This document shows, piece by piece, positions 1 through 64,000 of a stretch of 64,000 nucleotides of DNA. Under the pieces are notes generated by a model that worked only from the letters and a program-made list of their open reading frames with translations, searched no databases and was not told where the DNA came from. Origin of the DNA: Eutreptiella sp. 'Long Island Sound 2002' (lineage: Eukaryota; Protista; Euglenida); NCBI GenBank assembly GCA_964036045.1, contig OZ038378.1, positions 188,170,001 to 188,234,000 of the forward strand. The letters run 5' to 3'. Every line of letters begins with the position of its first letter. Position 1 is the stretch's first letter. The translations under genes were made by a program, and so were the position numbers.

Positions 1-2659
1 CCCTGCAATGACAGCAGGGCGGACAGGCATGGCTTTGATGGCATTCCTGTGATGGGATTGGGACTGGGCCCTGGTATTGCATTTTGGTGGCCTTAGGACT
101 CTGCAGCAGCGTACAAGCCCTGAGGCTCCCTGTGGGGACCACACCAAGACAAGAAAAAAAAAAGAGACAAATGTTGAGGAATGGTAGGTTCATCCCCAGC
201 CGTCTAAACACCATGTTGTGATTTTTCCCCAACCTATTTGTCCAAAAGTCTTCAGGAAAATGCAATCTTATGGTGCATGCTGCATGTCGGAAGATACCTT
301 GCCAGCCCTGCGTGTGTGCAGTACCTCATCAAACCCCGTCAACGCAATGAGCTGCAAAGCAATGCTGCAGATACCCACTGGTTTCATTTCAACGAACTGC
401 ACTGTCAGCTTCATTGTATTTCCCCCCCAATCAAATCCATTTCTTAAACTTAGTTGTTGCACAGTGCATGCACGCACACATCCAGTGATCTGTATATCCT
501 GTTGGATTGCTATGAAAATGGTACACTTATCATGAGGGATTTCATCATAAGGTGATGTGTTTGAGGAAGTCTTTGGTAACGTTGTTCCATGCAACCTGAT
601 GAGCAGTTGCCAACATCCGTTGACAGTCCGTTCTCGTAGGGCTGGGCATTTCGATTTTGAATTTTCAAATTTCAACATCGTGTGCAGTACCCAAGTCAAG
701 GAGTGTGCAAGTGTGATCAATGGGGCTGGGTCGCCTCATTGTCCATGTACTTCCATAAACCCGCTCCCTCCTGCTTGCCTTTCCAGATGACTCCGGTCTA
801 GCTACTCTGCACGTGAAACCAGGAACCATCCTTCAGACTGCACAAGCACATACAATCCACCCACACATGCTGACACCAGTGACAAAAAAAGGGGGGGGGA
901 AACCAATGCTACACCGATGCCATGGGTTTGTTCTCTTGAGATGTCTGTGATCTATCTGAGACTGCCTCATTGCCCCCGCATTTGAATATAGCAGGACAAT
1001 GGCGAGTTTTTGTGTTGTTTGAAGGCAGCTTACAGCACATTGATGATGGTCCAAAGACAGCGTGACACTGCTGATGTAGAGTCCGCAAACCTTTTCCTGG
1101 GTGCTTTACTGTAACATACCGATGGTACACAGCGCTGGACCAGAAAAAAAATCGCGAATTGATGATGTTTATTTGCTCCTGGCTGGCTGGAAACAACCAA
1201 GTTCCATTCAAAATATCCAAAACTGCCACATCCAAATCATCATGTGCGTTTACCAATTTTGCATGCGCACAGATGGGTTAGTGAGCACTGGGGCCAGCAG
1301 AGACTGATCCGTCGATGATTGCTGCTGCTTTAGCGTTCGCAGCTTTCACAACATATCCAACTAATTTTGAGCAACAAACATTAGTTCAAGCGGGCAGTAA
1401 GAGGTCGGGTCACTGTGTGTCGTATCAGGGGAGACACAGGCTTCGGTAGCAAGTTGGGGGAGGGGGGGGGGGGCAGTCTTTTGTTCCCTCATCATAGTTT
1501 GGTGATTGTTGCTGCCACTCGGCCTTTGCATTAGCCCGCACACCCGAGCCACGTTTTTGTACATATTCCGGAACAGTCTACTTTCGACTGCCGACAAAAT
1601 GGCACCGGATGAGGTGATAATCGCTTACTTGCCCTTGCCCTTTCCCAACAAACCTTGTGTACCCTTTGGAATCCACACTGTGTTCTGCTGTGCACACAAG
1701 TTGCCACATCTGAGATTGAAAGCCGAACAGAAGGAGCACTGCATGTTGTTAAGGGTGTAAAGCCCGGATCGGCGACCACTGCAGTACATGGCCTTTTCTG
1801 TTTTGCATAATGTCTTCTGGGAAGGGAAGGTAGCGAGCAACTGTGTCGAGCTAGGGTAGTAGGGGTGGCCTAATTTTGAGAGCGTTTGGGAGGAGTCGGT
1901 CTGGGGGCTCTTCAGGGGGGAGTATAGTCTAAAAGTAGCGCACAGCGCAGTGCAATGATTCCCCCTTGGTGTACAAAACGGACAGCAGCACACCGAGTCC
2001 ACTGTACTCAGCCATATTTTGCGCTGAGCAGGCGGTATTGTGCATGCAGTTATTGCTGTACCCCGGAGTGAGGAACCCACAGGAGAACCCCATTCAGCTT
2101 CCACTGCATTGGGCAGATGCCAGTGTGGTTGTAATGTCACCCAAGCGTAAACATTTGAAGCTGCTCCTACAATGACACACAGTGCTGGACGATTCATATA
2201 TTGTGAGTAGGTGCTCCCATTCAAGAATTTTGAAGGGCGCACAATTAACCTGGAGCAGGTGAGCCTGACCCTGTTCTCTTCCGCCAGCCCAGAAATTGCA
2301 TGGATTCTCATGCACACTGAAACCTATATCCACCCTATATCCACCCACACCCATGCCCACATATTTGAAACAATACAGTAATGCTTTGGCATGGCTGTGT
2401 CTTGCAGATCTAAGGTGAGCACCCCCTGCCCCTCACCTCACTCCTTCCACTGTATTTGCTTACTGGGAATTTTGGTAGCCAACCAGCCACATGGAATAAC
2501 CCCCAATTTGGCAGTCAGGGAGAGTGTGTCGAAGCCGGGCCTTCATTTGACTGGAACTTCAAGAACAGCCACAATACTTCCCCCTGCATGTTGCCCCCCC
2601 CCCCCCCTGTGCCATTGCATCAAACAGGATGCACAATTTTGGTGGTTTGGACGATACTG

Positions 2660-2760
2660 AATGACTCTGGTACTCGTGCCAACATGTGTCAGACACTACA
2701 GCCTGAAGGCTCTCACCTTCATCTCTGCAGGTCCTGCACATTCGAAGAGAAAAAAAAGGA
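2660..2760 (+). repeat. Dispersed ~100-bp repeat, paralog of 6235-6340
   Basis: Shared ccaacatgtgtcagaca(c/t)ta(c/t)agcc(t/c)gaaggctctc...caccttc...ctgcaggtcctg(c/t)aca. Confidence 0.85.
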
Positions 2761-4687
2761 CATCACTTACAACAGCACTCTGACTGCTGCGATAATATGC
2801 TTGTTATTTTTTCTGATTCAGCTGGAGACCCATGCCAATCGTTTCAATATCATTTGCATTTTAGCGTCCTTCTTTTCTGTGGTCAGCATGGAATAGATTC
2901 CGGAGGACCTCTTTATTTTCGCTTTCTGTTGAAGACCGCTTGGCTGAGGGCGACGGTTGCTCTATCGGATGGCAGGTGGCTGACAGTCGGCATGGCGGAT
3001 TGACAGAATCGCCACAGGTTCATGCAATGGAGTCATGCTGAAATCTGATTTGTTGGATCTGAATTGAACCCCACTGAGGATGCCTCACGCACTGTGCGAT
3101 TTACGCCCGGTTGACACAGAACGATGGTGCAAATAAATGTAGCCCAAAAGTGGTCACAGGGCACCGGGCATCAGGAATGGGTGGCCAATTGTTGTGTTTA
3201 GGTAGAAATAAGCATTTTGAGGTCCACCGCAGGGGACATTGTGCATTGGAAATATATTGGTGTTACTAAGGGGGCACACTTAGTGAAATGCGCTCGCAGT
3301 GCAACTACTTGGGCATCTGGCCGTACCAGAGAGGGAGCGTTAGTGCGCAGGGCAACTTTTTTGACCCCTATCCCACAAGTGACCTTTTAGGGGGTGCATT
3401 ACGGGGGCACACGTAGCGCAGTGCAACTATTTGGGTGTCTGGCCGTACTACAGACCCATACTTTGGGATAGTGGGGGCATCATTGTTGTCCCTAGCGTAG
3501 GTTTTGACTTCCGATTTGGTCCCCTTGTTTGGGGACCCCCGAGGCTGTGGAGGTTTAGCTACTTTCATCATACCGTCCATGCTGTGAGAGGGTACGGGGG
3601 GGGGGCAACTTCGTGCCGACTATCATTGTGCTATCTGAGACAACATCTGGCGCCATGCAGACAAAAATCCTGTCATAATTGATTCCATATCATCAGATGG
3701 GATTGGCCAAGGTCATAGTTGGAATAAGCAGAATGTTACACGCATAGCAGGAGACACATTACACCTGGTCACTCCTTATCTTAGACCTCCATTGCCATGT
3801 GCCATGAGGTGAACTGTCTACCTTTCATGTTTGTCTGAGCTGTTCTGTTGCGGATTTTGGTGGCTTTGCATGAGCCCTGGGGGTCCTTGAGATGTATGGG
3901 GAGAGACCCTCAACCCATTCTCCCGCGGTACTGGTCACAATCTATGTCAAATGTTCATTGCGTGGCATGGTTTTATGAGGCAAGCAACCGACAAGGTTGA
4001 AGCCTGTGCCCTCCCAGCAGCAGCAACCCACCAGTCCCCTGGGTTTGTGCACACGCAGGCCCGAATTATGCAATTGGAGACACAGTACTTCCCTTCAGTA
4101 CAATCTCTGAGAAGTTCTTGATTTTCTGGCGCCATGTATGCTGATTCAGCCTTGTGTGTGAAACAAAGCCACTGTGGTAAGAACATCTTTTTGATGGAAT
4201 TGGCTTATCTCGGTCTTTATTGATGGTTGCTGGTTTGCTACAGTGGCTGCTGTCTTGTTTCCCACTTTGTGGGGACAGGGTGGCCCACAGTGAGATTCCG
4301 GGCCCAGAGACGAGGTCCTGTGGGGGTGTTCCTCCCAGCCCCCCCCCACCCCCAAAAAAAGAACATGCTTCAGAAGAATTTTGTTTTCCCCCCTCTCCGG
4401 TCCAAATTTGCCCTCCCCCTCCCCGTTTTCCATGACAGCCGAAACTTGGAACTGTAGGAAGTGAAATGGAATGTGCCTTCAGTGCCCATGTATACGTACC
4501 AGGTAACCAAGTGCAGTTGGTGGGTGCAGGGCTGGAAGTTTTGGCCTGACCTACACAGGCCTTGAGGAGGGCAAGTTGCCATAACAGGCTGAAGGTATGG
4601 ATCCTCAGATCGACAAAATAAGGCCAATCCAAGAACAATGAGCCAGTGTGAGAGCTGTGTGTCACATACAGCTGAATTGACCTGCTG

Positions 4688-4760
4688 AATATTGCTGCAT
4701 ATGCATACCAGGACGTGCATGTCTGGAGCACTCTTTGATGTGCATGCGGCCCAAAAAAAA
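4688..4760 (+). repeat. Dispersed ~70-bp repeat, paralog of 8795-8860
   Basis: Shared attgctgcatatgcataccagga(c/t)gtgcatgt(c/g)tggagc(a/g)ct. Confidence 0.85.
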
Positions 4761-7384
4761 CGGGGCGAACACGGACAGCCTGTAGCATGGGGGCGTTCGG
4801 TTGCATCCATTGCTTTGTGCCCCCCCAAAAGTTCCACTGTGGCAGACACTCTTTCTGCAACAGCTGGTACCAGACATAATATTATGTCTGAACATCCGAT
4901 TTTCAGCGTGTCCGATCGCTCTGGTCTGGTTACAGTGCAGTGCCTCGTGTTGTGTGTGTGTGTGTGTGTGTATGTGTGTGTGTCATACATGCAGCTTTGC
5001 ACAGCTTCAGTCAACCCAAAAAGATCTGTTCAAAAGTCAGCTTTGAAAGGATCCATTCACTGGGTGAATCTGCATATGTTTGTGCACTCAACAACAGATC
5101 GGCCTAAATGGCCCGGCAGCTCAGCTCTTCACAATTATGAATATATTGAGATGGAAACGATGGCAACAGCCTCTTAATGCAGTCACCCTGCAGGGTGAAG
5201 GCTGGACTGTCCTACATGTGCATACGATTTGCAGACTTTGCCCGATCGCTTTCGAAAAAAGGTCGATCTATGAACGCTCTCAAAATGTCAGTCCAAAGCC
5301 CTGTAGCTCTGTGCCATGCAATAGCTCTATCCATCCAACAGGCAAACTTCCCTTCAGGACAGAAAATGCAGTGGCGCATGCTACAGGGTGCTGTGTTCAT
5401 GGCAATTTTGATTTTTTTTTGCATGTGACAGAATGAGATGACCATTTTGGAAACCACAGGCACCCCTTCCTAGATGTTTGACATCATCTGTCACTTCATC
5501 CTCCATTACTTTCTCCATGACTCTTCCTCCCACAAGAGGCATCTACTTTCTCCCCACATATCACCATATATGCCCTGCAGTGACCATCTCCTGCAGAGAT
5601 GACAGATGCTGTCTTGTGACCACCGTGTCAAGTCATATCCGAAGAGCTTGCAAGGCATTGGCAGGCCAGAATAGCAGGTCACTGGTGCTCCTGCTGGTGC
5701 TGTCTTGCCCCCGTGTAAGCCATCCAGGCACATTGGAGGTCATCATAGGTGGCCTGCCCTGAGGTAGCTGCTGGAGACCACTGGGAGTCAACGACTGGGA
5801 CAACTGGGAGGGTGAAAGGCCGGTCTGTGTTGCCCCCGTGTGATCACAGAGCAGGCAGTTGTGCTTCCACAGTTGGCTGTCCATTGAACGATATGCTTCT
5901 GAGAATCTTTTTGCAGCACAAAACCATGGTGTACAGCTTGTGATCTAACCAGCAGCAGCCACATGAACGCACGGGGCCTGGCCAGGCAACCACTGAGCAA
6001 ACATAACCTAGGTCAGCCATTGTTCTGTCGGCGCCGAAGGCACCCTGCCAGTGCCACGCGACCCTCAGGGAAGCAATGGCGGGACTCAGTGCCCTCAAGC
6101 CCAAGGCCAATGCTCCTAAATATGCTCTCTCTCTCTCCCTCTCGTTTTCTGAGAATCTTTTGCCATACATGCTGAATACCCGGCAGCATCCCCTATGGTA
6201 TCACTCGAAGAAGCCTGTATTGGGTGATACTGTATGATTCTGGTCATAACACCAACATGTGTCAGACATTATAGCCCGAAGGCTCTCTCACCTTCGTCTC
6301 TCCTGCAGGTCCTGTACACTGGAAGGAGAAAAAAGAATCTTTTGCCGTCCAAAAGATTTACAACCTGAGATGCTGCACAATTTTGGAATTACTGCCTGGC
6401 ACCTCCTCAGTATTTGTGCTGACGAAAAAACACAGATGAATCTAAATCCGCCAACTGTTCCGTCCTGCTTGGGGTATTTGGGTCAAGATCCAATGGGTGC
6501 CCTAGGGTAGGAGATTGAGTTGTTTTGCTCTGTCTTATGTGCTCATGTTTTCTTGCCATTGCCAGTTGGTGTTGTGCCTTGTTCCATTTTGCTGCTGGAT
6601 TGGGTAACCCACTACGACTGGCAGATTGTGGTGAGGATATGTTGAGGTTTTGAAAGGCCCATGGTGGGTGCCGCCAGCGCGGTGCACAGAGTGCACCAGG
6701 GCATGTGCGTTTGGCTGCATCCGTGAACCCTGATGCCCATGTGCGCCGCAAGTCACCACGTTGCTCCGTTTTGAAGTCTTGGGGCTATGCTCTGCAGCAT
6801 GGTGTAAAACCCAGGGTATTTCAATGATGCAGTGTGCGCGGTGCGCCGGCGGCACCCTCATGGACTTCTGTCTGTCCCAAGGCCCAGGGCAGGGATGTGC
6901 TGGGTGCTTGGCCCACCTTTGGAGGGATGGGTGGGTGGGCATTACGGAAATCCTGGGCGGGTAGGTCATTTGGGAGAATTTGAACCCAAAGTTTAGCAAT
7001 AAAGTTTGGTTTAAACCCAGCAGGGACAACAAGTGTGTGTTGTCTCAGGGGGAGACGCCGGCTTCTGCTGCATGGGGGGTGAGGGTGGGGCGATTGACCA
7101 CCATTGGAATGATCTTGTTCCCTCTCAACAGTTTGATGATTGTAGCCGCCAGTCGGCCATTTCAATGGCCCGCACCCACCACTGTTTCCTTGGCACTACT
7201 GTAAATGTGTGTGATTTCCCGCCATCATGTACATTAGCTACATGCCGTTAGTTTGGGTCATTTTGATGCATTGCTTTTTGGAGACTGTCATGTCAATTGT
7301 TCTCATCATTTGTCATTTTCTGCTATTGTGTGTCTCATCATGCATCAGCAGGCCTGTTCATATGATGTGTGCCAGTTGCAGTGC

Positions 7385-7772
7385 ATACTGAAAACCCCCG
7401 TTTTTGCACTAAAACCCCCCCCCTTTTGTACTAAAACCCCCCGGGCTCTAAAATGCACTAACCCCCCCCCGTCTTATACTACCCCCCCCCCCCCCCCGGG
7501 GATTTTTAGTATAACAGGAGGGGTTTTGGGCGGGGGTTTTTTAGTACATTTTGGGGGTTGTTTTAGTACATTTCGGGGGGCTTTTTTTAGTACATTTCGG
7601 GGGTTTTTTTTGTACATTTCCAGGGGTTTTATAGTACGTTTTGGGGGTTTTTTTTAGTACATTTCCGGGCGGGGTTTAGTGCATTTTGGGGGGTTTTTCA
7701 GTACGTTTTTGGGGGCTTTTTAGCACATTTCGGGGAGAGTTTTTGGTACATTTCGTGCGGCTGTTTAGTACA
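7385..7772. repeat. Foldback minisatellite (~22-bp units in inverted arms)
   Basis: The left arm repeats tactaaaacccc and the right arm repeats ggggttttttagtacatttc; the orientation switches near 7490-7510. Confidence 0.75.
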
Positions 7773-7984
7773 TGGGGTGTGTGTGTGTGTGAGTGGGCTT
7801 GTGACCAAGTGGACGCATGGCTGCCACAGAGTTCCAGAGTGGGGTCTCCCGTTTAGTGTGGGGAACCCAATTTTTCTATTGTCTGCTATCTACTGTCTAC
7901 CCGCCCCCCCCACTCTCGTTTCCCCTCCCCCGAGGAGGTCGGCATGTCGAGGTATAAACGATTCAGGCGCCATATTGGGTAAGA

Positions 7985-8060
7985 GGCATGGACGGTCTAG
8001 TGGTATGCGCCATGGCTGGCGCTCTTCGTGGTTGGGGGTTCGATTCCTGGTTCGTCTGTC
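7985..8060 (+). mobile_element. tRNA-derived SINE head or tRNA pseudogene
   Basis: A-box-like GGTCTAGTGG (7994-8003) and B-box GGTTCGATTCC (8037-8047) at tRNA spacing; it does not fold into a full cloverleaf. Confidence 0.55.
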
Positions 8061-8324
8061 CGTCCAGGGGCCCGCCGGTGAGGTCCCCGCCACCGCCCCC
8101 TTCAGCATCCCGCCCCACCATCGGTACCGCCGGTGGATCGGTGGCGTGTCTCGTCCTCATAGTTTTTTTTTGTCTCGCCATGGGGTATGTTTTACTTTTG
8201 AATGTATCAGGTATGTCCACACGGGAAAACAAAAGCAAGGCACTATCCACAGCACACCTGCATCAACGCGCTCCGTCACTGGTACCGCCGTTGCGCCGCC
8301 GGAACCGCATCTCCTCCTCATAGT

Positions 8325-8397
8325 CCTCTTCAGCGGGGACTCGAACCCCCGTCTTCAGGGCGGTAGCCGGCTGCATCGCCGCTGCGGTACAGGGCCC
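8325..8397 (-). mobile_element. tRNA-derived SINE head
   Basis: The minus strand reads GGGCCCTGTACCGCAGCGGCGATGCAGCCGG...CGGGGGTTCGAGTCCCCG: an A-box-like TACCGCAGCGG, B-box GGTTCGAGTCC and an intact T-stem, but no acceptor stem. Confidence 0.55.
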
Positions 8398-10028
8398 AAA
8401 AACCTTCTTCATGTCTCCTAGCTCTTAGGAATGCTTTGTTTGGACAGAAGGTATGCACCAAAGGCTGGGCCTGTGGCCCCCTCACATCCACATTGTCGTC
8501 ACAGTCTGTGTGGCTCAATGAATGAGCATGAGCCATACACACACACACACACACACTGCTGACCCCCGCTCCGTGAGTGTTGTAGGACGAAACGACACGT
8601 TGGCCGATTGAGAGCCACCATACTGCAAGCCTGTCCAGCCGCCTGTGGACCTCAACCCCTCGTACAGTGACCTGCAGGCTAGAGGTTTTGGCCGACAAAA
8701 CACGGCCAGAAGAGGGTAACTAGGCAAACATCAGTGCAACCTGTACATACGCTGAAGTGCTCGTGGAACCATCGTATCAATGGAACTGCCGGACATTGCT
8801 GCATATGCATACCAGGATGTGCATGTGTGGAGCGCTTTGTTGACCTGCTTGCGGCCCCCCACTCTCAAATCTTCCCCATTTTTTTCAATGAAACGTGTGT
8901 TTATAACAATGCCTCTTCCGCCAAAAAAACATTCTTTTTGTAGGTGCGCCTACTATTTTCTTCATCGCATTTATTTATTTGTTGGCTAAATGACTAGGAT
9001 GGCGGTAACATCTGGCACAAATCGGCCCTATATGGCCCCCAAAATGAAAATTGACACGTTTTGGAAACCTTTCCAAAAACAATTATAGTTGTGCATATGC
9101 AATTTCACTGTAAAAATTTATTTTTAAAGGGCACTATTTGAACAGAAAACCGCAAGTGTTACCCCCCAAAGGGTCATCCCTGGGGTGGTGCCCAAGCCAT
9201 GTGCGCGACACGAACTAGTTACGGATGTTGTTGTTGTAGGTATGTTCATATATTTATCCCGAAGCACATGTTTGGAGATGTAGAATTAAGACATGATACA
9301 TCATGAGCAAAAACTAGTAAGTCGGTACACTGCTGATGTGGTGTACGGTAGTGTGATATCACACAACAGATCGATGTCAGTTCGCGTATGTTATTGCCTG
9401 CTGCATTGCTTCTTCCGCTGGGGGTAATCTTTTTTTTAGATGTGAAATCTTTTTTTTAGATGCGCTAGAATTTAAGAAAAGTGCTAAAATTGAAGTCAAA
9501 ACAACTAAAAAATGAGCAAAAACAACTAAAAAAAATAAGCAAAAACATGTAAAAAAATTTCGCATGAAAAAAGATATTCTACTAAAAAACAAGATTCCAA
9601 CAAATCCTAAAATCTAAAAAAAAGTCATTCGCATGTTTAAAAACTTCAAAAAAGCAGAATCTTTTTTTTAGATGGCCAGGTAAAAAGTGAGATTTTGGCA
9701 AGCCAGGGGTGGGGAGGGGAGGCAGAAATGCAGTTCCTAGGGGCACCCCACATTCCTGAGCGAACCCTGAAAAACAAGGCACAAAGCAAAGAACGGTAAA
9801 CAATGCCAACAAGACCGGAGCAAATGGCTGAACATTTGCAGAATGTGCTGTTGCATTACACACTACATTACATGAAGATAATCTAACCCACTTGATGGCG
9901 TCGGGACATGCCACTGTGCAAATGATGCACAAGATGCCTACCTTGTGGAGAAAAGCTAAAATGCCGTGGATTTTTTTGGACATGTCAAACAAATACACAA
10001 CCAGCATCGCTCCCTGTGTGCACCTTGG

Positions 10029-11379
10029 TCAGTCCATGTTGACCACCATCTGAAGATGTTTTGAAAGAGCAAAACTTGAGCATGAAATTATGGGCAAAAT
10101 TGTGCACCCACTGAGTAGTGCTTGAAAACAACCTCTACGAGGCAATGCCACTCGGCTTTGTGCACCGAATATTGCCTCTAAACAAAGTCCGAGCAAGGAA
10201 TCTGAACGTTGGGACTGACTAAGCAGACAGCAAGAGCTGCAAAAAATGAGCATATAATGCAGGAACGGATGTGTTGAATGCAGGGCTCTCAGGAGTTGAT
10301 CACTATGGCTGGCAGACACTGTAGCACTTTGCATTGCAAAAGAAATGAGCAACAAAAACCTGGTGGGATCACTCTGCGTTGGAAAACAGCTCCCCACTCA
10401 GCAACCACGACACACTGCTTGTGTGGACAGGCAAACAGTGGGGATCATTGTCATTCTTCTTCCATGTACTGACCACACACCCGCAGAAAGACACGCTGCT
10501 CTCTAGAAAACTTGTGGCTCGTCAATTTCTCAAAGGCCTCAGCCTGGTTCGCAGGTGAAAGGCGGATCTTAGAAAACTTGCGTGTGTCATCTAGAATGAC
10601 GTTCCAGAAATCATCACATTTTTGTTGATCGTGGCGCACGTTACCAGTGTACCTAAGGTTTGGAACCTGGTGGTTTTGAAAATAACCGGTTTCAAACGAT
10701 TATTTTTACAAAAATAACCGGTTTTGCCGATTAATAGTTTTCAAAATAATCGGTTTTTCCGATTAATTACCCTTTACTAACCAAAATCTTGCCATCCGCA
10801 GAAGAGGGCCCATACAAGTCGAAGCACAGTGATCAAAACTACCCAAGAAGTTGTAATTCACCATCGGCCATCGTTTATTGCTACCAAAGCCTTTGCTTGG
10901 AGCAAAAATCGGACAAAATGTCTACAAAATGTACTGCCGCAAAGACCCCCGAAAATTTGGAACCCTTCCGATGAATTCGTTTAAATCAGTTTTCAAAATA
11001 ACCGGTTGTGCCAATTGCTTTGAAAATAACCTCCTATTATTGCCGATAACCGGTTTTTCCGATTAATTGGTAAAACCGGTTCCGAACCCTAAGTGTACCC
11101 CACGGGCACCTTGAAACGTTTCTTGTTGATGTACAAGGCTTCACGACTTTGCGATGTCCCTGGCCGGGTATTCACCTATGCAGATGAGCGCAGGGACGTT
11201 TTTGGGCCAGTAGCTTCGTGGTCGGAGTCTGACAGGATAGATCTAACACTATTAGCACCGCTAGAAAGAGTTTTCGATCGGCCGGCCTGCATTATAGCGC
11301 GACCAGACAGGCACGCGCGCGCACACAGGCATCCGGCGATCGTCCATTCCAGTAGTGCATTGGAATTTGTCCTGTCAAA
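10029..11379 (-). pseudogene. Unidentified ORF interrupted by the MITE (gene exon or decayed coding sequence)
   Basis: Removing the MITE plus one TSD copy gives a continuous frame VNTRPGTSQSREALYINKKRFKVPVGYTGNVRHDQQKCDDFWNVILDDTRKFSKIRLSPANQAEAFEKLTSHKFSREQRVFLR. An in-frame TAG at 11178-11176 is either a 3' splice site or a nonsense mutation. A possible further GTGTGT...cgcAG intron (10480-10374) leads in phase into an exon ending at 10029. No homology recognised. Confidence 0.4.
10654..11091. mobile_element. hAT-type MITE (438 bp) with 8-bp TSD
   Basis: TIRs TAAGGTTTGGAACC and (reverse complement) TAGGGTTCGGAACC match 12/14. A perfect 8-bp direct repeat AGTGTACC lies at 10646-10653 and 11092-11099. 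Many sub-terminal AACCGGTT-like motifs; non-coding interior. An 8-bp TSD with TAGGG-starting TIRs is typical of the hAT superfamily. Confidence 0.9.
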
Positions 11380-13884
11380 TCAGAATAATTGCAAATTTCT
11401 GATTTTTGATTTAATTCCGATATCTAAATCTGAATTCTGCCTGCTACTATGTGCAACGGTCACTGAATTCTGTTTGCTGTGCATACTGGGTCAGTCCCGA
11501 AACCCAGGTTCCCCGACTGTATGAAGTTGTGAATATGGGCAGGGGTTGGCTTGATGCAGTAGCACTCCTTGTAACCTCCCCCCGTGCAACTTTTTGAGAC
11601 ATACATGATGATCATGTAAAAATCTTTTTTTTTAGTGCGGAGTTTTTTTTTTTAGCACGGAATCTTTTTTTTTGCACGGAATCTTTTTTTCTAGCGCGGA
11701 ATCGTTTTTTTAGCTCGAAATCTTTTTTTTTATGCTAAAAAAATAAATGCCAAAAAATAAGATTTCGCATCTAAAACAAAAGCTTGGACCCACTTGGTGG
11801 TGCATCATCCACAGCAATTCTCCGTGGGGTGGACCTGCTGAACGCAATAGAACTTCTGCAAATCTCGTACCCATTTCCATTCCAAAAATCACCTCCAAAC
11901 TGTGGCCACTTGTCTGGTGAGCAACTTGTGCATGATATGCTGAATGCTGTGATACTACACACCATGCTTTTCAACACCAGATTCTGCCCACATTCCAGTA
12001 TGCAAAACACAAAAGCTGCAGGCAATCAAACTTCATAATGCTTCCAGTGGTAGCAGCAACGGTGCAGTGATGGTCTTGATCTTAGCCAAGGACTGAACCC
12101 CAAAACATCACTTGACAATGCAACTGCTACAGGATCCGCACATGAGTTTCAGGCTTTCTAAATAAATGCAAAATGCAGGAAAACACAATGAGGAAACAAG
12201 ATACCACAACGCCTAATATGTCGAATCAACCAGAAAAGATGAGGCAAATATGGACTGTTGAGTTTAGAAAAACATTCTGGAAGGAAAACTGTGATGAAAT
12301 GCCCCAACACAACCAAATTGGCTGCCATGACTTTGGAGGGAAGATAGCACTCCAGGGTACTCTAGTCATCAAGGGTCAACCCTGTCGGATGCTACGATTG
12401 TGCTGCAACGCAATGCTGCACGGGCATAACACAGAAGCATGCCAAACGATGGTTGCCTACCCACCTCCCGGAGAACACTGCTGTGACTATTCAAGGACCT
12501 TTACAGGTGAGAGAACTCTGGTATTGGCCTTTATCAAATGGGCATATGGTAACGTGCCAACGGTGACACAACACAACAAATGCATGCAATGGCTTCCATA
12601 TTGGGCTGTGGTGTCGGATTCTACGGCAGGGAAAGCAATGCAATGAAATATCCTGCCAAATGCACCACAAAAACCCTTTGGGAGTGGGGAAACCAAAAAA
12701 TTTGAAGGGCCAAGAAATTTGAAACCCAACTTCCGGTGCCCTGTGACGGCTCCAAACGCAGGGCAGTGGAAGCTCTGGGTGCCAATGGGAAACGAATCAT
12801 TACCCCCCCCCCCCCCCTTGCGCAAGCACCAGCCAGGTCAGGAAAGTGACGGTCAGACCGGGTCCTGGTGCTTAGACAAGGCGGTGCAACCGCGCGACGT
12901 GTTTGGTCTTTTCAATCACCCATGGAGCAAAGAGTTCCTGCATCTCAATATTAATTTTTTTGCTCACCTCATGCTTGTCGCATGCCTGAGACCCAAGCAG
13001 AATATTGTTATGAGCGTGAGGACTCATCACAAGTATGAAACATCCCCTCTTTCCCTCTACAATCGGCACACAATCACACTTTGCCTACTTTCTGACCGTA
13101 AAAGCCGTGGTCAGAAAATTCTTTGGTAAAAGTGACGGTCGGACCGGGTCTTGGTGCTTAGACAAGGCGGTGCTTGCGCACGGGGGGGGGGGGGGTTATT
13201 TCAGAACGACCACGAAAACAGCACAGAATAGGGGATAACGGACTGGAAAGACGAAAAGTTGTACAGGGTGTGCGGCCGGGGGTATAGGACCTCATTAAAG
13301 TGAGCTAAGCGGAACCTTTTGTGGACCTTCCCTGTTTAGCGGACGGGGCGGGGCGGGGGCGGCGGGGGGGGGGGGGGTTCAGAGCTGGCCGGAAGAAAAT
13401 CTCTGGCGCCGTAGCAAAAGCAGTTACTGGCGATTAGAAAAGCGGCTGGGGGAAAAACCACGCGGTTACAAAACGGTTGAAAACTGGGTGGAGACGGACG
13501 GCAGCGGCGATTGGGTTGGAACGGCTCTTCAGCCCTGAAGGGTGGAGGGACATCACCCCCTTCAAGCACAGGCTGGGTCAGGTTTGTGCTCCCCACAAGG
13601 GTGGAGATGCCAGTCCAGTTGCTATCTGTACAACCCCAGAGATGTACTGCACGTACCTCAAACAAACCCTCCTTTCAGTGACAACCCCAGAGTTCCACTT
13701 AATAGGGAGGGGGGGCTGTCGAGGGGGTTTGGTATGACACCTGGATATCGTGCTGTCTTCAGCTGGCGGGGGTTATTGGCCTCTCGCCACTTACCCATGC
13801 CCGGACAGTCCACATCAGAGTTTTTTTGCTTCAGGGCTGTCCAGAGCACCAGGGGGGGGGGATTTGGGATGGGAAGGGTCCCAG

Positions 13885-13924
<40 letters not shown>

Positions 13925-14640
13925 CGACTTTCCCCCGGCCCAAATTTTGCTCCTTGCCTTCGGCGGCATGTTTTCACGTTGTTGTTGGTGCGGATGGTTA
14001 TCCCCTGCACATGCGGCTATTCCCCGCCCTTTTCTTGTCCGGGCACATTGGTCAGACCGGCCAGTTGAGCCGAAACTGCAGGGCAACTGTTGGGCCAGCC
14101 CAGAAATGCACTCACCCAAAACACCACCAGCCCCCATAATGTGTTGTACCAGGGGGAGGGGGGTTTCTACGCCTTTTTCGAAACAGCCGTTGAGGCAAAA
14201 GGGCAAAGAAGCCCAAAATTTCTGAACCCCTCCCCCCTCGACCCCCTCGACTTCGGTAGGTTGGCACAAGGAAGGGAGAAAAGGGCGCTGTACGCCTGCA
14301 GGGCGCACTTTCCTGTTCCTTCGCCCAGAGCACCAGATGGGTGGGCCTTCGGTTCGCAGTGACTGGGAGTCCAGGAGGTGGTCGCTCTTGTATGGTATTT
14401 CAGGGCGGGCGCTTGGAAGGGGCACCGATGGAGCACAGCAAGATACCACACTTCCTGAATGCCTGAATGCCTGCCGCCTTCCCACCGAGTCTACTTCCTC
14501 GTGCCCTACACCGAAGTCTGCGGCATCGTACTATTGGGGCTGTGATCCCTGAGAGCTCACGTGCGAACGATGCAAAGGCTCGCGAAGTCCAAAAGGGTTC
14601 TGGCGGTTAGGGCTCTGGTAATTGAAGTAATTATGGTCAG

Positions 14641-14760
14641 TGTGAGGTTAAAGGTGAGGCTGTGAGGTTAAAGGTGAGGCTGTGAGGTTAAAGGTGAGGC
14701 TGTGAGGTTAAAGCTGAGGCTGTGAGGTTAAAGGTGAGGCTGTGAGGTTAAAGGTGAGGC
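14641..14760. repeat. 20-bp tandem repeat x6 (TGTGAGGTTAAAGGTGAGGC)
   Basis: Six copies with a single substitution, 43 bp downstream of the actin stop codon. Confidence 0.98.
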
Positions 14761-14803
14761 TGGTCTGTGCACTGCCGGTGGCCAGGATGCTACTTAGATC
14801 CAA

Positions 14804-14928
14804 CTAGAAACATTTGCGGTGCACAATGCTGGGCCCCATCTCGTCATACTCCTCGCGCTTCACCCAGCGTCCTTGAAACGTTGACAACGACGCCAACACG
14901 GACCCTCCGATCCAGACGCTGTATTTCC
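14804..14928 (-). CDS. ACT: Actin exon 7 ([10 protein letters not shown]...IVHRKCF*)
   Basis: Acceptor tgtttgcAG; stop TAG at 14806-14804. Confidence 0.96.
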
Positions 14929-17900
14929 CTGCAAACAAGAATATAGGAGATGCAGAACACAAATGCAGACAGAGGCTGTGCGTCTCTGCAAACTCACTGC
15001 AGACAACACGGGGATATTTTCACAGAAGCCGGTGCTTCGTGCACAGGCTGTGTGCAGGATCCATATGACGTCCGAACATACCCGGGTCCGTAATTCACTC
15101 ATAGCCCAGGTCTCAGGATCCCGCCCACCGGTGGGCATATATTACTATTATATCTCGCTAACAAGCAACAAGCAAGCGAGCAACACTTCTCCTCTCCGTT
15201 TGTCTATATGATATATCCATCCCATCGCTTCGGGCTCTCCTCTGTCCCAGCATCGTTTGCATTGACTAGTGCACTTTTCCAGAAAAAAACAGGCACCTGG
15301 GCAGAAATAATTAGTTTTGCACACAAAATACGCAACGCACTCCTGGTAGAGAGCAACCGCACAACGAACACAGGGCACAAGATGGCCCCAAGAACAGTTC
15401 GCGCACCATTCCCCCTTCTCCCTCACTCTGCCTCTCATTTGTTGCTCCCCTGCCTTCTCCGTACCTTCCGCGTTCGCTTCGTCCTGCGCCCTGCCTCCTC
15501 CATCGCTCCTTCGGTCTCTCAAATACCTCGAATACCCCAACTCGACACACCCTCCCTCCCTCCCTCCCTCCCTCCCTCCCTCCCACGATCACTCACTCAC
15601 TCACTCTCGTCCTCAACCACCGCCCCTTCTCTCTCCCTCTCTTCATTTCTCTCCCTTCATCCCTCTCTTGTTCCCCCTTCCCGTCTTCTTCCTTTGTACA
15701 TTGAGCAAAATCATTTGATTGGTCCCGCTTTCCCTGCAACGGAATATGCTTGCTGATCACATACTTTCAGGGGGTGCAACCACTTTGACCTTTACTCCGT
15801 TCGGTGCCAAATTGGTGATCTCTTTCGACATGCGTTCTGGCAATCCCTGATACATCTGTGAGAAATGGAAAGTAACTGTGGGCAGTTGGGGAAAGAGCAG
15901 TGACAGCGGCAACTTGGCGGCCATAAACATATCTTCATACCGCCCGACCCACAATTTCGCACCCCAACGGTGGTCAGAAAGAGGCGAGGCCCTTGAAGCA
16001 GACTAAAACCCTGCAGTTTGTGTCACCGGTAGGACAAGTAGTCTCTTCAAATCATATACAGTCACACCAGGTCAAACAAAACCTAACGTGGACTCTTGAG
16101 CCGCTGTTCTCAACCTTTTGGCCTCCTCGTCCTTGAAAGATCCGCTGGGGGAGGGGGGAATGCGGTACCCCAAGCCTGAAAAAATTGCGGTAAATTGCGA
16201 TAAAATTGCGGTAAAATTGCGGTACATTTTTTTTGGTCCCCAGACTCTATGCCAGCCATGAGCAGCAGTGGAGCATAGGACTTTTTGCAAAAAGGTTTTT
16301 TTGACTAATTATGCACCTGATTGGTAGGATATTGAGGCTTTCAGCACATAGCATGCACGTTGCACCAAAGCTTTCATTGTTGATGTGACTCTCCACAAAA
16401 GTCTTCGTTTGATGTGACACTGGCTTTCCAAAGCACATGCACCACAGTCCCTCTCCCGCATCCGTCTGTTTCACCGTAAAGGATTCGTTGGGGTACTGTG
16501 CGGCTCGAGCAGCAGGCGACATCTGTGTGGCATAACGTGCCTTTTGGCCACCCTGTGCTTTGCCACGCTTCACTGGCCTTTTACCCTTGCCGGAATCACG
16601 GCCCCCAGAAGTGGACGACGTTTTGGGAACACAAAACAGAAAAGCGTCCTGCCACACAAATGAAAATTTTGACTGAAAAATTGTGGTAAAATTGCAGTAA
16701 ATTGCGATAAATTGCGGACCTCAATCCCCCCCCCCAGGGTCCCGAGGGCCTCTCGAGGCCTTTCCCTGTAAGACCATACGTCTGTTCCGGGGCCTCAGCC
16801 AGTCAGATTTGGTGTGCCAGCACCCAAACTATCATGTCTCTGGCAAAGGCACCTACATTCTGTTCACAACATGCGCTGAAGGGTCGCAGTCGCAGCAAAC
16901 AGTCTGTTGACCAAATTGAGTGGTCATGAGGGAGACAGAGAAACGTTTGCTTCACGATCACGATACACCCCCTTGCCCCCCCCCCCCCCCCTCCGAATAT
17001 CTCGGTTTGTCGCCAATATTCACAATATGAATTGCGGACAACTTGAACAACGTGCCGTTGAATTCTTGGCCATTCCACTTGTGCATTTCATGGACGTCTC
17101 ATTCGAGTTTCGCAGGGCAGAAAGCCGAACAGAAATCACGGTGTGGCCTACGGTCGGGAAACTGGTCACTCACAGGCATCATGCACCCGCGGCCAAAACG
17201 CACCACCGCCTCATTGAGACACTGAGTGAGAATACCGTTGAGCCGCCGGACAAAACGATGTTGGAATACAGATCCCGACGGACGTCGATATCGCAGCCGT
17301 TGATGCAATTGAACACCGTTGTGTGCACTCCGGGGCACTCCATGCCCAACAGCTGCGGCTTGAATAGGGCCTCCGGGCACCGGAATCGCTCTGACGCGAT
17401 TTGGACAATGTTCCCATCGGGCAGCATGTAATCCTTCTCAAGCAGTGAGGAGGTGCTCGCAAGCGATGTCTCCTCCTCGAAATCCAGGGCAACGTAACAC
17501 TGCATGCAGATGGAATTGGGCGCATTTGAAGCGGTAGAATGAGACCTGCCGGGTCGTCGCTGCGGCTTCATGCGCTGATATGGAGCCCCACGCCCTTGGT
17601 CCAGGCAGACACCTTTGGCCTGCCCGATCTCCCGGCAGCCCCCCTCTGCCCCAACCCCTCTGCGATGCATGCCAAGTGTCCCTCCTCCGTTGGACTCAAC
17701 GGGAATCCTGGTCTGCGTTTCATGCGACATGTGTCGCTCAGCGGACGGACGGTGGTATTGCAATGGCCAGGCTCAGGCGTCCTGTCCATGACTCTTATGC
17801 GAGCCCTCGCAGCTGCATCCCCAGGTCCTCTTGAAGGAGGGCGCTCAGCAGTGGTAAACGGGCCCGGTTTACTTCGGCGCCAGAATTCTTGAAATCCAGA

Positions 17901-20900
17901 CATACGAAAGGGGTCTGCTCTCGGTGATGAGTGAAAAGACTAGGGCCTCCCCAAGCCAGTATGAGGACGAAAGCATGGCTCGGACCAGAAACAGTCGTCT
18001 CTTGAATAACCGCCCAAATCACGCGTGCATTGCTCAGTAGGATCCAGCTCAGTATCATCACGTCTACGGTGGCAAAAACCGCGTGGCTTGCAGCGTGGCC
18101 GGAGGTAGGGGGCTGATCTGGCGGATCCATCCACCCAGGCCAAATCACCCACCCTCTCAAAACCGGAAAATTTCCTCTCGGGAAAATTGAAGTTTGAAAT
18201 AGAGAGCCAAATATGAGAGGCCCATTTTAGGGACACAAAATTTTTTGTGCCCTCATACCCACCAACCCCCCCACCCCCTTTAGGCCACACACTGAGTAAA
18301 ACCCTCATCCACGTGCTGTAGGGCTGTAAGGACAGGAGGGTGTGTGGGAGATGTTCCTACTTCTTACCGAGGGCCAAAATATGTTCCTTGAAACTGCTTT
18401 GAGGATTGGAACTGCATGTGAAAAGGGGGACCAATCTCCTCGATCACTTGATTGAGGTGACAGGGAGTGCGCAGTCGACCAGAGGATGCGGCGTGTACTC
18501 GGGGTCTAAGCCAGGGTTGCACACCATTTGCTCCTTAATATCACGTACAATCTCGCGCTCGGCACTGTTGTGCAAGTTCAATCCACGCTCCGTCAACAAC
18601 TTGCCCAAATACCCGGTCAGATCGCGGCCAGCCAGGTCCATGCGATGGATGGCGTGCGGCAAGGAGAACCCCTCGTAAACGGGGACGCAGTGGCTGACCC
18701 CGTCTCCAGAGTCCATCACCACTCCGGTAGTGCGGCCCGCCGAATACAAGGACAGCACCGCCTGAATGCTCACGTAAAGCGCTGCAAAGAAGGAAGAAGG
18801 GAGGTAGGGGCAAGCACGTGAACCCTGCTATGCGCCAGGGCGTGCATGGAGTCTGCAGCTTCCGAACCACTTCAACAACTGCAACACAGGACTGTGAAGA
18901 CATCGGAAGTTGCCCAACCCAAACAGATGAGGGGTTTGGACCCCCGTTTTCAGCACCCCCCCCACCCCACCCGGGCTCAAACAGGCACTTCACTTCACTT
19001 TTCTTGTGGAGGTTTCTTTCAAAATCCTGAGAGCCTGCCACGCATCTTTTTTTGGGGCCGCGGGGGAGTAGATGGGAGGGGGGTTTGAGACCCAAGGGTT
19101 TGTGTACCTCACCTCATGACCCGGAAAAAACAAATGTTGACATTGCGTTTGATGAGAATATTTGTCGGACCACCCGTTTTGGGGGCTGGGGAGGCCCATG
19201 AGAAGATTTTCGTTCCATAGCATCCCTTGGTGTGTGTGTGTGTGCGCGCGCGCGCGTGTGTGTGTGTGTGTGTGTATGTGCCTCAAGGAGACCGTGGAAT
19301 TGGAGTCGCAGGCGAGACCAATGCTGTTGCGCAGTAAGACCACCATGTTTCCTTCGGGCTCAGAGGCTAGTGCAGAAGGACACGAGTGTCCGGGGCAGCG
19401 GGAGGAGATCCGTGAACGAGCGCGGCCCTGGGCTGAAGACTGGTATTTTGGTTCTGACAACGTGTTACTTGCAAGGGAGGGCAACGAAAGCACTGAACGA
19501 AAACAAAAGATACATGATGGATGCTTGTTCAGGGGTTTGGAAAGTTGTGAGTAGACGACATGTTGTGCAGGGGGTAAAAGACCGCCAAATATGCGCGGTC
19601 TCGGCACCCGCAACGTTCGGTCCGCTGACCGACGTCCAGGGGATCGTGGGCGAGGTACCAGTTGAACTGGCGGTCGGTGACGAACTTAAAGTGGATTTCC
19701 GTTTGGAATTCGTAATGTTGCGATCCCCAAATTGGGGACTTGGTCGGCGATGGTTAGCATCCTCCGAAATCACGCCAGCACTCCGGTACTCAGTACCACA
19801 TCATCTGCAGTCTTTCGCAGGCTCGATTACACGACCGAAGGTTGCAGTGATAATCTTGGATGAAGAGGGGGGAGAGGTTACAAGCTGTTTGTAACCCCCA
19901 CCCCCCCGCACTTGTGAATAGCAGGACACTGTCCCACTGTCAGCTGATAAAATTTTTTTCCCAGCTGTTATGGGTAAGTAGCCAAGCAGGCTGCCCACCT
20001 CTCACAGTTTTTTGAACCTGCCCCGTTCACCCCCAACCCTGGGTTGGCAACCAAACCACGAGGATTCCCTCCTCAAAAGGTGAACACGTACGTACACCCG
20101 GAAGTGGCAACCGCATCATCGTTCAGCCTTTATGCCCCCACCCCAACCTCACCCCACCCGATCCACCTAACCCACCCACCCACGGGGGTTACCCAAAAGA
20201 AGACGAGTCCGGAATAGTCCTACCCCAGAAGCACCCGTTCACAAAAGTGCACAATTGCTCTTGGAATCCGCCTGCTGATGTGCACCCCATTTGCCCCCCA
20301 TGCCCCTCAAGAGCATTTCTGCCAGAATTGTTATTTTGCATTGGCAACAAAAAGCAGCCTGCCAATAGTGAAGCACAAAGTGTTGCCAAATAGACTGGGT
20401 GCACTGGACCTGGAGCCCATTCCGGCCAACAGCATAAACTAAACGCTTGGTTCTTGCGCTTGATGCCTTGTGGATTACCCGCTTCTCAAGTTCATGAGTT
20501 ATTTTATTTTAATGATCGTGGCACACGCACAAGTCAATTATCAATTGTCACAATCAAGATTTCTTAAGGCGGGCGATACGTGTGCTTTTGCGCTCGCCCC
20601 CCCCCGCCAGTGCCTAGCAAGGTTCCCCACCCACCCGAGGGAGGGGGTCTGAGAATAGCACATTCTGGTCAAGGGCCGCGACCAACAGGGGAAGGGCGGG
20701 CACTCACCCGGCACGTTGAAAGTCTCGAACATAATTTGTGTCATTTTCTCTCGGTTTCCCTTCGGATTCATGGGCGCCTCGGTGAGCATGATCGCATGGT
20801 CTTCGGGTGCGACTCTCAGCTCGTTGAAAAAAGTGTGGTGCCAAATCTTCTCCATGTCATCCCAGTTCGTGATCACCCCGTGGGCAATAGGATACTGGAA

Positions 20901-21687
20901 GATGGCGAACAGAACAGATGGATAGCAAAATAAGACGAATGCCATTGAGGGGTGCCACCAACTTTCCTACTTTCCACTAGAAACACGGAGGCAAATGGCG
21001 TCCGACCAGTTGACCCTCTTCCCTCCACCTTCGCGTCGGGCGCAAGACCTGCGTTTCACCTGAAGCACAGTGGCCGTTGCCCAGGGTGCGGCAGCTATCT
21101 GCAGGCTCCACTCCCGGCAAAGCCGTCTGCTTTTACCCCCCCCCCGGGGAAGCTTTCGGTATTTCCTAATCTGCTGCGTCATATGTACAACTCACTGCCC
21201 CTGTCGCCCCACCCTTCCCATGCAACTCCTTATTTTCACCAAGTTCCAGAGCGTCCACCAATCATCTACCACCTGCCTTCCGCTTTGTCGTTGGATTGAA
21301 GCCACAGTTTTCCTGAAGGACATTTGATAACGGTATACCTTTATATGGAGGATTCCCCTCTTTGCGGCCGCATCGTCGCCGATGTAGCAATCCTTCTTCG
21401 CAGTTCCCATCATCACATTTTCTGTTCTGGGTGTCCCCGTGATTGAAGGGAACACTGTTCTTGGGGCTAAGAGGATAGAGTTGCAGCGTGTAGCCCTGAA
21501 CCCCCAGTGGCTGTAGCCCTTCGCAGCATTTTATCGTGTCGCTTCTTTACCCGCAAAATAGTCACTGGAGGCGCAACGGCACAGCAGGGACAGGTGGACC
21601 TTCATCTCCGGCAAATCCCGCTTTCACCATGCCAGACCCGTTGTCGAAAACCACAGAGTGTTCCATTGGATCCAAGCTGTAATCCAT
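14804..21687 (-). CDS. ACT: Actin (divergent, euglenozoan-type), 7 coding exons, 379 aa
   Basis: Exons 21687-21600, 21466-21339, 20894-20708, 18781-18525, 17499-17236, 15855-15765 and 14928-14804 total 1140 nt and join in frame through six GT-AG introns. The product carries the actin motifs [87 protein letters not shown] and C-terminal IVHRKCF-TAG. Confidence 0.97.
15765..15855 (-). CDS. ACT: Actin exon 6 (MYQGLPER...VAPPE)
   Basis: Acceptor ttctcacAG, donor GTATGT, phase 0 to 1. Confidence 0.96.
17236..17499 (-). CDS. ACT: Actin exon 5 (CYVALDF...VLSGGST)
   Basis: Acceptor catgcAG, donor GTATTC, phase 0 to 0. Confidence 0.96.
18525..18781 (-). CDS. ACT: Actin exon 4 (ALYVSIQA...DIKEQM)
   Basis: Acceptor cttctttgcAG, donor GTGTGC, phase 1 to 0. 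Confidence 0.96.
20708..20894 (-). CDS. ACT: Actin exon 3 (YPIAHG...FETFNVP)
   Basis: Acceptor cttccAG, donor GTGAGT, phase 0 to 1. Confidence 0.96.
21339..21466 (-). CDS. ACT: Actin exon 2 (APRTVFPSI...KRGILHIK)
   Basis: Acceptor ctcttAG, donor GTATAC, phase 1 to 0. Confidence 0.95.
21600..21687 (-). CDS. ACT: Actin exon 1 ([29 protein letters not shown])
   Basis: ATG at 21687; donor G|GTCCAC at 21599 (phase 1). The start codon could alternatively be the second Met (M8). Confidence 0.9.
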
Positions 21688-21845
21688 TGCTGTGAAGCTT
21701 GATACACAAACAAAGAGGATGCCATGAAAAGTCGGCGACAAGACGACAGTGTTGAATATGAATGAACAATAAGGACATACTTTGGTATTGATTTTTGTTC
21801 CAACTGTTGTAGTGTGATGTTGTTGTATGGGTGCCTGCATTTGGA

Positions 21846-21899
21846 GATCTGATCTGATCTGATCCATCTGATCTGATCTGATCTGATCTGATTTGATCT
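21846..21899. repeat. (GATCT)~10 microsatellite upstream of actin
   Basis: Read directly; about 160 bp 5' of the ATG. Confidence 0.95.
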
Positions 21900-23744
21900 C
21901 AGCCGCGAATGCCATCCAGAACAGTCGCAGCCACCCGCTCCCGGCACCGGGACCTAAAACTACCCCAACGGGCCACGGCAAGTTAAATCAGGGCTGGCGA
22001 GTTGTGGTCTGCAACCCTGATTCAGTGACTTAACACCTTGTCAGCAGAAATTGCCGAATCTGAGAGGTGGAATGCACACAAGAAGGGCCAAAGATGAATA
22101 GTACACTTACCAAGTGAATTCGACTTCAGCTGCAATGTAGTGTTCATAAGAGGGCGTCGGATTGATGCTGGATTTTTTTCCATCATTTCCGGTGGTCTAG
22201 GTGCTATGGCACATGGTCTGTGAGTATCGGCTTTCGTTCGAACGAGACTAACTATTGTCGGTACGCAAATACTTTGCTTTAGATTGCATGTCGCACGGGT
22301 ACGGGGTCATGGTCATAGCAAAAGAGGAAACAGGAAGGAATAGGGGTGTGTCAAACCCAACCCTTGTGGCAACAAACGTGTGGCAAAGCAATAGAAAAAT
22401 GGAACCCCCCCCCAAAGATAGACCCGAGGGTTCTTCACGGCTAAAAAACAATGCATTTCGGGAAATGTGGCACCACGCCTGCTGGGTGTTGAGTTTTGAC
22501 CTCCAACTTTGGGGCAAAAGGACCCACGGTCATAGGCGACGTTTTGGTCCTAATGGATTCCCATACGCCCACATACTCGGTTTTATGTTGATTTTGTACC
22601 TTGCGAAGTCCCTAAAAGAATTTATGGAACCATGGTGAACCCTGTTCCCTCTGATAATGGGGTGAATCCTTGGCAATCATGGCAACATTGGAAGTATACC
22701 CCTGCCCGGTAACGTCAGGTACCTCACTTGTGCTGGTGCAAGGCCCATGTAGTGAGTCGGTGCTGCCACTTGTTGCCAATATTGTGTGCTGCTGATCCGT
22801 ACCAGTTCCCTGCTCGCTTAAGGGTCAAGCTCTTGGTGAGTATGCATGTCAACGGCAAAGAGGATCCCCTTTTCACCCTATTAAAACAGTATTCTCCTTT
22901 GTGATCCGTAAGTGGGTTTGTGTTCTATATTGTTCAATTTTCTTATGATCACAACAACCAAATACAAGGGTGAAATGACTCAAGCCATGGTAACCACAGC
23001 AAAGGACGAAATATCCTTGAAGCCTTGACATTGTGAACACACGCCCATCATCTTGCATTGTATAGGCAGCTTGAAGTTGAACCACCATACATGAAAACCC
23101 ATGCGCATGCAAAGCGAATTGCCATTGTGCTAAAGCTTTCAAGATACTTTTCCATCTTGCAAAATCCCATCCCATCCCATCCCATCCCATCCCTTTGCCA
23201 CTTTGGCTGCTTTGGCAACGGTGGGGTACACTTGTCAAGGGGTGTGAGAGATGGCCACCGCACCAAATTAGGTACCTCAAAAAATCGAGTGCAACTCCAA
23301 GCAAGCAAAACAAATGCCTCTCCCCTATCACTCGAAAATTTTCTTTAACCATCCTTTCGAACGTTGTGGCAATGAACGAACATTGCTGGACGCATACATG
23401 GAGTGACCCTTGGTAGCAACTTCCGTGACAATGTCGTGCATGAGCGGCCTCCATGATGATGCATGTCTCAAGAAAGATACGCAACCACAACGTTTCAAAG
23501 GACCCGGCTACCACCACTAGATGCCAATGTAAATTTTGGATTGGAATAAGTGTGCTATTTGATCAATAAATTGGTGTGGTGTAATCAAGCGTTGTTGTTC
23601 AATTTTATCTGTTCATTGGGGTCATATTTCTACGCCGCGATTGCGAAACCTACCGCGCTTTGCGGCCCCAATTAGAAGTGGCAAACATGTTGGGATTTAT
23701 TCGGAGATTGGGAAAACGATACACGAAGTGCAGCAGGGTGAGGG

Positions 23745-24770
23745 TGGGGGGGGGTTCGGGATCTCCACGTGCCGCCCCGTTTGGTGCCGTGCCGTGCCGT
23801 GCCGCCCATGGGGGGGGTGGGGCCAAAGAGGCCTTGTGCCGTCCCGTGCCAAGTGTTCCTACCCGACAAGATCCTTTGTACAGGCACACATGTATCATGG
23901 TTCAAATTTGGACGGCATGTTGCTCTTTTTGGTGACTGTTGCATTTGCAAGTTTTTGTGTGTTGCCTCCTGGTGATGCACCATGTGTTTTCCAACTCATT
24001 CATGACTTTGATTCAATTATTAATGTGAATCAGTTGTGATCATTGCATGTTGTTGGTGGAAATGTGAGATGGTTTATGTTGCTAAATTTCGACTTGTCAT
24101 CATAGGACGCAACAATTTGTTTAAGAAGTTTGCATGGATTGTTGTGTTGCTTTTGCTTGCATGTCTCTCCATGTCACTTTGTGCCATTTGACGAATATTT
24201 TGGAATACCAGCAGGGGCCGTAAGGTGCAAAATGCAAGACCCTGGGACGCATGGCAAGCATCAGACTAAAAAAAAAAAATTCCTGGTGTACCAGTAGGGG
24301 CCGTAACGTGCAGAATTCAGGACCATGGGACGCATGGGAAGCAAAAGACTAAGAAAAAAAATTCCTGGTGTACCAATAACACCAACAGCATGCATCCAGA
24401 GACCAAGAAGAAATACCAGCGTCCATGCAGAGACCACCAGGTAATACCAGCATCCATCAAAAGACCACTAGGAAATACCAGTGCCCATCCAGAGACCACC
24501 AAGAAGCAACAATATCCACCCAGGGACCACCACTAAATGCTAGCATTGGGCCCGAGACAAGAAAACAAATGCATTGGGCCCATATGTATGTGAATGGCAC
24601 TCCATATTGGTAGTCTCTAAGGGCCGGTTCCGGGTAGGGTCGGGGGGGGTAGGAATAGGGGGCAGGGGGGTCGGAATCTCCGCGTGCCGCCCCGTTTTGT
24701 GCCGTGCCGTGCCGTGCCGTGCCGTGCCGCCAATGGGGGGGGGGGGGGCAAAGAGGCCTTGTGCCACGGA
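23745..24770 (+). repeat. Two ~110-bp direct repeats (23745-23860, 24665-24770) enclosing 80-bp and 31-bp tandem repeats
   Basis: atctcc(a/g)cgtgccgccccgttt...(gtgcc)n...atggggggg...caaagaggccttgtgcc occurs twice. The internal 80-bp unit recurs at 35470-35610. Confidence 0.8.
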
Positions 24771-26337
24771 ACGCCTACCGCACGAAGGCAAAAGCATCAT
24801 AGGTGAGACACGCTGCTACGAAAGCCCCGCATCAGTTTAAGTCCAAGTCTACGACCTGTGCATCTCTTTCCCTTGTTTCCCCTCCCTTACATCTTGTCTT
24901 GGCATGCTTTCTTGGGCTTGAAATGGCCCATGCAAAGTGCCCGTAACTCCTCCCTCCCGTCGATGCAACACCTCACCGACTGTGTCTTCGGATCATTTTT
25001 CTGGCTTATGAATTGGCGGATCATTTCTTTTACTCTGTGCCCCTTTGCCCTTGTGTACTCTACTTTCTCTAATAGTGGCCTAGTTTGTGTAATGTCGGAG
25101 CCATCCCATTTGCAAAACAATAAACAATTCAAACTAATAACATGTACAGTGTATGTACGGTGGAAACCTTTTGTCCCATGCCGGTGGTTCCATTGCTTTG
25201 CTTTGCATGTGCCCGCCTTCTTTGTGTTGGTTCTTGAGCCCCTAGGAGTGTCTTCACCGGCCCCTAGGACTGTCCACGTGTCCGAATTGGTGGTCCGGAA
25301 AATTGCGGATCATTTTGCTAGGCAGGAAGGGGGGGGGGTTATGGGGTGGGTGATCCGTGATCCGCGGATCATTTGGTGGGGGGAGGAGGGGGGGGGTTTG
25401 GACCCCCGTGGATTAGTGATCCGTGGACCGCCTACCACACATCGGTTTCGCTAGCCGCCAAAGTATGGCATTCAATGCATTGGTTGATATGGTCATTGTG
25501 TTGCGGTGTTTGTCGTCACGTCATGGAAGTCACGGCCGACATAATAGAGTGTTGTGCTCAAAAAGTATTATCCTTTCTGCGCTTTGTGTATTAGTTTCCG
25601 CATACATTGTTGCCTTGTGTGTGCGCGCGAGCGCGCGCGTGTCTGTGTTCAAAGTTGAGGTCCTCAAAAGGTTGGGTTTGGAACATGTGCTATTCAGTGG
25701 ACATGACAATTTGGGCTTTGCTGTTGTTTTGTCACTTCCGTTCAAGGCCCCAACACGCTCTATTGATCATTTGGCTTTGGTTGTGATCAATCCGTGCCCC
25801 TCAACTTCTCCCCACGTGTGTGTGTGCGTGTGAGGCGGGCACATTTTGTGAATTGCATGCAAGGTGTGCATTTAAGACTGTCCATTCCGTAAGCATTGTT
25901 CCTTTGTCCTTGCTAGGTGCTCTTGTTGACGAGCGGTTGAACTGGCACGGTTACCAACACTAGTATCCACGTGCGACACTCAAATTTGAAATACGGCATC
26001 TCTTGCATCATCAAAAAGGAGGTACCTCCGCTCGATCATTGCACATTTTGTTGTGTGGTTGCCTAGAGGTACTTCCAGCTTCTTGTTTTGTAACCCATTT
26101 GAGTCCCCATGTTGAGTTATGCAAGCCATCGATGTCGCATGTCAACATCCCGCTCGGTGGGTTGCTGAAGGGGGTAAAAGCAGCCGGGTGAGGGAACCCA
26201 TGCTAGTATGGGCAATAGGCAGGAGGGGGGGGGTTACTTTTCACGTCCGTGTTGGGCTTGTGTTAATACAACATGGGAGGGGGAGGGGGGGTACTTTTCA
26301 CCGCTTGTGTTAGGGCCGTGTTAACAGGTCCAATAGC

Positions 26338-26710
26338 TGTGTTGTGTTGTGTTGTGTTGTGTTGTGTTGTGTTGTGTTGTGTTGTGTTGTGTTGTGTTGT
26401 GTTGTGTTGTGTTGTGTTGTGTTGTGTTGTGTTGTGTTGTGTTGTGTTGTGTTATTCCTTGTTTTGTTTTGGTTTTTTTTGTTGTGTCATTTTGTGCCGT
26501 GTTCTTCTTTTTTTTGTTTTTCGTTTGTGGTGTGGTGTGGTGTGTTGTATTATGTTGTGTTGTGTTGTGTTGTGTTGTGTTGTGTTGTGTTGTGTTGTGT
26601 TGTGTTGTGTTGTGTTGTGTTGTGTTGTGTTGTGTTGTGTTGTGTTGTCGTGTCATTCCTTGTTTTGTTTTGGTTTTTTTCGTTGTGTCATTTTGTGTTG
26701 TGTTCTTCGG
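26338..26710. repeat. (GTTGT)n microsatellite in a ~200-bp tandem duplication, flanked by four ggggggtacttttcac motifs
   Basis: Two long GTTGT runs are each followed by attccttgttttgttttggttttttt(c)gttgtgtcattttgtg. The flanking motifs lie at ~26228, 26286, 26744 and 26801. Confidence 0.95.
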
Positions 26711-27668
26711 CTTCTTGTGTTGCCATGGGGTGGTGGACAAAGGGGGGGGGTACTTTTCACCTCCGTGTTGGACGTGTGTTAACACAACACAGGAGGGGAA
26801 GGGGGGGTACTTTTCACCTCTGTGTTGGCCGGCCGTGTTGACACGCCTTTTGCCCTATGCCGTGTTGCCATCCCACGCCTCGTCCTAGCACACGATTTCA
26901 GCCATTAGGCCATCAAAGACCCGTAGGGTTGCACCACCGTAGGGGCACGGTAAGCATGGTGCATCCAAACGCACCCAAGGAATCGTCGTATGCACCCAAC
27001 TCATGGACGCTTAGGCTCTGGATCGCTTTGGCACTTCCGACTTTCGGAGCTTTCGTGAACAAGGTGCGTGTGCGGGGGCGAAAGGACCCCCGGAATCCGC
27101 GGACTGATACAACTCCTTCGGTGCACTCCCCTTTTCTCGTGGGTTCCTTGGTGTACTAGACTTGAACGTGAACATTGGAGGAGTTGTCGCCATGCGGTAT
27201 GGCGAAGGAAATGAGCGCGTTGTTCTATGATGCCCATACTCACTTCAGGCTCGCTCTTCAATAATAGGAGTGAAAGTGGTGACGCAAGTGAAGCCTTCCT
27301 TCCAATGACTCGCCCAAGACCATCAGCCGTGGACACGGGCGATTCGTCTAGCCCAGGCGGTGCTTCCAGCGCAGGTTCAATGCGTACCGTTGCGCATGCC
27401 TTTGTGCGAATGGCCATGTGATCATGCTCTCTTTGCTGTGTACCCCCCACGCATACCGAAGGATGGTTGTCCCCACCCGCCTCCCCCCTCTCTCCCTCTC
27501 CCCCCTCTGGTCTCGATAGTTTGGTTCATCGACAGTTACGGAACTCAAACAATGACGGCAACAACATGCAATAACCGTGGAGCACATGAACACATCATGC
27601 ATGAAGGTATCAACACAACAGCCATTGCGGTTTGCCCTTCATGCCCGTTTTCCTCTCCAACCCCACAG

Positions 27669-29106
27669 AGTGCGGGCCAACAGAGATGTTCCACAGTCGG
27701 TAATGGCGGCATTTGTTGCAAGCCGGCAGCATTTAAATGCAACCCATCATCGGCCGGAACACTCCCACTGGGCCGGTATGTCCGCTTGTCCAATAGGATT
27801 ATATCCATTGGGATTCTACATTGTTCCCAGCAGGTCCCCAGACAAATGCAAGCACAAATTGTCGGAGTGGGTAGCACACAGTTATAGTCGGCACCCGTCT
27901 CGAACAAAGTCCCAACGTCACGAGGAGGTGCCAATCAAGAGCGGGGTGCGCGAGCGGCCCGCCCTTTCACAAGGCACGCAACGACGGGAGTGAGCAACCA
28001 CACCATCGCATCAACCGGGGGGTGGGGGGCAACAAGTAGGGGAGGCACACATAACGCCCCCCCCCCCCCCAACTTCCGATGTTCACCGCAGACCCACCAC
28101 CGGCTGCTGGGAATTGACCCATTACCTCTCCCTTTTTCCCTTCCCCCCTCCCCGTTACCGCAAACAACAGAGCACGGGTTGGGAAATTGTTCGAATGTCT
28201 ACCCTACACACTCGGTGTTTTCTGAGGCAGCGCACTTTTTTGATGGGCGTTTTGCGGCTTCGGCTCCCGCAAACCGTAACCGCAAACCCACGGGGGGAGA
28301 TTTTTTGCATTTGTCGTCTTCGGATTGTTTCTTGGCTGCAGGAAACAAGAACAGAGTAGATAGCTTGCTGACCAAGGATTGCTAGGGTGCGTCTCAGACT
28401 TGGAGTAAGCGCTCCCAGAAATAATGACATTTGACTTGACACCACAACACTGTGTATTTTTGTGTTGTGTGTTTTCTCTATCTGTTGTTGTGGCTGTGTG
28501 TATGCTTGTTCTGCGTTGTGACCCAATACGGTGCCGTTTGTCCCCGCTTGTCCCCAACAAAGGTCACGCTTGCCCGCGCTTGTCCGGCCAAGCGCTGGCT
28601 CCAAGTCTGGTCACCTTCTAAATGTCACCTCTGGTCTGTTGGAGCACCTCAATTTCATCACAGGGACGAGCCAGACAGGCAGCCCACTGGTTGTTGCAGA
28701 CAGCCTTTTGGCAGCGTTGCAAGAAGCTGCAGCCAAAAGGGGTCTCAGCGAGTCGATTGGCATGTGCACCATGCGGCAGTGGCGCGAAACCAGCATGCTC
28801 ACATCTTCACCGTCGAATGCTCGAAAAGTTCCCCGTGGCCAGGCTTCGGACCTCTCAGGTATGATTCAAGGGCCCGTCGCTCCTGCGCTCAGTACCGGGG
28901 GGATGGAACAGGCGAAATTTGGAATGGCAAAATTTGCCGCAACAAAAGTGTGCCAAATTATGCCACGGCATTTTCAGGTCCGTCGCCATTTTTCTCCGTC
29001 TCATTGGTGGTGCTCTTGGCGTGCACATTCCCATTGTGTCCGCGCAGTTTGCTCTACACGGATGCCTCTAAGAAATCAGAGCCAACCAGAATCCTCCAGG
29101 AAATAG
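27669..29106 (+). CDS. Candidate multi-exon gene of unknown function (3' exons)
   Basis: Phase-compatible GT-AG chain: 27669 (or 27831/27834)-27989 with donor GA|GTGAGC; 28563-28858 (SRLPALVRP...LLEHLNFITGTSQTGSPLVVADSLLAALQEAAAKRGLSESIG...DLS) with donor GTATGA; and 29048-29106 ending TAG. The putative last intron contains a MITE fragment. No homology recognised and no 5' exons could be joined. Confidence 0.4.
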
Positions 29107-31484
29107 CAACAAGCTTCCAGGAAATAACAGCAACCAACCAAAGGCCCATCGGAAATAAAGGCCACGTGCAGACACGGCATGCGTGTTTTCGAGTCTAGAA
29201 AGCCCTCCTCCATTGTTTCAGGCCCGTTTTTGCACTGGGCGGGTATAACCCCACCAGTACCCTGAGGCGCATACTGCGCCTCAATTGCTTTGTCTTGATT
29301 GGATTGCTGCGCGTTGCCTGCTCCTTTGTGAACACGGTACCTGAAGACGGACTTAACACACAAAAAGCAAGACGAGTGGGGAAGGGTCTCGCAGACCCAT
29401 ACACTCCCCCCCCAGCAGCCCCCCCACCACCACACATCACAGGCATGTGCATAAGCAGGGGGGCGGGGGGTGTCCCCCAGCAGCCCCCCCACCACCACAC
29501 CTCACAGGCATGTGCATAAGCACCCTGGTGTCGCACTTCCTGCAGGCCGTCAGGGTTCCTCAGCCTACCGGTGTGTACAAAATTTGGAATGGCGAGAGTT
29601 GGTGTCAAGAAAAATAGGCACCAATTCTAGAGACCGCTGGAAAATTTGGTACAAAATTCGTGTAGAGCGTATTTTTTCTCCCGTGGATATGCACTGTGCA
29701 GTGCACTCCACTTCATCCTGCCGCCTGCTTTGAGATTTCTAAGGATGCTTTTAGTGGCCCAACTTGCAACAGAATGCATGCTGTGTTTGGTTCCAAAAAG
29801 AAAACAGGGCCAACAGCCAAGAGTGACCCCACCTGCACATTTTGGCACCAATGTGTGGACATAAGCAGTCTCCATTTTCTCCACCCACCCTCCCCCCACC
29901 TCCAAGGTGTGCGTGTGGGTGGTGGTGGGGGGTCAGGGTGGGGGTCAAATTGGTGCAGTACATGCATTCAAAGTGTACAGAAGCTGGCACTACCTGAGAC
30001 GACAGGACTGGGCCTAGAAAACAAACCCACCATGCGAAGGCATGCAAGAATTGTGTGGGCCAAACACGCGCTACAACACTGTGTTGCCGTGTGCTTCGGG
30101 GGCTACAAGTAGACACAGTCTGCTCATTGTAGACACTGTTGGCATGTTGTAGACGGGAAAAGACAACAGTAAGAAAGGAAGCCTTCACAAAATGGGTCTG
30201 ATAGCAACATTTACCCGCGCTCATTGGGACGCCAGTCTATAGTTTGTAGATACACGTAGATGCAGTCTGCGTAGATGCAGTCTGCTAGTTGTAGGCACCT
30301 TTGGCATGTTGCATCGTGCATATTATGTTGAATCGCTTAGATATCTCACATACCGCCCAGGAGTCATTAAGTTGCGCCATCTTCCCATACTTCATCCCAC
30401 AATCTCCGACGTTGAGAGTGGCCTGCATCGCAGAGAGTCTGCCCCATGTTGTGTCTCTTCTTCTCAGGCTCGGTCCACACCGGTTCATCGTTGCGTATGT
30501 TGTCTGTTTGCTCCTGCTTTGTCACCTCTGTTTGCTCGTCACCCTCGTGCACGATCACAATTCTTGGCGGAAGGCAGCATCCGGCAGCAGGGGCAGTCCA
30601 GGAAGCACTTGGCAGCATCAAGAACATTGTTTGTTCTACTGGCTGTGCTGATTTGCAGCCAGTGGATTTGCGTCCAATACACCATGACCCATCGCCCCCC
30701 GCCGCAATGAATCACTGCTGGAGCGCAACCCCATCAACGCATGCACGCCATTTCCATCCATGAGTGTGCAACCCCCATCAATGCCTGTATGCCATTTCCA
30801 TCGTTGAGCACACGCAGAGCACATGCAGGACATGTGTGTACAGGACACGCACGACATGTGTGCAACTTTCATCAAAGCCTGAATGCCATGTTGGTGGCTC
30901 CTGAGCAGAGAGGGTATGGGCGGCAAGGCCATCCTTGCTCATAAATCGGAGCAACCATCCTTTGACGAGTGGAAGAAAGCACTGGGGCATGCAAAGCTCT
31001 GTTCCTCGCTTATTACTGGGTCTTTTCGGCATCCCCACTGGTACGGGGGTTGCGGAGAACGTACAGCGGCACATTACTCTGTCAGACCCGCGTGGCTTTT
31101 TCAACCGGCGCTTCCCTGACAGCATGCTACCGCTTTGTCCCTCAGCTTCGTGGTTGCAACTTCTGTCAACCCGCCCACGCGAAGGCATGTCCGAGCTGGC
31201 AGAAGTGTGGGCTGCAGTCGAACGACGCCGTTCTTCAGGCTTCTCCGGCATTCAAAGAGTTTTCAGTATGTGGATGCTGGTGCAGATCAGGATGTTTTGA
31301 GGGGGCAGTCCCCTCCCAAAATCTTCTCGATCGCGGCCTGCTGACCAACTGCTGAGCCACTGAAATGCCGATTGCTGACTGCTCGGTTCCTGTATTCACC
31401 CCCACCCCCCGGCCTGCCTGCCTGCCTGCCTGCAGCCTCCTCGTATACCATCTATCTCCGCCCTTAAGGACCGCCCCAAGGGAC

Positions 31485-31635
31485 CACCAACCGCCAACCG
31501 CCAACTCCCATCAACCGCCAACCGCCACCAACGGCCAACCACCAACCGCCACCAACCGCCAACCACCAACCGCCGCCAACCGCCAGCGGCGACCAAACGC
31601 CAACTGCCAACTACTGCCAACCGCCACCAACCACC
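31485..31635. repeat. Degenerate (CAACCGC)n repeat flanked by (GCCT)n
   Basis: Read directly. Confidence 0.85.
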
Positions 31636-32209
31636 AGCCTGCCTGTTTACGTGTCTGCTTGCGTGTCGTGGGTGCAGGGTACAGGCAGGAGGATCCAAAT
31701 TGCGGCCAAGTGGGCGGCGCCAGACACCCTCACGGCAGTGGAAGTTTACAGTCGCAGTCTAGGCCTTGGATCAGATGGAAAGAACTACAGCAGCACTGCC
31801 GTGGAGAGTAAAGTGGTGCAGGCACAACATATATACAGCATACAAGGGACAAGTATGGGTGGGCCCCAGTCAATGCCTTCCTGCGTGCCTGCCTGCTTGC
31901 CTGCTTGCCTGCCTGACCGTCTGCCTGCCCCCCTGTCTACCTGCTTGCCTTCTTGCCTGCCATCCCTCCCCCTGTCTGTCCGTCCGTTGTGTTTTGTGGA
32001 GGCATGCCTCTGGGCTGTGTGTGGTTGTGGTGTGGAGAGGGATGTGCAATTCGTATTGTTTCCTCTTCTGCCCCCCCCCCCCCCCCTTTAGGGCTTAGGA
32101 CCACAGCAGCTCATGGTCATCAGAGCCAAACATGATCAAAGCAAAGAGGGTACATGTGGAAACTTTTGGGGAACGATGCTGCAGAAAAGGCGCACTCTAT
32201 AGTGTTGCT

Positions 32210-32440
32210 CCATACTGTTGCTCCATACCATTACTCCGTACCGTAACTCTTACTGTTATGCTCTATACCATCTACCTATCGTCACTCCATACCGCTACTT
32301 TGTACCGTCATTCCATCATTACTCCATGCTGCCACTCCATAATGTTACTCCATGCCATTACTCCATGCCCTTACTCCACACAGCTATTTGATGCTGTGAC
32401 TCCATACCGTTGCTTTATTCCATTCCGTTACTCCATACTA
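32210..32440. repeat. Degenerate TTACTCCAT-core minisatellite
   Basis: About 12 actccat cores. Confidence 0.75.
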
Positions 32441-33369
32441 GTTGCATTTGTTGGCAAAATCGCACGCTCCCTGCTTGTGTATATCTGCTCAATGTAATGT
32501 CTTGTGGTGTTTGGGTGCGTGCATTGCATGTGTGTGTGTGTGTGTTTGTTGTTGTTGCCTGCAGTGTGCAGGTGTTGCGTTTCATTGTGTGTGTGTGTGT
32601 GTTGCGCATACTTGCCCCCTCCCCTCACCCCCCCCCCCCCTTCGACCCAGTCCACCCTATCCACCCCCATTTCCCCCCCGTTGCCTCCATAACCCCTATC
32701 TCCACTTCTGTGAGGTGTTTGGCATTTAGAGCCATGCAGATCACGGTCTGGGGGCATGCTACAAAATGGTGCGTCAAGTACACACACAGAGGGAAGGAAG
32801 TCAAGAGTCGCAATAGCCTCTGCGCTCACGTTGACTCGTTTTCCGTGAATTACCCTCTGCCTCATGCTCTTTGGTGTTGCAGGCGTGGACGTGAGTAATT
32901 GTAGCAGTCGGGCCAGCCAAATGTACGACAGCGGTGAATTCCTGCAGGTTGAGTTGCATTCGCATGCCCCTGCCATGTTGCTTTGCCCAACCTGGCCTGC
33001 CCTAAAAGTCGTGCCTTCTCCCCCCCCCCTCCCCCTTCCCCTCTTCGCCATGCCTCTGCCCAGCACTGCCTATCGTCCCACCTTGTGCACCCCGCAAATT
33101 TCCACATGTTTACGTGTATCAGTTGGCGCAAATTTATGCGTAAATGTTTATGTGTTTACGCGTAAACGTTTGCACCTCGGTTGGTATCGTTTGCGTGTAA
33201 CGAGGCGTAAATGTTTACGCATAACCAGGTGTAAACAGTTTGTGTGCAAACGGCAGCCACTACGAAAATTGACCACCCCATCCCGTCCCGTTCCGTCCCA
33301 TCCCATTCCTCCCATCCCGTCCTTTGCAGCCCAGCTCATCCTGTTCCTTTTGCATCTCCCTCTTGCACA

Positions 33370-33750
33370 AGTGCTAATTGTAGGCATTGTCGGCATGTTG
33401 TAGATGCTATGAGACAATATAAAGGCAGAGAGGTTGAGAGGCCCTTTTCCTCAAAATGTTCTGAGAGTAGTGTTTGCCTGTGCACATGGGGATGGCGGTC
33501 TATAGTTTGTAGACATTGTGTGCTACAAATAGACATGGTCTGCTAATTGTCCACACCGTTGGCACGTTGTAGATGCGAAGAGACAACATTAAGGAAGGGA
33601 CCGAAGGCCCTTTGCTCAAAAGCGTTCCAACAGCAGTGTTTATCCTCGCACATGGGGATCGTGGGCTAATAGTTTGTAGAAAAATATGTGCTACAAGTAG
33701 ACACAGTTTGCTTCTTGTAGACACTGCTGGCATGTTTCAGACTGTGGATA
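33370..33750. repeat. ~170-bp tandem repeat (about 2.3 units) of a dispersed family
   Basis: The core tagtttgtaga...tgctacaa(a/g)tagaca(t/c)(g/a)gt repeats here; related copies occur at 30100-30290 and, inverted, at 51505-51570. Confidence 0.75.
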
Positions 33751-35759
33751 TTGTCGGCATAGTATGGAAAAATACATCACCCCCCCCTTCCTCATAAACG
33801 TTGTAATATCAACGTTCACCCATCCGAACGGGGGTTGTGTGGGGGGTTGCATTGAGTGGAGTAGTTGTGGGGCGGTTGGGGGTTGGCATGGGTTTGTGCA
33901 TGACATATCTGGCATGTCCTGTTCTCGCTTCCACATAGTTCAGATGTCTGTCTCCAAGGTGATCCATGTGTGCATCAGCTGCCACCTGGTTGTTGAGGGT
34001 CCAGGTTGCTGCTACAGGCGGTTACCGGCTGCCGTTAGCACCCATCCCCGTGCACGTTCCTCCGACACCCACCTTCTTCACCTCCGACACGGATACCAAA
34101 AGGGCCGGAGTTGACGCGTAAACATTTGCCCTTGTTTACACCTCGGTTACGCGTTTGCACGTCACGTTTACGCCTCTTTTACGCGTACCCCAGTGTCAAT
34201 GTACAACCCTCTGCCTTGTGCGATGCCCGGCCCAACCTGCCTTGCCCTGCCTTGCCGCTCCCTTCAATCCGTGCTTTTCTGGCCTATTCTGCGTTTCAGA
34301 CCTCGTCCTGCACGGTCCTGTCGTCTCACCACCAACTTTCCACTCGCCCACACAGGCCCGCAAGCGAGTTCCGAGCAGCCAACTCGACCTGGACGGCATT
34401 CCTCTGTCGCCGAAGCCAAACGCACATCTCATTCCCCCTGGCGGTGGATTGCAGGCCCTTGAAGGTTCGGTGGCACGTGTAGGCCTGCAGACCTTACCAC
34501 TGACCCATTCGGCCCTCCTTTCAAAACCCCAAAGGTATATGGAATGGCGGAGCATAGAAGTGGCATTGCTGATACAGCCCGTTGTGCAGAAGCTTTTCAA
34601 AAACCGCCCGTCAGACAATCAGATTAAAAGAAAAAAGCCGAAACCATCCAACTGGCTCAAGAAAAAGCAACACATTTTGAACCACCACCCAAGCACAGAT
34701 CGAAATCTCTCCATCAACATCGACTGCCTTCAAAGCTCATGGCCTCCTAAGCACGTGCCTCAAAGACAAAGGCAGTGGTATGGCATTTTGGATAAAGAAC
34801 ACAACATCATTGCCACCCATTTTACAGATTAGCCAGTTTACCTCATCCACCTACCTGGCCCTCTTCCCCTCGCTCCCTTCCTCATTGTTCCAAACAAGAC
34901 ATTACACAGACCCCAAACACTTCCATGCAGAACGCTGTCCTGCTGCACCTGTGGCGCCCTGGGGCGCGTTTAGCAGATATTTTGCCAGGCAACACTGCAT
35001 TGTGGTGTACAAGATGGATTGCATCCATTTTGTGTTACAATGGTGAGGTGTGGAAGAGTTCTCCTCAGATGTTGTAGCATGCCAGTGCTCGTTGTGGTTT
35101 TTGGGTGCATATTTTTGACGTCGGTTGGTGCCAAAGAAGGGCAACCAGAGCAATTGGGCTGGCACAAGGACCATAACAGAGGGCATGAAGCTTCACTAGA
35201 ACAGAGTTGAATCGACGCCACCATTTTGCAACAAGTGTTGTCTGGCCACGCGGCAGTATAGTCGGACGTCCCATTTCTTTCCTACACCTGCATACCGGGG
35301 GGGGGGGGGTAGGCGAAATTTATAATGGCGAAATTTGGCACAAAAAAATTGTACCAAAGTTTGCCATGGAATTTAAGAATTCGTGCCAAATTTTGCCTGC
35401 ACCAAATTTCTCCATTTTGGTGACCAAATTTTCCCCGTGATTTTTTTTTTGCACAAATTGTCCCGAGGATGTGTGGCAAGCATCAGACTAAAAGTTAAAC
35501 ATTCCTGGTATGCAAGTAGGGGCCACAAGGTGCAAAAATGGGGACATCAGACGAAAAATCAAAAATTCCTGGTATGTCAGCAGGCTCCACAGGGTGCAAA
35601 AATGGGGACCGTAGGATGTATGGCATTTTATTACAGTTTAGGCAGGTCATGCTGGTAGGTGAGTTGGTGAGGCATTGCATCAACAAATAAAACGCCAGTG
35701 GTTCAATTACCAGTGTCACGATTTCCCCCTGGCCACAATCTAGAAATGTTGTACCAAAT

Positions 35760-36312
35760 CACCTCGAAGAGAGGTTGTTATACCCCCCTTTTTGGGGGGT
35801 CATTCGCGTAGCATACCCCAAGACATGATATTGGATGTCCAACCCCTTGTAAAATCATTATTTTGCCCAATAAGACAATCCCCCAATGGATTTTTTGATT
35901 CTGCAGCCTCTATCCCCTGAAACTGGATATCACTTTTTTTTTTGGGTGGGGCTGGGGCTGGGGCTGGGGCTGGGGGTGGGGGATCAAAAGTTTGTGCTCA
36001 GAAGTTTGTGCTCAGAGGGGTTTGAACGAGGGTCAGATTGGCCAAGATAGCCGGTCGGCCGGCCAGGATTCGAAGCGCCGACCCACACATCTGAATTCGG
36101 CTGCATTACCGTTCGACCGTTGCTTCTTCTAACACTGTCTGTCCTCCCCACTGCTTAATGCCAAGTCTGCCACTGAAAAAAACCAAACTGTGTGTTTCTA
36201 TTTGCTTGCCTGCTTGCCCGACTGACTGTCTGACTGACTGCTTGCCTGACTAACTGGCTGATTGGCTGACTGTCAGCCTCTCTTCGAGGTGCACTGCCGA
36301 AGGCAATAGAAT
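35760..36312 (+). mobile_element. Non-autonomous Helitron2/Helentron-like element, short variant (553 bp)
   Basis: The 5' end CACCTCGAAGAGAGG (35760-35774) is a perfect 15-bp inverted repeat of 36277-36291. This is followed by hairpin TGCC-GAA-GGCA (36295-36305) and ATAGAAT. A GACT/GCTT-type microsatellite precedes the 3' subTIR. The host repeat is restored on removal (gtaccaaat|ttcgcc; paralog at ~35350-35390), giving a T|T target. Confidence 0.8.
36055..36125 (-). mobile_element. tRNA-like SINE fragment inside the short Helitron2-like element
   Basis: Minus strand CGGTAATGCAGCCG matches CGGCGATGCAGCCG of the 8325-8397 head (12/14) and is followed by a B-box-like GCTTCGAATCC. Confidence 0.4.
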
Positions 36313-36789
36313 TTCGCCATAGTATTTAAGACTTCGTGCCAAATTTTGCCCACACCAAATTTCGCCATTCCAAATTTCGCCTAATCCAAATCCCCCCCCC
36401 GGGTACATTGTCTAGAGACACACATGCACGCTCTCATGCCAAAATAAGAACAATCCAAACCTCCTTGTGGACACAACAACCCAGCCTGATCAGCAGATAC
36501 TTCCATTGTATCGTGTTCAATGTCCTCATTTCCACTAGTATGGGCGCCAGCGTGGTGAGGCGTGTTGTATAGGGATCATGCGTGACAGCCTTATCCTCAT
36601 CTCCGGCGCCCTGTTTTCTGAAAACACACGGGGCTGGGAACGCTGCACAGGGTCTTCCAAATGAGGACAAGCACCAAACAAGAAAACACAATGGGATTTT
36701 TTTTTCAACAAAATACCCGGAACACAGCGAGTTCACTCACACACACTTCAGGAACACCATACCGTTAAAGAGCCTGCAGTGAAACTATT

Positions 36790-37620
36790 GTGGCTCGCTG
36801 GGGGACAATGGGCAGTGGAACTCCTGTTGTACACTGCCACACTTCATCGAGCAGTGGGCAGTAGAGTTCTTGCTGCACACAGTCAGACTGCAGGGGCACG
36901 GGGGAGTGGAGCTCCTATGGTACACTGCCAAGCTGCAGCGTAGTGGAACTCCGCCACACCGCCACACCGCAGCGGGCAACGGAACCCCTGCGGTACACTG
37001 CCACACTACAGGGGGCACTGGGCAGTTGAACGCCTACTGAATGCTACAACACTGCAGGGGGCAGTGGGCACCGGAAGTTCAGTGTACCGGAGGTACAGGG
37101 CACCGGAGGTACAGTGCCGCACTGCACGGGGCAGTGGGTGGCACAACTCCCACGGTACACTGCTGCACTGCAAGGGCAGTGGGCGGTGGATCTCCTGCGG
37201 CACACAACTGCACTGCATGGGGCAGTGGGCAATGGGCCTCTTGCAGTACACTGCCACGCTGCATGGGGGCAGCGGGCAGTGGGTCTCCTTCATCTCTTGA
37301 TCAACACTGGCACACTACAAGGGGCAGTGGGTATTGGGTGTATTTTGAAGGTTACTCACTGCCCACTGCACCTTGCAATGCGGCATTGTGCCTGAGGAGG
37401 CCCCCGCTGCGCACTGCCCCCTGCAGTGTGGCGGTCTACCCAAAGCGGCCCACTGCCTACCGCCCCTTGTAGTGCGGCAGTGTACTGGAGGAGGCCCACT
37501 GCCCACTGCCCCCTGCCCCTGCAGTGCGGCGTTGTACTGAAGGAGGCCCACTGCCCACTGCCCCTGTGGTCTGGTGTTTTCAAGGATACCCACTGCCCAC
37601 TGCCCCCTGGGTCTCCTTCT
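36790..37620. repeat. Foldback minisatellite (~47-bp units in inverted arms)
   Basis: Units like gtacactgccacactgcagggggcagtgggcagtgg run to ~37330, then the reverse complement ccactgcccactgccccctgcagtgtggc follows; the pivot is gggcagtgggta...tactcactgccc. Confidence 0.8.
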
Positions 37621-37830
37621 ACGCAGGCCGCACTGTAAGGGCAGAGGGCAGTAGTATGTGCTCTTGTCTGCCTCTGTTTGTCTTGGTGGGTTGGGATGGT
37701 TGGCAGCGGTGCTCGGGTGGTGCCAAATCATTTTGTGCATTGGTGCAACATGTGCCTCTAAGTGCCTCATTGGCAGCCCCTGTTGGGCAGGTCTCGTGCC
37801 ATTACCCGGTATTACCTGGTATAGTGGTAA

Positions 37831-37899
37831 AGTGCAGTGCAGTGCAGTGCAGTGCAGTACAGTGCAGTGCAGTGCAGTGCAGTGCAGTGCAGTGCAGTG
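37831..37899. repeat. (AGTGC)~14 microsatellite
   Basis: Read directly; one variant unit. Confidence 0.97.
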
Positions 37900-40800
37900 T
37901 CCCTTTCGAATCATCTGTGAAGCCCCAGCAGCCACGGCAATCAGCTTGCGGACCAATAATGACTGGCGGTTGGTCATCAGCATTTGGCATTGGACCCATC
38001 GCCACCGCCGCTCAATCACTGGGATTGGCAGTGATAAAGCTGCGAATCAATCGACGCCAGTCAGCTGTCGACCTACGGTCTCTCACGACGGCAGGGTAAC
38101 AAGGAAGCTGCTTTTCATTTTTGGCAGTGGGACCTTCCATACCGTAGGGCAGCATGGATTCCTGTACCCCATTTGTCCCCGTGTCCTCAGATGCAGCTCT
38201 GCCCTCGCCGAAGATGCCTTTCCTGGAGTTGCTGTCCGCCTGCAAAACCCGATCCGGTGTGGCACCCGAGACCAGAGATTGGCCCTGCCCTCCCCTTGTG
38301 GCCCTAGCTCCACTGCGTTGGCGTTGTCCATATCCTCCGCCGGGTTGCCCTGACTTTTGCGTGGCCTCTGCTTGAGGCGTTTGCAAAGGTGCACTCGCTC
38401 GGGGCGGGTTGTCAGCCCCCCGCCCCCCTCCCCCCTACTCTGCAGCAAAAAGAAGGGGCTCCCGTCCGGTGAACAGCCGCTTTTTGGGGCGTTTCATTAT
38501 TATTGCGCGCCAACATTCTGTTGTTGCACACGCCCACGGGCTCACCTCCAGAAGCATCCCACAACAAACCTCTTTGCGTCTACAAAATGCGGAAACTCCC
38601 GCCTGCGGCCGCTGGTCACAAACTGAGACCACAATACGCGTCGCCAACCCCACGCTGCTGCACAACACTGGGTACCAGCCCCCGTGCGCCAACCGTGCGC
38701 ACACCAGCCCCGAGACTGTGGCATCATTTGGGCATCATTGGTCAAGTCTCTTCGGTTCAGTCTGGTTTGGTTTATTGTGACCACATCACCGGCTCATGAT
38801 ACTCCCATTCAGACCAGCTGCCCTCCTTGTGCTCATTCCGCAAAAGTTAACTGCAGTTGTTCTAAAAGTTTTTTGGGAGGGGCTAAACCCACCCGCCGGT
38901 GCAGGGCTGTGCAAGGGGCGAGTGAGTGCAGGGGTGCAGTGGGCATGTGGAGGCTGGGGTGGCGGGCATGGAAGTCACCAAAGTGCACAACGCCAAGTTT
39001 GCCAACTGCAGCGAATTGCGGCACCCACACCCAGTGCACCATTCCCTGAATACGGCTGGCAGCTCGGTCCAGCAGTTTTGTAGTACGAGTATTTCGTTGC
39101 TTTTCTGCCTGGAAATGGCAATTTGTAGGGGCCTGCCATACGGGCTACACTACAACTGATGGGCGAGTGCAGGGTGCATGGGTAAGGGGGCTGGCGAGGG
39201 ATCGGATCAATGTGTGCAGGGATGGCTCTGGAGAGGCATGTGCAGGGGTCGGATCAGGTCACCCGAGGCTTGTTTTTCAGCCTCCTGAACTAGAGTAGTG
39301 GTTGCACGGTGTCTGCAAACGCGGCTGTGATGTGCCGCACTACCAAGCTTCGAAGCCGTACCTCCCTCGTGCCGGAGCCCCACCCCCCGTTTGAGGAGCC
39401 CAGGACCGAGCCCCAGCCCGCGCAGTGCTCGCTCCAGCCCCAGTCCTAGCCCCACACCTATTACCGTGTCGCAACCTGACAGCTTCCAACACCTTTGCCC
39501 TGGCTTGCCCGAACCAACGACACCGTTCCGGGAACACACAGAGAATGAAAAAGTTGACACTTGAAGGGGCATCCTGCAAAGGACGCCGCTGCTGACCGGC
39601 TGTATCAGCCTGGCCAACAAATGTTACTCCAAAGCCTATGACTGACCCCTTCCAGAATTATCAGAAACTGTGACCCTTGTTTTTCTTGTGTGAGTGAACT
39701 CTGAGGCTCGCGGTACTTACTCAGCTTTCCCGTTGCCCTCGGATTGTATGTGCATTGCCGAGACGTCTGAAGTGAGTTGGAACGGGGACAGGGTGTATCC
39801 ACGTCCGGCTGACGGATGTGGGCAGCGGGTGGCGTTTTTGCTAGCTGGCAACAGCTCCGGCCGATGTGCATCACAAGACACGCTGGGGTGGCCCCCTGTG
39901 CCCATTGCACACAAAACGTCAACGTAAATTCACTGTGCCCCGTAAATGAAGAGGGAAAGACTGTCATGTGCATAGAAATGCACGTGGCAGTCCAGGGATG
40001 GCAGATAAAGCGGTTTCTGTCAGGAGTGGTCAGACAGCACTGTTTGTCGCACACACCAGAAATGTCCCCGTGTCCTCCTCCTAAAATATGTACGCACCGC
40101 ACAGTACCCTTCCAGGGCTTGGCTGGAATCTCCGGTGCCTCCTTGGCAGGGGGTGTAAGCAGCTGCAGCCATTTGGTCAGGTCCATGGAGTGGCGTTGAA
40201 TCGTTGTTGAGTAGAGGCCTCATTTGAGTCCATCACTCTGACTCTCGATTTTTCTTTCTTGCTGTCGTGCTTCTTCCTGTGCTGCTGCTGGTCCATTGAA
40301 TGCTGTTAAGCCCATGCTCATCTGTGCGATTCTTTCGTTTTGTAGCCTCAAAAGGTGAGATTCGTCCACCTGGAAGTGGATTGCAGAGGCTCAAAGGTTT
40401 GTCTTGCATGCTGCTGGGTACACACATTATGCGCTCTTACCTGTCCGTCCGTCCATGCGTACTTGTGCTGTCTGTCTGTCTGCTCGCCTGCCTGCCACCC
40501 TGCCGTCAGTCAGGCAGTCCATCTGTCTAAACGTAAATGCGAATGTGAAGGTAAAATGATGTGTGTGTCTGTGTGTGTATTTCAAAAATTAATAAGTGTT
40601 TTGCTCATTGCGGCATTCTTGCCGCAATGCTGATTCGCACGACTGCATCCACAGACAAAGCATCTTTTCCCGAAAATTTTCGGATTTTTTGGTAGTTTTT
40701 GCTCGCGCAGAAATTTGGAAAAAACTGTCGTAAAATTTGCATTCGCAAAAATTAGGATTCCGCAGAACATTTGATATATGTGTACGTGTGTGACCCACGT

Positions 40801-41069
40801 CTGTGCGTATGCTTTGTAGACGTGTATGTGGGCATGCAGTTGTATGTGTTGATGCATGCTTTTGTGCATGTGTGTGTGCTTGTGGGTTTGCATGTGCACG
40901 TATGGGTACCCAAGTGCAGTTTTCCACTGTATTCCAATAAATCTTTCAGCCGGCACTGCCACAATGAGCACCTTCCTTGGTTCCCTTGATTGGCACCTCA
41001 ACATCCAGCCCCTGACATTGCATTAACCCTGCCTCCCGTTGGAAGGAATGACTCCTCAGGCACAATTGC

Positions 41070-43480
41070 GTAAATACTGCCCAAAACATGCTTCACATAG
41101 CTGGAATGGTCATTGTGAGTGGTCAGGGTATCAGAAAAATAAGTTTCGAAAACTTCGATGCATAAGCAGGTTGTGTCCTTCTCCGGTGGGAGAAACCCCT
41201 CGCACCCAACACCCAAATAAGGTGATAAACACAGAAATGCCGCCCAAATAATGCTTCATAGTCTGAATGAAAGACTGCATGAGCAGGTTGTGTACCAATC
41301 TCTTGGGAGACGCCCTGTGCACCCCAAACCCGAATAGGGTAAAAAACACATAAATACCGCCTAAAACATGCTTCACGTAGCTGGAATGGACATTGTGAGT
41401 GGTCACGCGTGAAGAACACAGAAATACCGCCTAAACCACACATGACCGGATTGGTCATTGTGAGTGGTCACAATATCAAAAAACAAGTTTTGGAAACTTT
41501 GATTTTTGAGGTGCCCAGGGTGAAAAACTGCATAAGCAGGTTGTGTACCAATCCCTGTGGAGACCCCCCCCCCCTCCCACACCCAATACCCAAATAGGTT
41601 GAGAAACACATAAATATGGCGTAAAGCATTCTTTCCATAGCTTAGGTGGTCATTGTGAGTGGTCACGAAATCAAAAAACACGTCTCGGCAATTTTGATTT
41701 TTGAGCTGCCCCGCCTGAAAAGCTGCCTAAGGTTGTGTACCAATCCCTTTGGAGACATCCCCCGCACCCACAACCCAAATAGGGTGAAAAACACATAAAC
41801 ACCGCCTAAAACATGCTTCACACAGCTGGAATGGTCATTGTAAGCGCTCACGGTGTCAAAAAAATCAGTTTTGGAAACTTTGATCTTTGAGCTTCCCAGG
41901 GTGAAAGATTGCATCAGCAGTTTGTGTACCAATCCCTTCGGAGACACCCCCCCCCCCCCCGCACCCAATACCCAAATAGGGTAAAAAACACATAAACATG
42001 GCGTAAAACATGCTTCACATAGCTTGGATGGGCATTGTGAGTGGTCACGATATCAAAAAAACAAGTTTTGGAAACTTCGATTTTTGAGGTGCGTGGGGTG
42101 AAAAGCTGCATACGCACGTTGTGTACCAATCCCTTGGGAGACACCCGCTCCCCAGCACCCAATACCCAAATAGGGTAAAAAACACATAAACATGGCGTAA
42201 AGCATTCTTTCCATAGCTTTCCATAGCTTAGGTGGCCATTGTGAGTGGTCACGAAATCAAAAAACACGTCTCGGCAATTTTGATTTTTGAGCTGCCCCGC
42301 CTGAAAAGCTGCCTAAGGTTGTGTACCAATCCCTTTGGAGACATCCCCAGCACCCACAACCCAAATAGGGTGAAAAACACATAAACACCGCCTAAAACAT
42401 GCTTCACACAGCTGGAATGGTCATTGTAAGCGCTCACGGTGTCAAAAAAATCAGTTTTGGAAACTTTGATCTTTGAGCTTCCCAGGGTGAAAGATTGCAT
42501 CAGCAGTTTGTGTACCAATCCCTTCGGAGACACCCCCCCCCCCCCCCCGCACCCAATACCCAAATAGGGTAAAAAACACATAAACATGGCGTAAAACATG
42601 CTTCACATAGCTTGGATGGGCATTGTGAGTGGTCACGATATCAAAAAAACAAGTTTTGGAAACTTCGATTTTTGAGGTGCGTGGGGTGAAAAGCTGCATA
42701 CGCACGTTGTGTACCAATCCCTTGGGAGACACCCGCTCCCCAGCACCCAATACCCAAATAGGGTAAAAAACACATAAACATGGCGTAAAACATGCTTCAC
42801 ATAGCTTGGATGGGCATTGTGAGTGGTCACGATATCAAAAAAACAAGTTTTGGAAACTTCGATTTTTGAGGTGCGTGGGGTGAAAAGCTGCATACGCACG
42901 TTGTGTACCAATCCCTTGGGAGACACCCGCTCCCCAGCACCCAATACCCAAATAGGGTAAAAGACACATAAATGTGGCGTAAAGCATTCTTTCCATAGCT
43001 TGGGTGGTCATTGTGAGTGGTCACGAAATAAAAAAAAAGCAAGTTTCGGAAACTCCGATTTTTCAGGTGCCCAGGGTGAAAAATTGCATAAGGAGGGTGC
43101 CAATCCCTTGGGAGACCCCCCGCCCCCCCACACACATTACCCGTGAAGAACACATAAATACCGCCTAAAACATGCTTTGCATAGCTCGGATGGTCATTCT
43201 GAGTTGTTACGATATCAAAAAAATAAGTTTCGGAAACTTGGATTTTTGAGCAAGGCCAAGGGTGAAAAACTGCATAAGCAGGTTGTGTACGAATCGCTTG
43301 AAAGATGCCCCTCAACACACCCAATACCCAAGGAGGGTAAAAAGCGCATAAATACAGGCTAAAACAATGTTACATAGCTTGAATGGACACTGTGACGGGT
43401 CATGGTATCAAAAAAATAAGTTTTGGAAACTTCTATTTTTGAGCTGCCCAAGGCAAAAAAACTACATAAGCACACATGTA
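41070..43480. repeat. ~194-bp tandem satellite with a ~585-bp higher-order (ABC) repeat
   Basis: The motif cccaaatagg recurs at 41589, 41774, 41971, 42165, 42360, 42559, 42753 and 42947 (spacing 185-199). Monomer variants occur in the order A,B,C,A,B,C,C,A. Confidence 0.92.
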
Positions 43481-44081
43481 AGCCATTATTAGTCGTGATT
43501 AGTCGCGAAATCGTGATTTCGCGTCTTTCACACGGCCCTTGACCGACCATAGACAAGGCTAGAGACAGCAAAAAATGTCCTTTTGTATCCTAGGAGGCAT
43601 ATGCTCACAACATCCTCACTTGCACCCCTTGGAGTGGGTACCACGAGGTCACTAAGGTCGCCAAAAACGCCGACATGGCAAAGACGATTAAAAACTGCAT
43701 AAAATCGCACAAGCGCTCGTCCCACTCCGCTCCACACAAACCCTATGGAGGTGGGACCCGAAAAAATTTTTCGGCTCACAATAAAAAAACCAAAGATTCA
43801 TGATTTTTGACCCAAACAAAGGGGGGGTTGCCTTTTCGATATTTTTGAGCCCCCCCCCCCCAAAAAGGGTTTCAAGGTGGGGGGGGGGGGCTTGGCAGGT
43901 CCGGACCAAAAACTCATTGGGGGATGTGTTTATTGGACAAAATAATGATTTTAGCAGGGGTTAAACAAACAATTCAACCCCTTGAGGTAGGGTACACAAA
44001 TAGGCCTAGAAAGGGGGTTATGTGGTGTTTTCCCTCATGTGCAGGCTTGCCTGGCTTTGATCTAACAACCTCTGCAAGGTG
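41070..44081 (-). mobile_element. Helitron2-like element copy 1 with expanded internal repeat array; 3' end not found
   Basis: Ends in ...gatctaacaacctctgcaaggtg (44081). A ~600-bp terminal module (43480-44081) is homologous to copies 2-5 but more diverged. It is preceded by roughly 12-13 copies of the ~194-bp repeat. Confidence 0.7.
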
Positions 44082-44460
44082 ATTTTTGGCCTCTTTGGAC
44101 AAGGGCAGAAAAATCTTTGGCTTTCAGCAAGCCCACACCACAAAGAATTGCTCCTAACTGTGCACCGCAAAATGGCCCTAGAATTTTGCCTATCCATCTT
44201 TACGATGGGCTGACATAGCGCTAAAACAGCCCTTTCACATGCCCATGGACCCCGCTAGGTGGGCCTAATTGGCACTACACGGCTCCCCATGGGTTTTGTG
44301 TGCACCCATGATGACCCACATGATGACCCACGCTTGGCCCATGTCCACCCAGTAGTCATCAAAGCTCACCCGAAAATCGCAATTTTTCAGCCAACCCATG
44401 CTGGAGAAATTGTTTTCACCAAATGCGCTTCTACCCAAAATGTTCAGATTTGAATGTAAA

Positions 44461-47146
44461 ATTCTATTGCCTTCGGCAAAGTCCACCTCGCAGAGAATCT
44501 ACTCCAAGCAACACACACACAAAATAGGGAAAAACCGACATGAATACGGCCTAAAACATGCTTTACATAGCTTGGATGGTCATTTTAGGTGATCACGGTA
44601 TCAGAAAAATAAGTTTCGGAAATTCTATTGCCTTCGGCAAGTCCACCTCGCAGAGAATCTACCCCAAGCCACACACACGCTAAATAGGGTAAAAACTACA
44701 TATATACGGCCTAAAAAATGCTTTACATACCTTGGATGGTCATTTTAAGTGGTGACATTATCAAAAAAACAAGTTTCGAAAACTTCGATTTTTGAGCTGC
44801 CCAGGTTGAAAAGCTGCATAAGCAGGTTGTGTACCAACCCCTTGGGAGACCACCACCCCCCCCCCCCCCCCGGACCTAATACCCAAATAGGATGAAAAAC
44901 ACGCAAATACGGCCTAAAACATGCTTTACATACCTTGGATGGTCATTTTAGGTGATCACAATATCATAAAAACCAGTTTTGAAAACTTTGATTTTTGAGC
45001 TGCCCGGGGTGAAAAACTGCATAAGCAGGTTGTGTACCAATCCATTGGGAGACCCCCCCCCCCCGACCTAATACCCAAATAGGATGAAAAACACGTAAAT
45101 ACGGCCTAAAACATGCTTTACATACCTTGGATGGTCATTTTGGGTGGTCACAACATCTAAAAAACAAGTTTCAAAAACTTCGATTTTTGAGCTGCCTAGG
45201 GTGAAAAACTGCACAAGCAGGTTGTGTACCGGCCCATTCACTAGGCCATTATTGGTGGAAACAGCCATTTCGCGTCTTTGGCACGGGTTGTGAACGGCCC
45301 TAGGCAAGGCTAGAGACTGCAAAAAACGTCCTTTCGTATCCTAGTAGGCATATACGGTCACAATATCCCCACTCACACCCCTCGGAGGGGGTACCACGGG
45401 GTCACCGAGGTCGCCAAAACCCCCAACATAGCAAAAATGGGTGAAACGTGCATAAACTGCACAAGCGCTCGTCCCACTCCGCCCCATACAAACCCCATGG
45501 AGTCGGGACCCGGAAACACTTTTTCGGCTCCAAATCGAAAAAAACCAAAAGATTCATGATTTTCAACTCAAAAAAAGGGGGGGTCAATTTTTTGAACCCC
45601 CCTCCGGCCCCCCCCACCTCCCTCAAAACCTCAAAAAAGTGGGTTTCAAGTGGGGGGGGGGTCCGGGGGGGTCCGGACCAAAAACTCATTGGGGGATGCG
45701 TTTATTGGACAAGATGATGATTTTACAAGGGGTTAAACCAACAATTCAACCCCTTGGGGTAGGGTACGCGAATAGGCCCAAAAAGGCCAAAATGGGGGGG
45801 TATGTGGCGTTTTCCCCTACATACGCCTGCCTGGCTTTGATCTAACAACCTCTGCGAGGTGACTTCGATTTTTGAGCTGCCCAGGGTGAAAAACTGCACA
45901 AGCAGGTTATGTACCCATCCCTTGGGAGACACCCCCCCCCCCCCCCGGAGCCAATACCCAAATAGGGTGAAAAACATGTAAATACGGCCTAAAACATGCT
46001 TTCCATAGCTTGGATGGTCATTTTAAGTGATCACGGTATCAAAAAAACAAGTTTCAAAAACTTTTATTTTTGAGCTGCCCAGGGTGAAAAACTGCATAAG
46101 CAGGTTGTGTACCCATCCCTTGGGAGACACCCCCCCCCCTGTGCGCCCCATACCCAAGTAGAGTGAAAAACACGTAAAATACGGCCTAAAACGTGCTTTA
46201 CATACCTTGGATGGTCATTTTAGGTGATCATGGTATCAAAAAAATAAGTTGCGAAAACTTTGATTTTTGAGCTGCCCAGGGTGAAAAACAGCATAAGCAG
46301 GTTGTGTACCATTCCCGTGGGAGGACCCCCCCCTCCGCGGACCTAATACCCAAATTGGGTGAAAAACACGTAAATACGGCCTAAATCATGCTTTACATAC
46401 ATTGGATGGTCATTTTAGGTGATCACAATATCATAAAAACAAGTGTCGAAAACTTCGATTTTTGAGCCACCCAGGGTGAAAAATAGCATCAGCAGGTTGT
46501 GTACCGGCCCATTCAATAGGCCATTATTGGTGGAGACAGTCATTTCGCGTCTTTGGCACGAGTTGTGACCGGCTCTCAGCAAGGCCAGAGACTGCAAAAA
46601 AATGTCCTTCCGTATCCTAGCAGGCATATACGGTCACAACATCCCAACTCACACCCCTCAGAGTGGGTAGCACGGGGTCACCGAGGTCGCCAAAACTGCC
46701 AACATAGCAAAAATGGCTGAAAAGTGCATAAACTGCACAATCGCTCGTCCCACTCCGCCCCATACAAACCCCATGGAGTCGGGACCCGGAAACACTTTTT
46801 CGGCTCCAAATCGAAAAAAACCAAAACATTCATGATTTTCGACCCAAAAAAAAGGGGGGGGTCAATTTTATGAACCTCCCCCCCCACCCCCCCCCCCCAC
46901 CCCCCCCACCTCCCTGAAAACCTCAAAAAAGTGGGTTTCAGGTGGGGGGGGTCGGGGGGGGGGTCGGGACCAAAAACTCATTGGGGGATGCGTTTATTGG
47001 ACAAGATGATGATTTTACAAGGGGTTAAACCAACAATTCAACCCCTTGGGGTAGGGTATGCGAATAGGCCCAAAGAGGCCCAAAAGGGGGGGTATCTTCC
47101 CCTACATACGCCCGGCTGGCTTCGATCTAACAACCTCTGCGAGGTC
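44461..47146 (-). mobile_element. Helitron2-like element copy 2 (split by copy 3)
   Basis: On the plus strand it begins ATTCTATTGCCTTCGGCAAAGTCCACCTCGCAGAG (44461) and ends CAACCTCTGCGAGGTC (47146). It has about 4 internal ~192-bp repeats, and its first repeat is interrupted at 44621/45862. Confidence 0.85.
44622..45861 (-). mobile_element. Helitron2-like element copy 3 (1240 bp), nested in copy 2
   Basis: Both termini are complete and there are about 3 internal repeats. The flanks aagtttcggaa|acttcgatttttgag rejoin to the intact repeat consensus, so there is no TSD (at most 1 nt). Confidence 0.9.
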
Positions 47147-47419
47147 ATTCAAATAGAAGTCATGGGCCTGCAATCACCTACCCATTATATTTCTCCCTTG
47201 AACTGAGTTTTTTAGGGGAACGAATTTCTCGCAGAATGAATGGGTTTCCCTTTTATGGGGGGGGGGGGGGGGGCTAAAGGCTCAGTGAGTATGCCACTTT
47301 TGGGGATGGGGGTGGGGGTGGGTGGGGGGAAGGTCTAGACCCATCTGCCGTAATCGTTCCAAACACCAGCCGTTGCAGATTGGACAAAATAACGCTTTTG
47401 CAAGAGGTTGGAGCCCCTA

Positions 47420-48856
47420 ATTCTATTGCCTTTGGCAAATCCACGTCGCAGATAATCTACCCCGAGCAACACACACCCAAAATAGGGTAAAAACTACATA
47501 AATACGGGCTAAAACATGCTTTACATAGCTTGGATGGTCATTTTAGGTGATCACGGTATAAAAAAACAAGTTTCGGAAACTTTTATTTTTGAGCTGCCCA
47601 GGGTGAAAAACTGCATAAGCAGGTTGTGTACCAATCCATTGGGAGACCCCCCCCCCCCCCCGCCGCACCGAATACCCAAATAGAGTGAAAAACACATAAA
47701 TACGGCGTGAAACATGCTTTACATACCTTGGATGGTCATGGTGATCACAATATCAAAAAAACAAGTTTTGGAAACTTTGATTTTTGAGCTGCCCAGGGTG
47801 AAAAACTGCACAAGCAGGTTATGTACCCATCCCTTGGGAGACCCCCCCCCCCCCCGGACCTAATACCCAAATGAGGTGAAAAACACGTAAATACGGCCTA
47901 AAACATGCTTTACATACCTTGGATGGTCATTTTAGGTGATCATGGTAGCAAAAAAATAGTTTCGAAAACTTCGATTTTTGAGCTGCCTGAGGTGAAAAAC
48001 CGCATAAGCAGGTTGTGTACCATTCCCTTGGGAGACCCCCCCCCCCTCGGGACCTAATACCCAAATTGGGTGAAAATCATGTAAATACGGCCTAAAACAT
48101 GCTTTACATACATTGGATGGTCATATCGTGTGGCCACAAGGTCATAAAAACAAGTTTCAAAAACTTCGATTTTTGAGCTGCGTAGGGTGAAAAACTGCAT
48201 CAGCAAGTTGTGTACCGGCCCATTCACTAGGCCATTATTGGTGGAGATAGTCATTTCGCGTCTTTGGCACGGGTTGTGACCGGCTCTCAGCAAGGCTAGA
48301 GACTGCAAAAAGACGTCCTTCCGTATCCTAGTAGCTAGTAGGCATATACGGTCACAACATCCCAACTCACACCCCTCGGAGGGGGTACCACGGGGTCACC
48401 GAGGTCGCCAAAACGCCAACATAGCAAAAATGGCTTGAAAGTGCATAAACTGCACAAGCGCTCGTCCCACTCCGCCCCATACAAACTCCATGGAGTCGGG
48501 ACCCGGAAACACTTTTTCGGCTCAAAATCGAAAAAAAAACCAAAAGATTCATGATTTTCAACTCAAAAAAAGGGGGGGTATTTTTTTTCGACATTTTTGA
48601 CCCCTCCCCCCTCCCTCAAAACCTCAAAAAAGTGGGTTTCACGTGGGGGGGGGGTCTGGGGGGGTCGGGACCAAAAACTCATTGGGGGATGCGTTTATTG
48701 GACAAGATGATGATTTTACAAGGGGTTAAACCAACAATTCAACCCCTTGGGGTAGGGTACGCGAATAGGCCCAAAAAGGCCCAAAAGGGGGGGGGTATAT
48801 GGCATTTTCCCTTATATATGCCTGGCTGGCTTTGATCTAACAACCTCTGCGAGGTG
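47420..48856 (-). mobile_element. Helitron2-like element copy 4 (1437 bp)
   Basis: Runs attctattgcctttggca...caacctctgcgaggtg with about 4 internal repeats, directly abutting copy 5. Confidence 0.88.
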
Positions 48857-49929
48857 ATTCTATTGCCTTCGGCAAGTCCACGTCGCAGAGAATCTAGCCC
48901 AAGCAACACACACCAAAAATAGGGTAAAGACTACATAAATACGGGCTAAAACATGCCTTACATATCTTGGATGGTCATTTTTAGGTGACCACAACATCAA
49001 AAAAATAAGTTTCGGAAACTTCGATTTTTGAGCTGTCCAAGGTGAAAAACTGCAGAAGCAGGTTGTGTACCAATCCATTGGGAGACCCCCCCCCCCCCTC
49101 CCCCCCGTGGCCCAACACCCGAATAAGGTGAAAAACACATAAATACGGCCTAAATCATGCTTTAAATACCTTGGATGGTCATTTTAGGTGATCACGGCAT
49201 CAAAAAAACAAGTTTCAAAAACTTCGATTTTTGAGCTGCCCAGGGTGAAAAACTACAAAAGCAGGTTGTGCACCAGCCCATTCACTCCTGTAACCCATTA
49301 TTGGCGGAAACAGTCATTTCGCGTCTTTGGCACGGGTTTTGACCGGCCCTTAGCAGAGCTAGAGACTGCAAAAAACGTCCTTTCGTATCCTAGTAGGCAT
49401 ATACGGTCACAACATCCCAACTCACACCCCTCAGAGTGGGTAGCACGGGGTCACCGAGGTCGCCAAAACTGCCAACATAGCAAAAATGGCTGAAAAGTGC
49501 ATAAACTGCACAATCGCTCATCCCACTCCGCCCCATACAAACCCCATGGAGTCGGGACCCGGAAACACTTTTTCGGCTCCAAATCGAAAAAAACCAAAAG
49601 ATTCATGATTTTCAACTCAAAAAAAGGGGGGGTCAATTTTTTGAACCCCCCCCGCCCCCACCTCCCTCAACCCCCCCCCCCCCCACCTCCCTCAAAACCT
49701 CAAAAAAGTGGGTTTCAGGTGGGGGGGGTCTGCGGGTCCAGACCAAAAACTCATTGGGGGATGCGTTTATTGGACAAGATGATGATTTTACAAGGGGTTA
49801 AACCAACAATTCAACCCCTTGGGGTAGGGTACGCGAATAGGCCCAAAAAGGCCCAAAAGGGGGGGGGGTATATGGCATTTTCCCTTATATATGCCTGGCT
49901 GGCTTTGATCTAACAACCTTTGCGAGGTG
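48857..49929 (-). mobile_element. Helitron2-like element copy 5 (1073 bp)
   Basis: Head-to-tail junction gaggtg|attctattgccttcggca at 48856/48857; about 2 internal repeats; ends tgcgaggtg at 49929. Confidence 0.88.
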
Positions 49930-52900
49930 ATTTAGCCCCTTGGGCTATGGCATGTGGTGTTTCCCAGCTGTGTGGGTCCGCCTGGTTTTGACCCAGCAAC
50001 CTCTGTGAGGTGGTTTTGACCCCCCCCCCCCTTCCCTTCGGACGCTTCCCACACGCGGCTGGAGAGGTCCAGAACTCAACTGAATCACGCTGCGTCAGAA
50101 AGAGGGCACTCAATCACCAATCCCAATCCTAGACAATGTGTGTGTCAGACATGACTTGGTGATGTACCAGGGTGCAGTGTCCAGCAGCGGCGTCCGGGAG
50201 CATGGCCCCGACAATGCCAATGCCTCTGCTTTCCATACTCCAGGTCTATCAATGCGTGCCTCGTCGTGCAGTCGCATACCTGAGCTGTGGTTGTAGAGTC
50301 TGGCCGACGACAGCTATGCCCGTTCCTGCTCTCTGCAGATGCCAATTTTGGCCAGCAGCCATTCTTGGATATGCTGTTCCACGGGGCCGGATATTTGAAA
50401 TCTGGTGGTCCCCTTTCCTTGATGGTCAAAGGGAGAGTGGGGATAGGGGCACGGGGTAATAGGGGCACAGGGAGATAGGGGCACAGGGAGATGAAGGGGA
50501 TAGCCGCAATCGGGGGTTAGCTGGGCACAGGGAGGTGTGGGTACATGGGCACAGGGGGAGCCCCCACCCCTCGGCCAAGCGACATTTTGTCCAAAAGCTA
50601 CCCTACCCGTGGGGACTGCCTGGGTTTGGCATCGACATTCTCTCGGTCCTGCTTGCAGTGTCGCCATCAAAGGCCACCTCCTCGATGCAATCGTTCTAAA
50701 AATCCGGGGAGTATGGAGCGTCAATCGGTGTTCACTTTGCGGTTGTGCTTCGTTCCCACCCATTCCGAGCCCCAGTGCCACAGCGTCCAAGCACCATGGC
50801 CGGCAAGCACCTCCCACTCAAGAGACAATGACAGCGCTGCATCGTAACCTACGCACACCCCTCGAACCCCCTATGCTCCTCACGGCCCTGCTGTGTTTTC
50901 TTGGAATCTGGCGTACAGTTTGATAATGGCCCTCTTTCATTGGCTGCGGGATGATCTGTTTGTCATCCCCATCTCTTTTGACTTCCCTTGTGAAAGGCTG
51001 TCCGGGCCACAGGCGGCTCGAGCTTGTCCATCAGCGTCGCATCCCCCGCGTGTTGTGGGTGTGCTCTCCCCTGGCGGTTGAAGGGCCCTTCCTCCAGACT
51101 AATGGGGGCCAGTTGTGTTGTGAGGAAAGAGAGGAGGGGACACAAATCGTGCAGATTTGCATTTCTCTTCCCCTGGGCCCTCCTCTCAGCAATTTGAGAT
51201 GCGACGGAAAGCCCCCCCTCCCCCTCCCGAATTGAGGATTCTTGCAAGAGAGATGGGGGAAGGGATAGGTGGGGTCATATGGATTAAGCTGGGATGCCCC
51301 CCCCTGGGTCAGTCCTCTAGAGGTTCCGTTCACACTGTCTGTCTGCCCCCCCCCCCCCCGATAGTATGCACAATGCCCCCCCCCCCTTCGACCCCAACGG
51401 CTAACCCAACATGCACATGTAAACATTGTTATTGGACCCTTGTTCTTGAGGGAGCCTTTGGTCCCCTTCCTTGATATTGTCTCTTTGCGTCTACAACGCG
51501 CCAACAGTGCCTACGATAAGTAGACCGTGTCTACTTGCAGCAGATAGTGTCTGCAAACGACAGAAAATGTAATCATTCCCCCCCCCCATAACTCGGACTC
51601 GGAGTGTGCATCTGGATGCACCTGGTCAATGGCACGGGCAACAGCCCGTCTCCGGGACAGCCAACCCTGGAGTAGTCAAACAGGACAAGTCATCCAGGGG
51701 CTCCGTTGACAACCAAAACACGTTCGGGCCCACAGAGGGTCAGAATGAGCATTGGCGAGAGGCCAATAGGCGCCGCCAAAGGCAAACAAATAGATACCGA
51801 GGCCTTGTGCCAAACCCCCCCCCATAACCCCCCACCACCTCCAAGGTGTGGGGGAACGATTTCGAGCGATGTATGATGCCTGACATGTCGAGCCTGACGG
51901 GAAAATGTGCCCGGAATATGTACACTTCCTTTGATGCCCTTTTGAATGATCCCCTCTCCCAGCCAGGGGGCAGAGTGGGATTGGGCCCCAGGGATATTGG
52001 GGAACAACAGGGTGATCATCCGGGTATAGCGACATGGGGGCACAAGGAGAGATAGGAGGCCTGCTTTGCCTGTCTCCTTGTTTGGGGGATATGGTCGTAA
52101 AGCCGCACCCTCCGTCATGTCCCGCTCAGTGCCACGCTGGCCGGAACGAGGTGTCAGCATTTTGTTGACACCACCACAAGACATTTCATATTATGCTGAG
52201 GGTGTGTTCCTGCATGTATTTTGTCAGGGTGCCCAGGAATCCTGGTTCAGCCAACCCAAGGACCCCCCCCCCCCCCGGAGGGTCTCCCGGAGGCCCCTCT
52301 GCGGGATGCTAGTGCCATTTGGCCGATACTTTTGGGCCACCTCTTCCCCAACGTGGGGACCCTGAGACAGCAGGCGGGGAGGGCCGGGATTGTGTAGCCA
52401 CTTTGATTGATTCCTCTCCCTGCACTGTTGCTTTACAATGGGGGAATGTAAAACACACACATGCTAACCCCTGGCGGGAACACCCCACCTCCACCTTGGG
52501 TCACAAGGCCGAGGCATCCCCTGTCACTACTTGGTGGATGTCGTGGAGTGACGCCCCCACCCCCCCTGCCCCTTTTGCCTGGACTAACCTCCCCCCCCCC
52601 CCGGGGGGGGGGGGGCAAGATAGTGCGGACCAGCTGGGTCTAGACCTACTGAGCCAGGATTCCCGGGGTCAGGGTGGGCGGAGATCACAGTGAGCAACCA
52701 CCAATGAAGCAGCTGGGGAGAGTGCGGCAGATTTCGAAACCTACATGGTGTCACCCCTCTGTTTGTCCTGGTTCGCTGGCCGAAAGAGCGTACAGATTTT
52801 GAGATGCAGCAGAAGGTGGGTGCAGAGGATGTGCTGCGTCCCAGATACGTCGGTGTGGCGCCCAGCAGTGGAGTCCAGTGCACGCAGCCTGATGACATAG

Positions 52901-54119
52901 GTGCGGGTAATAGAGCCATTGCTCAGGATAAGTTGAGCGTCTGCTCATCAAAAATGTACATCCCTTTCGCTCGCACTGTTCCTCCCTCCACCCGCCGACC
53001 CACATAGACGCATCCGTCCTCTCACCTTAGTCAGGGAATCCGGTGCAATCCTTTGAATTCTCCTGGCTGTGCCAAAGAAGGTACGGCCTTCAATAGACGT
53101 TCGGACTGAAACTCGTCAAAGGCGGTAAAGATGTGTTGCCATGTTGCATTGGTGTGATTTTGCCTTCCCTCTGGAGGTTCCTCCTGAGATTTTCCATTGA
53201 TGCGCTCTGGCTGGTGCACACCTGACCAAGTGGTCTGTGTTTATGGTTCATCCTACTTGAATGAATGTGTGGTGTGCATGAACCGTGAGAACAAAGTGAT
53301 CATCCCCTACCATTTCATTCCTGCTTGGCGAGGGCGGAGTTGAGAGGAGCCGAGGCCCCCTCGTGTGGGCGAGGCGGGGGGATGCCGGGTCTTGTCGGCA
53401 TGGAGGAGAGCAGGGTGGCCCTAAAGCGGGCCTCAATGGCATGCCACCCCTGGTAGGCCCACTCCTCCCACCCCCCGGACCGGAGCAGATCCAGGTGGTC
53501 TCTGTGGGCCCCAGGGCCATGAGGGCGGCATTCCTCACGGATGAGAGGAGGACGGCCTGTGTTCACCCGCCCCTTTCTCGAAATACGAACCCTCAAGACA
53601 TTCTACTGCCCTGGCGTTGAGGCTGTTCTTGATCAATTCTTTGACCACAGCGGGCACCGAAGTGATGTTGCATACTGAGGAATGTTGTTTCGCGTCTCAT
53701 TGTATGAACCGTGGCACCCAGAGGAATGTGCCCTCGAAGGAGTGCACAATGGAGTAGGGTGAAACACATACACAGACATAGCTGGTAATAGCCTGATGCT
53801 CAGGTGCACTTCAATTACCCCATGGGGAGCTGAGAACACCAGCATTGAGTCATGGCTGCGGTGCTCGGACATGTAGTATGTTGAGGTGACATGTGGTTTG
53901 GCCTGCACGCGCCTGCCAAAGCAGAGAGAGGACACACGGCACACGTGCAACTGTGCATTCACGCTGTCTTCTGTACCACGGAACACAGCGCTATTTTGCT
54001 GAACCGCACTAGCACTGAGTTGCAATTGATGCGCCGTTTATTGTACCCAGCAGAGAGGCTGGCACGACCCCAATCTCTGTTCCCCCGCTGCCCTTCATGC
54101 AGAGCAAGCAGTCAAAGTA

Positions 54120-54480
54120 AGAGCATGCGTGCATGCATTTATTAGTAAGTCTAAAAGAGCACACACGCATGCATGCTTTCATTACTACGGCCAAAATAAG
54201 GCATGGACACATGCATTGACTGGTATCCCCCCCATAACAGCATGCATGCATGCTGTTGTCTGTATGTTGGAAATAAGAGCATGCATGCATGTATGCATTT
54301 GTTCTTATGCCCGAAATAAGGGCATTCATGCATGCCCTTATTAGTATGTCCCAAACAAGAGCATGAATCAGTATGTCCGAAATAGCAACACGTATGCGTA
54401 ATTTTATTGGTATGTCCAAACTATGGGGACACATGCATACATTTGTTAGTATGCCCAAAACCAGAGGATGCATGCATGCT
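54120..54480. repeat. CATG-rich minisatellite (aataagagcatgcatgcatg cores)
   Basis: Repeated gcatgcatgc and aataag cores. Confidence 0.75.
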
Positions 54481-54496
54481 TTTGTCGACTGTCCAA

Positions 54497-54830
54497 AGTC
54501 AGAACACACAACCCATCCAGACCTCCTTGTGGACACAACAAGCCAGCCTGGTCATCAGATGATTCCATTGTTTAATGTTCAATATCCTCATTTTTACCAG
54601 TGTGGGGCCCACCACTAGTGCAGCCAGCCTGGTCTGAGGCATTTGTGGCTGCCTCATAGGAATCATCCACAACAGCCTCATCCTCATCCCTGGCAGCCTC
54701 AACATGGGCAAACCAAAAAGACCAGGCAGACATTTGCTTGGGCCATATTTTCCGAACCCTGGGGCCCCTGCACAGGGGGTCTTCCAAATGAGAACAAGCA
54801 CCAAAGAAGAACACACAAACTAAGGAAGAA
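54497..54830 (+). repeat. Dispersed ~300-bp repeat, paralog of 36445-36720
   Basis: Shared atcca(a/g)acctccttgtggacacaacaa...ttccattgt...gttcaat(g/a)tcctcattt...gggtcttccaaatgag(g/a)acaagcaccaaa. Confidence 0.85.
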
Positions 54831-55572
54831 CACAGGCATGTTCCTGCATGTGCGTGTGGGGGGTGCCCCAAGTCAACCTCCCCCCCCCCCCCCCCAAGTC
54901 AGTGTTCCTCCCCATCAACGATTTCCCCAGACTATTACTTGGGCCAGCTCAGCTCCCCGTCCCTCCCCCATGTCAGTGGCCCTAAGCCATAGGGGAAGGG
55001 AGACCTACCCTCCCACCACGACCACCCTCACATCCAAACCTCAAACCCCCTGCCAACCGCATTTGTAACGCCTCTTGCAGCCTTAACTGCTTTTGTAATT
55101 GCCGCTTTACAGCCCCTCCGGAATGCCTCAAACGATTCCCTGGTCAGCACCCCCCCTCTCTCCAGCACTGCACCACAACGTGGTGCGCATGCAGATCCAA
55201 TGCGGGTGCACGGTCCTTGCTGTTCTGTTGTAATTTCATTCGACATGGGATTTTGTTTGCCAAGATCATGGGGGGAGTCCTGATCTGTCACAGACCATGA
55301 AAAGGGTGATGGCTTATTGTGGGAGTGGGGTGTAGTGCGAAGGGGAGGGATTAGAAGAGGTGTATGATGGGGTGTCGTGTATACGGGCGCAAATTGTTCA
55401 GGGTCCACTCACCAAGATGGATCGTCATTCAAACTCTTCAGGCAAGTGTGTTACATGATGACACCTGCTCCATTCGCGATACATCTCGGACGAACGCCCC
55501 TCTGCAGATTTCGCCGAGCGAAGGTCCGGTGGGGACGCTTGCAGCAGCACATCTGTTTCTGCACGCGAATAT

Positions 55573-55740
55573 ATGGATGCTGAAGAGCGCAGAGAGGAAG
55601 GCGCTGAACGACATCGAGAATATAGCACTGAAGAGCGCAGGGAGGAAGGTGCTGAAGATCGTCGCGAAGATAGCACTGAAGAGCGTAGGGAGGAAGGCGC
55701 TGAAGAGCGCAGGGAAGAAAGCGCTGCAGAGCGTAGTGAA
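55573..55740. repeat. 24-bp in-frame minisatellite x7
   Basis: Units of type gc(g/a)ctgaagagcgcagggaggaag with an alternating 48-bp pattern; open in all six frames. Confidence 0.85.
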
Positions 55741-58700
55741 CACGGTGTGCACTGTGCACTGCTGCGTTCTTGAAGGGAGGGGATAGTTTGGGTTGGGACC
55801 TTGCACTCCGTTCCACCAACCAATGAGGTCCACATTTCAGGGAAAGGTGGTAAAGACCAATAGCACTCTTTTTTTGATACTAGTTAGGGTAGCAGCGCTT
55901 GTTGTATCACGTGTTGAGCCACATGGGCATACTGAGCCGGTATACTGGTCCGCAACTTTCCCCTCAACGAACTTCCGCCACCAATCAATGAATGGTCTTC
56001 CTACACCTGTAGCGTGTACCTCATTATCCTCTAAGAAAATGAAGTCCACAAAATGAGTGGAGTGGTGCAACGCTTTGTGTTATGGTGGCACTTTATGCAG
56101 CCATAGGAAGGAATTGTGGTCGGAATTTTCCCGAAGCAGCAACAATTTCAGGTCTGGGTCGTGGCACGACAAAGATCCCAAATCTATTTGAATTCCTTTT
56201 TCCCTGCGGTCTGCTCAGAACAACAGCCAGGTGAGCAGCCAGGTGAGGCTTTAACTTTCATTACCAGAATTGTGCGGTGCTTGTCTCGCCTTTGATGCCA
56301 CGGTGTCATAGCAGCTGCTGCACTGGTGCAAAACGGTGATCTGCCTGTTTGTGTCGGGGGGCAAATTGGCATTTACCTGGTGCCTCCTGTTTGTGTTGGA
56401 GTTTCCAGTCCAGCCTCGATGAGCCTGCAGAATACCATTGGAGAAACTGCCACATGTGCAATATCTAGTCTCATTCTATTGTTTTTTGCGTGTGTCTTGC
56501 ATCTGTTGCAACCCCTTGGGAAAAGCAACAGAGCCTTGGAGCTCCTGGTTTACAATCCAACAGCAAGCGTCCATACTCCCAGTCAGAAACAGCAAAGTGG
56601 CATCCTACACACCTACAAAAGGAAAAGGTGCCCATGAAAAATGCAACACAACGCAAAGGTTGTAAATATGCAATAGCTCTGCAGAAATAAGCCTGACTAA
56701 AAGAAGCAAGAATGGAAGAATTCTCCCCATTCTTTTCATGTGCCGTCGCAACATTTTTGCGTGAATAAAATTCAGACCACCCGCACAAAAAAAATACTCT
56801 GCAAGACTTTAGTATTTCTACGGTGCTTGCTTGCCACTGCGGGGTGCACGTACATGCAGTTTCCAAATGCGTGTAGCGTCTATTGCCCTCTGGACAGCGG
56901 TGGATCCTTGGCTGACGCTCATGGCTAGCACACAGTGCATTGAGGAAATGTCCGGCCTGCAGCTGCTAAAGGTTTATCACAGGGAGCAAGGTGTGCGTGT
57001 TGAGGGCCTGCCTTCACAGCTTGTGTCAGGGTTGAATCGTCCTGGGCTCAGGAGCCTGTGCTGCTGGGTCGCTGGGGTTGGGTGTAGGTGCTGGTTTTGG
57101 TGTGGATGCTGGACTTAGCAGGGGCATTCACATCGATTTGTTTGCATTCGCCTTGGTATTGGCATTTACATTGTGAGCGCGGTTGATGTTGGTTGTATTC
57201 GTATTGGTAGCTGGCGGCGTGCAGTTGATGCCCGCGCTGAAACCTTGTCACGGAACAGCGGATTGTGGTGCCGTGGATGCCCTTGCTCTAGCCCTTATCT
57301 ATTCTTCTCCATTACTAAAGATATTTTTGGATGTGTCGGTTTGTCCTTAGTGGTCGGTCGCTCAGAATATGCCCGTGATCCTCGGTGTAAACACCCGTGT
57401 TCCACCAGGTTCAGTCAAGCAGCGATCGCCACGGCACCAGGGCTGCTGTCTACCCGTGTACTTTCACGGGGTGTGAGCTGCACCAGCCATAAATTCCACC
57501 AGAGGGCTTAGCATTGCACTCCCCAGTCCTGCCTCGATTCCTGGAGTACCATGAGGCTCCTTGACTGAACCTCGCTGGCGACAGATGGCGCGGTGGGGGA
57601 GCACTCCTCGAGGCCGTCTTTTAGGAAGGAGACATTGGACCCCCCCCCCCCCCTTTCATTAAGGACAGCCAAGGCTTTGGGTGGCAGGAGTGCGCTTGGC
57701 GGACGGTTGATGATGCTTTACTGACAGCGACTGGTGGGGCAACCGACGGCAGTCATTCCCCAACCGACGCCCTGCTGGTGCCCCTGAATCCATGGACCCC
57801 ATCCGGGTGCGAAATACGCGTCCCCTTGGTCCTGTTACTCGCTGGTCAGTATTCTTTTGAGTTGGTCTTGGTGTTGGTTGGCATCAGGGTCAAGGTCACA
57901 GGTTTTGCGTTGGGGATAGTGGCAGATGCTGGAGGTTGTATTCGCTCTTTGTCGCAGCAATGTTGACATGGCGGACGCTGATGAGTGTTGCGCAGTCCAG
58001 CACCAAGAAATTAAGTTCTCTCCAGCTCTTGGATAAGTTGCACACTGGAGGAGCTTCTGGGGCTGGTATGTGGGAAGGCCGGGGCTCATTTTCATGCCGA
58101 CGGCAAATGTGTCATTGTCTTTAGGGAAGTGATTAGTGTTCACGGAATTCGTCGTTCCGGGGCTTGGGTCGTGGCTCACACGGGTTGGGCTTGACATGGG
58201 CTCTGTGAGACAGGGCGCACTTCTGGGGGTGGTCAGGATCAGGACAGACGTGCCTCCTGTGGCCTCCTCATCCCTACCTGCATACTCGAGAGGAGCTGTT
58301 AGGATGCTCACTTTCGGGGGTGTACACAGAGTGTCACAGGCTGGACGTGCGTATTTTGGTTCCCTCTTCGTGTTTTTCTCCATTCTGAGCCATTTCTCTC
58401 GTCATCATCTGCCATTCTCGACTTCTCGCACACCATCTTCCCCATCCTCCGTCCATGTCTCTGGGTGCTTCTCCTTTCCCCTCCATTCCCACCAGTACTG
58501 CAGATGCCACCGAACGCCATCTACGGTGCGTGCTTGTAGGATGAGTCGGGGACGACAACAACACTGGTCTGCCCTAACACAACAGTCCCCAGCCAGCCGC
58601 ATCTTTGAGGTGGAGAATACGGGAGACGTAGATGGGACCTGCGAGACAGCCCACTTGACATCGTGACAGAGAATCACAGCTCCTTTCCCTCCCCTCCTCC

Positions 58701-61442
58701 TGCTGCTCCTCATCCTTCGCCTCCCCCACCCCTCTCCCGGCAAACCTCCCTCCCTCCAGCCGCGCCCTGCCTTATGATTTCCCATCCTGCTCTCTTTGCG
58801 TGGGTTGCCGCCCCTTGGCAGGCGCTTACCACCCGTGTCTGTGGTATTCACTTGTGGGGCGGCAGTTTTTTGTTTTTTCTTAATGACAGCCCTGTGACCC
58901 GTTTTGTGACCCCTTGTACATCCCACAACAGCCTGGCCCACTAAGGCTCTTTGAGACCTGCAGCAGCCCAAGAGGGCCAAAGGGCTCAAAATGCTTGTTT
59001 GAGAGTCCACGAGGGGTCGAGGAACCGCTTTGTAACAGAGGAGTGTTGATGCATGTTGGGCCCAGACCTGTGGTTATAAGCGCGCGCAAAGGCCAGGGTT
59101 CAGCGTGCGCAGGCATGCGCAGTGTTGGGGTGTAAGTGTGCGTAAGCGTGTGCAATCTCCCTGTCCAAGCGTGAGCAATTTGTTTCTTCAGTCGGAAAGC
59201 CCCTTAAGTGGCGGTTGCGTCCGATGATGGTCTACTGGCAGGGCAACGGAGGGGTGGGGGTATGAAACCCAGCTACGACGCGACGGTTGGGATACATTGG
59301 AATCTCTGGCTTTTGACGCCAGAGGACATGACTGACCTCAACATTCTCCCCGGGCAAAAAAAAATGACTTTGCAAGACGTCCACCTCCGTGTTCCCAAGC
59401 CCAAGCGTACACAAGCGTGCAGAGGGTCGGGGTGTAAATGTGCGGAAGCGTGCATAGCCATGGAGAGTAAGTGTGTGCAAGCGTACACGCAAGCTTCTCA
59501 CCACAGGTCTGGTTGGGCCCATTTTGGTGCCACTCTGGCCCGGGCCGGATGAGCTCTGTGCGTCTAGTGGAAGTCCAAGAAGATGCCCCGTCCACAGAAT
59601 GGGGCAGTGCATTGAGAGAGGGCTGCTGCATTGGTGTGCTATAGTTAAGCATCCGTACCAGCCACAGTCAGCCCCCCAAAGAAGCCCGGCAGGCCGGCCG
59701 GCAACACACAAAAGCATCACCCCCCCCGGAGGCAGGACCAGTCCGTCTGTCGTCGGTGACGCATGGCCCGTGCTGCACCGCGTGTCGGACACGGGAATGC
59801 AGTTTGACCGGCCCCGTGGACCCTCCATGTGGCCACGTACCCACAGTTGCCTGCTGGTGACCTGGCGGCGGTTCTCAGCGTTGGCTCACAACAAATGTGT
59901 GTTATTTGGACTCTACCCCCGTAGCCTCCCCCCCTTACCCCAGCATGTACCTCAACCCAAGCACCCACTATCCCTGACCCTCACCTTAATCTGCGACCCT
60001 ACCTCTACGGGAATCAGTGCACATGGGTGGGGGCCCCAGGGGGCGGGCAGTGCACTTGCACATGCCTGTGGGCACACACACCTTCTCGTGGCAGATGCAA
60101 CCAAGGCCAATTCTTTCCCTGGGCTGCTGATGTTGAAGGGCATCGCAGGTATCCATGCCACACCGGCCACCGCGTCCATCTGATTATTGCCCCCGAAGGC
60201 ACTGGGCTTGAGGATTGGGAGAGGCCACGGGAGGCGACTCCGCGAGTCCTAGGACGCCGACTACCCCCCCCGCCCCCCAAAGGGGCCTCCGGCCAACCGT
60301 TAGTTGTCAAAGGTGCTGGCCTAAGGAGTCAACAAGGAGTCCACAAGGAGTCCACAAGCACCAGAACCACTTGTGTTTATATACTCAACGCTTTGAGCGT
60401 CAGATTGTGCAAGATGCGGCGCCGAACAAATGTCGTTTGTTGCTCTTTGAAGATCCTGGCCTCGAGGCCCCGGCACAATGTAGCGGTCTGTGTGGGAGGT
60501 GCCCGAACCCCCCCGAAAGCCCCCGCAACAGCCCCTCCCAGACCTAAACATACGCCACAAACACAAAACATCACACCACTGGCACACAGGTTGATGCCTG
60601 GGTGGGCCAATGGAGTGCGCACGCGCGCCAGGCGGAGTGCCGGAGGTGCCAATGTAACCAGCCACGCGCGGGTGAGTGTGCGGATGATGCCCGTTTCGGC
60701 GCGCTGGGGGGCCAGTACGCTGTTACTGTCTGCATGGGTGCTCTGGGGGGACCAAGAGCACTGTTGCTGCCCACAGCAGGCCTTTTGGCTGGGCCAGGGA
60801 CTGGAAGCGTTCAGAGCCAAGAGGCTGTGTTCTTCGGATGTGACCCCCGGAATGCTTCCCATCCATCCACCCATCCATACCCTCCCAGACCACGCCCCCC
60901 CCCCCCCCCCCCGCATTGCATGTCTGCAGCGCCGTCGTAGCCCTTCATCTGGCTGCGGTACAACGGCTCTGGCTGGGTGGATAGCAGTAAAAGGGGCGGC
61001 ACATCAACGTTTTCGCTCTGCTGTTGCCTTCCCGGGGGGGGGGGGAGGGGGGGCGACTCCTTGGGTTTGGACACCAACTACCCCCCCCCCCCCCAACTAA
61101 CCTTTGGCCGCAGGCCCCCGGGGGGGGGGGGGGGCATAGAGTGATGGTAAAAGACACTGTTGGGCCAAATAATTTTTGTATGAGGTTGCTTGCCCCGCCC
61201 CATGGATACCTGGTAAACAAGTGATGCTGCATGTTGTGTCCTAGATTTTGTCCTCCGCACTTTTGTGTGAGTGCTTTGGATACTGCTTCGGAGTCTCTTG
61301 CTTCTGAGCCTCATCGGATTCAGAAGCAGACGCCGGAACGTGCCGGCTATACACCGTGTTTGGTACCATTTTTATAGACCGCATTCCAAATGGCTGTTGC
61401 ATTGCGGTTTTATTTTCTTGTTGGAGGTTGTGGTGTTTGTGT

Positions 61443-64000
61443 GGTAAAGGTAAAGGTAAAGGTAAAGGTAAAGGTAAAGTGCTCGGGTGATCTCTGAACT
61501 CCAGCGTAACGGTTATCCCTCCCTATCCCAAGGCGCAGCACCCTACATAACACAACATTAATCAAAACAGTCCCAATTCCGGAACCGTGAAATCTCGGGA
61601 CACATAGAGAGCCACTGTATCATACAGGGCGTAGAAGTCCCAGTGCGGAGCATGTCCTCGATCACACGAACACACCACACACGCATTCTTGTACCCTTGC
61701 CTTGCCTCAACCGCTTGGCACCGAGGGACGTCACAGTACAGTAGTTGAAGCGAATGCAGGCCGGCTGCAGTGCTTGAGGTGGCACGCGCACGGACAGATC
61801 CGTGATCCATGGCAGGGTGGCTCGGGGCACTACATGCGGTGCCATGCCACCAGTCTCTGAACGGGCATTGACACTTGCGCCCTCGTCCATACCCACACAC
61901 TGTACCCCTCAAAGCCTATCCTATGTGTCCACACCTTACAGCTGTCAATGAACAGGGCTCGACGGGGAGCTTGCAGGAGCGCCTCGTTACGGGGGACGTC
62001 ACATGACATGCGTGCCAGAACCACCTTGGCCAGTGCCACCCCATCAGACTAGCTAAGCCGCCACGGTGCGCGAGCAGAGTGATGCATGAGTTCCGTCCAC
62101 CACACAAGCACCACCTGACTGGCACCGTGCACCGTGACTGCCCAAGAGCTCGCTGGCTACACCTCCTACTCTGGTACGACCCCCACTACCAGCACAACCC
62201 CCGAAACCACCACCCTGGCTGACAAATCGGTAACATCACAGGAGAGGACACGCACACGTCGTGCGACTTCCTCTAGCCGGGCCAAAAGCGCATGCCCCAT
62301 ACGGAGGTACAATACTGAACAGTACTGCACGTGGGACCATTGGTTGCCCTGCCTGAGTTCACAAAAACGGCATGAGGGCACTTCAAAAAAGGTGTGCGGC
62401 ATGGATGGCAGCAGGTGCAAATAAGCCACCCGATGATGAACCAAGGGCACTTCAGGGTGGTCACACACAGCACACCAAATGTCAGAGCGGAAACCGGAGT
62501 CCCCCATCTGCACCGAAAGTTCAGAGTCGCCCCACTCCGCCTCATCCCGCAGCTCAGAAAACAGGGAAACACACGAGATTACTAGGGCCGGACCATGCCA
62601 CAACACCACCGGCACATCACGCAGGAGACACAAGGCATTAGCTAGCGGGAAACCTTGGGACTCCGGGTGGTCCCGCCCCTAGGCAGCAAGATGATGTGAC
62701 CATTCTTGCCACCCGAGCAACAACCCCGAAGCCCCCGTGTCGTGCTGTGTTGGCGCCCATAGCTCGTGGACCACGTGCCAGACCTTGTGGGCCAAAATGA
62801 CCTTGGCGACACGATCGAACCACGGGTTCACCCACACCTAGCGTTGAAAACCACACAACAGCGCTGCCGCGCTATCAGCAGCGACCCAGGCGCGCCCCAC
62901 AGCCTCACGGCAAATCCAGACGCCCAACAGTTTGGCTATCCATTCAAGGGCCGTGGACGAGGCACCGACTGTGAGGATGCCCCAAGATATCTCCTGCTGG
63001 ACCCCCTCCCTATCGGAAATGACCAAGCCCATGCCTGCCCCAAGGGGACCACTGTCAGTGGGCTGAGCTAGAGTGGCGTCTGTGGTCACGTAAAGCTTCG
63101 GGGCCCCTGCCAGTGCAGGAAGCAGCTGTGGTAGGGGCGGGTCACGAAAACCCCAGGGACTGTCTGTGTGAAGGCGGTATTGCGGCAGTAGCACATCGAC
63201 ACGACTAGCGTCGTTGTCCCCTCGGGGTAGAGGACACTCGCGTTGTGCTCGAAGGAGCCTACACGTCTGGCTATCACGCCCATCTAGAGCCACAAAGTAC
63301 CCGTACAGGAATAGAAGGACCGCTTGGTGGTGCAACGACGGGCATCCCCAGCCAAGGCGCGCCGTGGACACTTGCAGAACCAGGGCTGGGACATTCTGCG
63401 GCAGGCAGAGCAAAGCGCGCACTGCAGACTGCAAACGGGGCTGCAGGCTCTCAATTGCCGAGGCCGGGAGAAAAGAGCCCCGGCACACATAATCTAGACG
63501 AGACAGAACATAGGCATGCAGCGCTCGTAGGGCCAAGGTGAAATTAGGACGATGCGCTAACACGAACGTGCACTAGCGGTGGATGTGGCCGTGCAGCTTA
63601 GGGACCAAGCCTGGTAGGTAGGTGCCTGGCTGCACCGCGATGCCAACCACATCTGGCACCGCTTGAGACGCGGCCGTGCATGCACCCTCCACGTTCCGTT
63701 CACCCCCAACCCACTGAATCTCCCCCTCATGGCCCAGGTGGAGCACCGTGTACTCTTGCTTCGCGAGAATATTATTGAGCGTGCAGTTGTGTTGTGCCGC
63801 GTGATGGGCAGCTACAACCTTGCGGCTGATGGCTGCCGCATCTCGTTTGATGTAGCGATGGTCATCGCCGAAGACACTTTAAGTGGGCAACACTACCTCA
63901 CCGGCATGGACAACCCACTGTGCAGCCCCACATTGCGACGCGCGCGTCCGGAGCGTACCCAGTAGGTTATAGCCCGTGGCAGCAAAACCACAACCCTGAG
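61443..64000 (-). mobile_element. Decayed non-LTR retrotransposon (LINE): RT, RNase H, Cys/His knuckle and tandem-repeat tail; 5' part lies outside the window
   Basis: A single frame from 63998 to 61830 contains QGCGFAATGYNLL (RT motif B-like), VFGDD (63861-63872, catalytic motif), thumb-like LHAYVLSRLDY...LGWGCPSL, RNase H-like YVTTDAT...GAGMGLVI...SSTALEWIAK...VAADSAAAL, and CRFC...SHVQYC. It has 8 in-frame stops. A (GGTAAA)6 tract at 61443-61478 is the putative 3' tail. Confidence 0.88.

Follow-up and report, generated by a model that had tools for sequence, protein, structure and literature searches.

Nested non-autonomous transposons of probable Helitron2 type, and a candidate autonomous partner, in the euglenid Eutreptiella

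The genome of Eutreptiella sp. 'Long Island Sound 2002' contains, in a 64,000-nucleotide stretch of contig OZ038378.1 (positions 188,170,001 to 188,234,000 of assembly GCA_964036045.1; hereafter the window), four complete copies of one non-coding repeat of 1.07–1.45 kb each, crowded into positions 44461–50012. One copy lies inside another, and two are joined head to tail. What kind of element builds such a locus, and does it seek out its own kind? An earlier note, made from sequence alone, read the copies as Helitron2/Helentron-like elements of an active or recent family that inserts preferentially into itself. Here, we focus on the ends, target and autonomous partner of the family. We put the probability that non-autonomous rolling-circle transposons of Helitron2 type (HLE2) make up this cluster at about 0.85; the family is a newly documented member of a known transposon class and not a new kind of element.

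Copies, ends and junctions in the window

The features below are given in coordinates of the plus strand of the window; the element strand is the minus strand for all copies in 44461–50012. TIR denotes the terminal and subTIR the subterminal inverted repeat.

35760..36312, plus: member of a sibling family, 553 bp, flanked by AAAT and TT
42950..44081, minus: further older family copy, whose internal repeats continue upstream
44070-44081, minus: 5′ TIR variant of that older copy
44461..47146, minus: outer copy (copy 2 of the earlier note), non-autonomous, split by the inner copy into 44461-44621 and 45862-47146
44467-44471/44475-44479, minus: 3′ hairpin stem of the outer copy
44484-44495, minus: 3′ subTIR of the outer copy
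47135-47146, minus: 5′ TIR of the outer copy, with one mismatch (GAGGTC)
44622..45861, minus: inner copy (copy 3 of the earlier note), 1,240 bp, in the first 195-bp internal repeat of the outer copy
44644-44655, minus: 3′ subTIR of the inner copy
45850-45861, minus: 5′ TIR of the inner copy
47420..48856, minus: copy 4, 1,437 bp, about four internal 195-bp repeats, its 5′ end abutting the 3′ end of copy 5
48845-48856, minus: 5′ TIR of copy 4
48857..49929, minus: copy 5, 1,073 bp, about two internal repeats
48879-48890, minus: 3′ subTIR of copy 5, with the same C>G mismatch as copy 4
49918-49929, minus: 5′ TIR of copy 5, with one mismatch
47147..50012 (47147-47419 and 49930-50012), minus: older diverged relative, host of the copy 4/5 dimer
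50001-50012, minus: 5′ TIR variant of the dimer host, CTCTGTGAGGTG

The copy region holds no open reading frame of 140 aa or more, and an Rfam scan of the window gave no match. The elements run from 5′ CACCTC to 3′ ...ATAGAAT. A 12-nt repeat occupies the extreme 5′ end and its complement lies 22 nt short of the 3′ end and precedes a hairpin with a 5-bp stem and a 3-nt loop. This arm pair, CACCTCGCAGAG and CTCTGCGAGGTG, recurs genome-wide and can be read in each of the four window copies with zero to two mismatches. That the four share termini is borne out by the sequence and by motif counts far above chance: the 12-mer CTCTGCGAGGTG occurs 11 times in the window (0.16 expected) and the hairpin six times (0.12 expected). 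Copies 4 and 5 do carry subTIR mismatches, as had been reported, and the mismatch is the same in both (CACGTCGC). The hairpin, TTGCC-GAA-GGCAA, begins 3–4 nt past the subTIR and is thermodynamically weak, with a modest fold energy of about −3.4 kcal/mol (z about −0.5). The sibling family has the identical hairpin and AAT end, and both of its arms are altered together (5′ CACCTCGAAGAG, 3′ CTCTTCGAGGTG); this compensatory change argues for selection on arm complementarity. Judged by their sequence, the ends are of Helitron2/HLE2 type.

Both nests leave a recognizable host. On the element strand, the inner copy entered the outer one at ...CGAAGT^TTCCGAAAC, and the joined flanks, AAGTTTCGGAA|ACTTCGATTTTTGAGCTG, match base for base the unit that stands uninterrupted in copy 5 (about 48990–49020). 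The nesting and the exact restoration of the host thus stand as first described, with the boundary shifted by one base. Copies 4 and 5 do form a seamless head-to-tail dimer (junction GAGGTG|ATTCTATTG at 48856/48857), inserted in the older relative at CTAAAT^TAGGGG (element strand), where the flanks ...GGAGCCCCTA|ATTTAGCCCC... align to the canonical ...CCAACA|ATTCAACCCC... of intact copies. All four insertion junctions in the window are T|T on the element strand.

Identity to a consensus built from a 26-copy sample, compared over the 5′ 600 nt, is 95.4% for the inner copy, 93.7% for the outer and 93.5% for copy 4. The inner copy is closer to the consensus than its host and is therefore taken to be the younger. 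Copies 4 and 5 are 93.6% identical, the highest pairwise value among window copies, and the older copy at 42950..44081 has 76% identity to the inner copy overall and 84% to the consensus (5′ 600 nt). With its copies 5–6% from the consensus, this nest is not recent and its copies are not fresh, and for the window the description 'active or recent' does not hold.

Target site and autonomous partner

A genome search for the family termini, which the earlier note had proposed, returned 6,487 3′ termini (≤3 mismatches; about 6,500) in 2.3 Gb, together with 1,322 (about 1,300) head-to-tail junctions that carry a single AAT each; such junctions account for 29 of 100 sampled 3′ flanks. The evidence on the rolling-circle process itself is these junctions, which are consistent with it. 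The T|T target seen throughout the window proves to be part of a narrower one, AAAT^TT. The logo of de-duplicated flanks reads A-A-A-T^T-T, with T at −1 in 13/13 and at +1 in 33/35, and among non-junction 3′ flanks about 66 of 71 (counted by hand) start with T. At one copy (L001) the joined flanks form an empty site that occurs 341 times in the genome, and the filled site equals this empty site plus the CACCTC...ATAG core and one extra AAT.

This extra AAT is ambiguous. AAT flanks the 5′ end and also closes the element, and a fixed 3-bp duplication would give identical sequences, so the absence of a target-site duplication is unprovable from sequence alone. The earlier note held that a fixed ATT duplication would count against its reading. 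Such a pattern is nearly what the family has, AAT lying 5′ of 97 of 100 copies (ATT after GAGGTG on the plus strand). The sole intact counter-example is the nest in the window, with AGT on its 5′ and AAT on its 3′ side (ACT at 45862 on the plus strand), and one mutation could explain the AGT. Two further non-ATT 5′ flanks belong to truncated copies lacking the hairpin end and are uninformative.

Autonomous HUH-Rep/PIF1-helicase copies, which had been named as something to look for, were found with the family's ends by crossing the coordinates of DUF6570 matches with the list of exact termini. These elements of 16–18 kb lie elsewhere in the genome, have the same ends in the same orientation as the non-autonomous copies, and contain the family's 5′ 1.2–2 kb and an identical 3′ terminus.

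C7:76777416-76793826: autonomous copy, 16,411 bp, with one open frame of 3,451 aa
C1:140267415-140285321: second autonomous copy, 95–97.5% identical to the first

The 3,451-aa frame encodes, in order, USP (UCH), DUF6570, HUH Rep (Helitron_like_N, with an HIH motif), PIF1 (with a Walker A motif) and DnaJ domains. The Rep/helicase is the only long gene in both copies and runs from the 5′ TIR to the 3′ hairpin, the canonical HLE2 layout (PMC11417382). The copy on C1 is itself nested in a family copy, and its restored host matches uninterrupted paralogous units exactly. DUF6570 exceeds the Pfam cut-off in the two copies (51 and 48.8 bits), and at least 262 DUF6570 candidates occur in the genome. 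When the 3′ 321 nt of the autonomous element served as query, all 40 scored matches, drawn from 906 first-look candidates, stopped at the terminus or no more than a few bases from it (query 321–330, or beyond), which puts the number of copies at 40 or more. All 16 autonomous-type ends that were fetched have the subTIR, the hairpin, and AAT followed by T. No endonuclease/exonuclease/phosphatase (APE-type) domain was recovered from the 3,451-aa frame by Pfam at E≤0.001, and the element is therefore Helitron2-like and not a Helentron sensu stricto. The probable placement of the protein in HLE2 rests on the DUF6570 marker and the element layout.

Several other candidates for the partner were set aside. 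The strongest Helitron_like_N matches, a 1,924-aa group on C13 and C2, are canonical Helitron1 and have no sequence in common with the family; these are the genome's own HLE1 elements, in which the Rep/Hel gene is accompanied by a GC hairpin and then CTAG in 14.7-kb tandem units. A 12-nt subTIR match 5 kb downstream of the C13 gene has no matching 5′ arm. A second Rep group, with a 2,535-aa frame (Rep-PIF1-SAP-DnaJ, C6), is without family ends within 20 kb. IUPAC exclusion patterns for family ends joined to a foreign interior returned mostly indel variants. One locus tried as an autonomous copy, L015, proved to be a 4.3-kb deletion derivative that joins the autonomous 3′ region to the canonical terminus and matches the 3′ region of the true partner.

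Mechanism, rivals and self-insertion

The Helitron2/Helentron-like reading is thus supported by the ends, the T|T junctions, the restored empty sites, the head-to-tail arrays, the enrichment of self-insertion and the autonomous partner; the decisive and supported point is that autonomous elements with the same ends and orientation encode DUF6570, an HUH Rep and a PIF1 helicase. Each non-autonomous copy corresponds to the first ~1.2 kb of the autonomous element, including the 195-bp repeat array, plus its last ~40 nt. Rep would nick a single strand at two places, behind the AAT that marks the 5′ border and behind the one past the 3′ hairpin, and the released or copied strand would be joined to a target nicked after the same AAT.

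Two other mechanisms would leave much the same flanks. Were the element a transposon of cut-and-paste or some other non-rolling-circle kind, duplicating a strict 3-bp AAT, its ends would be CACCTC...ATAG, with the Rep/helicase as cargo or a chance neighbour; AAT does stand on both sides of this core in nearly every copy, and the extra AAT of the filled site is as such a transposon would leave it. We consider this very improbable. Only at one end does the inverted repeat reach the terminus; beyond the other arm lie 22 nt (19 without the AAT) that include the conserved hairpin, and 20–30% of ends are seamless head-to-tail junctions with one AAT. The unequal AGT and AAT flanks of the window nest also speak against it, as does a Rep/helicase that is the only long gene in two autonomous copies in which Pfam finds no DDE, tyrosine or serine recombinase domain. 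That same scan bears on a Crypton-like origin, in which a tyrosine or serine recombinase would cross a circle into a shared AAT core, and a circle meeting a resident copy would produce tandems. One AAT per dimer unit and AAT on both sides of single copies are the pattern of a shared-core crossover, but the gene present is an HUH Rep and helicase, the autonomous copies yielded no recombinase domain, and an asymmetric repeat with a 3′ hairpin is a hallmark of HLE2 (PMC11417382, PMC4067079); this origin is scarcely credible.

Under the HLE2 mechanism, the GAAT^TT at a resident copy's 3′ border would resemble the target, as would several AAT^T sites within the element's repeats, so that new copies would land adjoining old ones, giving dimers, or inside them, giving nests; repeated landings of this kind would build layered arrays over time. 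About 20–25% of non-dimer insertions lie within family DNA, which makes up about 0.4–0.5% of the genome, a roughly 50-fold enrichment that is inflated by local array amplification. The preference proposed in the earlier note is thus borne out in the enrichment over genome share and weakened in that part of it reflects local amplification of composite units. It is possible, and we advance it tentatively, that the element homes on itself, with Rep preferentially targeting the element's 195-bp repeats and the 3′ borders of copies already in place. Insertions would then be confined to a self-made safe haven and satellite-like layers would arise by transposition and not recombination, which would lead directly from a rolling-circle transposon to DNA of heterochromatin type. 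It is rather unlikely that there is little or no preference and that self-targeting is an artefact of a few chance insertions whose number later grew through tandem or segmental duplication, through unequal crossing-over within arrays or through transposition of composite units. Such multiplication is visible: one nest junction, with its flank variant unchanged, is found about 12 times in local arrays at C1:109.29-109.34 Mb and several times at C1:1.77 Mb and C1:17.8 Mb, identical 3′ flanks recur (TGCTGTTTGTAGG, for example, five times), and termini about 150–170 bp apart recur at several loci. However, with flanks collapsed (≤4/40 nt differences), about 8 of 36 still lie in family DNA, three of them judged by eye. 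At least four different sites within the element have been used, and 6 of 16 autonomous-type copies sit in the hot spot with differing flank variants (five on different chromosomes, one on a small unplaced contig). AATT and AAATTT are, moreover, rarer in family DNA than in its surroundings.

Relation to known Helitron-like elements

A very abundant repeat (about 6,500 copies) of a 2.3-Gb protist genome can now be tied to a named mechanism and enzyme gene. No description of a Helitron from Euglena was found in the literature searched, and an HLE2 family curated down to its exact ends, target and autonomous copy should aid repeat annotation in this lineage. The known workings of Helitron-like elements are unchanged by the finding. 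It does offer a clean case of an HUH transposon with a target, AAAT^TT, that resembles the site at which its own 3′ end would be cut, and a natural system for how rolling-circle elements seed tandem and nested arrays.

With canonical Helitrons (HLE1) such as Helraiser (PMC4778049), the family has in common an HUH Rep and PIF1 helicase, a 3′ hairpin as end signal and, probably, the lack of target duplication, and head-to-tail copies and joined-end circles are known there. HLE1 elements, however, have 5′ TC and 3′ CTRR ends, insert at A^T and lack inverted repeats (PMC4778049); canonical HLE1 identity is rejected for the family, whose ends are also unlike those of the genome's own HLE1. The protein-less HINE/DINE-1 elements (PMC4067079) are similar in their 12–15-bp subterminal inverted repeats, short 3′ palindrome, central tandem repeats and T-rich targets, with no demonstrable target modification and an ambiguous number of flanking Ts, and in their enrichment in repeat-rich, heterochromatic regions. 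They differ in that their Helentron partners have the APE-type endonuclease not found in the 3,451-aa frame, that the 5′ repeat starts 2–4 nt in and not at the first base, and that the 3′ tail is 38–60 nt, compared with 22 nt here.

The closest likeness is to HLE2 (the Helitron2/Helentron group), defined in the HELIANO survey (PMC11417382) and exemplified by Heli2Xen of Xenopus (PMC12001565), in which short (11–18 nt) inverted repeats lie at both ends and insertion is T-T without target-site duplication. The family resembles it in 12–16-nt terminal inverted repeats, a stem-loop past the right repeat at the 3′ end, T-T insertion, DUF6570 in a transposase with Rep and PIF1 helicase, and a tendency toward tandem arrays. 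As in Heli2Xen (PMC12001565), minisatellite arrays are common to autonomous and non-autonomous copies, with units of 166 bp in Heli2Xen and 195 bp here. What sets the family apart from HLE2 is a target that extends to AAAT^TT, an AAT repeated at the 5′ flank and the 3′ end, a transposase whose single giant frame of 3,451 aa carries USP at its N terminus and DnaJ at its C terminus, a euglenid host and strong self-nesting.

Structure and abundance of the nested family

Direct reading of window 44000-50600 agrees with the nest of rolling-circle elements described in the earlier note. On the plus strand, the copies start with ATT-CTATTGCCTTCGGCAAGTC-CACCTCGCAGAG and finish with CAACCTCTGCGAGGTG. 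The element strand is taken to be minus; there, the 5′ terminus reads CACCTCGCAGAGG, and the 3′ terminus consists of CTCTGCGAGGTG, 4 nt of spacer, a hairpin with a TTGCC/GGCAA stem and a loop of 3 nt, and TAGAAT. Both the hairpin motif (six matches in the window versus 0.12 expected) and a 12-mer (11 versus 0.16) occur well above chance. The family copies were mapped from repeat tables and a BLAST search of the window with one copy as query.

Family copies and the sibling element in the window
44461-44621 and 45862-47146, minus strand: outer copy
44622-45861, minus strand: inner copy
47420-48856, minus strand: copy 4, one half of the dimer
48857-49929, minus strand: copy 5, the other half
47147-47419 and 49930-50012: diverged relative, host of the copy 4/5 dimer
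Ending at 44081: a further old copy
35760-36312, plus strand: sibling element of 553 bp, with the hairpin and AAT end of the family and flanks AAAT and TT

The inner copy is nested as the earlier note had stated, with its host restored: the joined flanks give 29 nt that match an uninterrupted 195-bp unit of copy 5 at every position. The sequences on either side of the dimer likewise align with the matching stretch of intact copies. The nest region contains no open reading frame (ORF) of at least 140 aa, and an Rfam scan of the window gave no match. Every 195-bp unit carries a C run of 10-20 nt (window 44840-44872, 45560-45680, 46860-46970 and equivalents). In the 5′ part, C-rich and G-rich runs face each other (for example, 46883-46911 and 46940-46968, which are 90% complementary), and their lengths differ from copy to copy. 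Just beyond the nest, at 50442-50492, lies a 16-nt tandem repeat, GATAGGGGCACAGGGA, of 3.2 copies.

In the sibling element, the repeat arms are CACCTCGAAGAG and CTCTTCGAGGTG; both sides have changed while complementarity is kept, and this joint change is sequence evidence that the arms matter. Sibling-type terminus variants are also present in four of the genome stretches fetched for this analysis (L002, L009, L018 and L029). The hairpin alone is weak, at about -3.4 kcal/mol, which is not better than shuffled sequences; its significance rests on conservation in thousands of copies, in the sibling family and in the autonomous copies.

The 34-nt 3′ terminus has 6,487 matches at up to three mismatches in the 2.28-Gb assembly, compared with none for the reversed control. 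The seamless head-to-tail junction has 1,322 matches at up to two mismatches, and 29 of 100 listed exact 3′ ends continue directly into a 5′ end (hand count). With about 6,500-8,000 copies, each 1.3 kb or so long, the family is estimated to occupy about 0.4-0.5% of the genome.

The autonomous element and its derivatives

The genome contains at least 863 Helitron_like_N candidates. The top-scoring group, with a 1,924-aa Rep and PIF1 protein, was rejected as a canonical Helitron unrelated to the family, in which CTAG comes after a GC hairpin. This group is organised as 14.7-kb tandem units; its loci include C13:5133100-5153099 and C2:47284200-47286000. The GC-rich hairpin and CTAG end lies at about 330-365 of the fetched C2 stretch, and the copies on C2 are head-to-tail units of about 14.7 kb with about 100% identity. 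A second group, with a frame of 2,535 aa (Rep, PIF1, SAP and DnaJ), was set aside because a search within 20 kb gave no family ends. This frame (C6:28323000-28342999) has a partial Helitron_like_N match and is surrounded by other long same-strand ORFs; no ends of its own were located over the same distance.

DUF6570 is named as a marker of HLE2 (Helitron2-type) transposases by HELIANO (PMC11417382), and the genome was therefore searched for this domain. Among at least 262 candidates, one (C1:140276336) falls between two listed exact family termini. Autonomous HUH-Rep/PIF1 copies, for which the earlier note had proposed a search, were found with family ends on chromosomes C1 and C7.

The C1 element spans 17.9 kb of the 21.5 kb fetched. 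It starts at AAT^CACCTCGCAGAGG; its first 2 kb or so are family-like, 195-bp repeats included, and are followed by about 16 kb of unique sequence. Its 3′ end has the subTIR (the inverted-repeat arm near the terminus), a hairpin with a slight mutation, and AAT, with TT next. The element is itself nested within a family copy at CCAAT^TTGGG, where the joined flanks give the uninterrupted units of the window copies. It has a frame of 2,668 aa with DUF6570, Helitron_like_N and PIF1, and immediately upstream a 579-aa frame with a UCH/USP domain. The C7 copy is 95-97.5% identical to that on C1 and collinear with it through the junction of family-like and unique sequence; here a single frame of 3,451 codons runs without a stop. 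No endonuclease domain was seen in this frame.

The autonomous copy on C7
C7:76777416-76793826: autonomous copy, 16,411 bp
Frame residues 7-332: UCH
Frame residues 739-891: DUF6570
Frame residues 1118-1399: Helitron_like_N, with an HIH motif at 1394
Frame residue 2153: Walker A motif GGPGTGKS of PIF1
C-terminus of the frame: DnaJ

With its start on the side of the 5′ repeat and its end on that of the hairpin, the gene follows the canonical rather than the 'reverse' HLE2 layout. After the family-like 5′ part and before the gene, the autonomous element has two extra tandem arrays, one with a unit of about 293 bp and the other with a unit of about 25 bp (L049:4700-7000; about 6400-8900 of the joined C7 sequence). 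These arrays yield spurious long minus-strand ORFs, whose Pfam matches are meaningless.

The last 321 nt of the C1 element were compared with 40 scored matches drawn from 906 first-look candidates, and homology ends at the terminus (query 321-323) in nearly all. All 16 fetched autonomous-type ends consist of CTCTGCGAGGTG, GAC(A/T), TGCCGAAGGCA and ATAGAAT; the next base is T, and the flanks are unrelated. In one, the GAC(A/T) spacer is replaced by GGCA. The non-autonomous copies and the Rep/helicase element have their ends in common. A 4.3-kb element (C1:2975230-2979549) combines the 1.2-kb family 5′ part with a non-family interior of about 3 kb and a perfect terminus, and the stretch adjoining this terminus resembles, by eye, the autonomous 3′ region. 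The 16-kb and 1.2-kb forms are likely linked by this element as a deletion intermediate. On this evidence, the 1.1-1.4-kb family derives from the autonomous element by internal deletion.

Target site and insertion into family DNA

On the element strand, AAT forms the 5′ flank in 97 of 100 listed 5′ junctions, and T is the first 3′-flanking base in nearly all of the 71 non-dimer 3′ junctions from 100 listed. Fetched flanks, after de-duplication, give the logo A(10/13) A(13/13) A(11/13) T(13/13) ^ T(33/35) T(32/35). The T|T target previously proposed is right in placing T on both sides of the border, but the site is narrower, AAAT^TT; because T flanks the border on both sides, a border set one base earlier, AAA^TTT, describes it just as well. 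Insertion at this site is precise. For a copy in stretch L001, a 30-mer of the joined flanks has 341 genome occurrences, at least 100 of them exact, and the filled site is this empty site with nothing but the element added. Tandem junctions carry one AAT per unit.

AAT both precedes the 5′ end and forms the final three bases of the element. An element that ends in AAT without duplication, one that starts with AAT, and a CACC...ATAG core that duplicates a fixed AAT all give identical sequences at AAT targets, so only non-AAT insertions discriminate between them. The earlier note had weighed a fixed ATT duplication against its reading, and the inner window copy, with AGT at its 5′ side and AAT at its 3′ side, is the sole intact exception to AAT flanks. 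These flanks favour insertion without duplication; a single mutation could also account for them. Two further fetched non-ATT flanks both belong to copies without a hairpin end.

About 16 of the 71 non-dimer 3′ flanks lie in family sequence (hand count). A single position in the 195-bp unit, ...AA(G/A)T^TTTCGAAAC, accounts for nine of these. It also holds six autonomous-type ends out of the 16, of which five are on different chromosomes and the sixth is on a small unplaced contig; at least four sites are used inside the element. Set against the genome share of the family, the fraction of flanks in family sequence gives an excess of about 50-fold, in line with the self-targeting suggested by the earlier note, although the counts overstate independent events, since local arrays repeat a single nest junction many times. 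When similar flanks in the fetched sample are collapsed, family DNA still accounts for about 8 of 36 (three by eye). At C1:109291689-109340515, at least 12 copies of one nest junction (an element 5′ end beside ATTTCGATTTTTGAGCTGG) occur in both orientations within 50 kb, in what looks like a higher-order array made from a nested pair.

Composition does not explain the excess. AAATTT is absent from the 5.2 kb of family DNA in the window versus 0.65 per kb outside, AATT is rarer there (2.1 versus 3.6 per kb), and only 6 of 129 uninterrupted hot-spot units have AAT rather than AGT. Another repeat family is repeatedly targeted at AAT^TTTCGAAAATTCG, and the motif TTTCGAAA, common to this site and the hot spot, points to an extended target motif. 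The recurrent site of that family, AAT^TTTCGAAAATTCGA(C)TTTT(C)CCGAAACCC, was seen in L010, L016/L017, L021 and several listed 3′ flanks. Local hopping within arrays would produce the same picture as sequence-directed homing.

Age, mechanism and relation to known elements

Over the 5′ 600 nt, the four window copies are 93.5-95.4% identical to a consensus of 26 sampled copies; the inner copy stands at 95.4% versus 93.7% for its host, and the old copy ending at 44081 at 84%, an order consistent with the layers proposed earlier. Copies 4 and 5 are mutual closest relatives (93.6%) with a subTIR mismatch in common, and probably arose together or from a single source. Other family copies reach 97%. 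The family had been called active or recent: the nest in the window is not recent, but the 3,451-codon frame, which is open, and the autonomous 3′ regions, about 19 of which are 96-99% identical, allow, without proving, recent activity of the lineage.

In Helraiser, the 3′ hairpin serves as an end signal and joined-end circles are formed (PMC4778049). By analogy with HUH transposons, Rep would be expected to cleave directly after AAT at three places, the 5′ border, the 3′ end and the target; GAAT^TT, the 3′ border of an element already in place, would therefore resemble a target. Such a border could be a simple origin of seamless dimers, beside concatemers from rolling-circle copying.

No description of Helitrons in Euglena was found in the literature searched, and in a paper on a diplonemid genome, Helitron-like ORFs receive no more than a mention; new here are the link of a family to its autonomous element and a measure of self-insertion bias. 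The Helitron2/Helentron-like assignment made earlier is supported by domains encoded in the C1 and C7 partners (DUF6570, Helitron_like_N and PIF1) and by an anatomy that matches both the definition of HLE2 (PMC11417382) and the HINE/DINE-1 passengers (PMC4067079). In Xenopus Helitron2, autonomous and non-autonomous copies have minisatellites in common, and tandem arrays have been derived from the element (PMC12001565).
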